Positions 1 to 64,000 of a stretch of 64,000 nt of DNA are shown piece after piece. Where the stretch lies: contig LSRY02000043.1 in assembly GCA_001643675.2 (NCBI GenBank), positions 62,001-126,000 of the forward strand, written 5' to 3'. Both the position numbers and the translations under genes were made by a program. Origin of the DNA: Monocercomonoides exilis PA203 (taxonomy: Eukaryota > Protista > Preaxostyla). The first letter of the stretch is position 1, and each line of letters starts with the position of its first letter. The notes beneath the pieces were generated by a model. The model ran no database searches, was not told where the DNA came from, and saw only the letters and a list, made by a program, of their open reading frames with translations.

Positions 1-114
1 AACAACAATGCGCTCCAACTGGACAAGAAATATCGGGGCAGATGAAAAAGAAAAGGAGGTTTGGCTATTGTTTTTTGTTTGTTTCTTTTTTAATGAAGAA
101 TTCTTTTTTTACTC

Positions 115-146
<32 letters not shown>

Positions 147-396
147 GTATTGTTTTTGTGTTCCAATGTTATTTGTTGTCATTCCACAGATTTCTCGCCA
201 CGAAAATCGGCTGAATCGGCGGAGGATGAACGAAGAGCGGGTGCTGTCGATGCATCAGCAGGAGGAAGCGAAGGGCGAGCAGCACCGAGACGCCCACCTG
301 CGGAGATTCACAGAGCTGCAGAACCAGTACGAGATGCACGCGGCTGAGGCGGACCATCGGGTGGAGGCGGTGATGCGCGACAGGCAGTTGATGTAG
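1..396 (+). CDS. 3' part of an intron-containing gene for a helical protein of unknown function (exons <1-58 and 190-396)
   Basis: GTTTGG donor at 59 and CCACAG acceptor at 189 join ...DEKEKE to ISRHENRL... in phase 0. GC-rich exon versus AT-rich, poly-A intron. TAG stop at 394-396. Confidence 0.6.
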
Positions 397-643
397 ATGG
401 TGTTTATGAATAAATTTGTGTTGTGATATTCTTTTGTTTTTATTATTTTAATTTTAAAAAAATAGAAAATCGATTATTTTTCTTCTTTAAACATTTCATC
501 TATTTTTATTTGTAATTTCCTTTCTGTTTTTTGTTTTAATCAAAATAATAAAATAAAATTCATCCAAAAATTTCCGCACAATACTAAAACCTTAAAAAGA
601 TTAATATTTTTCTCTCTGCACGGAACAGAAATATCCAAATAGA

Positions 644-767
644 TAGAAAGAGAGAGAGAGAGAAAGAGAAAGAGAAAGAAAGAAAGAAAGAGAAAGAAAA
701 AAAAAAAAAGAGAAAGAGAGAGAAAGAAAGAGAGAGAAAGAGAGAGAAAGAGAGAGAAAGAAAGAAA

Positions 768-826
<59 letters not shown>
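644..826. repeat. Polypurine (AG/AAAG)n microsatellite
   Basis: About 180 bp of almost pure A/G between two convergent genes. Confidence 0.95.
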
Positions 827-827
<1 letters not shown>

Positions 828-899
828 CATTTTAGATATTTATAATATCAATCACACAAGAATTCTAATGAAACAAAAAAACAGTTTTGTTTTGTTGTC

Positions 900-1962
900 T
901 CAAAGATCTCTGTCAATTTCTTTCTCAATCGTTGTCTCTCCTCCATGTCCAGGAATTACACGGGTTTTCAAAGGAAGATTATGAAAAAGATAATTTAATG
1001 AGGTCTTTAATTCCGAAGACGATCCTCCCTAAAGCAAAAAAGATGAAACAATTATGAAAATAACATTATTATGTTAAAAGAAAGTCAAAAATTAGAAAAT
1101 CAAGTTTGTTAGAAAGAACCAAATAAATAAGCAATCAAACGGGAAGATCTGTTCGCCCTGTAATTGTCAATTATAATTCAAAAATTGTATATATATTTAC
1201 CAAAATAACACGTGCAGCATACCAACACTGTTAAAAAATCACAAAAATTATCAAATTCGATTAAAGAGAAAAAATCAATTTGGCTAATCAAACCCATTTC
1301 GAAACAAAGTATCTCCAGATGCAAGAGTATCTCCAAAGAGAAAGCAGCATGATCCTTTAATACGAAAAAAAAATTGAATTCTTTGCGTAAATATAGAAAA
1401 ATTACCTTTACTATGACCAGGAGTATGAATTATCTTTCCTTTGATAGATCCAAATGAAATCATATTATCCTTTGAATGTGACTCAACCTATATATGGTTA
1501 TATCAATAAAAGAAAAAATAAAAGAAAAAATTTGATACCTTTGCAATGCTCTTCAATTTTAGTTGTGAATACCCAAACATTTTTCTTTGGTCATTAACTT
1601 TGTAATACAACTCAAAATCATCTGGATGAAGAGATGCACTACAATTGTAAACACGCTGGAGCTCACCACTAGGATCTATATGATCAAAATGTCCATGTGT
1701 GTCTGAAATTATTTATTCATAATAAAAGTCGAAATAACAAAAGTTTCCCGCATACAAAGAACATGTTTGACATTAAGTGATTTTTTGTTAACTTCCTTTA
1801 TTATTTTATCTAAATTATGTGGGAAATGTACAGAGTTCTAAGTTTTAACTATTTACCTATTTTGTTGCTTGGATCAATAATTATTGAATCTCTTGTATTG
1901 GTGTCATACGCAATAATAGTATTTGATTGCAGGTACCCAATGGAAAGCACAATAAATTCCAT
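900..1962 (-). CDS. Metallo-beta-lactamase-fold hydrolase (glyoxalase II/YcbL-like), multi-exon, absent from the ORF track
   Basis: Spliced translation gives IIDPS...THGHFDH (HxHxDH), HTPGHS, SGDTLF..GVGRTDLPGG and VIPGHG..TTIEKE. GT-AG introns. TGA stop at 900-902. A tiny upstream exon near 1994-2002 is possible. Confidence 0.85.
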
Positions 1963-2110
1963 CTACAACTTATAAACACACAAAAATTTTCACTTTGATC
2001 ATCTCCCATGAACAATTCCATTTTTAAATTTTCATGAAAATATTTGCGAATACACGAATTCGCAATTATACATAATCTTTTGTAAGCCTCACGAGGTTTA
2101 TTAAGAAATT

Positions 2111-2899
2111 ATGATAATTTTCATCGTTTTGTCAGCAGCAGTTGCTGATATTTCTCCAAATTTCATTGATGCCAAAACAATCTTGAATCAGCCTCCTCAA
2201 CAGTTTGCAAAATCTATGGAAAATCAACATTTTAGATCCAAAAAAATAGCAAAATTGAATAAGCACCAGGAAGATATCTCAAAGCCAGATTATTTTCCAA
2301 ATACAGAATTGAAATCAAAACTACTATCAAAAGAAATGCAAGGCATGTCAAAGGAATTGTTGGAGGATCATTTCCAACTTTATGATGGATACATAACCAA
2401 TGCCAATAAGCTTCTTGCAACTCTGCGAAATTTTTCGACTGAAAAAGAGTATCGAACAGATCGACGAAGGCGTCTTGCGTTTGAAGTTAATGGTATTTTG
2501 ATGCACGAGCTTTATTTTGAAAATCTAACACCAGAAGAAACGCAACCGTCTGAAAATGTGAAGGACTTTTTTTTGAATCGATTTGGCACAATTGACAATC
2601 TGTTCGAAGATTTGCGTGAAGTTGGATCCACAAGAGGAGTTGGATGGGTTGCTGTGATGCATGATACAACAACGAATAATACGTATATTAATTGGGTTGA
2701 AGAGCATCAGCTTGGAATGCTTGTTAATATGGAGCCCCTTCTCGTGCTTGATTGCTGGGAGCATGCATTTATTAAAGATTATGGAGCTTCCGGTCGTCCA
2801 TCGTTTTTTGAAGCTTCGTTGAAGAGAATTGATTGGAATGTGGTTGAAAAAAGAATAAATGCTGTGAAGAATGGAATGAGCGTGACTCGTTCTTCTTAA
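2111..2899 (+). CDS. SOD: Fe/Mn superoxide dismutase with hydrophobic N-terminal signal peptide; intronless
   Basis: Metal ligands EDH(FQLY), MH(ELYFENL) and LDCWEHAF (DxWEHA signature). GVGWV motif. N-terminus MIIFIVLSAAVA. Confidence 0.92.
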   Translation: MIIFIVLSAAVADISPNFIDAKTILNQPPQQFAKSMENQHFRSKKIAKLNKHQEDISKPDYFPNTELKSKLLSKEMQGMSKELLEDHFQLYDGYITNANKLLATLRNFSTEKEYRTDRRRRLAFEVNGILMHELYFENLTPEETQPSENVKDFFLNRFGTIDNLFEDLREVGSTRGVGWVAVMHDTTTNNTYINWVEEHQLGMLVNMEPLLVLDCWEHAFIKDYGASGRPSFFEASLKRIDWNVVEKRINAVKNGMSVTRSS

Positions 2900-3255
2900 G
2901 TTATTTCAAATCATTCATCTCAATTTTCACTTGTTCTTTGAAAGTTGTGAAATAGAAAAATGCAATTATAAAAAGCACGTTTTTGCCTTTAGAAAAATAA
3001 TTTCTTTGAAAAAAATGCTGAATTCTCTTTTCTCTGGTTATACTTGTTCTGTCTGTTTCAAAAAGTCGCGAAATGCTTGTCTTTGTTGTGATGGAGTCAA
3101 TTCATTTAGCATCTCTGGAGTTCCTCCTCTACTTTTCAGAGTTCGGGGCCTTGGACCGCAATCTTTTGTGCATTTTTAATTTTTTGAAAGAGCGTATCGA
3201 TTGTTCATGAAATTTTAAAAATTTAAAAAATAAAATTTGAAGTTAAAATATTAAT

Positions 3256-3908
3256 TTAATTGAACAAACATTGAGGTTGTTCTTGTGAAGTCTGTTGCGT
3301 CTGTGCATGAGGATTAGATTCGCAATGTGAATCTTGAACTGGAACTGATTGATCAGAAGACTGAGGAGGCGGTGGGGAAGGCTGTGGAGGTGAAGGAGGA
3401 GGTGGTGGTGGCTGTGGAGATGATTGCGAAGAAGGTGCTGGAGGTGCGGGGGGTGGTGGGACAGGGGCAGGAGCAGGTGCAGGAGCGGGAGGTGGAGCCT
3501 GTTGCTGAGGGATTTGAGGTGATGGATTCATAGGTGTTGGTGGACATTGCTGAGGTTGTTGTTGTGGTGGGCAACAATTTTGAGGGTATTGACGTTGGGG
3601 ACAAAAATATCCTGGTTGTTGCTGTTGCTGTTGCTGATAAGGATTTTGGTAATTAGGCCCAGGTCTTTGACGATATGGATAGTTTCCTCCATTTGGATAA
3701 CCACACTGGTTCATTGGACCATTCATTCCTGGTCCATATTGATTGCCACCAGGATAATACGGAGCTCCTCCATACTTTCGATTTTCAAAATTTTTATGAT
3801 ATTAACATTTTTGTGAACAAATTGAAACAAAGAAAAAATCAAAAATGAATTCAATACCTGAGCAAGGCAATCAAAGAAAAGCAAAAATGCAGTTGATATA
3901 AACAGCAT
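3256..3908 (-). CDS. Secreted Gly/Tyr-, Gln- and Pro-rich protein (exons 3908-3858 and 3774-3256)
   Basis: MLFISTAFLLFFDCLAQ|GTATTG...AAAG|YGGAPYYPGGNQYGPGMNGP: a phase-0 intron fuses a signal-peptide exon to the 156-aa ORF (about 189 aa). Confidence 0.7.
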
Positions 3909-4213
3909 TTACTCGATTTGAAAATGTATAATATTCACTGTAGTAGAAAGATCATTAATACATTTTTCTTTCACTTTTGGCCGATTATTTATAAAGAATA
4001 TGAAAAGTAGCATTTACTATTTTGAATACACTCATTTTAAGCATGATTCTTAAAAGAATATCTCGACTTTAAATGGTGAAATTCGTGATGAATAAAAAGG
4101 AATAACATTATAAAAAAATATATGGGTCATTTTGAAAAGGCATAAAGTGAAAGTGATTTTTTCCGTTCAAATATTTATTCCCTTAAAAATTCATCATCGA
4201 TAATCCGATGTAA

Positions 4214-7079
4214 TTACTTCTGCCCCCATTCTCCTTGAAGAACAGGTGCTTGCTTCTTGGATGAAAGTGCTGCAAATTCAGATGACTTTGCTTTGAAAGG
4301 AGCTGCTGATCCTTCCGACGATGAATTTGCTCTTTTATCTCCTTTCTTTCCCTTGTTCTCAGCTTTTTGCTGGGGCTTCTCCTCTTTTATTTCTGGAATT
4401 ACTTCCTTTTTCTCCTCTTTAACTTCCTCCTTCTTTTCCTCTTTCTTTTCCTTTGGCTTTTCTTCTTGTGCTTTTTCCTTTTTCACATTTTGCTGTTTCG
4501 GTTTTGGTTGTTGTTGTTGTTGTTGTTGCCCTTTCTGTTCCTTTTTGCCTTTCTTTCCTTTTTGCTGATTTTGTTGGTTTTGTTGGCTTGGCTGTTTTTG
4601 TTCTTTCTGCTCTTTTTGCTGTTGTTGTTGTGGCTTTGGTTGTTCTGTCTTGTTCTCTTTCTTCTCTTTCTTCTCTTTCTCCTGCTTTTCTGGTGCTGGA
4701 GCTGAAGCTGATGCAGATGCTGATGATGCTTTGCCTGGAACATATCTCATATCAGCTGGAGTCAAAACTGCATGTGGAGAAGTCGAAGATGAAGAAGAAG
4801 AGGAAGATGAAGAGGAAGAAGAAGAAGCTGAAGCAGAAGCAGAAGCAGAATCAGCCGATGCTGCCTTCTTCGGTCTCCAGACGAGGTCAGTCTGGCTCAT
4901 CTCCTTTGCCTCCTCTCTTTCCTTCCTCTCCTGCTGCCTCTGCTCAAACAGCTCCCTCTGCGCCTTCCTCCTCTCCTCCCTCTCCTTCTCCCTTTCTTCC
5001 TCTCTCTTCCTCCTCATTTCCTCTCTCTCGTCCACCACCACCTCCACTTTCTCTGCTGGAAGGCTGTTGAAATACGACTTTCTCTGCTTCAGCGCTTTGA
5101 TCGTCCCTGGAAGCTCTGCCACTGACGCTGGAATGTTCACTCCAACTTGGATGAACCCGGCGGCGATGTGGCCTGGCAGCTTCAGAATCTTCGGCTCTGC
5201 TTCTGCTTCTGCGGACGCTTCTGAAGAAGAAGAAGAAGAAGAAGAAGATGCTGAGGCTAAGGCTGAGGCTGGTTGTGCTCCTCTGCCTGCTTTCTTCGAC
5301 TTCTTCTTTCTTTCTTCCTCTTCCTCTCTCTCTTTCCTCTTGTCGCCAAGCAGTTGATACCCTTTCGGAATGCCCTCAGACAAAATGGCATCTTCTTTCT
5401 CTTCTTTTTCCTCTTTCTTCTCTTTCTTCTCTTTCTTCTCTTTCTTGTTCTGCTTTCCTTGCTTATTCTCTTCCTCTTTCTTCTCTTCCTTCTTCTCTTC
5501 TTTCTTCTCTTCTTTCTTCTCCTCCTTCTTTTCAGTCTTCTTCTCTTCCTTCTTCTTCTTCGCCAGCTGCTGAGGCACCATCCTCTCTATGAACGATATC
5601 AGCACATTGCACATGTCCATCTCATCCTGATGCGGATGGAACTTCTTCATTTCCTCTTCCCACTTCCTCCTCTTCTCCTCCATCTCCTTCCGCTCTTCCT
5701 CGCGCTTACGCTCTCGCTCTTCGTATCTTCTTTGTCTGAGGTTAATAGAAATGTTTCAATTAAAAAATCAAAAGAAATCATTAAAAGTAAATAGATAATA
5801 ATAAAAAATAGATATTAATTAACATTATAAAAATATTAAAAGTATTTTTTTTAAATAAAATTTTCAAAAAAAAAAAGAATAAAAAATTCAAATTTCCAAA
5901 AAAATAATAAATAAATAATTTTTTTCAATGAATTTTATAAAAAAGATAAAGAAATAAAAATATAGACAAACCTTTCCTGAATCGCTTTCTCCTGCATTTC
6001 CCTCTTCTCCTGCTCCTTCATCCGGGCAAGCTCAATCTGGTTCTCGTGGTATCTGTCCCATGCTGCCTGGTACTTCTCGTGTGCTGTCTCCCACTCCTTG
6101 TCTTTCTTCTCCTTCTGCTCCATCAGCTCTTTCTCTTCTTTTGACTCTTCTCCTTCCTCAGCCTTTGCCAGCGCTGCCTTCGTGTCTTCGAGTCTCTTCT
6201 TCTCCCATTCAATATCTCCATTGTGCTTCAGCACTGCTGCTTCAGCACGTGACAATTCCCTCTTTGCTTTATCCAGCTCCCGTCTTGCATCCAACGCTTT
6301 CTGCTCTCGTTTTTTCAGATCTGCAAACAAGTGTTCAGATTCTCGCATCCTTGTAATTTCTCCTGTTGCAACCTTTTGCTCTTTAAGAGTGAGAGAAGTC
6401 GTCTCAATGTAATGCATTTGTTCACTTAGTATCATTCAAATTTTATTCAGAAAAAAAATATTTTCGTAAATTTTCTTATTCGAAATAAACAAATTAATGA
6501 ATAAAACTTGATCTTTGCGTGCAATTCATCGAGGGATCTGCAAGGCAATTTATGTCTGAACGTTGTCAATGCATGGTTCTAATTTCCGTGAATGACGTAA
6601 CTTTGAGTTAAGTTTTATAAAAGCACTTTCAAACCTCTGCATTAAATATTTTCTCCTTTTGATCAATAATAGATTTACATTCTTCAACATGCTTTTGTTT
6701 TTCTGCGAAAATGTTTTCTGCATTTGAAATAGTTGATTCACTTCGCTTTATTAATCGTGTCAAGCGCTGCTTTTCTTGAACTCTTTGTTTGTTTCGAGCA
6801 TAAAATTCAGACTATTTTCGACAAGAAACAACATGTAATTTAAATGTTTCAAGTATTAAAAAACATCAAAAAGCAAGAATCATTTTGCACAAAATGAATT
6901 GATGTTTCTTGAGAAATAACTTTCAAAAAAGAACACACAATTTTTTCAAGAATTTTTTCATATTCATCTTCAATTCTCTTTAACGTTGCTTTAAAAGCTT
7001 CTTCATTTGGTCTTGGAACAGTTGTTGCTTGTTCTTTTGACTTTTTTCCAACGCTTTTATTTGTTTCAACCTTTGACAT
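4214..7079 (-). CDS. Bfr1/proton-pump-interactor-like coiled-coil protein, multi-exon
   Basis: Segments RPNEEAFKATLKRIEDE, KLPCRSLDELHAKI, EQMHYIETTSLTLKEQK..EITRM and F.QVGVNIP.S..ELP.TIKALKQRKSYF resemble conserved Bfr1/PPI blocks (from memory). GT-AG introns link the ORF pieces. Confidence 0.6.
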
Positions 7080-7324
7080 TTTTAGTTCTTATTTTAGAGA
7101 TGTAAAATTCACATCAATTGATATGATCTTTATTTCACATTTTAAAAAATCAGAAACAATTTTATAATATTTCCTCAAAGGAGGGAGAAGACTCAAAGTC
7201 AATTAAAATCAAGGTGAAATCGCTAGGATGTATAAGAAGTCACGAACATCAGAATAATGTTTATAAATCAAAAAATAATTTCTTAAAAATAAATTGTTAA
7301 CAAAATAACGATAAAAAATAAAGT

Positions 7325-7973
7325 CTATCCAGAATAGGAATATGTGCTTCCAGCTGGAGCAGTGGAGTAAGCAGTTGTAGGTGGTGGAGCTCCTGATGAA
7401 TAACCTTGTGATGGAGCAGAATATGAATCTTTGAAGTCATTTCTGCATAAAAACGACAGTACAGCAGCAACAGCTAAATAATTGAAATGAAAATGAAATA
7501 TTAGATATGGATACACTTCGTAAAAAAATCAAAATTAAAATACTACCTTTTGCAACAATCAAGAATGATGAGATAACAATAAAATAGATGCGGCCCCAAA
7601 CTCCCTTATATGTGATACCTAAATTAAATTTCATTGCAAATATTGAAAAAAAAATAAAATTTAAAAAGCAAATAAGACCAACCAATGACAATAAGGTGAA
7701 CTACTGAAAATAAAGTGGAAAATGCTGCAACTGCCATGAAGAACAACATAAGAGTTGAACTCCCTTGATGTATGGCATAGCATCCAATAAGAGCTAAAGC
7801 CAAATCTTCATTCGTTATAACAAAGAACTTGTTAATTATTGAGAAGAACTTTAAGTCAAAGGAAAAGTCAAAGAAAACAAATTTTCTAATTTATATATGC
7901 ATGCCATCATAACTGCTAATGCAAGCATCAGCAACTTTGACAAGAAAGAAGTGTTTTTGATAAAGTCGAACAT
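7325..7973 (-). CDS. Small multi-pass membrane protein with Ser/Tyr/Pro tail (possibly COPI-associated/Tvp15-like); several short introns
   Basis: Hydrophobic exons (SKLLMLALAVMMA; LMLFFMAVAAFSTL; GVWGRIYFIVISSFLIV; AVAAVLSFL) then YSAPSQGYSSGAPPP tail. Exact start uncertain. Confidence 0.5.
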
Positions 7974-9109
7974 CTCTAAAAATTTGTTGAGTGATCTCAA
8001 AACCTTTATATATCAAAAATATCCTATTTTGGAGATCATTCATTTTTGCAATGTTATTAATAATATTATAACTTATTAAATTTTTATATTTCTTTATTGA
8101 TGAAATTCTTCTGCAAAAAGTGTCATTTTACCTTTTAGAATTGTTTTGATAATTAACTTGCAAAATATTTTTCATGAGAAAGTAAAAAATAAATATTTTT
8201 AAATAAAACATTTTCGAGGAAAAAAATATTGTGTTTTTTGTAATATAAAAACAATTGTTTTTGATAATGTGGAAATCATTATATTTTTTTTTCTTTGTGT
8301 ACAGAATTGTTTTTCGTAAAAAGATATCGCTTCCACTACGAAAACCTGAAAAAACAGAGAAATAAGCAGAGATAACTAATTAATAAAGCTTCAAACAATA
8401 TTTTTTATGACAACAAACATTAATTTGTTTTTGTTTGTTCTTCTTCTACAAAATGAAATACAATACTTATGGATGTTTGAAACATTAATATACAAGCTTA
8501 TTTTCTTAATCGTTTCAAAAAAAAAAAATATTCAAAAGTGAAAACTCAAGAAATGAACTTGTAATTCATTGATGTCAAATATCATTAAGAAAAAATAAAA
8601 ACAAGATTGTCATATTGAAACTTCTATTTTTTTTCAATTTTTGAAGACAATAAAATGCAAAATGATTCAATTAAACATTGTTTGAATGACAATGGACTTA
8701 TTGTTTTCTAAACAACTATTCTGAAAATAATTCCGTTTATTTTTATTTATATTTGTAATATTTTCATTGGCTTATATGATATGAAATGCTAACGTTTCCA
8801 CTTTATATGAATGCAGGAAAAAAAATTGACCAAATTTCGGAGAAATAATTGTGAAATTTTCTCCGATATTTATCCACTGCTATTAACGGATATTTTTTCG
8901 TCTGATTTTGTTAAACCATTAATGATTATTTCCGATAGTGAATTATAGGCTATTGCTTTTTTCAGATGAAACCCATAATTCATTGTGAACATTATTTTTC
9001 CAGATCGATTGAAAATTTTCTGAAAATCTTCATGAACACTCAATTTTCACTGCAAAATTTTATCCTTTTCATTATCTTATCAATTAAGGAAAAGTGGAAT
9101 TTCACATAT

Positions 9110-9830
9110 GGCTGATTCTTTTTTAAAACTTCCTTTTGTTTTATTTTCGAATAAAACCAAATTTTCAAAATTTCATCAATTTTCTGTTCTGACTTTCGTA
9201 ACTTTTCTGAAATGGAAATAACAACATTGTTTAGGTTCTATTTCCATTTTTATGAAGTTCAAAACGTGGTAACAGAAAATTGATGAAAATATGAAATTTT
9301 CGTTTTATTTGAAAATTTAACAAATGAAACTTTTCAAAAAAATAATGACATATTTCTAAATGGGTAATTCTTTTTGAAAAGTCACAAATGTTTAATTTTC
9401 TAATACTTCACAAATTTCATATTTTGATCAAATTTTTGTTTCAACTCACAAATCTCCTCAAGAATGTTTGAAATAACATTATCAAGAAATAGATTTCTTT
9501 TAAGTGAAGTTTGATATTTGTTAACAAAATATATAGCAAGATATGAAAATTTTGAAGTATTAGAAAATTAAACATTTGTGACTTTTCAAAAAGAATCACC
9601 CAAATATTTTTGAAAAGTTCCTTTTGTTAAAATTTCTGATTTAAACGAAAACTGAATATTTTCATCAAATATTTCTTCCAACTCTCAAAAATTCATAAGC
9701 ATGGAAATATTAAAATTGTGAAGCAATTGGTTCCAAACTTGTGAATATTGGTAAATTGGAATGAAAAATTGATGAATGTGTTCAGTCTTCATTTTTACCT
9801 GAATACAAAACAAAAGGAACATTACAAAAA
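9110..9830. repeat. Array of adjacent imperfect palindromes; best-preserved arms 9361-9426 and 9537-9602 (MITE-like)
   Basis: TGGGTAATTCTTTTTGAAAAGTCACAAATG... is mirrored by ...CATTTGTGACTTTTCAAAAAGAATCACCCA. Related alternating-orientation units lie on both sides. An arm fragment recurs near 13235-13268. Confidence 0.75.
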
Positions 9831-11099
9831 AAATTAAGAGAAATCTGAAAAACAAAAAAAGAGATTCCAGATATTGATGAAAGTGTTTTATTGAAAAACG
9901 TGTCTGTAAACTCTCAAATCGTAATTATATAATTTTTTTCTGATGATTTAACCACAAGAAAAATAAATAAAAAAGTTAACCCTGGGTGACGTGGTGACTT
10001 CTGACGTGACCTTTTCGATTTTTGACGGACTTGCCAGATTTTTCCACGTCACATAAAAAAAAGGAAAAATAAATATATTTTATCAAAATTTCCATTACAC
10101 ATTTTTCACTGACGTGCAAGCTGTTATCAGATTTTTGACGTGTCACTGACGTCACCTGTCTCTGACGTCACTCCATGTCAGAAATGTGTTTATGCTTTTG
10201 AAATGCGAAGAAGAACCAAATGGTCAGTAATGTTTAGAATTGTTATTGATTTTGTTTTTCTACTTATTTCCTAAATTTTTCTAATTTTTCCCTCAATTCT
10301 CCATTTTTTTCTAAGTGAAATACATACATCAAAAGAAAGAACATGATAATGCTATTTATTATTCTTTCAACGCAATAGCACAACATTGAGAATGACTTGT
10401 TGTCGAGGTTTTGATTTTGTTGTTATTCATCTTTAATTTATCTCTTTTGTATATTTTCAATCATGACTTAAACTGCTAAATTGTCTTTGAAAGAAAAATG
10501 AATATTAAGTCGATTTAACATCTTTGTTATTCAAAAAATGTTGGAAATAAATTCAGTTGTTGAAGAAAATGAATAGTCTAAAAATGATTGTTTCTTTAGG
10601 TGCTAAAGTTCAAATAAATAGGGATGCTCTCATTTAATGACGAGTGAAGTTTTGATTACAACTGTCTTGTTAAAATTGATGAATTACGTGCAACCGTGGA
10701 ACGCTTTTGCATTTATGATTTTCAAAGCTGTGAAAGGCCAAAAGTTTAATAAATTACTCAAAAGAGCATAAAATGGGATGAAATATTTAACAAACGAACA
10801 AGTGTGAGAATTCTTCTAAGCACAACGGTGTTCCAGCCAGTCATTTCGAAAATTTTTGTAGAAGAAAAGAAGCAACAAGATTATTTGATTGTTTCAATTT
10901 TTGTAAGTTTTTTTCAATAAAAAATATGAAAAAATTCACAAACAAAACTTTTTCATATTTCGAATAATAATCTGCTTTCAATTTTGTGAAATGGCAAAAA
11001 AAGAAAAATAAAACATCAAAGTTACAATATTCATTTCTTCTAATTTTCTCAATCAAACGAAAATAGACAAAAATATTCATCGGCAATTAATCGAATATT

Positions 11100-12340
11100 T
11101 TTTTTTGTTAAAAATAAAGCAATTCGCAAAAAAATAGCGATGATATCTTCATATCCTTCTTCTTCCATCTTTTTGAGCATCTCCCTTTTGGTTGTCTTTC
11201 TCTTTGCCTCTTTCATTTTGTTACCATCTTTTCTTTCATTCCCCATGAAATAAAATGAAAAAACTCAATAGATCACTCACAATTCTGTCATTCACTGTTT
11301 GCTGCTGAATTTCCTCTAAAACAACTTAAACTGCTCACCTTTTCAAAAAGTCTTCAACCATCACGCCTGTGCCATCTGCTGCTCTTTTTATTAATTCAAA
11401 GCATTTTTTGCTTATTTCTCCATAATTATCCATTGCTGTTCGAAGCACCCGAACAACGCTTTCAATAAGCCCAGCAAATTCTTCATTCCGCAATTTGCAT
11501 TCCCTAAAGAAAGAGTCCAACGTTCCGATCCATCTCAATAAAATGAATTCTTCTTTGGTTTCTTTTCCTCTCTTCCAATCCACACATTTCGACAGCTCTT
11601 CAAGTTCTCTCTCCGCTTCTCTCGCAAAATGCAGCTCATTTCCAACAATATCTTCCAAGCTTCTTTAGAAACAGAATTTTTGAGTCAGAAATTCCCAAAT
11701 CGAATAATAGTTAAGATGAGAAAGAATGTTGCGTTCCTGATAACATTGGATTACTCCCGCTTCACATTCAGATACAGCTTCTGCTCGACAAACTTAATTA
11801 AAACAAAAAAAACCTTGACAATGGAAATCACAGAAAAATTTTTTCACACATTCTGCCCAAAAGCAACTCAAAACCACCAATCACATTTCCACTTCTTTTT
11901 GCAGCTCTTCATTTTCCTCTTTGTTCAATACAGCTTTCAAAAGATTAGGAACAAAAATGGAATGAACTACTTCTGAAATTAAACCATTAGAGAGTAGCAG
12001 ATAACAATCACAAAGATAAACCAGAGCATTTCTTTCTTTTCTTCTCCTTTCTTCTATTTTTTCGAGAATTAACTTTTCTTATATTTCACAAAGAAACGAA
12101 CCATTCAAACCATCCATATTCACGCTCATTATAATTATCCAATATTCAACATGCTCCAGAAACACAGCTGCAGTACCAGACACAATTTTTTATGTTCGAT
12201 CATTTTATGTATTTTATCAAACATTTTTTTGTGAAAACAAATTTAATCCTTTGTCTCACATTGCTTCAATTACTCAATGCATTTCTTCCATTTGCTGTCT
12301 GCGCATCTCCATTGCATCTTTCAAGCTCAGAAAACATTTC
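11100..12340 (-). pseudogene. Decayed member of a large uncharacterised helical protein family (Monocercomonoides-type)
   Basis: Blocks MFSELERC..., LLKAVLNKEENEELQK/EVEM, LHFAREAERELEELSKCVDWKR and KMEEEGYEDII are broken by several stops and frameshifts. Family assignment is from recognition, not a search. Confidence 0.75.
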
Positions 12341-12752
12341 TGAATAAAATAAATAAGATATAATCATAATCATAAAAAAACCAGCATTAACATAAAACGC
12401 AAACCCAAAAACGTATTTTCAATATTCTTCTCCTTTATTTTTTGCTTATGTTGCAGTTGGAAAGTGTCACACTTCAACAATTCAAACAAAATAAACACAT
12501 GAAAATAAAGGAGAAAGAAATTGAAATGTTCAAAAAAAAATAAGTGTGAAAAATTTTGTATTCATACCAAGATTAAACTGATTTGTTCTATAAATAAGCT
12601 ATTTCGTAGATAGTTTTCGAATAAAAAAACGAATAATTTTGTAATGGGATACATTGATCATTCACAAAAAATTCAAAAAAGATATTATTATAAATGTTCA
12701 TATATTTATAATTTAAACTTTCAAGTTGTTATTCTCTGAATATAAATGAAAT

Positions 12753-12753
<1 letters not shown>

Positions 12754-12801
<48 letters not shown>
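12754..12801. repeat. Poly(T) tract (similar homopolymers near 115-143, 17387-17412, 30787-30825, 59376-59410)
   Basis: Directly visible homopolymer. Confidence 0.95.
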
Positions 12802-12802
<1 letters not shown>

Positions 12803-13700
12803 TGGAAAATTGGTGATGGACGTAACGAACTTTTTTCTTCACGTCGCCCAGGGTTATAAAAAAGAAAGAAAGAAAAAATTAAGTTATTTTTTGAAAATTC
12901 TACAAAAAAACAAAAATGATAGCATAGTGTACATTTTAACATGTATCCATCGAATTTGTTTTTTATTTCACTGTGAACAAATGAGAAGAAATGAAAGGAT
13001 TTTATGTCATAGCAGCCTTCGGAGAGATGATCAATATAAACGAAAAACAATATTTTAATGTTCAAAACAGTTGTAGTAAAAACAATCTGTGAGTTATTTT
13101 TTTTTAAAGTCACTCATGTTTAATATTTTAGTTGAATAAAAAAAGTTTCCCTTGTGAGAATAAGTGTAAAGAGGAGAAATTTTGTCGTTTTTTATCAAAA
13201 AATGGTCAAAAAAATGTTGAATTTCAATGAACCTGAAAATTAAACATTTACCACTTTTCAAAAAGAATATCATAGATAGTAATTTTTGTTACAATCTTTT
13301 CATATATGAAATTTTGGTACTTCAAAAACTCTCACATTTTTTCAACAGAATAATTTTTTAGAAAAAATAAAAATTCAAAAGTAATTCTTGAGGAATAAAC
13401 GAAAAAGTCGAATGTTATGCTCTGACGAAATATTAAAATTAAATATTTTATCGTTTATAAGAAACAATAACCATCTAACTATGAGAGACAACCAAATTTT
13501 CGATACAAAAGCAAACTCGAAAACATAAATATTCAAATCGAAAGGTAAAATAAAAACACACAAAAAAGACGAATAATTTTAAGAATACATCAGAACGATG
13601 TCTTTTAAGCAGACAAAATAGAAACAATAAAATAAGATCCAATAAAATTGATATGATCAATCTCAATCTGATTTTGATTTCTTGCTCCTCTCCAACTGAA

Positions 13701-16700
13701 CTACATCAGATGTGTTCTAGAAGCAGAACTTTTCGGACGAGGGTAGAACAGAGGCTTCTGAGAGGGGGTGGAAAAGCCAAGTGAAGTGGATGGCCTGGTC
13801 GAGGTTGAAGAGGTGGATTTTGCCAGAGGATCTGTTTGTGTGGCGCTCAGCTGGGGTTGATAAAGACGTGATTTCAGCTGGCCAGAACTGGCTGTGGAAA
13901 TAGAGCGTGAAGTGCTTTTGAGGGCAGAAGAGAAAGGAGAAGAGGAAGAAGTAGAGGAAGAGGGCCGGAACCCAGATGAAGTGAGAGCGCTGGATCCACG
14001 TCTGGTGAGTGTTCTTGATGTCATGTTTGTGCGTGTCTGTGCAGACGGCGGGGAATATCCAGATGGCTCGGGTGATGTGCTTGAGGAGGCAGACGACTTG
14101 AGGAGCCGCTCGTATCCTTGCGCTAAAGACTCATTCGCAGACTTCACATTCTGAATAGAAAAAACAGACAATATTTCCATTCATACACATTGTTACACAC
14201 AAATAAGGATGATTCATTTAATGCAACAAACATATAGAGAAAAATAGAGAAGATGAAAACAGAAAAATAAATTTCAAATCAAATCATTTCTTTAATTAGG
14301 CTAAAAATAAAAATTCTCAACAAAAAAATGAAAGCAGAACAAAAACAATATTAATCATTAAAATTTTACGATCCCACACTTTGTAATCTCTTGTGTTCTG
14401 CTCCAATTCCCTGTTCCGCCTCATCAGTCTTTCAATGTCAGCAACAGTCGCATTCATCGCCTTTTCCTTTATTGAGGCATCACTGAAACCATCTTCTCCT
14501 TGCTCGCTGGACATTTTGACTCCGCCGCCTGAAAAAGAAGAAGAGGAAGAAGATGGCCTCTCACCCCATTCAGATTCTTCTGTGAGAGATTTCTGAGAAG
14601 AAGAAGAGGAATATTTTTTTTAGATGCAGAAAGGTTAAGATCAATAAAAATAGAAACATCAAAAATAAGTGTGTTTGAGGAATAATAAGTCAATAAAAAC
14701 AAATGTCAAAGAATGAAATAGATAAAAATATCTTTTCAATAAAAAACACACAATCTGCATTTTGAGTGCAGCTAACTCTGATTCGTAGCGTGCCCTCTCC
14801 GTCTTCCTTCTTTCTTCCTCCACATGAGAGCGCCTTTCCTTTGCCAGCATCCGTCTTGTTTGCTGAGTCAGTGCAGAAATGCGTTCCTCTTGCAAAGCAA
14901 TGATTTTCCTCAGCACTTTCCCTTCGCCCGTGTCCAGCGAGAGATCGCTCAGCGAACTGGATGACATCACATTCTGCCCAGACATCGCTGAATAAGAGCG
15001 AGAAGCACCAGAAAACGGAGATGTGGAAGCTGCTGAAGAAGAAGAGGAAGAAGCACTTGGATCTTCAGACAGCTTCTTCAATACAGAAAGAGGAGATGAA
15101 GATGCCTGCAGCGAGGAAGAAAAATTCACTGAAGAATATGGAGAAAGATGGACAGAAGCACGCGGAGAAGGAGAAGCAGAAGGCGAATGAGAAGGAGATG
15201 GTGAGCAGGTGGAGGATGTTGAAGCAGAAAGAGAAAAGGAAGAGGTATTTAAGCGATTCGTGAATGAAAGCAAGGCTGTTCCATCGCCTGCGCTGAAAGG
15301 AGAAGCAGAAGAGAAGGAGAGCTTCCGCTTCTCTCTCTCTTTCTCCTTCTCCGCCACAACAGCATCAAACAGTCTGTCGTATTCGCTTTTCAGCTCGCGA
15401 ATCTTCTTCAGCAGCACCTCGTTCCCCAACTGCGACTTCCGCAGCTCCATCTTCAGCACAGCAATCTTCTTGTCTCGTACGCCAACCATCGCCGTCGTCC
15501 GCTCCAGTTTCTCATTCGCAAACTGCAGCTGAGTGCGCGCATAATCCGTCTTGTACGACTGCAGCTCCACTTTCACCTGGTCGAGCTCTTGAACAAGTCT
15601 GTCTTTGTCAACCTAAATGTGCACGTGCAATGCAGATGAAGATGCGAAGCAATCGAGTTGATAGCACAAGATGTTAATAAATGAAGAACAAGTTGAAATC
15701 ATTTTGATGTAAGAATGTGATGATAAACACACAAACAAAGAAAAAAAAAAAAGAGAGAAAGAAGAACGCAATAAACAAAATACACAACCTCCAGTTGGAA
15801 GCAAAGCCGCTGCACTCTTTCTTTCTCCAGCTCTTCTTGTCTTTGGGCGTTTGAGATTTGTTGCACATCAGCATGGTGCTGTGCCTTCATCGAGTGAAGC
15901 TGAGACTGAAAAGAAAAATGAAGTCACAGTTGAATGTTTTGTACGAGTTTGATTCGAAGCGAATTCAAAATTTGAATGCAATGGAGTGAAAGAAATATAT
16001 AATCAATCAAACAAACAACCAAATAGAATTTAAAAAATAAGAAAAAAACATCTCGAAGTTATTACATTTTCACAAAAAACATGAAAAATTAAATGATTAT
16101 GATGCAATTTCTTTTCGAAAGATCCTTGCATACGTCAAGTTGAGTGATTTTTAACAGCTTCAGTTGCTGTTGTTGGATGACTTTTTTCATTTCTGTCATC
16201 ATTTCTTTGTCGTCGTTTATTTCATTCTGCAACTTCTGAATGTGCTGTACGAGCTTTTCGTTGTCTGAAGTATCAAAATACAGCACAATTGAAAGCAAAA
16301 CATAAACATTTTCATTCAAACAAGTCAATCAATCATCATTTTTCAAGCCTTCCTTCAGAGCTTCCAAAGACATTTTCGCGTTTGTAACAAGTTCTGAACA
16401 CGAATCTTCTTTTGCTTTAATCAACTTTTCAGTTTCCGTTTTTGTCGTTGTATTATCTTGGATTTGTCTTTTCTATTGTCAGTTAACCGTGATTATTATA
16501 TTAATACGCAAAAAGTTGATCGAATTTCATACCAACAATTTAATCTCTTCCTGCATCATTAACATTTTTTTAGATTCAGCAGTCTTCCCTTTTGTCGCAT
16601 CAATTGATACTTGGAATTCATAGTTGTTCTTAAAATTAACCAAGGTTCGTAGTTCCCCTCTGGGTGCGAATATAACACAAAAAATTAAAAAGAAATAAAA

Positions 16701-17228
16701 TCAATAACCAAAAAAAAATTATTCAAATAAAAACACACTTTAACATTTCAAGAACAGCTAAAGACTGCTTTTTTAGAAGTTCTTTTCTTTCGTCTTCTAA
16801 CTCCTCTTTTGTTGGCTGTCCCTCTGGAAAATCTTTCATTTCCAAATATCTGTCATTTGACATAAAAATTCGTAAAAAACAAACAATCGTTCAAACAGTT
16901 CAACAATTGTACGAGCTAGTTCTTCTACTGGTAAAAGACGCTCAATTAGATGATCTCGTTCGACTGTTAGTCCATCAATTATTTTCCGACTCTCTGCTGA
17001 TTCACGCTATTTATCCAGTAATAAACAAAATGCATAAGTCGACATCATTAAATTATTTCACAAAACCTCGAATTCACCTTTTAACATTTTCACTTGAGCC
17101 GTTAGAACTCCATTTTCCTTTTGAAGAAATATTGCCCTTTCTTTCAGCGAATCTGAATCCATGCATTCTGCATTTTTTTGTCCCCCCTGAGAATTATTTA
17201 TTTGCATTTGTTCATTTTTTTGAGTCAT
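13701..17228 (-). CDS. Multi-exon coiled-coil protein with Ser-rich linkers, unknown function
   Basis: Successive minus-strand coiled-coil exons (MTQKNEQ...VKMLK; NEKLVQHIQKLQNE; KVELQSYKTDY...; NVKSANESLAQGYERLL...) separated by AT-rich GT-AG introns. TAG stop at 13701. Confidence 0.65.
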
Positions 17229-18274
17229 AAACAATTTTTTCTTTAATTCTTTATTTAGTTCTAAAAATTGTTTAAAGATCATTAAAATATAATTATTTAA
17301 TACTATCAAAGTTTATCCAGTATTCTTTTTTTATGCAACGAATAAGCACGCATGATAATTGTTTCAACAAAGAATTTATCATTTTCAAAAAAAAAAAAAA
17401 AAAAAAAAAAAAGAGAGAGAGAGAGAAATGTGGATTATCCAAAAAAGGATATATTAATTTTGTGAATAAATTATGTATTAAAAAAAATAATTGCTAATTG
17501 ATAATGTTGAAAAAAAAAATATTTTCTGTTCAATTAAAAAAAAATAATTTTGAAGTTAAGTTTTCAACTTCGTTAATTCAAATTCTGAGTGACATGGTAT
17601 TGTTGATATTCCATGTTTCTATATAGGCAATGTCATGCTTTTGTCATGTTAGAAATATACTTTTTTATTTCTTTTCCTCATTAATCTGCTTTTTTTTGAG
17701 AAGCACATTTCATCGCACGTTGATTCTCTTATCTGAAATTCGCACAAATTTCATATTGCAAGATTGCGCATATGCATAACTAACTTTCGGAAATTGTTAT
17801 ATGAATAAAAGAATAGCAAAGGAGAATTTGAACATGCATCCTTCTTGTGACTGATGGAACACTCTGACAGGATTTGATTTTTCAAGGCATTTGAGGGTTG
17901 AGTTTTAAAGTTTTTTGTGTCGTCAAACAAAACTTTTGAAACTCGCGTGAAATCTATGAAATTTTTCCAGAATAATAAAAGTAGAATGATGTATGACGCG
18001 CTTCAAAGCAAGAAAGGAATTCTTGTCGTTTTTTCTATTCTTTCATATTTATAACATTTATTTCTCATTTTTATGAAAGAAACATTTTTATTAAAATCAT
18101 GATATATTTAAATTGGAAAAAAAAAAAAAAACGAAATATATAAATATATACAACATCACTGCACCATCATTGGAATGAAACATTGCACGATCACGTGCAA
18201 AATACGCAATAAGAACAAATAATAAAACACAAGAAGAAAAGAAATATGCGAAGAATCCGTTCTGCTAATAAACT

Positions 18275-21200
18275 TCACCACTGAAGCAAGCAGTGTTCAT
18301 CATCGAGCAGCATTGCCTTCATTGAATCATAGTCGCATGTACGTGCATAGCTCATCATCTTGCCCCACAGCGGGTCCTGGTCAACCACCTCCCACAGGCG
18401 GAGCAGCCCAGACACATGCGTCTGCTCGTTGTCGTCCTTGCACGCAACCACTTTCTTCTCAAAGCTCGCCATCGACGCTGTGTAGAACACCTTCACCAGC
18501 TCCTCCAGATCATCTGCTGGCCCATACGGCAGTACGTAGTTCTCCAGCCCCATCAGCACCTGATGCATCCGCGCAGACATAAACGGGATAGTTCCACCAG
18601 ACACTGTTGACTCGTTGGCAGGCACCGTCCGCCCGAAGTCGATCAGAAACACCTCCTCCTTCGCTGTGCCTTCTCTCAGCAGCACAAGATGATCTGGTCG
18701 CACATTTCTGTGCACTTTGTTCTGCCTGTGCATCACCTCGAGTGTGGTGATCATATCAAACATGTGCTTCCCCAAGTGCGGCGATGTCCATGGCCACGAC
18801 TTCCCCACGGGTGCACACACAAGCAGACGATCCAGCTCTTCCCAGCACACAAAGGAGTTTGCATGTGGCACACGCGCCTCCATAATCGTCTGCAGAATAA
18901 GAATTTCGTTCATCAGCTCCTCCGCCTTCGCTTCCATGTACGCTTTGAAAGAGCAAGGTACAGTCTCATCCAACTGCACAACTTCATCATCATCATCGTC
19001 GTCGTCGTCTTCATCTCCATTTCCATTGCGAGCATTTACACTCTTACTACTCTTGGCCAACGTTGTATCACCATTTCCTTTGCCTTTTGCTCCTTTCTTC
19101 CCCTTCTTCTTCTTCTGCACATGTGCCACCAAGCAATAGCTCTTCTTCCCAAACCCGACGATATCGCTGAACGAAAACCGTATCCCACACACCTCGCATT
19201 TCGGAATGTACCCAAAGAAGTTCGGTGGTTGGTTCAACATCCATGTGAAGTTTGCAAACGACGTCTCCTCACAAAACGGCTTGGGTGTTGTATACACAAC
19301 GCACATTGTGCCATGTTGCTTGTATCCAATAAAGATCTGATAGTAAAAAGGAGTCATCGCAATCGTTATGACATAGAATCTCCACGGCTGTGCCTGCAGC
19401 AGCTTGTAGGTGTGGATCATTGTCTCTCCCGTCTCATCTTTGGTGAGCGACCTCCGCTGTGCAATGTACCAGTCATCTAAATTGTCTGTCGTTGATCGCT
19501 TGTAATGCGTGGGTGTTGGGTAAAACATTGGCGGAGGCGATGGAGTTGAACGGGAACTTTTGTCATTGCTTTGCGTGTTTGAAACAGAAACTCCTTCGCT
19601 TTTTGATGATTTTGACTGAGAAGCAGCTTGTGCATTGTTCTGCTTCTGTTTCTGCTTCCTAACTCTTTTTCTCCTCGTTTTTGTCCAGTAGAAGTCGATA
19701 AACGTCACAAAAGAGCGCTGCACGAAGCGGCATTCAGAGGGATGGCCAGTCAGCACCATGAATGTTGGGTACATGTTTCCCAGTGTTATTCCACACTCAG
19801 AAGCAGGGCAGATGTAGAGGTGACTGTATGGCTGGGTGGTGATCTTGATTGGATAGTTCGAGGAGAGGAAATCGGAAACACTTGGTGATGTTGGGGCAGC
19901 AGCTGGATGAGCAGGTGGTGAGGGTGCATTGCTCATTGGAATAGCAGAAGAGGGAGAAGAGGAAGAGGAGGAAGAAGGAGAAGGAGAAAACGAAGAAAGG
20001 GAAGAAGACGAAGGGGATTGGAGAGGAGAGGAGAAGGGAAGAGCAGATGGATGTGGGGCAAGTGACTGAAATGAAGAGTGAATGGAAGAAGGTGGAATGA
20101 GTGGCTGTGTAAAAGTGTCTGATTGAAGTGAATGAGATGTCTGATTGATTGAATTGCTATCAGAAACAGAATGAATTGGAGGGATAGAAGAAGAAGCATT
20201 GGGAAGCAATGGCTGAATATCAACTGAATCAGAAGATGAATTTGAAGAAGAAGACGAAGACGAAGACGAAGATGTAGATTCAACAGCAGTAGAAAGAATA
20301 CTTGTTGAAGCATCTGGAAGGAGAGCCAATGAAGTGTCAGATGTTTGATCACTGAGAAGAGAGAAAGGAGCAGATGAAACAGATGAAGCAGAAGCAGAAG
20401 AAGAGGAAGAAGAAGACACAAATGAACGAGCTTTCGAAAAAGGCGAGAAAAGAGAAGGCGAAGAACGAGAAGAGGAAGACAGGAAATCAAACAGTCCCTT
20501 TTTCTGTTTGTGAGGCGAGGAATGAAAAGGAGAAGGCGAAAGCGAAGGCGAAAGAGCGATTGAAGTGGCAGGGTGTGATTGAAGGGCAGAAGGCGAAGTG
20601 AAACCCATCCTCAGCGGAGAAGGAGAGGGAGAAGGCATCAGAGAAGGAGAAAGGGAAGGCGAGAGAGAAAGGGAGAGAGAAGGTGAAGATGAGGAGGAAG
20701 ACAAAGGAGAAGAGGAGGAGGAGGAAGCGGAAAAAGCACGAGATGAGAAAGGGGCAGAGCGGAAGGCCAAGATGCGTTGCTGCTGTTCAACCGACATGGT
20801 GGCAAAGGAAGAAGGAAGAAGTGTTTTCGGAATGGGCGATATTCGTGCTGTTGGTCTCAGCTTCGATTTGGACTGCGAAATTGGGTGGGAATGAGAAATG
20901 ACTGGAGAAAGAGACAAAGAGGAAGAGGAGGAAGAGGAAGAAGTTGAAGAAGTTCGTTTGATTCTTTGATGAGATGAATGTTCTTTTGTGTTTTTGTTCT
21001 TTTTCTCTTTTCTTCTTTTGGAAGACGTTTCAGAAGTCTCGTTAATTTCTTCTTCTTCTTCCTCCTCTTTCTCTCCTTTTTTATCCACTTCTTCTCCATC
21101 TTCCTCTTCTTCCTCTTCTTCCTCACTCAATTGTGTTTCTGGCATCAGATCATCAAGAGGAAGTGGAATGAATGAAGAAGAAGGAAAAGACGAGGCTGTT

Positions 21201-24200
21201 GAATTTCTTCCATTTGAGCTGCCTTTTGTTGATCGAAGTGGAGTTGAAGGACCAACGCCAATGTATTTTGGATCGACTGCCTTCTTTCTGAATGAGAAGG
21301 GAGACAGAACAGTGGAAATGATAGAAGTGAGCGAGGAAGAAGAGGAAGCAGATGAAGAGGAAGAGGAACCAGAGGAAGCAGATGAAAAAGCAGCAGAGAG
21401 AGAAGTCGAATTTGCAGATGAGACACTGCTTGAGGATGATTGTGAGCTGATGTTGAAAGCACTTGCGATGCTTGTGGATGACTTGCGTGAGTCCCACTGC
21501 CTCGAAGAAGGAGATGAGATGGAGCTGAACGGCGGGAGATGGCGCTTCCCATCTGCTGAAGTGACGAGAGAGAGAGAAGAGTCATTCAAAGAAGAGCTAA
21601 CAGCAGAGTCAGATGCAGTTGAAATAGAGGGAAGCTCGTTGGGTGCGCCTTGTTTGCGTACTGTGCCTGTTACTGAGCTGTTTGAAGAAAGAGAAGAGGA
21701 GCGGGACAGCTGTGAGGTTGGGGTGGAGATGGAGTAGTTTGAGAGAGAAGGGTTTGTCTCCAGCAGCGAAGCCAGTGTCAAAGGCGGAGTGCTTGCTGGA
21801 TTGGGCACTTCATCTGATGTCTCCACCAGCAGTGCAGACAGAGACTCAATGCTCAGCATCGTGTGCGATCCCACAATTGCTCCTTCTCTCCCTCCGTTTC
21901 TTCCTCCCATTTCGCTTCTTCCTCTTCCTGTTGCTGTTGCTGCATCCCCTGCCATCCTCAGTGCTGATGCTGAAGAAGAAAAGCCCCTCCCATTCAACAC
22001 TCTTCCCCCCACTCCTCCTACTCCTAATCCTCCTTTCTTTCTGTTCGGCGCTTTCTTCGCAGTCTTCTGTGCCAGCACAGTCAGCGCAGACAGATGTGGA
22101 ATGCTGTTTGCCACTTTCGCACTCACCGTGACTGGATGACTCAGCGCTGCCTCGTTCAGAATGGCAGCTGTGTCTGAGTGGTCTGCTTTTGCCTTCGCCA
22201 CTGCAGACTCCACTTCGCTCACATGCAGCCCATAAATCGTGAGGGAACGACGAGTTGAAGCAGGAAAATGTTTGGGCGTTTTGCTGAATTGGAAGCGGTT
22301 CGGATCGTCTTCTTCGGTTTTCTCCTTCGCATTCTCACTTTCCTCCTCTCCTTCATTGCCATTTCCTTCTCCATTCGTGTTCTTGTTTCCGTTTTCCTTT
22401 TGTTCTTCTTCATTCTTCTTCCCTTTCTCCCCTCCGTTTTGTATGTCCATCTTCTCATCTTTCGTCCTGCTGGTTGTTCGGAATGAGTCAATGTCTGAAG
22501 TCAAAATAATTTCTTCCTCTTCCCTTTCCTTCAGTGCCTTCATTTGCATCTCCTCTTTCTTCTTCTTCTTCGCTTTTGCTGCTGCTTTTGCTTTGGATCG
22601 CTTCAGAAGTGGATCAACATCTGGGAAGTTCGCATAAACCTCCCACGATTCGTGATAGTAAGTGAGCTGATAAGGAAGAGGTCTGTTTGGTGGAGAATAG
22701 CAGAGAAGAGGAGGAGATGGGGTGTATTCACGTGATGGATGCTTCTTCTTCTTCTTTTCTTTCTCTTTCTCATTCTCTTTCTCATTCTCTTTCTCTTTCT
22801 CTTTCTCCTTCTGCTGTTGAGGTTGTTGCTGTTTCAATGATGGTGACAAAGAAGAAGAAGAAGAAGAAGAAGAAGAAGAAGAAGAAGAAGAAGAAGATGA
22901 TGATGATGATGATGATGACAATGTTTGAGATTGGATAGCAGTTTGAGAAGGAGAAGAAGCTTCAGATGGAACAACTAGTGTTTGTGGAGGAGAAAGAAGA
23001 GAAGGTGGATCTGTTAAATCAGGTGACTGAGAGGGAGATTCAATGGGAATAGGATAATCTGAGGGAAGAGACAAAGAAGACATCGAAGAGCAGGTTGAAA
23101 GGGCAGGCGAGGCAGTTTGTTCGGGAAAAGAGGAAGAAGGAAAGAGAGAGGGGGAAAATGATGATGAATTATCAACAGTATTATTATTTCCGATATTATT
23201 ATTAAAATTGTTTCCATTATTGACTGGATTTCCATCAACACCCAAAGAAAATAGAGAAACATTTGTATGGGATGCATATGGAAGCTGATCAGAAGAAGAA
23301 GAAGAGGAAGATGATGAAGATGAAGGAGAAGCAGAAGAAGAAGAATTTCCTCTGTTTGTGCTATCAAACAAAGCATTTGAGAATGAAGAAGATGTAGAAG
23401 CAGAAATATCAGGTGAATTTTGTACGAAAAATTGACTGTTTTGTTCAGAAGCAGAAGCTGTTGAAGGGCTTCTGGTGAAAGTTGGACGTTGGGGAACAGG
23501 TTTGATGAAAGGTGTGCGAATATCAGAGAAAGAGGAGGAAGAAGAGGGAGAAGAAGAGGGAGAAGAAGAGGGAGAAGAAGATGGATATTTATTCAATGTA
23601 ACATCAGAAGCATTAATTTGGTAAAGTTGATTGTCTTCTTGTGAAAGAGAATAAGAAGACGAAGGTGACAAAGAAGAATAAAACAAAGAATTTTCACTGT
23701 TTCCATTCATTTGATGCACATCTGTCTGTCTCACAAGAGCAGATGCTAGTTCTTTTGTGGGTGAGTCATTTCCATCATCTGCTCTATGTGATGATGAGGA
23801 GGAGGATGAGGAGGAGGAGGATGATATCATTTGATTGTCTTCTTTGTTGTTAATGAGAGGAAGCTGATCTTCACTTGGAATCATTTGAATGGAAGAAGAA
23901 GAGGAAGACGATGATGACATTTGTGATGAAATCAAATTCAAAGAAGAAAACTGCGTAGATGATGAATTGCCATCAGCTTCAATAACAGCTCCTCCTTCTT
24001 TCTTCATCTTGCTCTTTTCCTCTTCCATCATTTTTCTCATCTCTTTCTCCTTTTCCTTTTCCTTCTCCTTCTTCCTCTCCAACCTCATCCTCTTCCTCCT
24101 CTCCCCCCTCTCCTTCCTCCTCCTCATCTCCTTCAGCACAACCTCCTGCTGTGCATAATTTGCCTCTGAGAAGATGACTGAGTGTGGATGTCTGCTAATC

Positions 24201-27200
24201 TCTGTGTTGAACAGAGGAAGATACCAGCTCTTCGGTGGGGCAATGGGGGGCGAATAAACAGGACGAGGAAGAGGAGAAAAGGGAGTGTCGCTTTCACTCT
24301 CGTCATTTTGGTTGGATTCAACTGGAACAGAAGCAGAAGCAGAAGCAGCAGGTTTTTCTGTTGGTTGTCCAATTTCTTCTACTTTTCCTGCTTTTTCTGT
24401 TTTGTCTGATGATGTTGCTGTTTCCTTTATCGCTTCTATTGTCTTTTGATCAGCCAACTCTTTTACCTTCTTTTCTTCCTCAGCATTTTCTCCTTCTTTC
24501 GTCTTCTCCTCTTTTTTCTCGTTTTCTCCTTTATTTCCAATTGTATTTCCTTTCTCTTCCTCTTTCCCATCGCCATCACCAGCACCACCATCTTCTTCTT
24601 CATTCTTTCCTTCTTCCTCCTCTCCTCCTTCTTCTGCATTCTTCTGCTCCTTCTCTACTTTCTCTTCTTTCTCTTCTTTCTCTTCTTTCTTCTCAGCTGT
24701 CTCAGCCGGTTTCGTCTTCTTCTTCTCTTCTCTTCTCATTTCTTCTCTTTTCATCTCCAGCTTCATCTTCCTCCTCTCCTTCGCCCTCTTCTCCCTCTCC
24801 TTCTTCCTCCTCAATCTGTCATCTTTTATTCTCCTCTCTTCTTCAATCTCTTCTTCTTTCCCTGAATTATACAGCTCCTCCCTACACGGTATAAGGAAAG
24901 GCAGCAATTCCTGTGTCTCGCCATGGTATCTGATTGAACTGTCAGACAAACAGCTGAAAATGGCTGTATTGTGCGGCTTTTTGACGGGCGTCCAGCCATT
25001 CGAGAGGCAGATGAAGAGGAGCAGTGAAGACTCGGCATATTCTTGGTCTTCCACGCTGATCGCATACGGGTCTTCCTCTTCTTCTTTGGAGGTGGGAGTT
25101 GAGGAAGAAGAAGAGGAGGAAGAGGAGGAAGAAGATGATGAATTTGAAGAATTTGAGGAGGAAGAAGAAGAATGTGAAGAAGAAGAATGTGAAGAAGATG
25201 ATGAACCAGAAGAAGACGAATCAGAATAAGATCTTCCTCTCTTGTACACGTGGTGTCTTCCTCTGCTTCTCTTATACTTTGGCTTGCCTTCATCATCCTC
25301 ATCGTCATCGTCATCATCATCATTATATTTCCTTCTATGCCTTCCATGATGATGATGATGGTGATGGTGATTGTGATGATGATGTCTGCGTGGTCTGTTC
25401 TCCTTCGCCACTGATATTTCATCCTCTTCTTTCTCCACATGCTCTTCATCCTCCTCCAACTGTCTGTGTTTGCGCTCTTTCTCGCTCTTCCTCTCACTTC
25501 GGTGCGTCTTCTTCTGCGTGTTCCTGTTCTCTTCGTCTTCCAAATCAACCTTCCTTTCGTCGTCTTCCTCCTCCTCTTCTTCTTTTTCTCTTTCTCCATT
25601 CCCTTCTCTCTCTATCACCATCTTTATGTCTCCTATTCCACTTTTCACATCCTTCTTATCTTCCATTTTCTGTTCATTTCCTTCTTCTTTTCCTTCTTCT
25701 CCCTCTTTCTTCATCGCCTCTTCTTCTGCTTCTTTCTCTTTCGCTGCCTTTCTTGCCGCAATCTTGTCCATCCTCTCCTTCCTCCTCTGCTCCCTCCTCT
25801 TCTCCATCGCCTTCCTCCTCTCATAATTCCTCCTCGCATCTCTTTTCCTCTTCTTCTCCCTCTCCCTCGCCTCCTTCTTCCTCGTCTTCCGCAGCTCCTT
25901 CTTCGCTGCTATCTCCTCAAACGAGTCCATCATCAGCCTCAGAAACAAGAAGGACTTCGGGTGATAATAACCCCCCAAGTCCATCTTTCCATACTTCTTT
26001 GGGATTTTGTCTGCTCGTGTGGGTGGCAGGTCGGCGTCTCTGATTTCGAACTTGCCGCGGAAGTAGCCAGGAAAGGAGGCAGGGTAGAAAGGCATGGGGG
26101 TGGAGAGGAAAGGAGGTGGTGGGTGGAGAAGGAGAGGATGGGGGAGAGGACCCGGGGAGGAGTCTGGGGCTGGCTGGTCAGCGGATTCGGGTGGAGGAGA
26201 TTTGGATTGGGAGGAAGGAGATGGGGCTGAAGATGGAGAGGAGGAAGAGGAGGAGGAGGAAGAAGAAGAGGAAGAAGAATTTATTGATTCTTGTGTGTTG
26301 AATGGTTGAGGGAGAAATTGGTTGTTTGAAGAAGAAGAAGAAGCCGAAGAAGAAGAAGAAGCCGAAGAAGAAGCAGAAGGAGCAGTAGGTTGAGGTACCA
26401 TCTGCTTCATCATCGACATAAGGGCAGGGGAGACGTCGATGCTGGCGGCACCAATTTTGCCAGGCGTTTTGCTGATGTTGTTGCCAGAATTGAATGAAGT
26501 GGGGAAAGAAATGGAGGAAAGGGGAGAAGAAGAAGAAGAAGAAGAAGAAGAAGAAGAGGAAGAGGAAGAGGAAGAAGATTGAGATGGAGAAAGAGAACAT
26601 GTTGTATTGACAGAAAGATTATTTTGTGAAGGAGAAGAAGAAGAAGCAGAAAAAGTATTGTTTTCATTGGGAAAAGAAAAAGAAGCTGAATTTGATTGAA
26701 TTGAAGGAGATGTCCCAGAAGTTGTGGATGTCTGGTTTTCAGAGAAAGAAATGCCATCAGATGAAACACACGAATTAGCTGTTGAGGATGAAGGCAAAGG
26801 AGAAAGAGACGAAAGAGAAGAAGAGGAAGAAGAAGAAGAAGCTGACATATCATTTCCTCCAGCAATGTTAACACCCACAGAATTCACAGCAGTTGAATTG
26901 GCACTGCTGAGTGTAGAGACAACATTAGATAGTGAGTCAGGCAGCCCCGCCGTCAAATCTGCCTTTCCCTCTGCGTTTTGAGCAGCAGGCACCACCACCA
27001 CTTTGGCTGATGTCTTCGCCTTCTCTGCAATCAACGTCGACACCTTCTTCAGTCGCGAGGGGCCTTTCTGTTTGAGGGTGAATGTTGGCTTGACCAGCTC
27101 AGAGGGGGCAACAGTGAGGGAGCGTGCCGCAATCACGTCGGAGTCAGCAGCCGCTGCAAGAGGAATGTCCAACATCTCCCTCAGCCGCCGGGCGTTGGTT

Positions 27201-29395
27201 TCGGAGTCGTCTGGGTCGGAGTCCTGGAGAAGGGAGATAGACTCGGAGGAGGAGGGGGAATAAGGGGGAGGAGGAGGAGAATGAGAGTGGGAATGGGAGT
27301 GAGAGTGGGAAGGAGAGGAGGAGGGATGGGATTTGGGGGAGGGAGAACGAGATGAATGAGGAGATAATGTAGAGGAGGAGGAGGAGGAAGAGGAGGAAGA
27401 GCCAACATTTTCCTGTTCTGAATGAAGTGATGAAGTGGAATAAGCCAAGTGAAGAGAATTTGTGCTGCCTCTTTTGCTGTGTGAGTGTTTGTGGAGGGAA
27501 GAAGAGACAGAAGGAGAGGAAGGGGTGAAGGAAGAGAAGAGAAGAGGCTTCAGAAGCAGAGAATCCGTTTCAGTCTTGTTTGTGGAGCGTGTGGAAGAGG
27601 TGTGGTGGCGATGATGTTGATGTTGATGTTGATGAGTGCTGAGGCGTTGTGCTTGAGGATCGGCAGATTCGGTGGAGGAAAGAGAAGATCGAGTTAAAGA
27701 AGAAGATGATGAGGAGGAGGAAGATGAGGAAGAAGATGAGGAAGAAGATGAGGAAGAAGATGAAGATGAATGTATTTTCACTTTCTGATGAGCAGCAGCT
27801 TCAGAATGGTGGTGGTGGTGGTGATGATGATGATGCCCTCGTTCACTTTCTTCCTGTTCCAGCAGCTTTTTCGCTTCTTCCTCTGCCAATATGCTCGCAA
27901 TCGACTTCTCTGCTGTTTTGTGCGAGTGGCCATTCATCGAGGCAGCCAATGATGTCAGTTCAGGTGTCGGCGTCGGAATCTTCCCTTCCTTCAGCTCCCT
28001 CGCTATCATCTCCTTCGCCTCTCGGATTTTCTGCCGCTGCAGCTCTTTCTCCTTCTGCCTTTTTTTCTTCTCCTTCGCTTTCTCCTTCAAAATACGCTCT
28101 CTTTCCTTCTGCTCCGCCAGCAGCTGCTTCATCTTCTCTCTTTTGTTCGCCTCTTCCAGCGCCTGCCTCTCTTCCTCCCTTTGCCTCTCCTCTCTCTCTC
28201 TCTCTTCCTCCTCCCTCTTCCTCCTCTCCTCTTCTGCTATCCTGCGCTCCTCCTCCTTCTTCTTTCTATGCACTTCTTTTATTTCCTCGTCTGTGAGCAT
28301 GCGAAACTTGTGTCTTTTCTCGGGAAAGCGGAAGTTCATCACCAAAATCAGCCTTTGCGCCACAAACGCGTCCAGCGGGTCTTCGATGAGCAGCAGGAAC
28401 TTCGTCAGCTCTGCTTTGAGGGTGGCGTCCAACGGTAGCTTTGACAGCGGGCGCACGAGAAGAAGCACCGGAAGCACAAATTCCGTCCGCAGCAGCTGCG
28501 GATCACACTCAGTCAGCAGCACTTCCACACACTCGCTCAGCACTGCCAGCCCGCTCTGCTCGAATGTGCTCAGGCGGTCCATCATTGTTTCGAGGAGGAG
28601 CAGAACACACGAGCGAACATGCGGATCTGCTGGCTAATGTTTTAGAAATGAAATATTTATGGAATATTTATTGTACATTGTACATTGAAAAATAAAAGAA
28701 AAACATATTTTCAATAAAAATTAAAACAAAAAATAGTAAAAAATATTTAATTTTTAAAATGCAATGTTTATCACAAACTGTGTATTGGAATAGAATCCTG
28801 AAATACATCAATGTAAACATTGAATAATTTTCGCGGATTGGAAACACCCCATGGGAGGCTGCTTCATTTTTACGTTCATCAGGAAGAAATAATCTTCTTT
28901 TTTGAGATGATTCTTGAAATGGGAAGAACTGAATTCCTCCATGAGGTATAGGAACATATTCAGGCAAAGTCAAAGAAATTGCTACTTTTTGCAAAAATGG
29001 CCAAAAAAAAGTCTTTTAGAAACGTTCCAAATTTTTTAAACAATAATCAGAAATCCGAAAAAACAAAATCTTACAAACGAAGGAATGAGGGTATTTTAGT
29101 CCTATTCTGCAAAGAATCACTTCAAGAATGCTATAATCCACAAAAAGAGGAAGATCGGGAGATTCGGCAATTTCGTCGAGTTTTTCTTTAACAATTTCAG
29201 AATCCTTCTCCCCTTTAATGAAGTGTCGCTTGCAACGATTTAGTGCAACAACACAATCGCGAGGATACGATAAAGCTTTATATTTAAAAAATCATTTAAA
29301 ATTTGATAATGAATTCAAAACAACGTAAATAAAGCAGCAATCATACAAGATTCATGAAAGCGTTGTATGCTCGGGTCCGAGGCAACAAAGCTCAT
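18275..29395 (-). CDS. Giant (>3500 aa) Ser/Glu/Lys low-complexity protein with C-terminal FunK1/Crinkler-type pseudokinase module
   Basis: 10.3-kb terminal exon. Upstream exons spliced by eye from an ATG at 29395 (MSFVASDPSIQRFHES...). C-terminus has QAQPWRFYV, VGFGKKS, FKAY..NEILIL, HRNVRPDHL, LIDFG, GTIPFMS and DDLEE. Confidence 0.8.
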
Positions 29396-29769
29396 ATAAT
29401 GATTGCGGAAATCGAAAAAAAATCAACTATTATTAATTATTTATTATTATGGGGATATTTCTGATGTTTTTCATTAAAAGTCTCTGTATTTGTTCAAAAA
29501 AACAAATTAGGTTATAAAGAAAGTTTAAAAATTATGAACAAAAAGTGCACTATCGTTTTTGAACAAGATTTGGTAAAAAAGTTTATTTATTTAAACGAAA
29601 TACATATATTTTTCTGACTTTAGACTTGTTCGTCATATGTTGCTTTTTCTATTTAAAAATAGTTATGAAATTATCTGAACCAACAGAAATATTGAAATTG
29701 TTTAAACAATTTATTCTTTTGTCTTTTCCTGATTCAAAAAGAAATTAAGCAGAAAGGAAACTCTCCATA

Positions 29770-30777
29770 GGTTCAACATTTTAATGGGACTTTTTCCCTT
29801 ATTGGCACTTTTTTTGTTTTTGACTGCCAACTTTCAACAAACGTTGATTGGCTTTCAGTACTTCAAAAAACCTTTTTTACAAGTTTAACACAATTTATTT
29901 ACAGTTTGTTTTTTAATTTTTGCTTATTACACATTGAGAAATTACGTTTTTTTGTTAAATTTGAAAGGACTTTTACCAGCCAACTAGGCAACGTCCAAGA
30001 AATTAGATACATGTTTTGAATAGCAAATACTATTATCTAACTACTTTTAAATTCTTTTTTTTCATAAACACTTTTTTCTTGTTTTTTTCACATTTCATTT
30101 TTTTAACAACATTCTAACATAAAACCGATTATTTCTTTGTTAATATAATGAAATGATAAAAATAAAAATTTGATATGAAAAACAAATAGTCTAATAATAA
30201 AGTATTGGAAAAATGAAACATTAATTTTTTCTATTTAACTAAAACGGACAAATGGCGCTAACTTTAAATAATCGATGATCAAGTTTTTGTAAAAAAGTTA
30301 AGTTCTTGACAAATCGAAAAAATTAATGTTTCATTTTTCCAATACTTTATTATTAGACTATTTGTTTTTCATATCAAATTTTTATTTTTATCATTTCATT
30401 ATATTAACAAAGAAATAATCGGTTTTATGTTAGAATGTTGTTAAAAAAATGAAATGTGAAAAAAACAAGAAAAAAGTGTTTATGAAAAAAAAGAATTTAA
30501 AAGTAGTTAGATAATAGTATTTGCTATTCAAAACATGTATCTAATTTCTTGGACGTTGCCTAGTTGGCTGGTAAAAGTCCTTTCAAATTTAACAAAAAAA
30601 CGTAATTTCTCAATGTGTAATAAGCAAAAATTAAAAAACAAACTGTAAATAAATTGTGTTAAACTTGTAAAAAAGGTTTTTTGAAGTACTGAAAGCCAAT
30701 CAACGTTTGTTGAAAGTTGGCAGTCAAAAACAAAAAAAGTGCCAATAAGGGAAAAAGTCCCATTAAAATGTTGACCC
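29770..30777. mobile_element. Fold-back element/MITE with about 462-bp near-perfect TIRs and TA target duplication
   Basis: Arms 29770-30231 and 30316-30777 are reverse complements (one mismatch seen near the tip). 84-bp spacer. TA at 29768-69 and 30778-79. Confidence 0.88.
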
Positions 30778-30786
30778 TACTTCAAT

Positions 30787-30829
<43 letters not shown>

Positions 30830-33800
30830 CTATTTTATTTTATTTTATTTTATTTTTTAAATAATCAAAGGAGATGAAGAAGCTGATAAATATGCTTGAG
30901 ATGTGTTTGAAGGCTGTTATGTCAATAAAGAGAACGAGGGAGAAGTTGAAGATAAAATGGAGCAATTTTGAAATTGAGGAAGAAGAAGAGTCTTCCTACC
31001 GATCCATCGGATACATCCACTCAAATTGGTTCCATCTTTTTCGCTTCCAAAATGGTTTCCTCTCATCTTCTGATCTCATTCCATTCTGCCTCAATTCACT
31101 TTTCTTCAGAATGTCTTTCCTCTATCTCCATCTCTCCCTTCCTCATCAAAAGTTCATCTCATTTCTCTCTCATTTTCTTCTTTTATGCAAGCTCAATTCT
31201 TTTGTCCAATTCTTCTATCTTCCATCTCTTGTTATCCTCCACCAAAGCAATCTATCCAAACAGAAAAGCAAAAAGAGCCATGAAAGGACTTGACCATTGC
31301 TCATTGATATCTCTGTTGAATCAAAAACAAAAAAAAAATATGAATTTTCTCCCAGACTTCATCACAAGAAAAGAAATGCATACGCTCTCATTGCAAATAA
31401 GATCCCTTCTTCCATCCATGTTTTTGTCATTCATCGTTTTTTTTTTAAAATTTCATCTTCTTTTGTAATGAAATCTGTTTCTGTTCAAAATATATGAAGA
31501 AATCCAAAAATTCTTGCTATCGATCCAATTTCACGATTTAATAGAATATGTTCTTGCTGGCCAATCACACCCAAGACAATTCGCATTTTCGAAAAACTGT
31601 TCAAGGTTTCTCAAGCTGGCAAACAAAAAAACAAACAAAATTCAAAAAGGATCAAAAGATAATTGCAAACTGAATACAATCAAAAATGATATAATAATAT
31701 CTAATTTCCATTTCTCTTTTCCAAAATCCTTCATTCAATATCTATATCGTTTTGTCTGCAAATGCGCTTGCAGAAGAACAAACAATGCTTCCAATCAAAT
31801 GACATTATGTTGTTACTTCACGCTGTCACACTTGATGCTTTGTCATAAAAACATCATTGTTTGAGCAAGAAAAACGCTGCGGATTCATTCAAAGAAATGT
31901 CAGGCCAATCGCCAAAAGATCTTCTCAAAATCAAACAAAATAGAAAATAGCGCTCATTGTCTTACGAAAACAAAAGCTCATTCATTCCATGGAATCAGGA
32001 TAAAAGAATTAACCTGCAAATAAAAAACGATATGCCCATAATAATTTAAAAAATATCAACAAATAAAGAAAAAGTGATTTTTTTTTAGAAGAATTGCTTG
32101 ATCGCTGTCAGGAATGAACTTATTTGTCTGCATTATTTGTGCGCAGTGTTTGCATCTTGGGACCACTAACGACAAGGCCTATCTGGTGGAGAAATCAGAG
32201 AAAGAAAGAAAAGTGGATTATTTTGTGGATAAGAGGACAAATAAGCTTCAAAATGATAAAAACGAAGATAAAAGTGTGTTTGATGCACATTCAGAAGGTT
32301 TACGAGGAATAAAGAAAGAGGATGAAATTGAAGATAAATTATGGATGAAGCAAAAGAAAAATATGAATGAAGGAAATGACCAAATTGAAGGAGAAAATTC
32401 AGATGAAAAGAATGAGAATACTAACAATTTTGAAAAACGAAAAGTTAATGAAGGAAGCAAAGTTCTGGGGTGTTTGAAGATGCTCAACTGTTCAATGAAG
32501 TTGAATTCATTGGTTTTAATTTCATATGGAATGAGAAATGTGATTCAAGAAAAGGGATGCAGTGTAATTGAATTGAGCAGAAGCAAGATTGGAATCGAGA
32601 GAGATATATCTCCATTTGATTTGACTGGATGTTGTGGGACATTTTCAAACAATTCTCTCAAATTGCATTCATATCTTGTTTCACAGAATTGTCCACCTCT
32701 TTTCTCTTCAAAAGCATTGGAAAAAGAATTTCATGAGAATTGTCATGTTTCTGTTCGTTCATCTCATTTCACCTCTTTTCGTGTGTCTGCAGCCCCATTC
32801 CTCTCATCGCCTTCCATCCCTCTTATATCCCTCTCCAAACTCACATTTATCAATATTTCAACAGCATCCACTTCCCATTCACCTCCGCCCACTTCTTTTT
32901 TTGAAACGTCTTGTCTGATGAGTAGCTGCTCATTTTTGTCAGTCTGCAATGCATATGATGGCGGGATTGTTCCTTCTCTGAACAATCACTTGGCTTCCTT
33001 GACTGCATGAAACACTTCATTTATTGGATGTTGCAGGACAAGAAATGTTGCAATCAATGGGAGTGAAGGGAATCCATCGAAGCCAGGGAGACAGAATCAG
33101 ACAGATAATGGAGCGAATTCGTTTTCTTGGTGTGAGTGGAATGGTTCAAAAACGACTGGAACAGGAACTTTTTATTCAGATGGAACTTCAAATGGCGGAG
33201 CCATTTTCATGTCTGGCATGTCATCTGGAACACTTTCAGTGAAATATTGTTCATTCTATGATTGCCAAGCACATTGGTATGGTGGAGGAATAATGTGCTA
33301 TGAAATCAATTCAGTGAAGGTGGAAAATACTTCATTTAATGCTTGTATTTCTCAAGATTATGGTGGTGGTGGTGGAATGTGTGCTTATTCGATAACTTCA
33401 TGTGTCAGGATCAGCGGCTGCGAATTCGAGAAATGTAATGCATTTGAATTTGGAGGGGGGCTTTATCTTTCAACTTTTCAGGTTTCTGGATCAGAATGTA
33501 TTGGAGTGGAAAGTGGTAAAGGAGAGAGCGCTTGCGTATTTGAATGCTCATTCATTTCATGTTCTCTTACAAGTCAATTTGGAGGAGGGTTGTGTTGTAT
33601 GACTGTTCCAGCCCAATTCAACATGAGAAGCATCCAGTTCATTTCTTGCAATGCAATTGCAACAGGCGGAGGATAGTATTTTTTTCCATGTCAATCAAAA
33701 GCTCCAAGTTTGAATTTTTATTGTTATTTCTTCCTCTTTTACAATTGCATGTGCTCTATTTCAAATGCTGAAGGCCACGATGTGTTTTTGGAAGATGATT

Positions 33801-35316
33801 ACAATTTTTTTTCATCAAATAACCCATTCCATGAATCGTACACAACGAATACCAATGAGATGAGAGTATACTATTGGGCAAAAGGATATCAGATTGCAGT
33901 AAAGAAGGATTGGTTGCATGAAATGAAGAATTGGTTTGTTGGTGTGAGTGGAAGTGACTCGGGCAATGTGTGTGGGATGAGTGAGTCTGCTCCGTGCAAG
34001 ATAGTAAGGCATGCAGTGGATGAGAGCATGGAACAGCTGAGCTCGACAATCACAGTGCTATGTGGGAAACATGGAAGTGAAGGGGTAACAATCAATATCA
34101 GGGAAAAGAAGATAACAATAACAGGGAGAGGGAAGACAGTGAGCGTGATTGGGACAAGTTCTCTTTCTTCATCTTCGACAACGCTGTTTAGCATATCTTC
34201 CGGTCAACTGGAGGTGGGACATGTGGGAATTGATCACAACGCGACAAGAAGTCCATCGCCGAGTGTGTTTGTGGTGTCTGTGGGGAGCGGGACTCTTTCG
34301 CTGGAGGATGTTTTGATCGACTCTTCGAAATCAGGAGGGAGTGGAATGACGAAGTGTGTGTTTGAAGTGGCGCTGAGGCAGCTGAAGATGATTGATGTGG
34401 AGATCAAAAATATTAAAATGAATCAACCTCCATTTACCGAACCATCATCTGCAGCATCAACATCAGGAGAGAGTTTGCTGGGGAATGTGACAATTCGAAA
34501 TGTGAATCGAACAAGGGGTGATGGGGTGGTGATAGCAAAGAGCGTGAAGGCAGGAGAGACATTTGTAGTGTGGAATACAACAATGGAAGGATACTCTTGC
34601 CAAGGTGGGAATGGGGGAGGGATAAAGGTTGAGTTGGCTTCTTCAACAAGCAAAGCTTTCATTGGGACATCAACATCGCACAGCGGAGGAGCAACAAAAT
34701 TCAACAAAACGAAGTGCAGCGGATATGGAGGAGGGGTGATGCTATGGCTAGCAGATGGCTCATTTGATTTTGCGATAACAACAGAGAGTTTTGTTGGTTG
34801 CAGTGCAACATTGGGAGGGAAAGATGTGTTTGTGAATGGGAGCAAGTTGGTGAGTGGGATCATAACAATCGCAAAGCTGAATGTTGGACACAACGCATCT
34901 ATTTATGATGAGTTGATGGGATATGACCGGAATGATTCAGGGATGGGAATATTTCCTTTGAATGTGTTTTTTGATGCACTTTCAGGAGCAGCACATGTGG
35001 GGAAGGGTGTAAATGGGTATGGAGGATATGACTCGTGGTTTTGTGGGTTTGGGTATTTTCCATGCAAAACAATCACACATGCAGCTGAAACACGATTTGC
35101 AACAGGAAATAAGAATATTGTGTTGGATTCAGGGTTTGAGCTGGGAGAAGTTGTGTCGATGGCAGGGTCATATGAATGGGAGGTGTATTGTGGGATTAAC
35201 AAGACGAATGTGAATGTGAGGGTTCCGAGTGGAATGAGATCTTCGTATTTGATAAATGTTCAGAGGGCAAGCTCAATAATCAAAGCGCAAGCACTTTGAT
35301 TTAAAAGAAAACATTC

Positions 35317-35369
35317 TCTCACTTCCTTCTCTTCTATTTACGAGAGATCATCACTTAAGGGTCAGTCAC
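35317..35369 (+). repeat. Left ITR of DIRS element (53 bp, exact reverse complement of 39908-39960)
   Basis: TCTCACTTCCTTCTCTTCTATTTACGAGAGATCATCACTTAAGGGTCAGTCAC. Confidence 0.95.
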
Positions 35370-35385
35370 GATCACTGATCTAAAA

Positions 35386-36225
35386 ATGATGATCCCTAAC
35401 AATCCTCTGGGAACAGGACTTGCGGCCGAACCGAGCGCAGCTGCGCTGCCTGGTGGTCCAACAAGCGGGTTTCCGACATTTCCCGGACCCTTTTCCGCTT
35501 CCCAACCTTCTTCTATTTCATCCTCACTCTCCCCACCTTCTACCACCCTTGGCGAAGAAAAAGAAGAAGAAATTACACTGGAAAATTCGTTTCTTAAAAT
35601 ATTTGGTAGAGCACCGGAATTATCGTTATATGATCTTCCATTACCGGAACAGGAGATAAATGACTTGGTTGCTTCGTTGAAGACAGAAGACTTATCCCCT
35701 TTCCTCCCTAATGCGCCTCCACCTTTTGTAAGGACTACCAGTCCGTACAAAGACGCCTTAGATCAAGCAGGAGAAAGATGTGAGACGTTTCTTTACCCCG
35801 CAATGAAACTTATTTTATTTGCCCATACGAAAACAAAAGATGATGAAGCTCAGAGTGCCGTAGCGCAAGCATGTTTACTGCTTGCACAAGCCTTGAAAGA
35901 AGCCAGAAACGCTCGCATCCAAGCGAGATTTGGATTTACCGAAGCAGCGAGAATGAAAGAGGATTCAGCATCACCGCTCCTAACGAAAAGGCAAAGTGAT
36001 TTATTGGAAGAGGTCAGGAAAACCTCACAATCAACAGCGAAAAGATGGACTTCGTTCTCATTTAATTCCAAATCCTTTGGCAAAAGCAGATATGGAAAAC
36101 ATGAAAGCTACCAACGCCCTCGGTTTTTTCGTTCGGGTCCCCGGTCGTGGGCAGGGAGAAAAACCTCAAATACATACCGCAGAAGTCCTTCTCAAACGCG
36201 ATCCAGGGGAACGGGAACCAACTAA
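35386..36225 (+). CDS. DIRS ORF1, gag-like protein
   Basis: First ORF after the left ITR. Pro/Ser-rich N-terminus, helical core, basic Arg/Ser/Phe-rich C-terminus. Assigned by position. Confidence 0.75.
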   Translation: MMIPNNPLGTGLAAEPSAAALPGGPTSGFPTFPGPFSASQPSSISSSLSPPSTTLGEEKEEEITLENSFLKIFGRAPELSLYDLPLPEQEINDLVASLKTEDLSPFLPNAPPPFVRTTSPYKDALDQAGERCETFLYPAMKLILFAHTKTKDDEAQSAVAQACLLLAQALKEARNARIQARFGFTEAARMKEDSASPLLTKRQSDLLEEVRKTSQSTAKRWTSFSFNSKSFGKSRYGKHESYQRPRFFRSGPRSWAGRKTSNTYRRSPSQTRSRGTGTN

Positions 36226-39200
36226 GCCAGTCACCTTCAATTGTTGGAGGAAGAACGGAATATTTTCGAGAAGCGTGGAGAATGATAGATGGAGAGAAGT
36301 TGGTAAAAAGAGGCGTCATTCCAATTTGGAAAAACAGGATAGCCAGGGAGAAATTACTAAACTCAAAAATGGAAACATACAGCCCCCATCAATCAGGGGA
36401 AGCAACCAAAGCGATGGCAAAGCTGATCCAGAATCAGCTCGAAACGAACATAATACAAAAAAATACAGAAAAGAAAGGTGAAACATTTAAATCCAGTGTT
36501 TGTGATAAAGAAAAAACAAGGGGGATGGAGACAAATTATCGATTGCAGAGCGTTGAACAATGCAACGAAGTCAATCCATTTCAAACTGGAGGATTACAGG
36601 TCACTAGAACGAATTATAACAAGAGGAGATTATGCAACAACTTTAGACCTAAGCCAGGCCTACTATTTAGTGAAAGTGGACGACAACTTCAAGCCGTTTC
36701 TTGCGTTCGAATTCAACGAAAATTACTACTGTTTCAACGGAATGCCATTTGGATACAAAGATTCTCCAAGAATCTTTACAAAAATCATGAGGAAGGTGAT
36801 ACAATTCATCCGGGAGCAATGGAACGTAAGAGCAATCGCGTACCTCGACGATATTATTCTTCTTCACCAAGACCAAAAGAAATTAAAATGGATAACTCAG
36901 AAAGTCGTTTCTCTTTTCGAAAGCCTTGGTCTTCTGGTAAACACAGAAAAGAGTCATTTGATTCCCTCACAAACTTTCACCTATTTGGGTTTCGAGTGGA
37001 ACACGCACCAGTTCAATGTAGCTCTGGAAATGATGAGAACGAAAGAACTTATAAAGGAATGTACCAGATGGAGGAGGAGGTCCCTCAGAGCGAAAGAAGT
37101 GAGAGTAAGAGACCTTGCAGCGTTCATTGGAAAGCTGAACGCTACAAGGTTCGTGGTTCGAGAAGCTTCTCTGTTTCTCTCAGATCTTTATCGCACTTTA
37201 AACAAAATGGTTTCGATGGTAGGATGGAGAGGGAAGATGAGGATCAACCAGTCCATTCTCCCCAATCTAACCAAATGGATATCGAGGTTGAAAACCAACA
37301 CGCCAAGACAACTATGCCCACTCTTTCTTCCAGATGCAACACTTACGACGGATGCTTCCAGAAAAGCTGTTGGAGCTTATTTAAGAATCGGAAACAGTAT
37401 TTTGGATTTTCATCGCAGACTCCCCTATTGGCAACGAAATCAAAGTTCAAACTATCGGGAGATGTTCGCAATTTTGTCAGCTCTAACTCACTTCTCCCCA
37501 ATTCTGTTATCCAATCGCATCCACAAACTACTTATCAGATCGGACAACTCAACATCGGTGTTCAACCTGAACAGGTGGCGGGCAGGAGCGAATTTGAGAA
37601 GACTCCTATTGAAGATTTGGAAACAAACGCACACGATGCAGATTCAAGTGAAAGCGCAACACATCCCCGGTCAAAGAAACGAAAGGGCCGATTCTCTTTC
37701 CAGGCTAGAAAGGGGAGGCGACTATCAGATAAAGCAAGAATCCTACAAGGAGCTTGTAACGAAGATGAGATTGAACATAACGTTGGACGCTTTCGCCACA
37801 AAACAAAACAAGAAAGTGAGCAGATGGTGCGGGCCAGGAAGCCCGATAAACGAAGACGGTCTGCAGCAGCCTTGGCGAGGAGAGACAGTTCTTGCTCATC
37901 CTCCAATTCCTCTCATTCTTCCGACAATCAGGAAAATGATTCTCGAACGAGCTCGAGGTCTTCTCCTTCTTCCCGATTGGAAGGGACAAATATGGGAGCC
38001 GTTGTTGAAAAGAACGACCCATATAGAATGGATGTGGAAGAGCCAGAGCGAACTTCTTACCCCGGGACCATGGATGAAGAGGATGGATGCTTGCCTGCCA
38101 CCAGGGAAGCTTCGAGTTGTACTGATGAATCCTTAGCGATCAATGGAGAACACTGGTTCAAAGGAGTTTTGCAAACAAGAGGATTTCCAATGGATATATG
38201 TGATCTGTGCAAATCCAGTCTTTCGCCTTCGACGTGGCATGGGTACTTACTCAGTTATGCTCATTTCGGAGACCAGTGGACAAACTGCGGCTATGGTCTT
38301 TCTGTTGGAGATTGGTTCAATTGGGTCGTTAGATGTGCCGATGTTTTCCTTAAGCTTTTCAACAAGGGGCTGAAGGAGCAATCCCTTTGTAAAATACGAT
38401 CTGCCATCTCTCTCATTTCTCAATTATTATTCGAGAGAAGTTTGGGAGATTACCCGCTTATGAAGCTTCTCTTCCGATCATTTAAAAGATTGGAAAGGAG
38501 GAAGAAGAAAAATAAGCCTGATATATGGAACCCCAAAATACTTCTTGATTATATATCGGGGCTAGGCGAGAACGCGAACTTATCCTTCACTACTCTCACG
38601 AAGAAAACAATTTGTCTTTGCATGCTATTCTCCGCCTGCCGGTTCACCGAGCTCGAGCGGATCAGTCTGAAACATTCTGCAGTGAGAGAAGATTCAATTG
38701 CATTGGATACTTCGCTGAAAACAGGACCCGAAAGAACAGACATTATAATACCGTTTCTCACAGATACTCCTTCAATATGTCCTGCCTCAGCAGTGTGTGA
38801 ATTGTGGTCCAGAATAAGCAAACTTCAAGACAACCCTGACCACTTGTTTATTAACGATCGCACAAAGATTCCACTTTCCGCAAGAGTGCTGAGAAAACTT
38901 GTTGCAAATCTCCTTCACGAGACAGGTATACCGAATTATTTTGGTCCTTACTCGATAAAGCATGCTTCAATATCTGCATTGACAATGGCTGGACTACCAA
39001 TAGCGCAAGTGGCAAAGTTCGCAAGGCTGTCTCCACGAAGCGATACCATTATTAATTACTATTTTCAAAAGATATCGCCACATCCTGTGCGAAAGTGATT
39101 GCAGATCAAGCGGCTATTAATGCAACTTCCTCCCAGACCCAGTCATCACCTTTAAGTCTGCAAACCCTTCGCAAACCAAAAATTACTTTTGATGACAATT

Positions 39201-39565
39201 CAAGTTCAGAAGATATTGAGGACTCTTCGTCAACTGACGAAGAGCAAGATGAGGAGGACTACAGTCTGAACTCAAAGTCTGACAACATCGAGAGCGAAAA
39301 AGGAATCAGGATCAGGTTGGAAAAACCTAATCTGCAATATGACAACAAAAGCCAAACGATCTACAACGACGAAGAAGAACCATCAAAGCCAGACTACGTG
39401 GAGGAGCCAGACGAGAACAGTCATAAAGAGTATGAAAGAAGGAATTTTCGTGAGAAAAGACTAGTTGGAGAAGTTGTCCAGAAGAAAACAATTGAGATAA
39501 CAATTAAAACCAGAGCGCAAGCCAAACGTGAGCAACTCGAACAATTGCTGAGGGATGACAAATAA
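35996..39565 (+). CDS. DIRS tyrosine recombinase ORF overlapping pol; two apparent single-base indels (near 36460 and 39070)
   Basis: YR domain at about 38200-39065 (ACRFTEL, LKT, CPA, YSIKHAS, ARLS, NYYF). Long N-terminal part is out of frame with pol. Acidic ORF 39095-39565 follows in the -1 frame. Confidence 0.85.
36147..38136 (+). CDS. DIRS pol: reverse transcriptase - RNase H - adenine-methyltransferase-like domain (one +1 frameshift in A7 run at 36457-36463)
   Basis: VGGR..F...W N-terminus. RT motifs F.IKKK.GGWR.IID, LDLSQAY, MPFG..DSP, YLDD, YLGF. RNase H motifs TDAS, SN.RE, SDN, HIPG..N..AD.LSR. MT-like motifs DAFA, DGL.Q.W, HPP, PDW..Q.W. Confidence 0.93.
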
Positions 39566-39615
39566 GAGGTCAATCAAATAATAACAACAGCAGAGTATTC
39601 TCCCAATTATGGAAC

Positions 39616-39721
39616 TCTCTCGTAAATAGAAGAGAAGGAAGTGAGAGAATGTTTTCTTTTAAATCAAAGTGCTTGCGCTTTGATTGAAAAAGAAAATGTG
39701 AATCTCACTTCCTTCTCTTCT
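39616..39721 (-). repeat. Internal complementary region (ICR) of DIRS element
   Basis: 39616-39685 is the reverse complement of 35278-35347. 39684-39721 is the reverse complement of 39942-39979. Confidence 0.95.
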
Positions 39722-39907
39722 TCCCGCCTCGATACACTCCCACCCTTATTATAAACAGATTCTGTTAATGACCCATCTTCCTTCTTCTTCAGGCGTGATA
39801 TGTAATGAGCGCCATAACATTGTTATGTTTTTTAATGTTTCTATCCTTTTTAGCTATTTCACATCACCGTTGTAATCTATTACTATTTTGCATTTCAGAT
39901 CAGTTGG

Positions 39908-39960
39908 GTGACTGACCCTTAAGTGATGATCTCTCGTAAATAGAAGAGAAGGAAGTGAGA
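39908..39960 (-). repeat. Right ITR of DIRS element
   Basis: Exact reverse complement of 35317-35369. Confidence 0.95.
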
Positions 39961-42900
39961 TTCACATTTTCTTTTTCAAAGAACATTTCCTTCCAAATTC
40001 CATTTTCGTTATCGAGTGCAACATCGCTCATTGGTTTGATCAGCTCATCACTCACACTCACAGACTGCTCAGTTGCTCATATATCAGAGAGCACATCGAG
40101 TGTGGGCTTTGGATATAGCATTGTGAATGCGCAAAATGGGAATCTAAAAATGGATCGATTTGTGATTGGAGAAGGGCTGACATTCAATGATCACTCAGTC
40201 ATTGAATTTTGTGAAGGAATGGCGAGCGTGATTTGTTCAGGATGCAATTTCAGTGGAGTCAAAAGGAATGAGGGAGATGGAGGATGGATGAAAGGAACAG
40301 TTGGAACGAGTGGAACGTTGATAATTGATGGATGCAATGTGAATGGGAGCAGTTGTGCTGGTGGAAAGGGAGGAGGAATATATGTTGGATTGAAGGGAAA
40401 TGGGAAAGTGGTTGTGAATGGAACGAGTGTGATTGATGGGAATAAGGCAGAGAATAATGGAGGGAATGGAGGGAGAGGAGGAGGGATGTTTGTGTTGATG
40501 GAGAGTGGAGGATGTGGATTGACAATTGGGCAGAATGTTGAGTTTTCGAAAGTGAGGGAGAATGTGGCAACATATGGGAAGAATGTGTTTGTTCATTGTG
40601 GAAGTGGTGTGTTTTTGGAGTCAAAAGTGAATACAAGCTCATTTTCATTTTTTGATGCAAACACCATTCCATCAGATGTGTTGAGGCTGAGTGGGAGTGA
40701 AAATGGGGATGAAAGTGGAGTTATTCCACTGTTTGTGTATTTGTGTTCAATGGAGACAAAGGTGATTGTTGATGGGAGTGGAGGAAATGGGAAGGACCAC
40801 AATCATTGTGGATTTGAGGCATTCAGGTGTTTGACAGTTGATTATTGTGCGAACTCGAGATTGAGTGAAAGTTCAAAAGAAATAGAGGTTGTCTCGTCTT
40901 CGTCAATAACCAAGGAAATAACAGGACAATCATTTGATGTGATAATTTCAGGCAAAATAACATCATCATCCGATGGGGAGAGGATGGGAGTGAATGTGAG
41001 TGATGGAGGATTAGCCACACAAGATTATCTTGTTGGATGTTCGAGTTCACTGACAATGAGGAGACTTTCATTTGTTGTGAAAGGTCAGTTGAATTCAAGG
41101 AGAAGTGCATTCTTTCATTCAACATCAACACTCAGCATGACGAACTGTTCAGTCTCATTTGAGAGTGGGGCATTGACCAATGGAAAGATAGGATACAGCA
41201 TCATTGAGATGACAGGAGGGAATCTGATTGTTGATGGATTTGTGATGGAGGGGGGAGTGATAATGAATGGGAAATCTCCAGTTGCTATTTCAAATGGAGT
41301 TGAATTGGAGATTTTGAATAGCAGAATGATTGGAGTGGAAGCGATAGGGGTGGATGGGGGATGTTTGAATGTGGGTATGGGCGTTAATGGAAATGTGAAA
41401 ATTGAAGAAAGCAATTTTTCATCAACCTGCTCGGGTGGAAGTGGGATGAAAGGAGGAGGAATGATGATATCAATTGGAAGTGGAGGAACATTGAGAGTGA
41501 AAGGAGTGAAGTTTGAGGGATGTATTGTGCCGTCAAGTGAGGCTATGAATGGAGGGAGAGGAATGGGAGGAGGGATGTTTGTTGAACTTCCAAATCAAAT
41601 GGGAACATTTTCATTGGAGAGCATGACATTTGCTGGGTGCAGTGCATGGAAAGGGAAGAATTTGTTTGTGGAAGCACAGGACTTATCGGCTGTCATCAAC
41701 AACACTTCAATTGGATTCAATCCAGTGATTGAAGTGAATGTTGCAGACTTGAATGAACTTTGCGGAAGAGAAAGAGACAAAGCAGAGCTGATTGTTCCAC
41801 TTGTTGTGTTTCTTCGGACATTTTCATCACCAGCATATGTGAGTGGGAGAGAACAAGGAATTAAATTCAGACTGTGTGGATATGAAGATTACCCATGCAG
41901 TACAATTGAAGAAGCAAGTGAATATCGGTATCCGAGTTCAAAGCGAAATATCAGACTGACAAGCACATTTTCATTTGATGAAGAAGTGAAGTTGGATGAA
42001 CAGTCATACGAGATTGATTCTAGAGACGAAGATGTTGGAATAAGAATTGGAGGGACAAGTGCAAAAACACAAGAAGCGTTGGTGATGAACAGTGTATCAA
42101 CAACTTTGACAGGAATATTGTTTGAATTGGGAGGATCAATTGGAGATCGATCATCATTTGTTCATTCGACAAGTGGCACATTGAGATTTGCTGATTGCCG
42201 AATAAAGATGGGAAATGGAGTGGATGCAGTGAGTTATGCTTTTGTGAGTGCAAGTGGAGGGAAAGTGGAGATTATTGGGATGAGATGTGGAGGGAGCGAG
42301 AGAAAAGTGAAATTTGTGGGAAGTGTGATTGTCGTGAATGGGAGTTGCGAATGCATGATGGATGAGGTGATTATGAATCAAACAACATCAAGAGGAGTGA
42401 ATGGATTGGTTGAGATTGCTACAAGCAGCTCAGCCACAATCCAGAATTGCTCTTTCGCAAATTGTGATCTTCCGAGTTGTGGAGCAATTCAGATTGAGAA
42501 GTATTCATCAATCACATTGAAGAACACCTCATTTGAGAACATAACAAGAGGAACAAGAGATGGTGGATGCCTTCATGTGGATTCGAATGATGATGGAAGC
42601 CAAGATATAATCAGAATTGAGAATTGCACATTTCTTGTGGGCAAGGTGAGTGAGAATGGAAAAGGAGGAGGAGGGCTGTCAGTTTCATTGGAGAATCCAT
42701 CTGAGCTGTATGTTTCATCAACAAGATTTGAAAAGTGCTGTGCACCTTCAACAAGTGGATCTTCAGGGAAAGGAGGAGGAATGTTTCTAACTCTGACTGA
42801 AGCAGATGCATTGTTTGAGTTGTCAGATACTCTTATATTTGATGGAAATGAGGCAGAATATGGAAAGAACATGTTCATTTTGTCATCAGATCTGAATCAA

Positions 42901-45900
42901 ACGATTACAATTGATTCATTCAACTTTGATTATTCATCAATGATTAATGATAAAACTCTGTTTGTTGGGAGTGATAGCTATCATTCAAACAAAGATTTAT
43001 TCATGTTCCTCGTTCCATACAACTCATTTGAGATATTTATCTCGTCTAGCGGATTTGATGTTACACGTTGTGGAAGTGAGGAAGAGCCATGTTTCACGAT
43101 GTGGAAAGGGATGAAAAACATGAAAAAGGAGATTGGAGCGAAAACAATTCAGATTGAAGGATCAACAATTATTCAAGATTCATATGATCTTTCCAATTAT
43201 CAGATCAAAAAGGATGTGAAGATGGGAGATGAAGAAACAAAAGCAACATTGAATTTTGAAAAGGCGATTGGAAGTCAACTAGAATATTTCATAGTGAATG
43301 ATATACATCTTGAATTGACAAATATCCAGCTCCGATTAACATCTGAATTTGAGAACTCAGCCAAAACGATCATTTCGAACAGAGCTGGTGATTTAATATT
43401 ATCTGGATGCTCATTCCATTCAGAAGCAGGAGTTACAAATGGATTTGATTGTGTATTTGTGGATATGATTGGAGGCAGTGTGGAGGTGAATGATTTATCG
43501 ATGGAATCATGCAATGTTGGAAACAGCATTTTTGCCATTCACGATACTGAAATTACTTGTCATTTTGTGAATGTTCGAGTGGAATCGTTGAATGAAAGTG
43601 GAGGTTGCATTTTTTCAATCAAGAAATCTGAAACAACAACAAAAACAAATGAAGTGAGTGAGGAAATGAATCTTGTGATTGAGAAATCATCATTTTCGGG
43701 AGTGAAGAGAAGTGACAACGGAGCAAGCATTTTGGAATCAAAGAGTGAGAAAAAGATTTGTTTGGTTGTGAATGAGAGCAACATCACAGAAGACAAAGCA
43801 GAAATGAGTGAAAAAGGAGGAGCCATATTCTTCACATTAGGTGCATCTGGATCAATGAAGATGATCGACTCAACAATCAGTCAATGCAGCTGCAGTATTA
43901 GTTCAGGGAGAGGAGGAGGGGTGTATCTGGCAACAAAGGAAAGAGGAGATTTGAATTTCACATTTGTGGGAATGAAGTTCAGTTCAAACACAGCAAAAGT
44001 GGGAAAAGATATTTTCATTGAATGTTTCAACATCACATTGCAGATCAATGAGAGCCAATTCCAGTTTGATCTTCGAGAAGGCTATTACGATCGTTTCAAC
44101 GCGATATTTGGAAGAGATTATTGCGAACACCAAAGCAACACAGATCTAATTGGGTTTGTAACGATCCATCAGAGTGACACAATCATTGTATGCAGTGTGA
44201 ATGGATCGGATGAAAGACAATGTGGAACAAACACACTTCCATGTTATTCGATTGAACATGGACTGATGCATCTGACCTCAGATATTCTGAGTCTGATATT
44301 CGTTGTTGAAGAGAGTTTGATTGGTGATGAGATAAATCTGAACGAGATGAGTTTGAATTCGAAAAGCAGAGATTTGTGTAAAGTTGAAGTAAAATCGAAC
44401 ATTGAAAGAACAAGTGAGGCTTTGGTGACAACAACAGGAACAGTCTCATTGGTGAGAGTGAACTTTGCGTTTGATTCGTATTTCATCTCTTCACATGAAT
44501 CATTGATATTACCAGAGGGAGGAATTCTTGAAATTATGAATTGTTCATTCACAACAAAACAATTGACAGAAGGAGTTAATGATGCTTTTGCGAGCATTCC
44601 ATTTCGTCTCATAAATATGGAAAAAGGAGAAATACAACTTGATGGATGTGCAATGTCAAATCTCATTATTCATGAATCTGCATTGCATCTTTCTTCTCAA
44701 CTTCCATCAGTAATTGATTCATTGACGATTAGCAATTCAACAATTTCAAAATCTCTGATAGATATTAATGAATGTGGTCAATTAACAATCAAGGATTTCA
44801 AAACAAAAAATATCTCAGTTGAAGGAAATGAAGAATCATTGATATCTTTTTTGTCAATGAAAAAGACAATTCAATTGACAAATTGCTCAATAGGCGGAGT
44901 GAGATCAAAGACCACAAAAGGGAAATTGATGAAATTGAAGGATTGCACAGATGTTTCAATGGACAATTGTATTTTTGATGGAAGTTCAAAGGAAAGAAAT
45001 GATCAGTCTTTGAATGAAAAAGAAGAGATGTGCAGATGGGATGGATCTCTTGTGGATGTTGTGAAGAGTTCAGTGATGATGAAAGACATAACAATCTCGA
45101 ATTCACCAGAAGGTGGAATAACAATGAGTGGAGGGAATGTGAAGATTGAGAAAGGAGAGTTCATTGACAACAATCCATCGATTGAAGGATATTCATCGCT
45201 GAGAAGGAATATCATCTGTTCCAATTCTGGGACATTGAATGTGATGAGTTTGAAAGGAGGAGATGGTTGGAAGGATAATTCATCACTTTGGATGTTGGAT
45301 GAAGGGTGCAGTTTTGAAGGGATTGTTTCCGAAAGGGATTCGTCATTCTTCATTCCAGTGTTGGAGAGTGTCGAGGCAAAAGAAGAGACAGATAGAATGA
45401 AATTGGTATTTAAAGGATTGCTTCTTGTTCCGTGCAATTTGTCATTCTCAGTTGTGAAGAGAAAAGGAGAAGAGAAAGAGATTGAAAAACATGATTTTGA
45501 TGGAAATGGGTTTTTGTCAGAAAGAGAAGTTGAAGGAAGCGTTGCGAAAGATATTATCAGCAGTTTTGGAGATGAAATAGAAGTGAGTGTGCATGTTTTG
45601 TTTGGCAACGCAGAATCTCCTTCATCAACACATTCATTCATCCTGAAGAATGCAAGTATTACTCCTACAAAAGATGATGAAAGAATCTCAAAGGGAGGAA
45701 ATTCGAATGGAAATATATCTTCATGGGCAATGATTATAATTGTTGTATTTGTGTTGTTGTTTATAATTGTTTTGATTATTTCAATTATTGTTACAATAAG
45801 ATGGAGAAGGACAAAAGAAGAGGCAAGAAAATACAAAGAGATTGTTGATGATAACATCAAAAAGGATGCGAAGGCGTTTGAGATGGTGACGATGGAGATG

Positions 45901-47340
45901 GCACCCGAGGAGCGGTGGAGGAGAGCTGGAGGGGAGGTTGAGAAGATGAATGAAGAGAATGGAAAGAAGAGAATATACGAGACGAATATGCAACATTCAG
46001 AGTCATCTGAGCATCTTTTGAGTGAGAGTGACTCCACAGAATATATTCTTGGAAAGGATTCAGACAAGGTTCCAGAATGGGTGTTGGAGGAGGTGGATGA
46101 GAAGGAGTGGGAGGAAGAGATTCAAAAGAAATCGCCATCACCTTCCATTTCGTCAACAGACACCGAAACCACATTTGTTCGAGGGGAGGATCTGTGCCCA
46201 ACCACCTCGTCGATGTCGAATCTGGTGGATGCGATGGCCTGTTCATCGCCTCATGAGAAGCTGATTGTGGATCTGAGGGATTCGCTGTTCATGTTGTTGC
46301 ATGGGAGGAATGAGAAGAAGGAGATGGCAATTGGCTCGTTGAAAGAAAGAGAGGTGACAGGAGCGCAGATCCTGTTCTGGGTGGCGAATGGGGCACTCCA
46401 CTCGTTTGATGAAATGAGCAATCCTCTTTCATCTCTTGCCAACCTCAGTCCTCACATTGTTCTGTTTTCCGAACACATGGTTATCTGCATTGCCCTCCAC
46501 TCCGACTGCACCTCTTCCTCCGATGATTCGGACTCATCATCCATCTCATCATCGACAGTTGCGACGTCTGCAAGTGATGATGATGGCGATAGAGATTCTC
46601 TGCCATCATCAGCGTTTGAGGAGGAGGACGATTTCAAAAAAGAGTGTCTGAGGTGGAAGGCGCCAGAACTGCTGATGAACAAGAACATGGGGGCAACAAA
46701 GGAGTCAGTGGCATTCTCGATTGGGATGATGCTGTGGGTGTGCCTGACGCTGGAGGTGCCGTTTGGGGAGTATGCGGCAGAGGTGGCGGGGCAGAAGATC
46801 AAAGATGGGGAGAGGCCGGATGTGTCGAGGGTGTGTGAGTCGTCGGTGAGGGAGCTGGTGGGGAGGTGTGTGTGCGAGAAAGTGGGGAACAGGCCATCTC
46901 TGGATGAGATAAAGCGGGAGACGTTCAAGGATTTTGTGGGAGGGGCAGTGGTGATGACGATGTCGGATGCGGTTGGGGTTGGGGCTGAGGAGGAGTCGAG
47001 ATATGTGAGAGAAGAAGGGAGTGGCAGCACAAAGAAGGAAAGGAGCAGGGAAGAGGCAGCAGACAGGGCGAAGGATGAAGGGACAGAGCAGCAAATGAGT
47101 CAATGAGCAAATTGTGTGCAGAGCATACTTCTCAGAAGTTGTTGAGCTTGTGGAGAGATGTGAGAATGTGAGGTTGCTGAAGATTGAACGAGTTTCGATT
47201 ATGTTGGCAACTGTCAGGAAGAGGAAACACAGAAGGGTTGGAGTTGTGGGCACATTGCGAATGGGTGTTGGCTGGCTGCTTGGATTGCGTTGGCTGAACA
47301 CCCTGTGATGTGCAAGGGCTGATGAATATGTATTGTTTGC

Positions 47341-47385
47341 ATGTATTTTGTTTGCATGTATTTTGTTTGCATGTATTTTGTTTGT
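47341..47385. repeat. 15-bp minisatellite (ATGTATTTTGTTTGC) x3
   Basis: Directly visible tandem copies, with partial flanking units. Confidence 0.9.
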
Positions 47386-48082
47386 ATGTATTTATAATTG
47401 CATCTGAAACACTTCATTGTCTTTTTCTTCAAACTTTCATTGTGTGAGTGGAAGTGTGATTTTGGGAGAGATGCCTCATGTGTGTATGTATTTGTTTTTT
47501 TCAATGTATTTTTTGAGTTCAACCGTCATTTTCAAAAACAATATATAATCAACTATTTTCTTGTTCTTTTTTTTTCCTTTTTTGAAAATGCCAATGAGAA
47601 AAATCTTGTTCTTGAACAATAAATTAACATTGTCCCTATTTCTGATTGAGCTTTCATAAATATGTGAAACTCTTTGAATAATCATGGGTTAAGCCTTTCA
47701 CTGGATTGGGATTTTTGAAAAAGATAAATGACAAAACATGAATAATTTGTATTTTGTGATTGATAATTTCTTATTCTGTTATTCTCTCATCAATCCAAAA
47801 AGTTTCGCACGAAAGTATTGTGCAGAAGTATTCTTTATGGTTGAGATATTCTTGGGAAAAAACGCAGATTAATAACAGTTTTGGCAGGCAATAACTTTGT
47901 ACACAAATTTTTTTCGATTTGTACATTTTTTGGTAGTTTTCAAGTTTGTTAAAAAAGTGATAAAATGAGAATAAAAAATAAAATTATGATTATAATTTGT
48001 ATTTTTTGTGTTTTTTAGAATATTTATTGATAAAAATTGAACCAAAATAAGATTATGCATCAGATCAGTTACATTTTTTACG

Positions 48083-48646
48083 ATGGAAGATTCAAGGAAA
48101 GGATTAGTTATTGTTGACATTCAAAATGATTACTTCCAAGGAGGACGCAATCCATTGTCAAATCAAGAATCTGCTGCTGTTAATGCGCTAAAAGTTTTAA
48201 ACGAATTCAGAAAAGCAAAATTGCCCGTGTTTATAATTCAGCATATTAATGAGGATCCTGCTTCGCGTTTTTTCATAAAAAACACTGAAGGAGTAAAACT
48301 TCATGAAGGACTTGAACCTCGAGAAGGAGAACAACATATCGTCAAACATGTCCCAAGTTCATTCGTTGGAACAACACTTCTTGAGGAACTTAAAAAGGAA
48401 AATATTTCTGAAGTTGTTGTTATCGGAAGCATGAGTAATATGTGTATTGATTCTACAGCTCGTGATTCAGTCCATTTGGGTTTCAAGACAACAGTAATTC
48501 ATGACTGCTGTGCTGCAATGGATCTTTGCTTTGGAGAAACAAAAATTCCATCTCCAACTGTCCACGCAACATTCATGGCTGCATTAGCAATGCTTGCACA
48601 GGTGACAGACACAGAAACATTTTTAAAAACAATTCAAAAATGTTAA
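48083..48646 (+). CDS. Isochorismatase-family cysteine hydrolase; intronless
   Basis: VDIQNDYF (Asp), IVKHVPSSF (Lys) and GSMSNMCIDSTAR (Cys) triad. V.HDCCA and VHATFMAAL as in bacterial members. Confidence 0.9.
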   Translation: MEDSRKGLVIVDIQNDYFQGGRNPLSNQESAAVNALKVLNEFRKAKLPVFIIQHINEDPASRFFIKNTEGVKLHEGLEPREGEQHIVKHVPSSFVGTTLLEELKKENISEVVVIGSMSNMCIDSTARDSVHLGFKTTVIHDCCAAMDLCFGETKIPSPTVHATFMAALAMLAQVTDTETFLKTIQKC

Positions 48647-49114
48647 CATTATTGCCACTGATTGTGCCAGATTACAAATACAATTTTTTGAAGTATTATG
48701 AATAATGTTTTGTTTTTATTGTAAATGCTATGTTCGTATTTTCTTTTTAGTGACGCAATCCTTTTTATTGAAGTTATTTATTTTTTTATCATCATATTTT
48801 TGGGATTTACAACTAAAGATTGATTGCGTTCGAGTGTTATTGTTTTCCTCATGATTGTGCTTCTTGGTTTTTGAAAATTGTTGGAGTGGAAATATCAATT
48901 AAAGAATGAAAAATTATATTGTTCAAAATGCAGTTGATTAATTGGAATTATTCGCAGTTTATTTTTGACTTTTAAGAGAAACATTCATAGTTATTTTTTG
49001 AAAATAAAATTTGTCATTCATGTTCGAATCGAGAAAGAAAACTATCCATTATTAAAAATCAGGAACATCCATTTTTTTTTTAACAAAAAGGCAGAAACGC
49101 TTTTGTATCCGTAA

Positions 49115-52100
49115 ATGGGTTTGAAAGCTTGGTAGCATATGTTTTTTGACATTTATTTTCTTTAAATTCAGAACGACACGGACAAGACGATGATACAAGT
49201 TTGAATTTGTATTTTTCGAAGGGTATTGTGAAAATTTAATTTCTTTTGAATTGTTAATTGCAAATTTTAGGGGGAGTCAAGCTCGTTGATGTGCCACTTG
49301 CTTTCACAATTGAGCAGCTGCAACATTATTTTGCTGAAGCAGGAACAATTGAAAGAATCCACAAACAAAAGAAGCCACTAACAGTTCAAGGATATATTTT
49401 TATTTATTTCGCCAACCAAGAGAGTGCTCAATTTGTTTTACAGCATTCTGTCGTTGTTATTGATGGAGCTGAGTATGCTGTTCAACCTGCATACAAAAAC
49501 AAAACTATTGCTGTTCAAGGAAATTTATCGCAAACAACAATCGAAAAATTGGCAGTCCTTTTAACGTATTGAATCTTTCTTTTTATTTAAAATTTGTTTA
49601 ACTTTTTATATTCATTGCTTTTATTAAAATAGGAGGCGCTTTGGAAAAATCACTGGGATATCGCTTTCAAATGATCGGAAGCTTTGCTTTTTTCAATTTG
49701 AACTTCGTTCACAAGCCATAAAAGTACATAATAAATTATTGCAGGATCCGGAATGTCCTGCTCATATTTCGCTTTCTTGGGCCAATGTGTTTATTACTAA
49801 AACAACAATGCCATTTATTGTAGTGAGCAAATCAAAGACGGAAATCAGTTTAGAAACCACTAAATCTTTAGTACAAAACGAGCTTGCGAAATTTTTTGGG
49901 GACGATGCCTTTATGGCTCGTCAGATTACACGACTGAGCCCCAATCTTGATGGTGTTCAATCGAAAGTCTCACGTATGTCATCGTCTTTTCCGAGCGTGC
50001 TGGGAGACAAACCAGCCATCCGCTTCGACTCCGTTACGATTCCATACGAAAAATACTCGCAGCAGAAGTTCGGGTTCATCACTCTCCCGTCGCTTTATCT
50101 TCTTGTTGTGTCTCTCTCCTTTCTCGACGGCTTCACTCCGAACGGGCAGGTCAACATCCACTTCTGCCCAACCATCTACCTGGACCCAGCATACGAGCAC
50201 CCTTGCACCCTGAAGAAGGAGAAGATCCGCTTCTTCTGCCGTAACTCGCCATCACACGTATCTTTATCGTCGCCATCGCCAATGCCAATGTCTATGCCAA
50301 TGCACTATTCATCCTCCCGCCACGCTCCTGTCCCTGTTCCCACCTCCACTCCCGCCCCTGCCTCTACCTCTGCATCTGCTTCTGCTTCTGCCTCTAATTC
50401 TACCTCTTCTTCTGCCTCTGCCTCACCAACACGTGAGCAAAAGCACCAAAACGCCCTTTCAATCTACCGCCCGTCTCCTCTGGACATCCCCAACAGCATC
50501 CTCCCCCTCCCCCAGCCGTCCAGCAAGTCGCCTGACCCGATCTCCCGCTCTCCGTCGCCTGCTGCCCCTGCCTTCTCTGCCCGCCCTGCCGCCAACAGCA
50601 TGCTCCCCATGTACCACTCCCTCGACGTGTCCCCCTTGGCTCTGTCGCAGTCCCACTCCCAGTCGCGTTTCTCTGCCTCTCTCCTCACTTCCCCCACATA
50701 CTCCGCCAGCCTCTCTGCCTTCGCTCCGTTCACTCAGCCTTTCCTCTCCCACACTCCACAGCCGGCTACCCCAAAGTCCACATCTCCGTCTTCTCCTGTC
50801 CTTGAGCCCTTCTCGTCGCAGCAGTATGGAAGCAGCCACTTCTTCGGGGGATCACAGTATTTCTATCGCTCTCCAACAAGTTCGTCTCCGCTGTCTGCCA
50901 CACAAAACTTGGTCTCTAATACTTATTTACCGTCATCATCATCATCAGCATCGTCTTCTTCTTCTCCTTCTTTCAACCCCCTTCATTACTCTCTGGGAAG
51001 CAATCAACCTCGTGCCATATCTTCCACATCTCCTTCGCTTCCCAACAGCTCATCATCTTCTTCCTCTTCTTCCTCTTCCTATCAATCTATCGCGAATATT
51101 TCAACTTCCAATCATCTGTCTTCTGCTCTCTTCCACTCCACTCTCATTTCCTCTTCCTCTTCCTCATCTGCATCTTCTCATCAGTCGGCATTCCAGACTC
51201 TCAAGTCAACCTCAAAGACTTTCCCAACTCCTTCCATTTTGTCTTCTCCTTTCTCTTCTTCATTCTCTCAGCCAAACACTCACCATCAATCCAGCAGTGT
51301 CATCAAAGACCCTCTCTTAGCCACACCTCGCCTGCTGCAGAGTGGAGAAGGTGCACATTCATCTGACTCTTCTTCTTCTTCTTCATTTGTCCATCCGAAA
51401 TCCCGCTCGCCTTCAACACCCAACAGCAGCAGTAATATCGTAAGTAGCATCAATAACAATAACAATAATAGCAATAATAATAATTGTAACCAAATTCCTC
51501 AGATCACACGAACCATCTTCCAGAAGTCGCTCCTCTCGCCCACAGGCAGCTGGACACCTGCAGACTACTTCTCAGCCCAGTCACGTCTGCCGCCGCTGCT
51601 GCCATCGCCTGGCAGAAGCGACTCGTTCGCCACTCTCTCGCCACACGACCCGAATGAAGCAGCCCATCCGCCTCTGCCGAAGCAGCACTCACGAAGCACA
51701 CTACAGTCCTTTCAGGCAAATCCATCACTGCCGACAACTCCGTCACAGGCACAAATATCTGCTGGCTCTTCTTCTTCTTCTTCTTCCATCACGTTTTCTC
51801 CTTCTCATCATCTGATATCTGCTCGGCCACAAACCTCTTTACCATTTGATCCAAGTCTTGCTGATAGCTCATTCGTATACCCTTCCTCCTCCTCTTCCTC
51901 TTCCTCTTCTTCTTCTCTCACCAACCCAATCAACTCTGCTTCTAACAGCAGTAATAGCAGCAGCAGCAGCAGTGGTAGCTATCCAAACAACAGCTCATGT
52001 ACTCATTCTCCTGTCTTTTCAATGAGTGTCAACAACATCACTCTTCCAATGTCGCCATATTCTCTCCAGTCTTCTGGCAAGCCCTTTGCCCCGGCTGTGA

Positions 52101-55100
52101 TTGAGCGCTATTCTACTTCTAGTTCTAATGCTTATTCTTCTTCTTCCTCCTCTTCTTCTTCCTCTTCTTCTTCTTCTTCCTCCTCCTCGTCGGCCTCTTC
52201 CTCTTCTTCTGCTGTTCAGTCAGAAGAGAGACACAGAGATTCCATGGCCATTCCTTCACGCGATGGCTCTGTTCTCTCATCTCTTCATTCAAAATATACT
52301 TTTCCTCTTTCCAAATCGTCTGGAGTGTCTGCTGCGCAAACAGCTTTTTCTCTTCCTCCTCCTCCTCCATCGGCTTCTTCCTCTTCTTTTTCTTCTCTTT
52401 CAAATGTGCTTCAAACAGATTCCTCCGGCCGTTTTGTGACTTTGTCTCGGCAGGACTTCGACGAGCTGATGAATTACGCAAAGTTCTTCTTCGACTGCCT
52501 CTCCACACCCGCAGCCAAGCAGCTGATGAGCATCCTGCAGCAGACCGCCCCTCAATTGCATTCACATTCCAATTCTCATTCAAATGCACACTCTGATTCT
52601 GCTAGTCCATCCATTCCTATGCAATCTGCTTTTTCGCAGCAGATGCCACAAATACCTAAGTTAAGTCAATTAAGTCAGATGCCTCAGTTGCCTCAACTTC
52701 CACAACTGTCTCAGATGAATCAGATGAATCAAGTGACTCAACTTCCTCCAATCCCACCAATGCTGCCGATCCCTCCAATTCCTTCTATTCCTCAAATGCC
52801 TTCAATTCCCTCAATGCAATCGCTGAATGAGCAACCACAGGACTATCAGTCGTATCGTTCAAACAGTCGGAGCAGAAGAAGAGCAGAAGAAGGTCCAATT
52901 GAGCAGAGCTATGCATCTTCTTCTTCATCATCATCTTCTTCTTCTTCTCCATCTTCATTCAATCCACCTCTGTCGCTGTATACTTCGATGCCGCTTACTC
53001 CCATCTCCACAAAGACGCTGAGCTCATTCTCTCAGTCAACCAGCAACAACCCCAATGGCACATCGAATAATAACAATAATAATAACATTGCCACAGGCTT
53101 CCCTCCTTCTGCTCTGCCTGAACAGGAGCTGTCTCCACTGCACCATTACTCAAACTTCACTGGATGCGTTCGCTCCTCTTACAAGCCATTTGAGCCGCAC
53201 AAGCAGCACATTTCGTTTCCTTCCATCCAAATCGACAGATCAGACGAGGGAGAGATGGCGATACCTCCCAAACAGAAGGAATACAACGGCGTGCGACAGG
53301 ATGTTCCATTACTTTCTCCTAATGCTCCTTCATCTGCTTCCTCTTCTTCTTCCTCCTCCTCCTCCTCCTCTTCTTCTTCCTTTGATGAATCTTCTTCAAT
53401 CGATGATTCTTCCATGCTCCGCACGAAGTCCATGCCAGCCATCCCGACGACTGTTTCGCCTCTTTTCGTCTTGTTCGATCCAAATGGCAGCAGAGACAAT
53501 GCACACGGCAATCCGCAGCCTGTGTCCCCCATCCAGTCACTTGCAGCGCCGGGTGCTTTGGAATTCTCTGAATCTACGTCCACACTCAACACAGCAGGGT
53601 TTGTGCTGTTGCAAGACAATGCAACTGCAAAGGAGGCATCTTATCCACAAAGCAGAATAATTTCTCCATCTTCTCCCTCTGCTGGCAACTGTCATTCAGT
53701 TGAACATCCAGAAATCTCTTTCACACCAAACTTGAACATGCCCCTGACTGCAGTTCCAGTCAAACCACGGCGTCAGCAGCTGAACAGCTCTGCTGCTTGC
53801 TTTTCTCCTTCAATCAACCATTTTGCTGCATCTTCAGCATCTGCCCCATCCATTTCTACAGCATCGCGTCCATTTGAGCAGTCTTATTTGTCTGGAAAGA
53901 GTGACTCTTATGCTTCAACAGGCACACCTCCACCGTATCCAATACTTTTGCCACGCACTTCTGCTGGAAGAAAGGAGCAAATTGCATACGACGATGGACT
54001 GGTTGACCACAGCAACCCGCTGAAATACGAGCAGAATGCAAAGTCAAAATATTTAGTTCCTCCTTCGCTGCAGACACAGCCTTCTTTCAACAGCAGAAGC
54101 AGCAGAAATGGTGGAAGTGGTGGAGTGGGTGGGTTTTCGTATGACATTCATTCTCTTACAATTCCATTGGAAACATGTACAAATGTTGTGCAGACTGTGG
54201 ATGTGACGATGGGACAGGACGATGTTGCTGGGATGGCATTGTCATCTTCCACCCATCTGGTGCCACCAGCGTCTATTGTTAGTGTTCCTCAGTCAGGCAG
54301 CTCCTCTTTAATACCTTCATCATCATCATCGTCTGCATCTTCTTCATCTTCATTGCCTTTGCTTGCATCTTCCTCCTCTTCGTCTTCTTCTTCGTCTCTG
54401 CTGGATCCAAATTCGATGAGTTTTATTCCGAGCAGCTCAATGGACAGAGGAGGAAACGTGTCATTGACAAACCTGGTGGCCTATCAGAATGTTGCTGATA
54501 TGTCCCACACATCGCAGCTGATTAATGGCCAAGCTGTGTCGATGACTCAGAATGGCCAGCCACTTTCACAAACACAGCAATCACAGGATTTTATTCAGCA
54601 CGGCTTTTCACCCCTGCTTGACACGACACTCCACAATCAATACTTCGACCAGGCAGACGCTGTTAATCCAGTCTCCTTTGCGTCTGTCCCAATGCAGCGC
54701 AGGATGGTAAAGCCCGCTACTGACAACTTCCTTTTGCTGAAAATACCCACTTCCCCTTCCTCCCCATCAACATCAGGCACCATCACACCCGAAGTGTCAA
54801 TCACTCTGTCTTCTTCCTCGTCCTCTTCGTCTGTCTCGACTTCTCCCACTGCAACGGCAACAGCCACTGCCTCAGCTTCAGCAACTGCATCGCAATCGCC
54901 CACAGCCACAGTCACTGTCACCAACACAGTCACAGCCACAGCTACTGTCTCTGGAATGTCTTCTGCTGGCCTGGAGACGATGACGCCGACCAGCATCTCA
55001 GGCACAACTGCCACAACAGCCACGACAATCACACCTTCCACAACAATATCGATGTCACTCCCTTCGTCCAATCCGGACTCACTCTTGTCGCAGAAGCAGC

Positions 55101-55555
55101 CGTCCACACGCAGCGAGCGGAAGAACTTGGCATTGGCTGTGATGGAGCAGGCGACAGAGCCGAAGATGGCAGTCCCGAAGTTCGTGAAGACACTGCGGCA
55201 TTCGCGGAGTGCGCAAGATGTGCGGACGCTGAAGACACACAGCAAAGTGAGGGGCAAGCACGATGGACCACAAAAGCAGAGGCATCTGGCGGTTCCGCAA
55301 CGGAGCAGACAGAACGAGACGCGGCTGAGCAGCAACCTGTTCAGAGGCAACACACAGGCAGAAAAGGGGACCAAGCCGAGAGTGGGCAGGAAGATGCTGC
55401 GGATCGACACGAAGACGCGGTCGTACAAAGACGACGAGACGTATGCAACAGAGATGACAGTCGGAGATTGCTTCGACGAGGAATTGTCGTGCTCGTCGTT
55501 TCGGTGCTCTGTGGACTGCCATTCGGATGAGCCGGGGTATTCGCATCGCAAATAG
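49115..55555 (+). CDS. RRM-domain protein with about 1700-aa Ser/Pro/Gln-rich disordered tail (4 exons)
   Basis: Splicing ATGG|..|ERHGQDDDT|RGVKLVDVP.. gives RRM1 (YFAEAGTI..QGYIFIYF) and RRM2 (RFGKITGI..LCFFQF), in frame with ORF 49739. A third RRM-like segment (KFGFITL) is possible. Confidence 0.75.
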
Positions 55556-56949
55556 ATGTGGGGATAATGAGATGAAGAGAGGGAAAGAGGGAAAAAGTGA
55601 AAAAGGGAAAAATGGAAAAAGGGAAAGAGGGAAATAGAGAAAGAGAGAAAGATAGAAAGATAGAAAGAGAGAATGATGGAAAGAGATAAGAAGAAAAGAA
55701 TGGGGCTGGGAAAGTGTTATGAAACTTTTCTCGGAATTTATGTTGTTGTATGTTTGCATATTTTGAATATGTTGATTTTAAGAAGAAAAGAAAAGAAAAA
55801 TATTATTTTGGAATAATCCTTTATAAAATGAAAGCATGTATTTTCTTCTTTTTCTTCTTTTTTTATAAGCTTTGCTGACTTATTTGATATTTCTGCTGTG
55901 CTCAAATATGTCGATACAGTTGCATCCTCTCAGAGCATATTGATTTCGCCATTGTTTGGATTAAGATTGCTTTTACAAAATGAATTTAAAAAAAGGCAAT
56001 TTTTTGCATTTCACATTGTTGTTTTCTTTGGAGAGTAATCTGCCAATGTCAAGTGTTATGCTAAAGAAATTTTCTATTTTTAATTTCTTCTCACAATTTG
56101 AAGTATTTTTATGTATTTATATATTTATGTTTCGTTTATGTAGTTGTTGCTTTTTCTTCGTTCAGCGTTGACACTTTTATAAGAACTTCAATCTTAATAA
56201 CATTTGCGTCAAATCTCTTGAAGTTTTACAATAAAGACTTTGTTTTTTTTTCAATCATTTTAAGGATTATTATCATTTCTGTTTTAATTTTCTCTCTTTT
56301 TTTTTACAAATTAAATGTGCTTTTGTTCTCGTATTCAATCATTTTCTTCATTTTTCCACTAACTTTGAAGATTACTGAAAGTGTAGCTTTTTGTTTCGTT
56401 AATCTGTTTATATCTTCTTCAATTTTTTTTTTTTTTCATTATGTACTGTCTGCTGAATGATGGATTATAATGATTGTGATACCATTAATTATTGACAGAT
56501 AATTTGAATGGTTTTCCATTCACTTTTATCTGATTATTTGATTTTGAATTTTCTTGTTTCTTGTTTCAAAGAATTTTTCTTTTCATTAATTTATTTAAAG
56601 ATAATTTTGTTGAAAGTTTCAAATTCTCTAATAGTGTGTTATTCTGAAACGTTTTTCTTGTTTTAAAATTTTTAAATAATGAAAAATATCAAATGGGTAA
56701 AAATTGAAAAGCAAACTTTTAAGTCGTTTAGGAACTAAAAAATTGGGTGATATTTTTTGCAATCATCAGCACCAATAATGATACAATTTCAGCGTTCGTA
56801 GTTCGTTTTCGAAACGAAAAATATTCATATTGGTGTTGTGAATGACTTGTGATATATGATTAAAATTCTCATCATTATGTGTTGTTGTATTTCTTTGTTT
56901 ATCATTATTTGGAAATTTGATGCAAATAAAAGATAAATATTTATTTATA

Positions 56950-58655
56950 TGGGGGGAAATACGTTCTTTCAAGCTTTTTATGCACAAAGCAAGAAAAAAT
57001 TGTTTCACTTATAACTTTGTTTCAGTTTCTCGGATTTCAAAATAAATTTGATTTTTGTATCCGCAAACATGCATCGTTGAAATCAAAACATAAAGGTTTG
57101 TGACATTTCACGAATGCCAAAAAATAAACCCATTTTTATTGTGTTTTTTGCTATAAAAAAGTCGACGAAAAGTGAATAATTTTTCATTGAAAATGCCTGA
57201 AGTCAAATATTTCGTCCCATATGTTATTTTATTTTTATTCTTTTAATTTTTTTTTTGTTTGTTTTTTCAAAAATAAAATTGGAAATAATTTTTCTGATGT
57301 GATAATGTTATTTTCAAATTATCATCAAAGAAATTATAAATATTTCTGACATGAATAACAAATATATCATTTATTTCATTCAATGGAGACTCTTTTCGTA
57401 ATACAGATCGTGCAAATAATACCAGACATCGCAAAAAATACCGGACAAGATCAATTTCACAATAACCGCAAGAGGAATAATTATGAATATTTTCCTCAAA
57501 ATATATCTCATTAATACAAACTCAATTGATAAACGAGATTTTCAAACCAGCTTCATTTGTGCTCAGAAAAAAATACAATCGAAATTTGGGGGAAACTCAA
57601 AATCCTATTTCTCCGAGATTTCAATCAATGATTTTTTCTGAGCACAAATGAAGCTGGTTTGAAAATCTCGTTTATCAATTGAGTTTGTATTAATGAGATA
57701 TATTTTGAGGAAAATATTCATAATTATTCCTCTTGCGGTTATTGTGAAATTGATCTTGTCCGGTATTTTTTGCGATGTCTGGTATTATTTGCACGATCTG
57801 TTGAAACAATTCTGAACAATTTTTTTATTTAACAAATTATTTTTTTCAGGCAAACAGGAATGAAAAGAATGCAAATCTGTCAATTTTTTGTCAATAATTG
57901 CATATTATTTTTCCTTATTTTTTTTATTATCAAACGAAACCATCAGAACTTCATTATTTAGGTTTTTACACTTTCAACAAAAATTCCCAAAAAATAGTCA
58001 CTCACTTGAATTTTTTTTATGCTTTCAAAAATATTCACATTAAAAAGATTGAAAAATGAAATTTGGGTATTTTAATTGGGGGAAAATTCGGTCATTCAAG
58101 TATTTTTATCACAAGGGATTAAAAAATTGCTTTTCTAATAACTTTGTTTCGCTTTTTCGAATTAAAAAATGAATTAGATTTTAAGATCCTTAAACATGCA
58201 TCATAGAAATCAAATTATAAAGAATTGTGTCATTTCACGAATTTCAAAAAATAGACCCATTTTAATAATGATTTTTGTCCTCAAAAAGTCAATGAAAAGA
58301 AAATAATTTTTCAATGAAAATGCCTGGAGTGAAATATTTTGCCCCAATCGAAATTTTAAATTATTCAAAAAATTGTAATTTTGATGGAGGGAAATATAAA
58401 CTTTCCAGCTTTTTTTGCACAAAGCACAATAAAAATGTTTCACTCAAACTTTTACAAGACTTTCTCAGATTTCGAAATAAATTAGATTTTCATATCAATG
58501 AACAATTACCAATGACAACATAACAAAAAGTTTTTTTGATCTCACACGTATTTTGAAAAATGAACCCGTTTCATTCATATCTTTAGATCACTAAAAGTCA
58601 ATTAAAATGCAAATTTTATCATTGAAAAAGCTTGAAGTCACTTATTTTTCCACAA
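56950..58655. repeat. Three diverged copies of an approximately 300-bp AT-rich repeat (starts near 56951, 58077, 58386)
   Basis: Shared blocks GGGGAAA..., GCACAAAGCA, AAATTAGATTTT, AAAAGTCAA and TGAAAATGCCTG recur in the same order. Confidence 0.7.
57403..57801. mobile_element. Palindromic MITE-like element with about 170-bp perfect arms
   Basis: 57403-57572 is the reverse complement of 57632-57801. CAG...CTG termini. TA on the left, TT on the right. Confidence 0.8.
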
Positions 58656-59374
58656 ATTTCAAAAAACGAACCCTCTTCAATCATATTTTTTGATCATAAA
58701 ACATTCATTCACAAAGAACAAATATTAAAAAATAAATAATGAAATAAAAAATAATATATCCCTTTGAATAATAACTCTTCAAAGAAATAAAACAATTTAG
58801 AATCAATTCTCTGAAAAATTTTATGATTTCAAAAAAAAATCACCAATTTGTCTTTATTTATTAAGAAGTTCCTATTGCAGAATATTTTGTTGAAAATGAT
58901 AGTTGAAAACAATCATCAAAATTTCATTCCAATTCACCAAGAAGTTCCAAGAAGGAAACATATGCTTGACAAGGTAATTATTACCATTCTTGTAAAATTA
59001 AGCAAGGCGGGATGAAAAAATGATGAAAATATTAGAAACATCATTTAACTTCTTTGTGTTCATTTTCTAATATTCAAAAAGAGTTACACAAATCGAGAAT
59101 TATGAATGAAAAAATCTAATTTCAAAAATAATCACTCACCTGAATAATTTTCTAAAGGAACTTTTTCAAAAAAAAAAAAAAAAACATGCAAAAAATTTTT
59201 TTGAGTAAAAATATCGTATTTTCGAAAAAGAGATAAGTGAGGCGAATAAATGAAAAAAAAAAATAATCTCATTTGCTTTGAAATGCCGTTAGAAATGGTC
59301 AAACTTGAAAAATTCGTAACGACAATAAGAAAAGAAATACACATTTTCACTTGAAAAACAAAATCTGCTTAAAA

Positions 59375-59413
<39 letters not shown>

Positions 59414-59992
59414 TTTTTAATGAAATTCATCTTTTGTTAAGATTCCTATAGAGCAATGCCTTCTGATAAATGGAATCTATTTTGCGAATGGAAATGAAGT
59501 GGATATACAAAAGTTCAAAGATGAAATGGACAAACCGCATAAACAACCAAAAAAATCTCAAACCAGATAAAAAAATTTCAATTTGGAATGAGGTAAAGGC
59601 GAATGATTAGATGTTGACAGATCAATAAAAAAAAGTTGAAAATTACAATCGGGAATATATTACTAAAAAATCATTCTATAAAATAGTCATACAGATAAAA
59701 GGTATAAACAATTTCCTTGAAAACAAATCAAAACAATATCAAAAAAAAAAAAAAAATACGCGTGTTATGACTATAAATAAAAAGAATTAAACGCAAACTA
59801 TAACTTCTAAATTAAATAAGAAATATGATAAAAAATAGTAATCTACAACTACTACTACTACGAATGAAACACCACATATAAAAGGAGCACATCAAAAATT
59901 ATTCGGCATTTTCATTCGATAAAATCACAATAAGAAATAAAAAGGTAAAAAAACTAATTATTAAAACGAAGTCACATCTAATAATAAACAGT

Positions 59993-60769
59993 TCAATGCT
60001 CTTTGTGAGATATAAGAAGGCTATGCATTGACCAGTAGTTTGATTCTTCCATATTAACAAAAAAGTCAATCTTCGTCAAAAACACAGTTTCAGATTGGTT
60101 TAAAATGTTTAAGGGAATTCCAAACATTCTTGACCACCAACTGTTTTTAAATGGAATATCCCTATCTGTCTTTTGAGCAATCACGACAGCACAAAGGAGA
60201 AGAGTACCCAAATTAGCTTCTGAAATAACTGATCTATGTCCCTCTGCCATTCTCCTTTCTTCTGCTTGACACAACCTATAAATTAACGCAATGCTATGTA
60301 TCATTTCAGATGTTGTTAATTCCGCATATTGCTTTGAAAACTTGAAGAAATGACATATTTTATCAAGCATTGCATTGCCTGCTTCCGAGAAGCACAATAT
60401 TTCAGAACTCTTACCAGAAGTTTCTTGGATAACAGAAAACAAGGAAGGCAAATGCTTTGCTAAAAGCAAGCAAATAGTCTTTGATCCAATCAAAATACAC
60501 TCGTCATTAATCAATTCAGTGGCTTCTGAATAGTTGTAACAATCAAGTGAATAATCACTTTTTCTTTCTTGTTGATAAACCCCGTTTGTATAATTGTAAT
60601 TAAATCCACATTTCCTTTTATCTACAAAATTTTCTTCCATGTCCATCTTTTCAGTCGGATGCTGATGAAAGATACTAGAACTTAACGCTGGACGTGGAAG
60701 AAATTGAGCAATGCTTGAAGTGGCAAGTTGAGCAGTCGCAGAAGTTGTCATCATAAAAAGACGTATCAA
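59993..60769 (-). CDS. Cyclin, PHO80/cyclin-U/Y-like cyclin box
   Basis: EMIHSIALIYRL...NLGTLLLCAVVIAQK..D....NSWW...GIPL..LNQSE..FL..IDF. True ATG probably near 60753. Confidence 0.8.
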   Translation of the reverse strand: MIRLFMMTTSATAQLATSSIAQFLPRPALSSSIFHQHPTEKMDMEENFVDKRKCGFNYNYTNGVYQQERKSDYSLDCYNYSEATELINDECILIGSKTICLLLAKHLPSLFSVIQETSGKSSEILCFSEAGNAMLDKICHFFKFSKQYAELTTSEMIHSIALIYRLCQAEERRMAEGHRSVISEANLGTLLLCAVVIAQKTDRDIPFKNSWWSRMFGIPLNILNQSETVFLTKIDFFVNMEESNYWSMHSLLISHKEH

Positions 60770-60927
60770 ACTCGGTTTTCCTTCTCGAATTAATAAAGTA
60801 TGTAATTATTGATCAACTTACATAATAAGATAATTCCAAAATAATAACATTGGTATTATTTGGCAAATATGCGAATGATCGCAAATTTGATGAAGCCTTT
60901 GGACCGTTTTTGTGCTTTTGAGTTTTC

Positions 60928-63900
60928 ATGAAAATATTTCTGAAAAGCAGTTTTTGTCTGCTTTCATTACAAAAAATTTTTGTTTTTTTGTTATTTATTG
61001 CGGAGTGCAAATTTTTATCAACTTCAATTATTGCTAAAAATGTGATGAATTCAAAGAAAAATTCTATTCGTTTTGATGGTTCAATATTTACTCTTCGAAA
61101 TGCTTCTCTTATTTTAAAATCACACTTATTAAAACCAGAAAATTTTCACGTGGGAAAGGAATTTAAACGCTCGACAATGACATTACAAGCATGCGCAATT
61201 TGTTTGCAACAAAATCATCCTTCAAATTTCCATCTTTTTCAAAGCTCAACAACTTTAATCAATATTACTCTATTTTGTGATAAAGGCGAACAGCATTCTT
61301 CAGTTTGCGAGCAAGAGGATGGCCCAAACAACTTCTTTGTAAGTTTTTCATATCTTAGGGATATTTCTCATTCATTTGAACATCCAATTTTAATTTCTGG
61401 TGATAATACTCATGCAAAAATTTCACATTGCACGTTTACGAACATTACATCAAAACCAGAATCATCGTCATCAAAAAGCTTTTTAACAGTTCCAACATTT
61501 CTTCATTCTGCAAACGTGGAAACAAGAATTCGGAGCTGCTCCATCAGAAATGTAGAAAATCCATTATATGGAGGGCTTCTGGAATGTTTTCTAAGTTCAC
61601 AATCCAAAAACCATGTACTAAATTCTACATTTTCCAACACACTTACTGCCATCACTAACGAACGGGAAGTTCTTTCTGAAGCTTCATATTTTTCCTTCTG
61701 TTGCTTTGAGTATTGCTCAACTCCGTCCCAACCAACAACTTCAATGAACAAAAATGGAGGAGCTTTAATTCTTCGACAGACAAGATGTTCTAAAACTTCA
61801 GATTCTCAAGAACAACCAACATCTTTAATGCTTCAAATATTTCGTTGTTCATTTACTGGGTGTACTGCTGCTCAATATGGTGGCTCAATTTCATTTCAGG
61901 CATGCGGAGCATTTACCATTACAGAATCTTCATTTTCCAATTGCACAGCTGGAGATTCTGGAGGAGCAGCTAGTATTATCTCAACTTCTGCAGATAACGC
62001 AATTATGACTATTACAGATGTCTATTTTGGAAACTGTGAAGCGGAAAAAGGGAAAGACTCTGCATCTTCTTTGCTGAATGATGCAAGAGGAGGTGGAGCA
62101 ATGCTTTTATCAAATCCGATGCAACATATTACGATTTCAAATTGTCTATTTGTTAGTTGCAGAGCATTAAGCAAAGGAGGCGCAATTGTTCTTTCAGTCG
62201 CATTTCCTAATCAAGCAGGATACAGCAGTTCTTATTCACACAGCAGTGCAGAATCCTTAATTTGCATACAAACAACAGAAAGCAGAATTCTTCAGAGATT
62301 CAATTCTGATGACAATGCTCTTATCATTTTTAGTCTATTTTCCAACTGTCAATCAAAAGCATATGGAATGGATGTTTTCGTGTCTGCAATAACTGAAGAA
62401 TATTTGACGGCAATAGAAACACTGACTCATTCATCTTTTTCTTCTTCAACATCGAATTGCGCGTATTTTGCCAGAAGTAACATTTCTTCATGTTCCATGC
62501 TTCCTCCTTTTCCTTTCAATCAAAACCAAACGGAATACTATGTGAATGGAAGTTCAAGTAATGCTTCTCTCTGTGGATGGAACGAAATGCCATGCAATTC
62601 AATTTATCGCGCACTGGTTATGATTCGATCAACTGGAAAAAATGATGCACGTAGCGATGAGTCCTGGAGCTCCACTTTTTCAATTTCAATTGTTGACTCC
62701 AAAACAGTTGATGAATTCAATTCGATGGAAATTGAAAATACAAGCATTGAAATTAACGCATCAAATTCGTTGGATGTCTGCAATATTCAAACGATTCTGA
62801 ATTTACCGACTGTGCCAATTTGCTCGCTTGAAAGACAGCTGAACTCATTGTTTTTTATTCATTCGGGGTTATTAACAATGAATAAGGTCAACATTATCCA
62901 CAATTCGAACTATTCTTCACAGTTTTCTTTGTTTGTGATTGATGCGAAAAGTTCCTCGAACAGTCGGAGAAATACCGAAGCAAATCTTATTCTCAATCGA
63001 TGCTCAATAACAAATTTGAAAGAAAACAGCAACATTCGTTTCCATTCTTCAACTTTCATTTTGCTATCCGGAGCGATTGTTCTGAATGAATTTGTTGCTT
63101 CTGATATTTTGCTTGAAGATTGTTCGTTTATCTCTCTGTATTCTCCTCTTGCTGAATCAGATCCGAATTCCAATAATTATTTTCGCTCACTTTCCATAAC
63201 GGGAGCTTCGTTTAAATCTGTAAATTCACTTGTCTTCAACAATACCATGAAAGATGATTCATCACCTCTTTTAATTGGCTGCTTATTTAGTGGAGAGATT
63301 GGATCTCAGGATTTTGTTTCTTTCTCAGAATGCAACATCACAAATTGCACGGCTGAGTGCGCAAGCGAAGACTGTAAGAGCGAAGCTATTTCTCTCGTTA
63401 CAGCTGAATGCAGGGCAACAGACAATCGGAGTCTTTTACTTTCTCATTCTTACATTACTGCGTCTCCCATACAAATTGGAATTATAAGCCATTGCTCATT
63501 TGAAATGGAATATGTTAAAGCTGAAGATAGTTTGCTTTCTTCGAAAAATACAGAAAACACGGAGTCATTTTGCGAGTGGAAAAATGGAGCTCTTATTCTC
63601 GATGAATCGAATGCAGCACTGACAAACGTAACAATTTCAGGCGCATCACAAGGAGCACTTTCTATTCTTCGTTTTTGCAATGTTTCTATCCAGAATAGCA
63701 CTTTTGTCAACAACCGTTTGGGAACATCAGACTTCCCTGAAATGAAGAGAAACATCTTTTGCTCTGGAAATTCATCGATTAGTCTGAAAGGGAATGTGTA
63801 TAGCAGCGATGAAGATGACCCCAACAACTGGATTATGCCCTCTGATTGCACTGTGAATCATGTAGATGAGATGGCTGGACCTATTTTCTTTGCTCCTCAC

Positions 63901-64000
63901 CTCGTTTCTGTTGGAAACGAAGAAGTTGACAATGAACTGAAACTTTTATTTCATGGAAGATTTATCGTCCCTTGCAATTTAACATTTGGGATTTCGATTG
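60928..64000 (+). CDS. 5' part of a second beta-helix-repeat surface protein; runs off the window and is missing from the ORF track
   Basis: ATG 60928 with hydrophobic leader. Frame open wherever checked. NGGALI, YGGSI, GGGAM, KGGAIV and CGWNEMPC motifs. The segment CEWKNG..RNIFCSG..LLFHGRFIVPCNLTF matches the juxtamembrane block of the 32114-47106 gene. Confidence 0.85.
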   Translation, partial: MKIFLKSSFCLLSLQKIFVFLLFIAECKFLSTSIIAKNVMNSKKNSIRFDGSIFTLRNASLILKSHLLKPENFHVGKEFKRSTMTLQACAICLQQNHPSNFHLFQSSTTLINITLFCDKGEQHSSVCEQEDGPNNFFVSFSYLRDISHSFEHPILISGDNTHAKISHCTFTNITSKPESSSSKSFLTVPTFLHSANVETRIRSCSIRNVENPLYGGLLECFLSSQSKNHVLNSTFSNTLTAITNEREVLSEASYFSFCCFEYCSTPSQPTTSMNKNGGALILRQTRCSKTSDSQEQPTSLMLQIFRCSFTGCTAAQYGGSISFQACGAFTITESSFSNCTAGDSGGAASIISTSADNAIMTITDVYFGNCEAEKGKDSASSLLNDARGGGAMLLSNPMQHITISNCLFVSCRALSKGGAIVLSVAFPNQAGYSSSYSHSSAESLICIQTTESRILQRFNSDDNALIIFSLFSNCQSKAYGMDVFVSAITEEYLTAIETLTHSSFSSSTSNCAYFARSNISSCSMLPPFPFNQNQTEYYVNGSSSNASLCGWNEMPCNSIYRALVMIRSTGKNDARSDESWSSTFSISIVDSKTVDEFNSMEIENTSIEINASNSLDVCNIQTILNLPTVPICSLERQLNSLFFIHSGLLTMNKVNIIHNSNYSSQFSLFVIDAKSSSNSRRNTEANLILNRCSITNLKENSNIRFHSSTFILLSGAIVLNEFVASDILLEDCSFISLYSPLAESDPNSNNYFRSLSITGASFKSVNSLVFNNTMKDDSSPLLIGCLFSGEIGSQDFVSFSECNITNCTAECASEDCKSEAISLVTAECRATDNRSLLLSHSYITASPIQIGIISHCSFEMEYVKAEDSLLSSKNTENTESFCEWKNGALILDESNAALTNVTISGASQGALSILRFCNVSIQNSTFVNNRLGTSDFPEMKRNIFCSGNSSISLKGNVYSSDEDDPNNWIMPSDCTVNHVDEMAGPIFFAPHLVSVGNEEVDNELKLLFHGRFIVPCNLTFGISI

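Follow-up and report, generated by a model that had tools for sequence, protein, structure and literature searches.

A decayed gene lying between two inverted GC-rich repeats in the genome of Monocercomonoides exilis PA203 raises the question of what kind of mobile element encloses it, and of how the gene came to be there. The locus occupies positions 9977-12856 of the window, the 64,000-nucleotide stretch of contig LSRY02000043.1 that was analysed. A preliminary description had presented it as a piggyBac-like element, in which terminal inverted repeats (TIRs) bracket the decayed copy of a gene from a large, expanded and uncharacterised family; the TIRs and the enclosed gene copy are borne out, and the superfamily has to be corrected. 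The locus is very likely a non-autonomous DNA transposon of the hAT superfamily, belonging to an M. exilis family that carries a presumably captured host armadillo-repeat gene as cargo. The features of the element and its flanks (9968-12864) are listed below, with the strand where one applies.

9968-9975: left copy of the target-site duplication, TAAAAAAG, identical to 12857-12864 and followed by an extra T at 9976
9977-9993, plus strand: left TIR, 17 nucleotides, with a TAAC start, then the 14-mer
9994-10200, plus strand: left subterminal region, dense in TGACG/CGTCA by motif count
10188-11026: non-coding backbone, 70-72% identical to the sister subfamily (L055, L041 and the outer element of L036)
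11052-12370, minus strand: cargo pseudogene of a ~440-amino acid armadillo-fold family (MONOS_ uncharacterized proteins), aligning with residues 56-423 of P0002
11793-11849, minus strand: retained cargo intron, 57 nucleotides, GT..AG, a 16-17-codon insertion at the intron site of the family (residue ~185)
12223-12753: start of the cargo gene and its upstream backbone, 69-78% identical to L055 and L041
12754-12801, plus strand: poly-T tract of 48 nucleotides, seen by direct reading, within the right subterminal region
12840-12856, minus strand: right TIR, 17 nucleotides, differing from the left one by a single T-to-C change
12857-12864: right copy of the target-site duplication, TAAAAAAG, equal to the left copy

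No transposase was found inside the element, in agreement with the preliminary description, and gene-only paralogues showed no match to the backbone at 10188-11026.

The inverted 14-mers, at 9980-9993 (plus strand) and 12840-12853 (minus strand), differ at one position and are a real pair: a search of the window with up to two mismatches returns these two sites and no others, where shuffled sequence predicts 0.05. Throughout the 82.3-Mb genome, the extended terminus motif occurs 71 times in forward and 69 times in reverse orientation, compared to 1-2 occurrences of a reversed control, and dozens of further copies are bounded by these termini. The consensus element start across 23 terminus pairs is TA[A/G][C/G]CCTGGGTGACGTG, with TAAC, TAGC and TAAG as the tip variants in the family. 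Perfect 8-bp target-site duplications are present in 18 of the 23 pairs, where they directly abut the TA... tip, and two further pairs match at 7 of 8 positions; in two pairs, that of the window included, the duplication is perfect with a 1-nucleotide offset, as read by eye. The mean match is 7.5 of 8 positions across the 23 pairs, against 3.3 in a shifted control. That copies have inserted independently is evident from one on contig 43 that is 92% identical to the window element, with flanks that are unrelated past the tips, so that similarity ends at the termini.

Classical hAT elements, such as Ac/Ds of maize, hobo and Hermes, are characterized by an 8-bp duplication, short TIRs and short subterminal repeats, and by a transposase with a C-terminal dimerisation domain that mobilises non-autonomous, internally deleted forms in trans. 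Typical of the superfamily are TIRs of about 10-25 bp and, in the transposase, a DDE catalytic core of RNase-H-like type into which a helical domain is inserted. The window element resembles them in its 8-bp duplication, its 17-nucleotide TIRs with one mismatch, and its subterminal repeats. With regard to the latter, ten TGACG/CGTCA motifs fall within positions 9977-10200 (224 nucleotides, TIR included), or ~45 per kb, the window as a whole having 0.86 per kb, and these are presumed to be transposase-binding repeats. Unlike classical hAT elements, the family has a transposase of only remote similarity and a resident second gene, and the tip TA[A/G][C/G]C fits the often-quoted hAT start YARNG at the first three positions only.

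The element family comprises ~70 copies in the genome. The 7-kb members L032 and L031 possess the family tips and a perfect duplication, and include a roughly 940-amino acid transposase-like frame interrupted by stops. This frame is homologous over its length to an intact 924-amino acid ORF of locus L036 (tblastn E = 2e-84), with a C-terminal stretch that matches the ORF. Pfam identifies a Dimer_Tnp_hAT domain (PF05699) in the L036 ORF, at 24.1 bits against a cut-off of 21.4, a match that belongs to this related transposase and not to the decayed one of the window family, for which L032 and L031 gave no Pfam match. Searches with the transposase returned no relevant match among PDB sequences and, among homologous proteins, a single M. 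exilis protein without Pfam domains. Atlas clusters that look like the 924-amino acid ORF have Dimer_Tnp_hAT and zf-BED domains, together with ZBED1 RNase-like domains that are no more than a lead to the catalytic core.

The L036 ORF was considered as the autonomous partner of the family and rejected, as it resides in a separate 6-kb hAT element that has tips and an 8-bp duplication (GTTTACGC) of its own and lies nested within a non-autonomous member, 97% identical to L055. An alternative genetic code that would read through the stops of the L032 transposase was also rejected, since both TGA and TAA occur among the stops, and the standard code leaves related ORFs uninterrupted. No close copy of the transposase that belongs to the family itself is unbroken, and the family is therefore probably no longer mobile.

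The cargo of the window has eight stops and two frameshifts in the alignment to P0002. Of the decayed gene with probable introns that had been proposed, the decay stands and a single retained intron remains, the other breaks being stops and frameshifts. The family motif LYLN picks up immediately past the AG of this intron, and intact paralogues are interrupted at the equivalent position by 46-67 nucleotides. Each of the 27 sampled element loci, transposase-bearing ones included, holds a cargo pseudogene of the same family, roughly 1.3 kb long, and the longer members L034, L035, L037 and L038 carry it as L031 and L032 do. Its place is constant among the sampled loci, and its orientation relative to the asymmetric ends is the same wherever both are readable. 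Every cargo copy longer than ~110 amino acids has stops, 2 to 16 each; the cargo is a passenger in present elements, and all sampled copies are pseudogenes.

The gene family itself, of ~440-amino acid armadillo-fold proteins annotated as "uncharacterized" in M. exilis, is far larger than the element family. It includes 249 representatives at 50% identity, all of which, where looked up, are "uncharacterized" M. exilis proteins, and Pfam searches of full-length members found nothing above the cut-offs. A first look at the genome yields 3170 candidates, mostly intact two-exon genes that are often locally clustered. Homology to these paralogues is limited to element positions ~1000-2400, and no matches to the element ends lie beside them, as assessed from coordinates and the extent of homology. 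None of the best ~95 of the 3170 paralogues, again mostly intact two-exon genes, lies inside any listed terminus pair, in a cross-check that took in 100 of the 140 termini; thus, the transposon carries the gene family and did not build it. The preliminary description had asked whether paralogues lie between TIR pairs and had seen in the elements a possible explanation of the family's copy number, and on both counts the numbers point the other way, with ~70 dead element copies against 3170 first-look candidates.

The arrangement is best accounted for by a single uptake event, in which the ancestor of the element family would have acquired genomic DNA, intron included, of one armadillo-repeat member of the large host family. 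Transfer would have run from host to element, presumably by aberrant gap repair. The captured gene would have come to lie in the interval from the transposase gene to the right end, the two genes being convergent, and would have been inherited by every descendant. The common 2-3.5-kb forms are likely internal-deletion derivatives that lost the transposase and kept the cargo, and these short forms would be mobile only with transposase supplied in trans.

Capture of this type differs from that of the plant Pack-TYPE elements (Pack-MULE, Pack-CACTA and relatives; PMC8903248), which the window element otherwise resembles in being bounded by TIRs and a target-site duplication, in having a host gene as its interior and no transposase, and in the restriction of host homology to the captured segment. 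In Pack-TYPE elements, a non-autonomous element captures the gene and the autonomous partner is without the insert, whereas in M. exilis the gene is also found in members that bear a transposase, so that the short forms are likely to have arisen by deletion from an autonomous element already equipped with the cargo. The earlier proposal of a "Pack" capture by a non-autonomous element is thus not sustained by the 7-kb members.

A parallel is provided by the hAT elements that captured and amplified histone H3 in the Dothideomycetes Pseudocercospora fijiensis and Pyrenophora tritici-repentis (PMC6710886, PMC3538342). In both cases, the fungal one as given in PMC6710886, a complete element contains host-derived coding sequence, and the cargo was co-amplified to tens or hundreds of copies that are mostly inactivated. 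The M. exilis family differs in its metamonad protist host, and in a cargo that is a whole, intron-bearing member of a large, already expanded armadillo-fold family in place of a single-copy housekeeping gene. The mode of decay also differs, with ordinary stops and frameshifts in M. exilis and reported inactivation by RIP in the fungi.

The piggyBac interpretation, that of a non-autonomous "Pack" element inserting at TTAA and spreading the gene family, is now extremely improbable, even though the letters that suggested it are present: the 14-mer, which begins with CCC, is flanked by TTAA in its left copy and by TTAT in its right copy. The true tip is TA[A/G][C/G] rather than CCC, and the base preceding its TA can be any of the four (T, C, A or G), so that the flanks read NTA[A/G], with either A or G in the fourth position. 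The TTAA is not a target-site duplication, because it combines one flank base, which varies across the 23 pairs, with the three bases that open the repeat. The likeness to piggyBac is therefore an accident of one flank base, confined to TTAA letters beside a CCC-starting 14-mer in the window copy. The ground for rejection is the perfect 8-bp duplication of the 18 pairs, in place of a TTAA duplication, and the tips and transposase family are different too. Rather than the DDE_Tnp_1_7 transposase predicted to share these TIRs, the long members encode a hAT-like protein; PF13843 is without a match in the whole genome, but control genomes are silent too, making this a weak argument by itself. Moreover, most paralogues lie outside elements, which does not fit with the spreading of the family by them.

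With the superfamily placed, the direction of transfer and the history of the cargo remain to be weighed. The armadillo-fold gene could be an original second gene of this hAT lineage, with the hundreds of free genomic copies descending from end-less or domesticated element copies, an origin that would fit the presence of the gene in every member, its fixed place and orientation, and a cargo family known from M. exilis only. It would also fit the gene-only loci that are 82% identical to the window cargo, near the 84-86% of true element copies, and the scattering of element copies among annotated genes in a star-like, unresolved tree (42 of 73 inner branches unsupported), in which one large clade is free of element copies. 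We consider this origin improbable, given that the best ~95 free copies are outside listed terminus pairs and have no adjoining element-end homology, that free copies are clustered locally, as is typical when gene families grow in tandem, that the gene is seen in one hAT family only, with the kinase fragment of a related family necessarily host-derived, and that the element copies are all dead. A replacement of cargo in the window subfamily, whether through gene conversion or gap repair templated on a genomic paralogue or through recombination of one element subfamily with another, is plausible though short of probable. Such a replacement is suggested by the mosaic identity of the window element to the sister subfamily, which is not predicted by simple vertical descent: in sliding comparisons with L055, identity is 70-86% in the backbone (0-1060), falls to 41-59% in the gene body (~1060-2240), and recovers to 76-78% (2243-2440). 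The window cargo also shares 71-82% identity with some gene-only loci, more than with the cargo of the other subfamilies (67% at most), although the nearest of these loci (contig 27 near 1.120 Mb, contig 64 near 173 kb and contig 34 near 107 kb) may themselves be truncated elements. Against replacement, a single origin of the element-borne copies is favoured by a constrained tree: with all 22 of them held in one clade, the tree is not rejected (p-AU 0.83) and its log-likelihood is higher by 34.6, in a test where long pseudogene branches may attract one another. Replacement would modify the host-capture explanation and is compatible with it.

Carriage by a hAT element is not confined to the armadillo-fold family. 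The second hAT family, nested in L036, bears a 0.9-kb piece of a giant kinase family, with 67% protein identity to the kinase portion at the C-terminus of a 2383-amino acid gene in the window. The whole 2.7-kb arm is common to five copies of this second family, whereas host genes match the 0.9 kb only. At least two hAT families in M. exilis thus carry pieces of its largest lineage-specific gene families. A more far-reaching reading is that cargo and host genes exchange sequence both ways, with hAT elements as a standing conduit that repeatedly copies, overwrites and re-seeds the lineage-specific giant families, but we regard this as unlikely. The giant families concerned would be the armadillo-fold proteins and the tyrosine-kinase-like receptors.

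Fungi and plants already provide known cases of gene capture by hAT elements, and the general interest of a further one is accordingly modest; what is gained is a clean, well-bounded description of one M. exilis hAT family. In the genome paper, unclassified repeats make up 35% of the assembly, and all that is noted of them is an overlap with expanded gene families (PMC8767320). Pieces of gene families carried by hAT elements help to explain such collisions between repeat-finders and gene-finders, and the ~70 "family members" within elements are passengers of transposons and ought to be left out of gene counts. If two-way exchange were nevertheless to hold, part of the 35% would represent transposon-shuffled gene families, which are neither purely genes nor purely repeats.

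The GC-rich 14-mers of the preliminary description do form an inverted pair, at 9980-9993 (+) and 12840-12853 (-), and differ at one base. With up to 2 mismatches allowed, the 14-mer occurs at just these two sites in the 64-kb window, where shuffled sequences predict 0.05. The genome searched (Nanopore data for Monocercomonoides exilis PA203; PMC8767320) comprised 101 contigs totalling 82,301,135 bases, and an extended form of the motif was found at 71 forward and 69 reverse sites, as compared with 1-2 for the reversed control, with many of the sites forming convergent pairs spaced 2-3.5 kb apart. The window repeat is real, and is one of a family of roughly 70 elements. As had been anticipated, similarity between copies stops at the element borders: the closest copy, on contig 43 (92% identical), matches the window up to the tips, and the flanks have A/T richness alone in common. 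The two are independent insertions.

The family also includes miniature derivatives, one on contig 10 (693,375-694,040; 656 bp between the terminal core motifs, perfect duplication ATATTTTC) and one on contig 20, where a pair of family termini lies about 150 bp apart (603,390-603,542). On contig 80, the same element is found in mirror orientation at 1,563,625-1,566,161 and 1,568,391-1,570,926, about 2.2 kb apart; the 8-bp duplications are reverse complements (ATTTTTAT and ATAAAAAT), and the pair is an inverted segmental duplication of element plus flanks, not two insertions. In the flank of one contig-2 element (L040:1-477), a coding stretch resembles reverse transcriptase and contains YLDD, placing this copy in or beside a retroelement.

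The assignment to piggyBac, based on TTAA and TTAT beside the 14-mers, did not survive alignment of the flanks of 23 excised terminus pairs, from which the element start and the duplication were determined. The base preceding 'TA' is variable, and the element therefore starts at TA rather than at CCC, with tip variants TAAC, TAGC and TAAG (letters 4 and 5 variable). Immediately outside the tips is a perfect 8-bp direct duplication in 18 of the 23 pairs (for instance, AATATTAC, CTCCAACC and ATTGAAAC); two more pairs match at 7 of 8 positions, and another two, including that of the window, are perfect if one additional base is allowed. On average, 7.5 of the 8 positions match, as against 3.3 for a control 8-mer taken 20 bp farther out. 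In the window, the arrangement is as follows:

9968-9975 and 12857-12864, duplication TAAAAAAG, with an additional T at 9976

An 8-bp target-site duplication is a hallmark of hAT elements, and piggyBac is excluded by its length. The supposed 'TTAA' is composed of the T at 9976 and the opening three letters of the repeat, and 'TTAT' of the closing three letters of the repeat and the opening letter of the duplication; TTAA is frequent at one junction because 16 of the 18 perfect duplications start with A. Nor was the postulated autonomous DDE_Tnp_1_7 partner recovered, the Pfam piggyBac transposase search being without a match, with control genomes equally silent.

The transposase is hAT-like. 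Two long pairs, L032 (contig 35; 6,990 bp between core motifs, perfect duplication) and L031 (contig 17), possess a frame of about 940 codons with a few stops (TGA and TAA), which is homologous along its length to an unbroken 924-aa ORF in locus L036 (tblastn E = 2e-84). This ORF matches Pfam Dimer_Tnp_hAT over the curated cut-off, and its nearest named Atlas clusters carry Dimer_Tnp_hAT, zf-BED and ZBED1 RNase-like domains. It was rejected as the family's own transposase, since the 6-kb hAT to which it belongs is a distinct element, differing in its tips and flanked by an 8-bp duplication of its own; this hAT is inserted in a short element of the studied family that is 97% identical to L055, a member of a sister subfamily:

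L036:1247-7236 (contig 2, ~1,489,360-1,495,350), second hAT, nested in a member of the studied family; tips TA[A/G][A/G]CCTTTGCGACAC, 8-bp duplication GTTTACGC

The closest relatives of the studied family's transposase all contain stops, with nine further copies at 60% identity or more; such stop-bearing copies include those on contigs 47, 14, 15 and 38, some of which adjoin listed termini. Many of the more distant hAT transposases of the genome are intact.

A stretch of about 1.3 kb related to window 11052-12370 is present in all of the sampled elements, whatever their length, in constant orientation relative to the asymmetric ends wherever both could be read, and convergent with the transposase in the 7-kb members. 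A profile made from stop-free pieces of this cargo, searched against a library of 1.84 billion proteins, retrieved 249 representatives at 50% identity, typically of 430-450 aa; all 16 that were looked up are M. exilis proteins named 'uncharacterized' by their sources. The family has no match over threshold in Pfam. A confident AlphaFold model from 50 members (mean pLDDT 89.8, pTM 0.89) is all-helical and, in the PDB, comes closest to armadillo-repeat proteins and importin alpha. The decayed gene noted inside the window element is confirmed, aligning with residues 56-423 of the full-length family protein P0002; 8 stops and two changes of frame interrupt it. Intact paralogues are split at about residue 185 by an intron of 46-67 nt, and the window copy retains a segment at this site:

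11793-11849, GT..AG segment of 57 nt at the family intron site, with the family motif resuming directly after

Thus, the cargo gene was copied as DNA, not via mRNA. Stops number 2-16 in every element-borne copy exceeding about 110 aa, and were each entered in the analyses as X. A 5.2-kb member on contig 28 contains, in addition to the armadillo pseudogene, an open frame of 261 codons (L037:2296-3078, -) with abundant G, C, N and S; it is reminiscent of a surface-repeat protein, and may be further cargo.

The second hAT contains, in addition to its intact 924-aa transposase, a 0.9-kb fragment of a giant tyrosine-kinase-like family that is represented among the other genes of the window:

18275-28585 (-), uninterrupted ORF of 3436 aa
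39955-47106 (+), uninterrupted ORF of 2383 aa, ending in a protein-kinase domain (Pfam PK_Tyr_Ser-Thr, E = 3e-8), of the source family of the fragment
49739-55555 (+), uninterrupted ORF of 1938 aa
2111-2899 (+), gene for an iron/manganese superoxide dismutase (Pfam Sod_Fe_C E = 1e-16, Sod_Fe_N E = 3e-6), the organism itself lacking mitochondria

The 347-aa ORF of the fragment shows 67% identity with the kinase end of the 2383-aa gene (residues 1989-2294) and 78% with a copy within a 12-kb member on contig 8. There are at least four further copies of the second hAT, three with transposases 98% identical to that of L036. The whole 2.7-kb arm is common to four other copies at 90-92% identity, and dozens of host genes match its central 0.9 kb only, at 81-86%; for this piece, the host is the only possible source. 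By analogy with the host-derived kinase fragment, the armadillo gene, too, would more likely have been captured from host to element than the reverse.

Whether capture occurred once or repeatedly was examined in a tree of the cargo family, which is star-like, with element copies clustered (10 changes versus 19 with shuffled labels) yet unsupported as a group. Constraining 22 element copies to one clade improved the likelihood by 34.6 and was not rejected (p-AU 0.83), subject to the caveat of mutual attraction between decayed sequences. Identity of the window element with the L055 subfamily is 70-86% in the backbone, 41-59% in the gene body and 76-78% at the gene start, a mosaic that runs against simple descent; some gene-only loci, at 71-82% identity, are nearer to the window cargo than is the cargo of any other subfamily. 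Two explanations are available: a paralogue overwrote the gene body, or subfamilies exchanged backbones by recombination.

The best analogue, as outlined in PMC6710886, is histone H3 captured and amplified by a hAT in Dothideomycete fungi. Plant Pack-TYPE elements have a similar outcome, but there capture is made by the non-autonomous element (PMC8903248). The M. exilis genome papers, PMC8767320 among them, hold no description of these elements, and the literature search found no hAT description for the genus Monocercomonoides.

It had been proposed that the elements spread the host family and explain its copy number, with paralogues lying between TIR pairs. Searching the genome with full-length P0002 gave 3170 first-look candidates, and of the 95 scored, most are intact genes of two exons, frequently in local clusters (for instance, twelve on contig 48); none of the 95 falls within the listed termini (100 of 140 termini). 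When the whole element was used in a DNA search, gene-only loci matched element positions ~1000-2400 only, and no match to either element end was found beside them; diverged true elements do retain end matches in this search. Since the scored paralogues lie outside the listed termini and the homology is limited to the gene, about 70 dead copies, in a family of hundreds or more, are due to the hAT elements, which are carriers of the armadillo family, not its builders.
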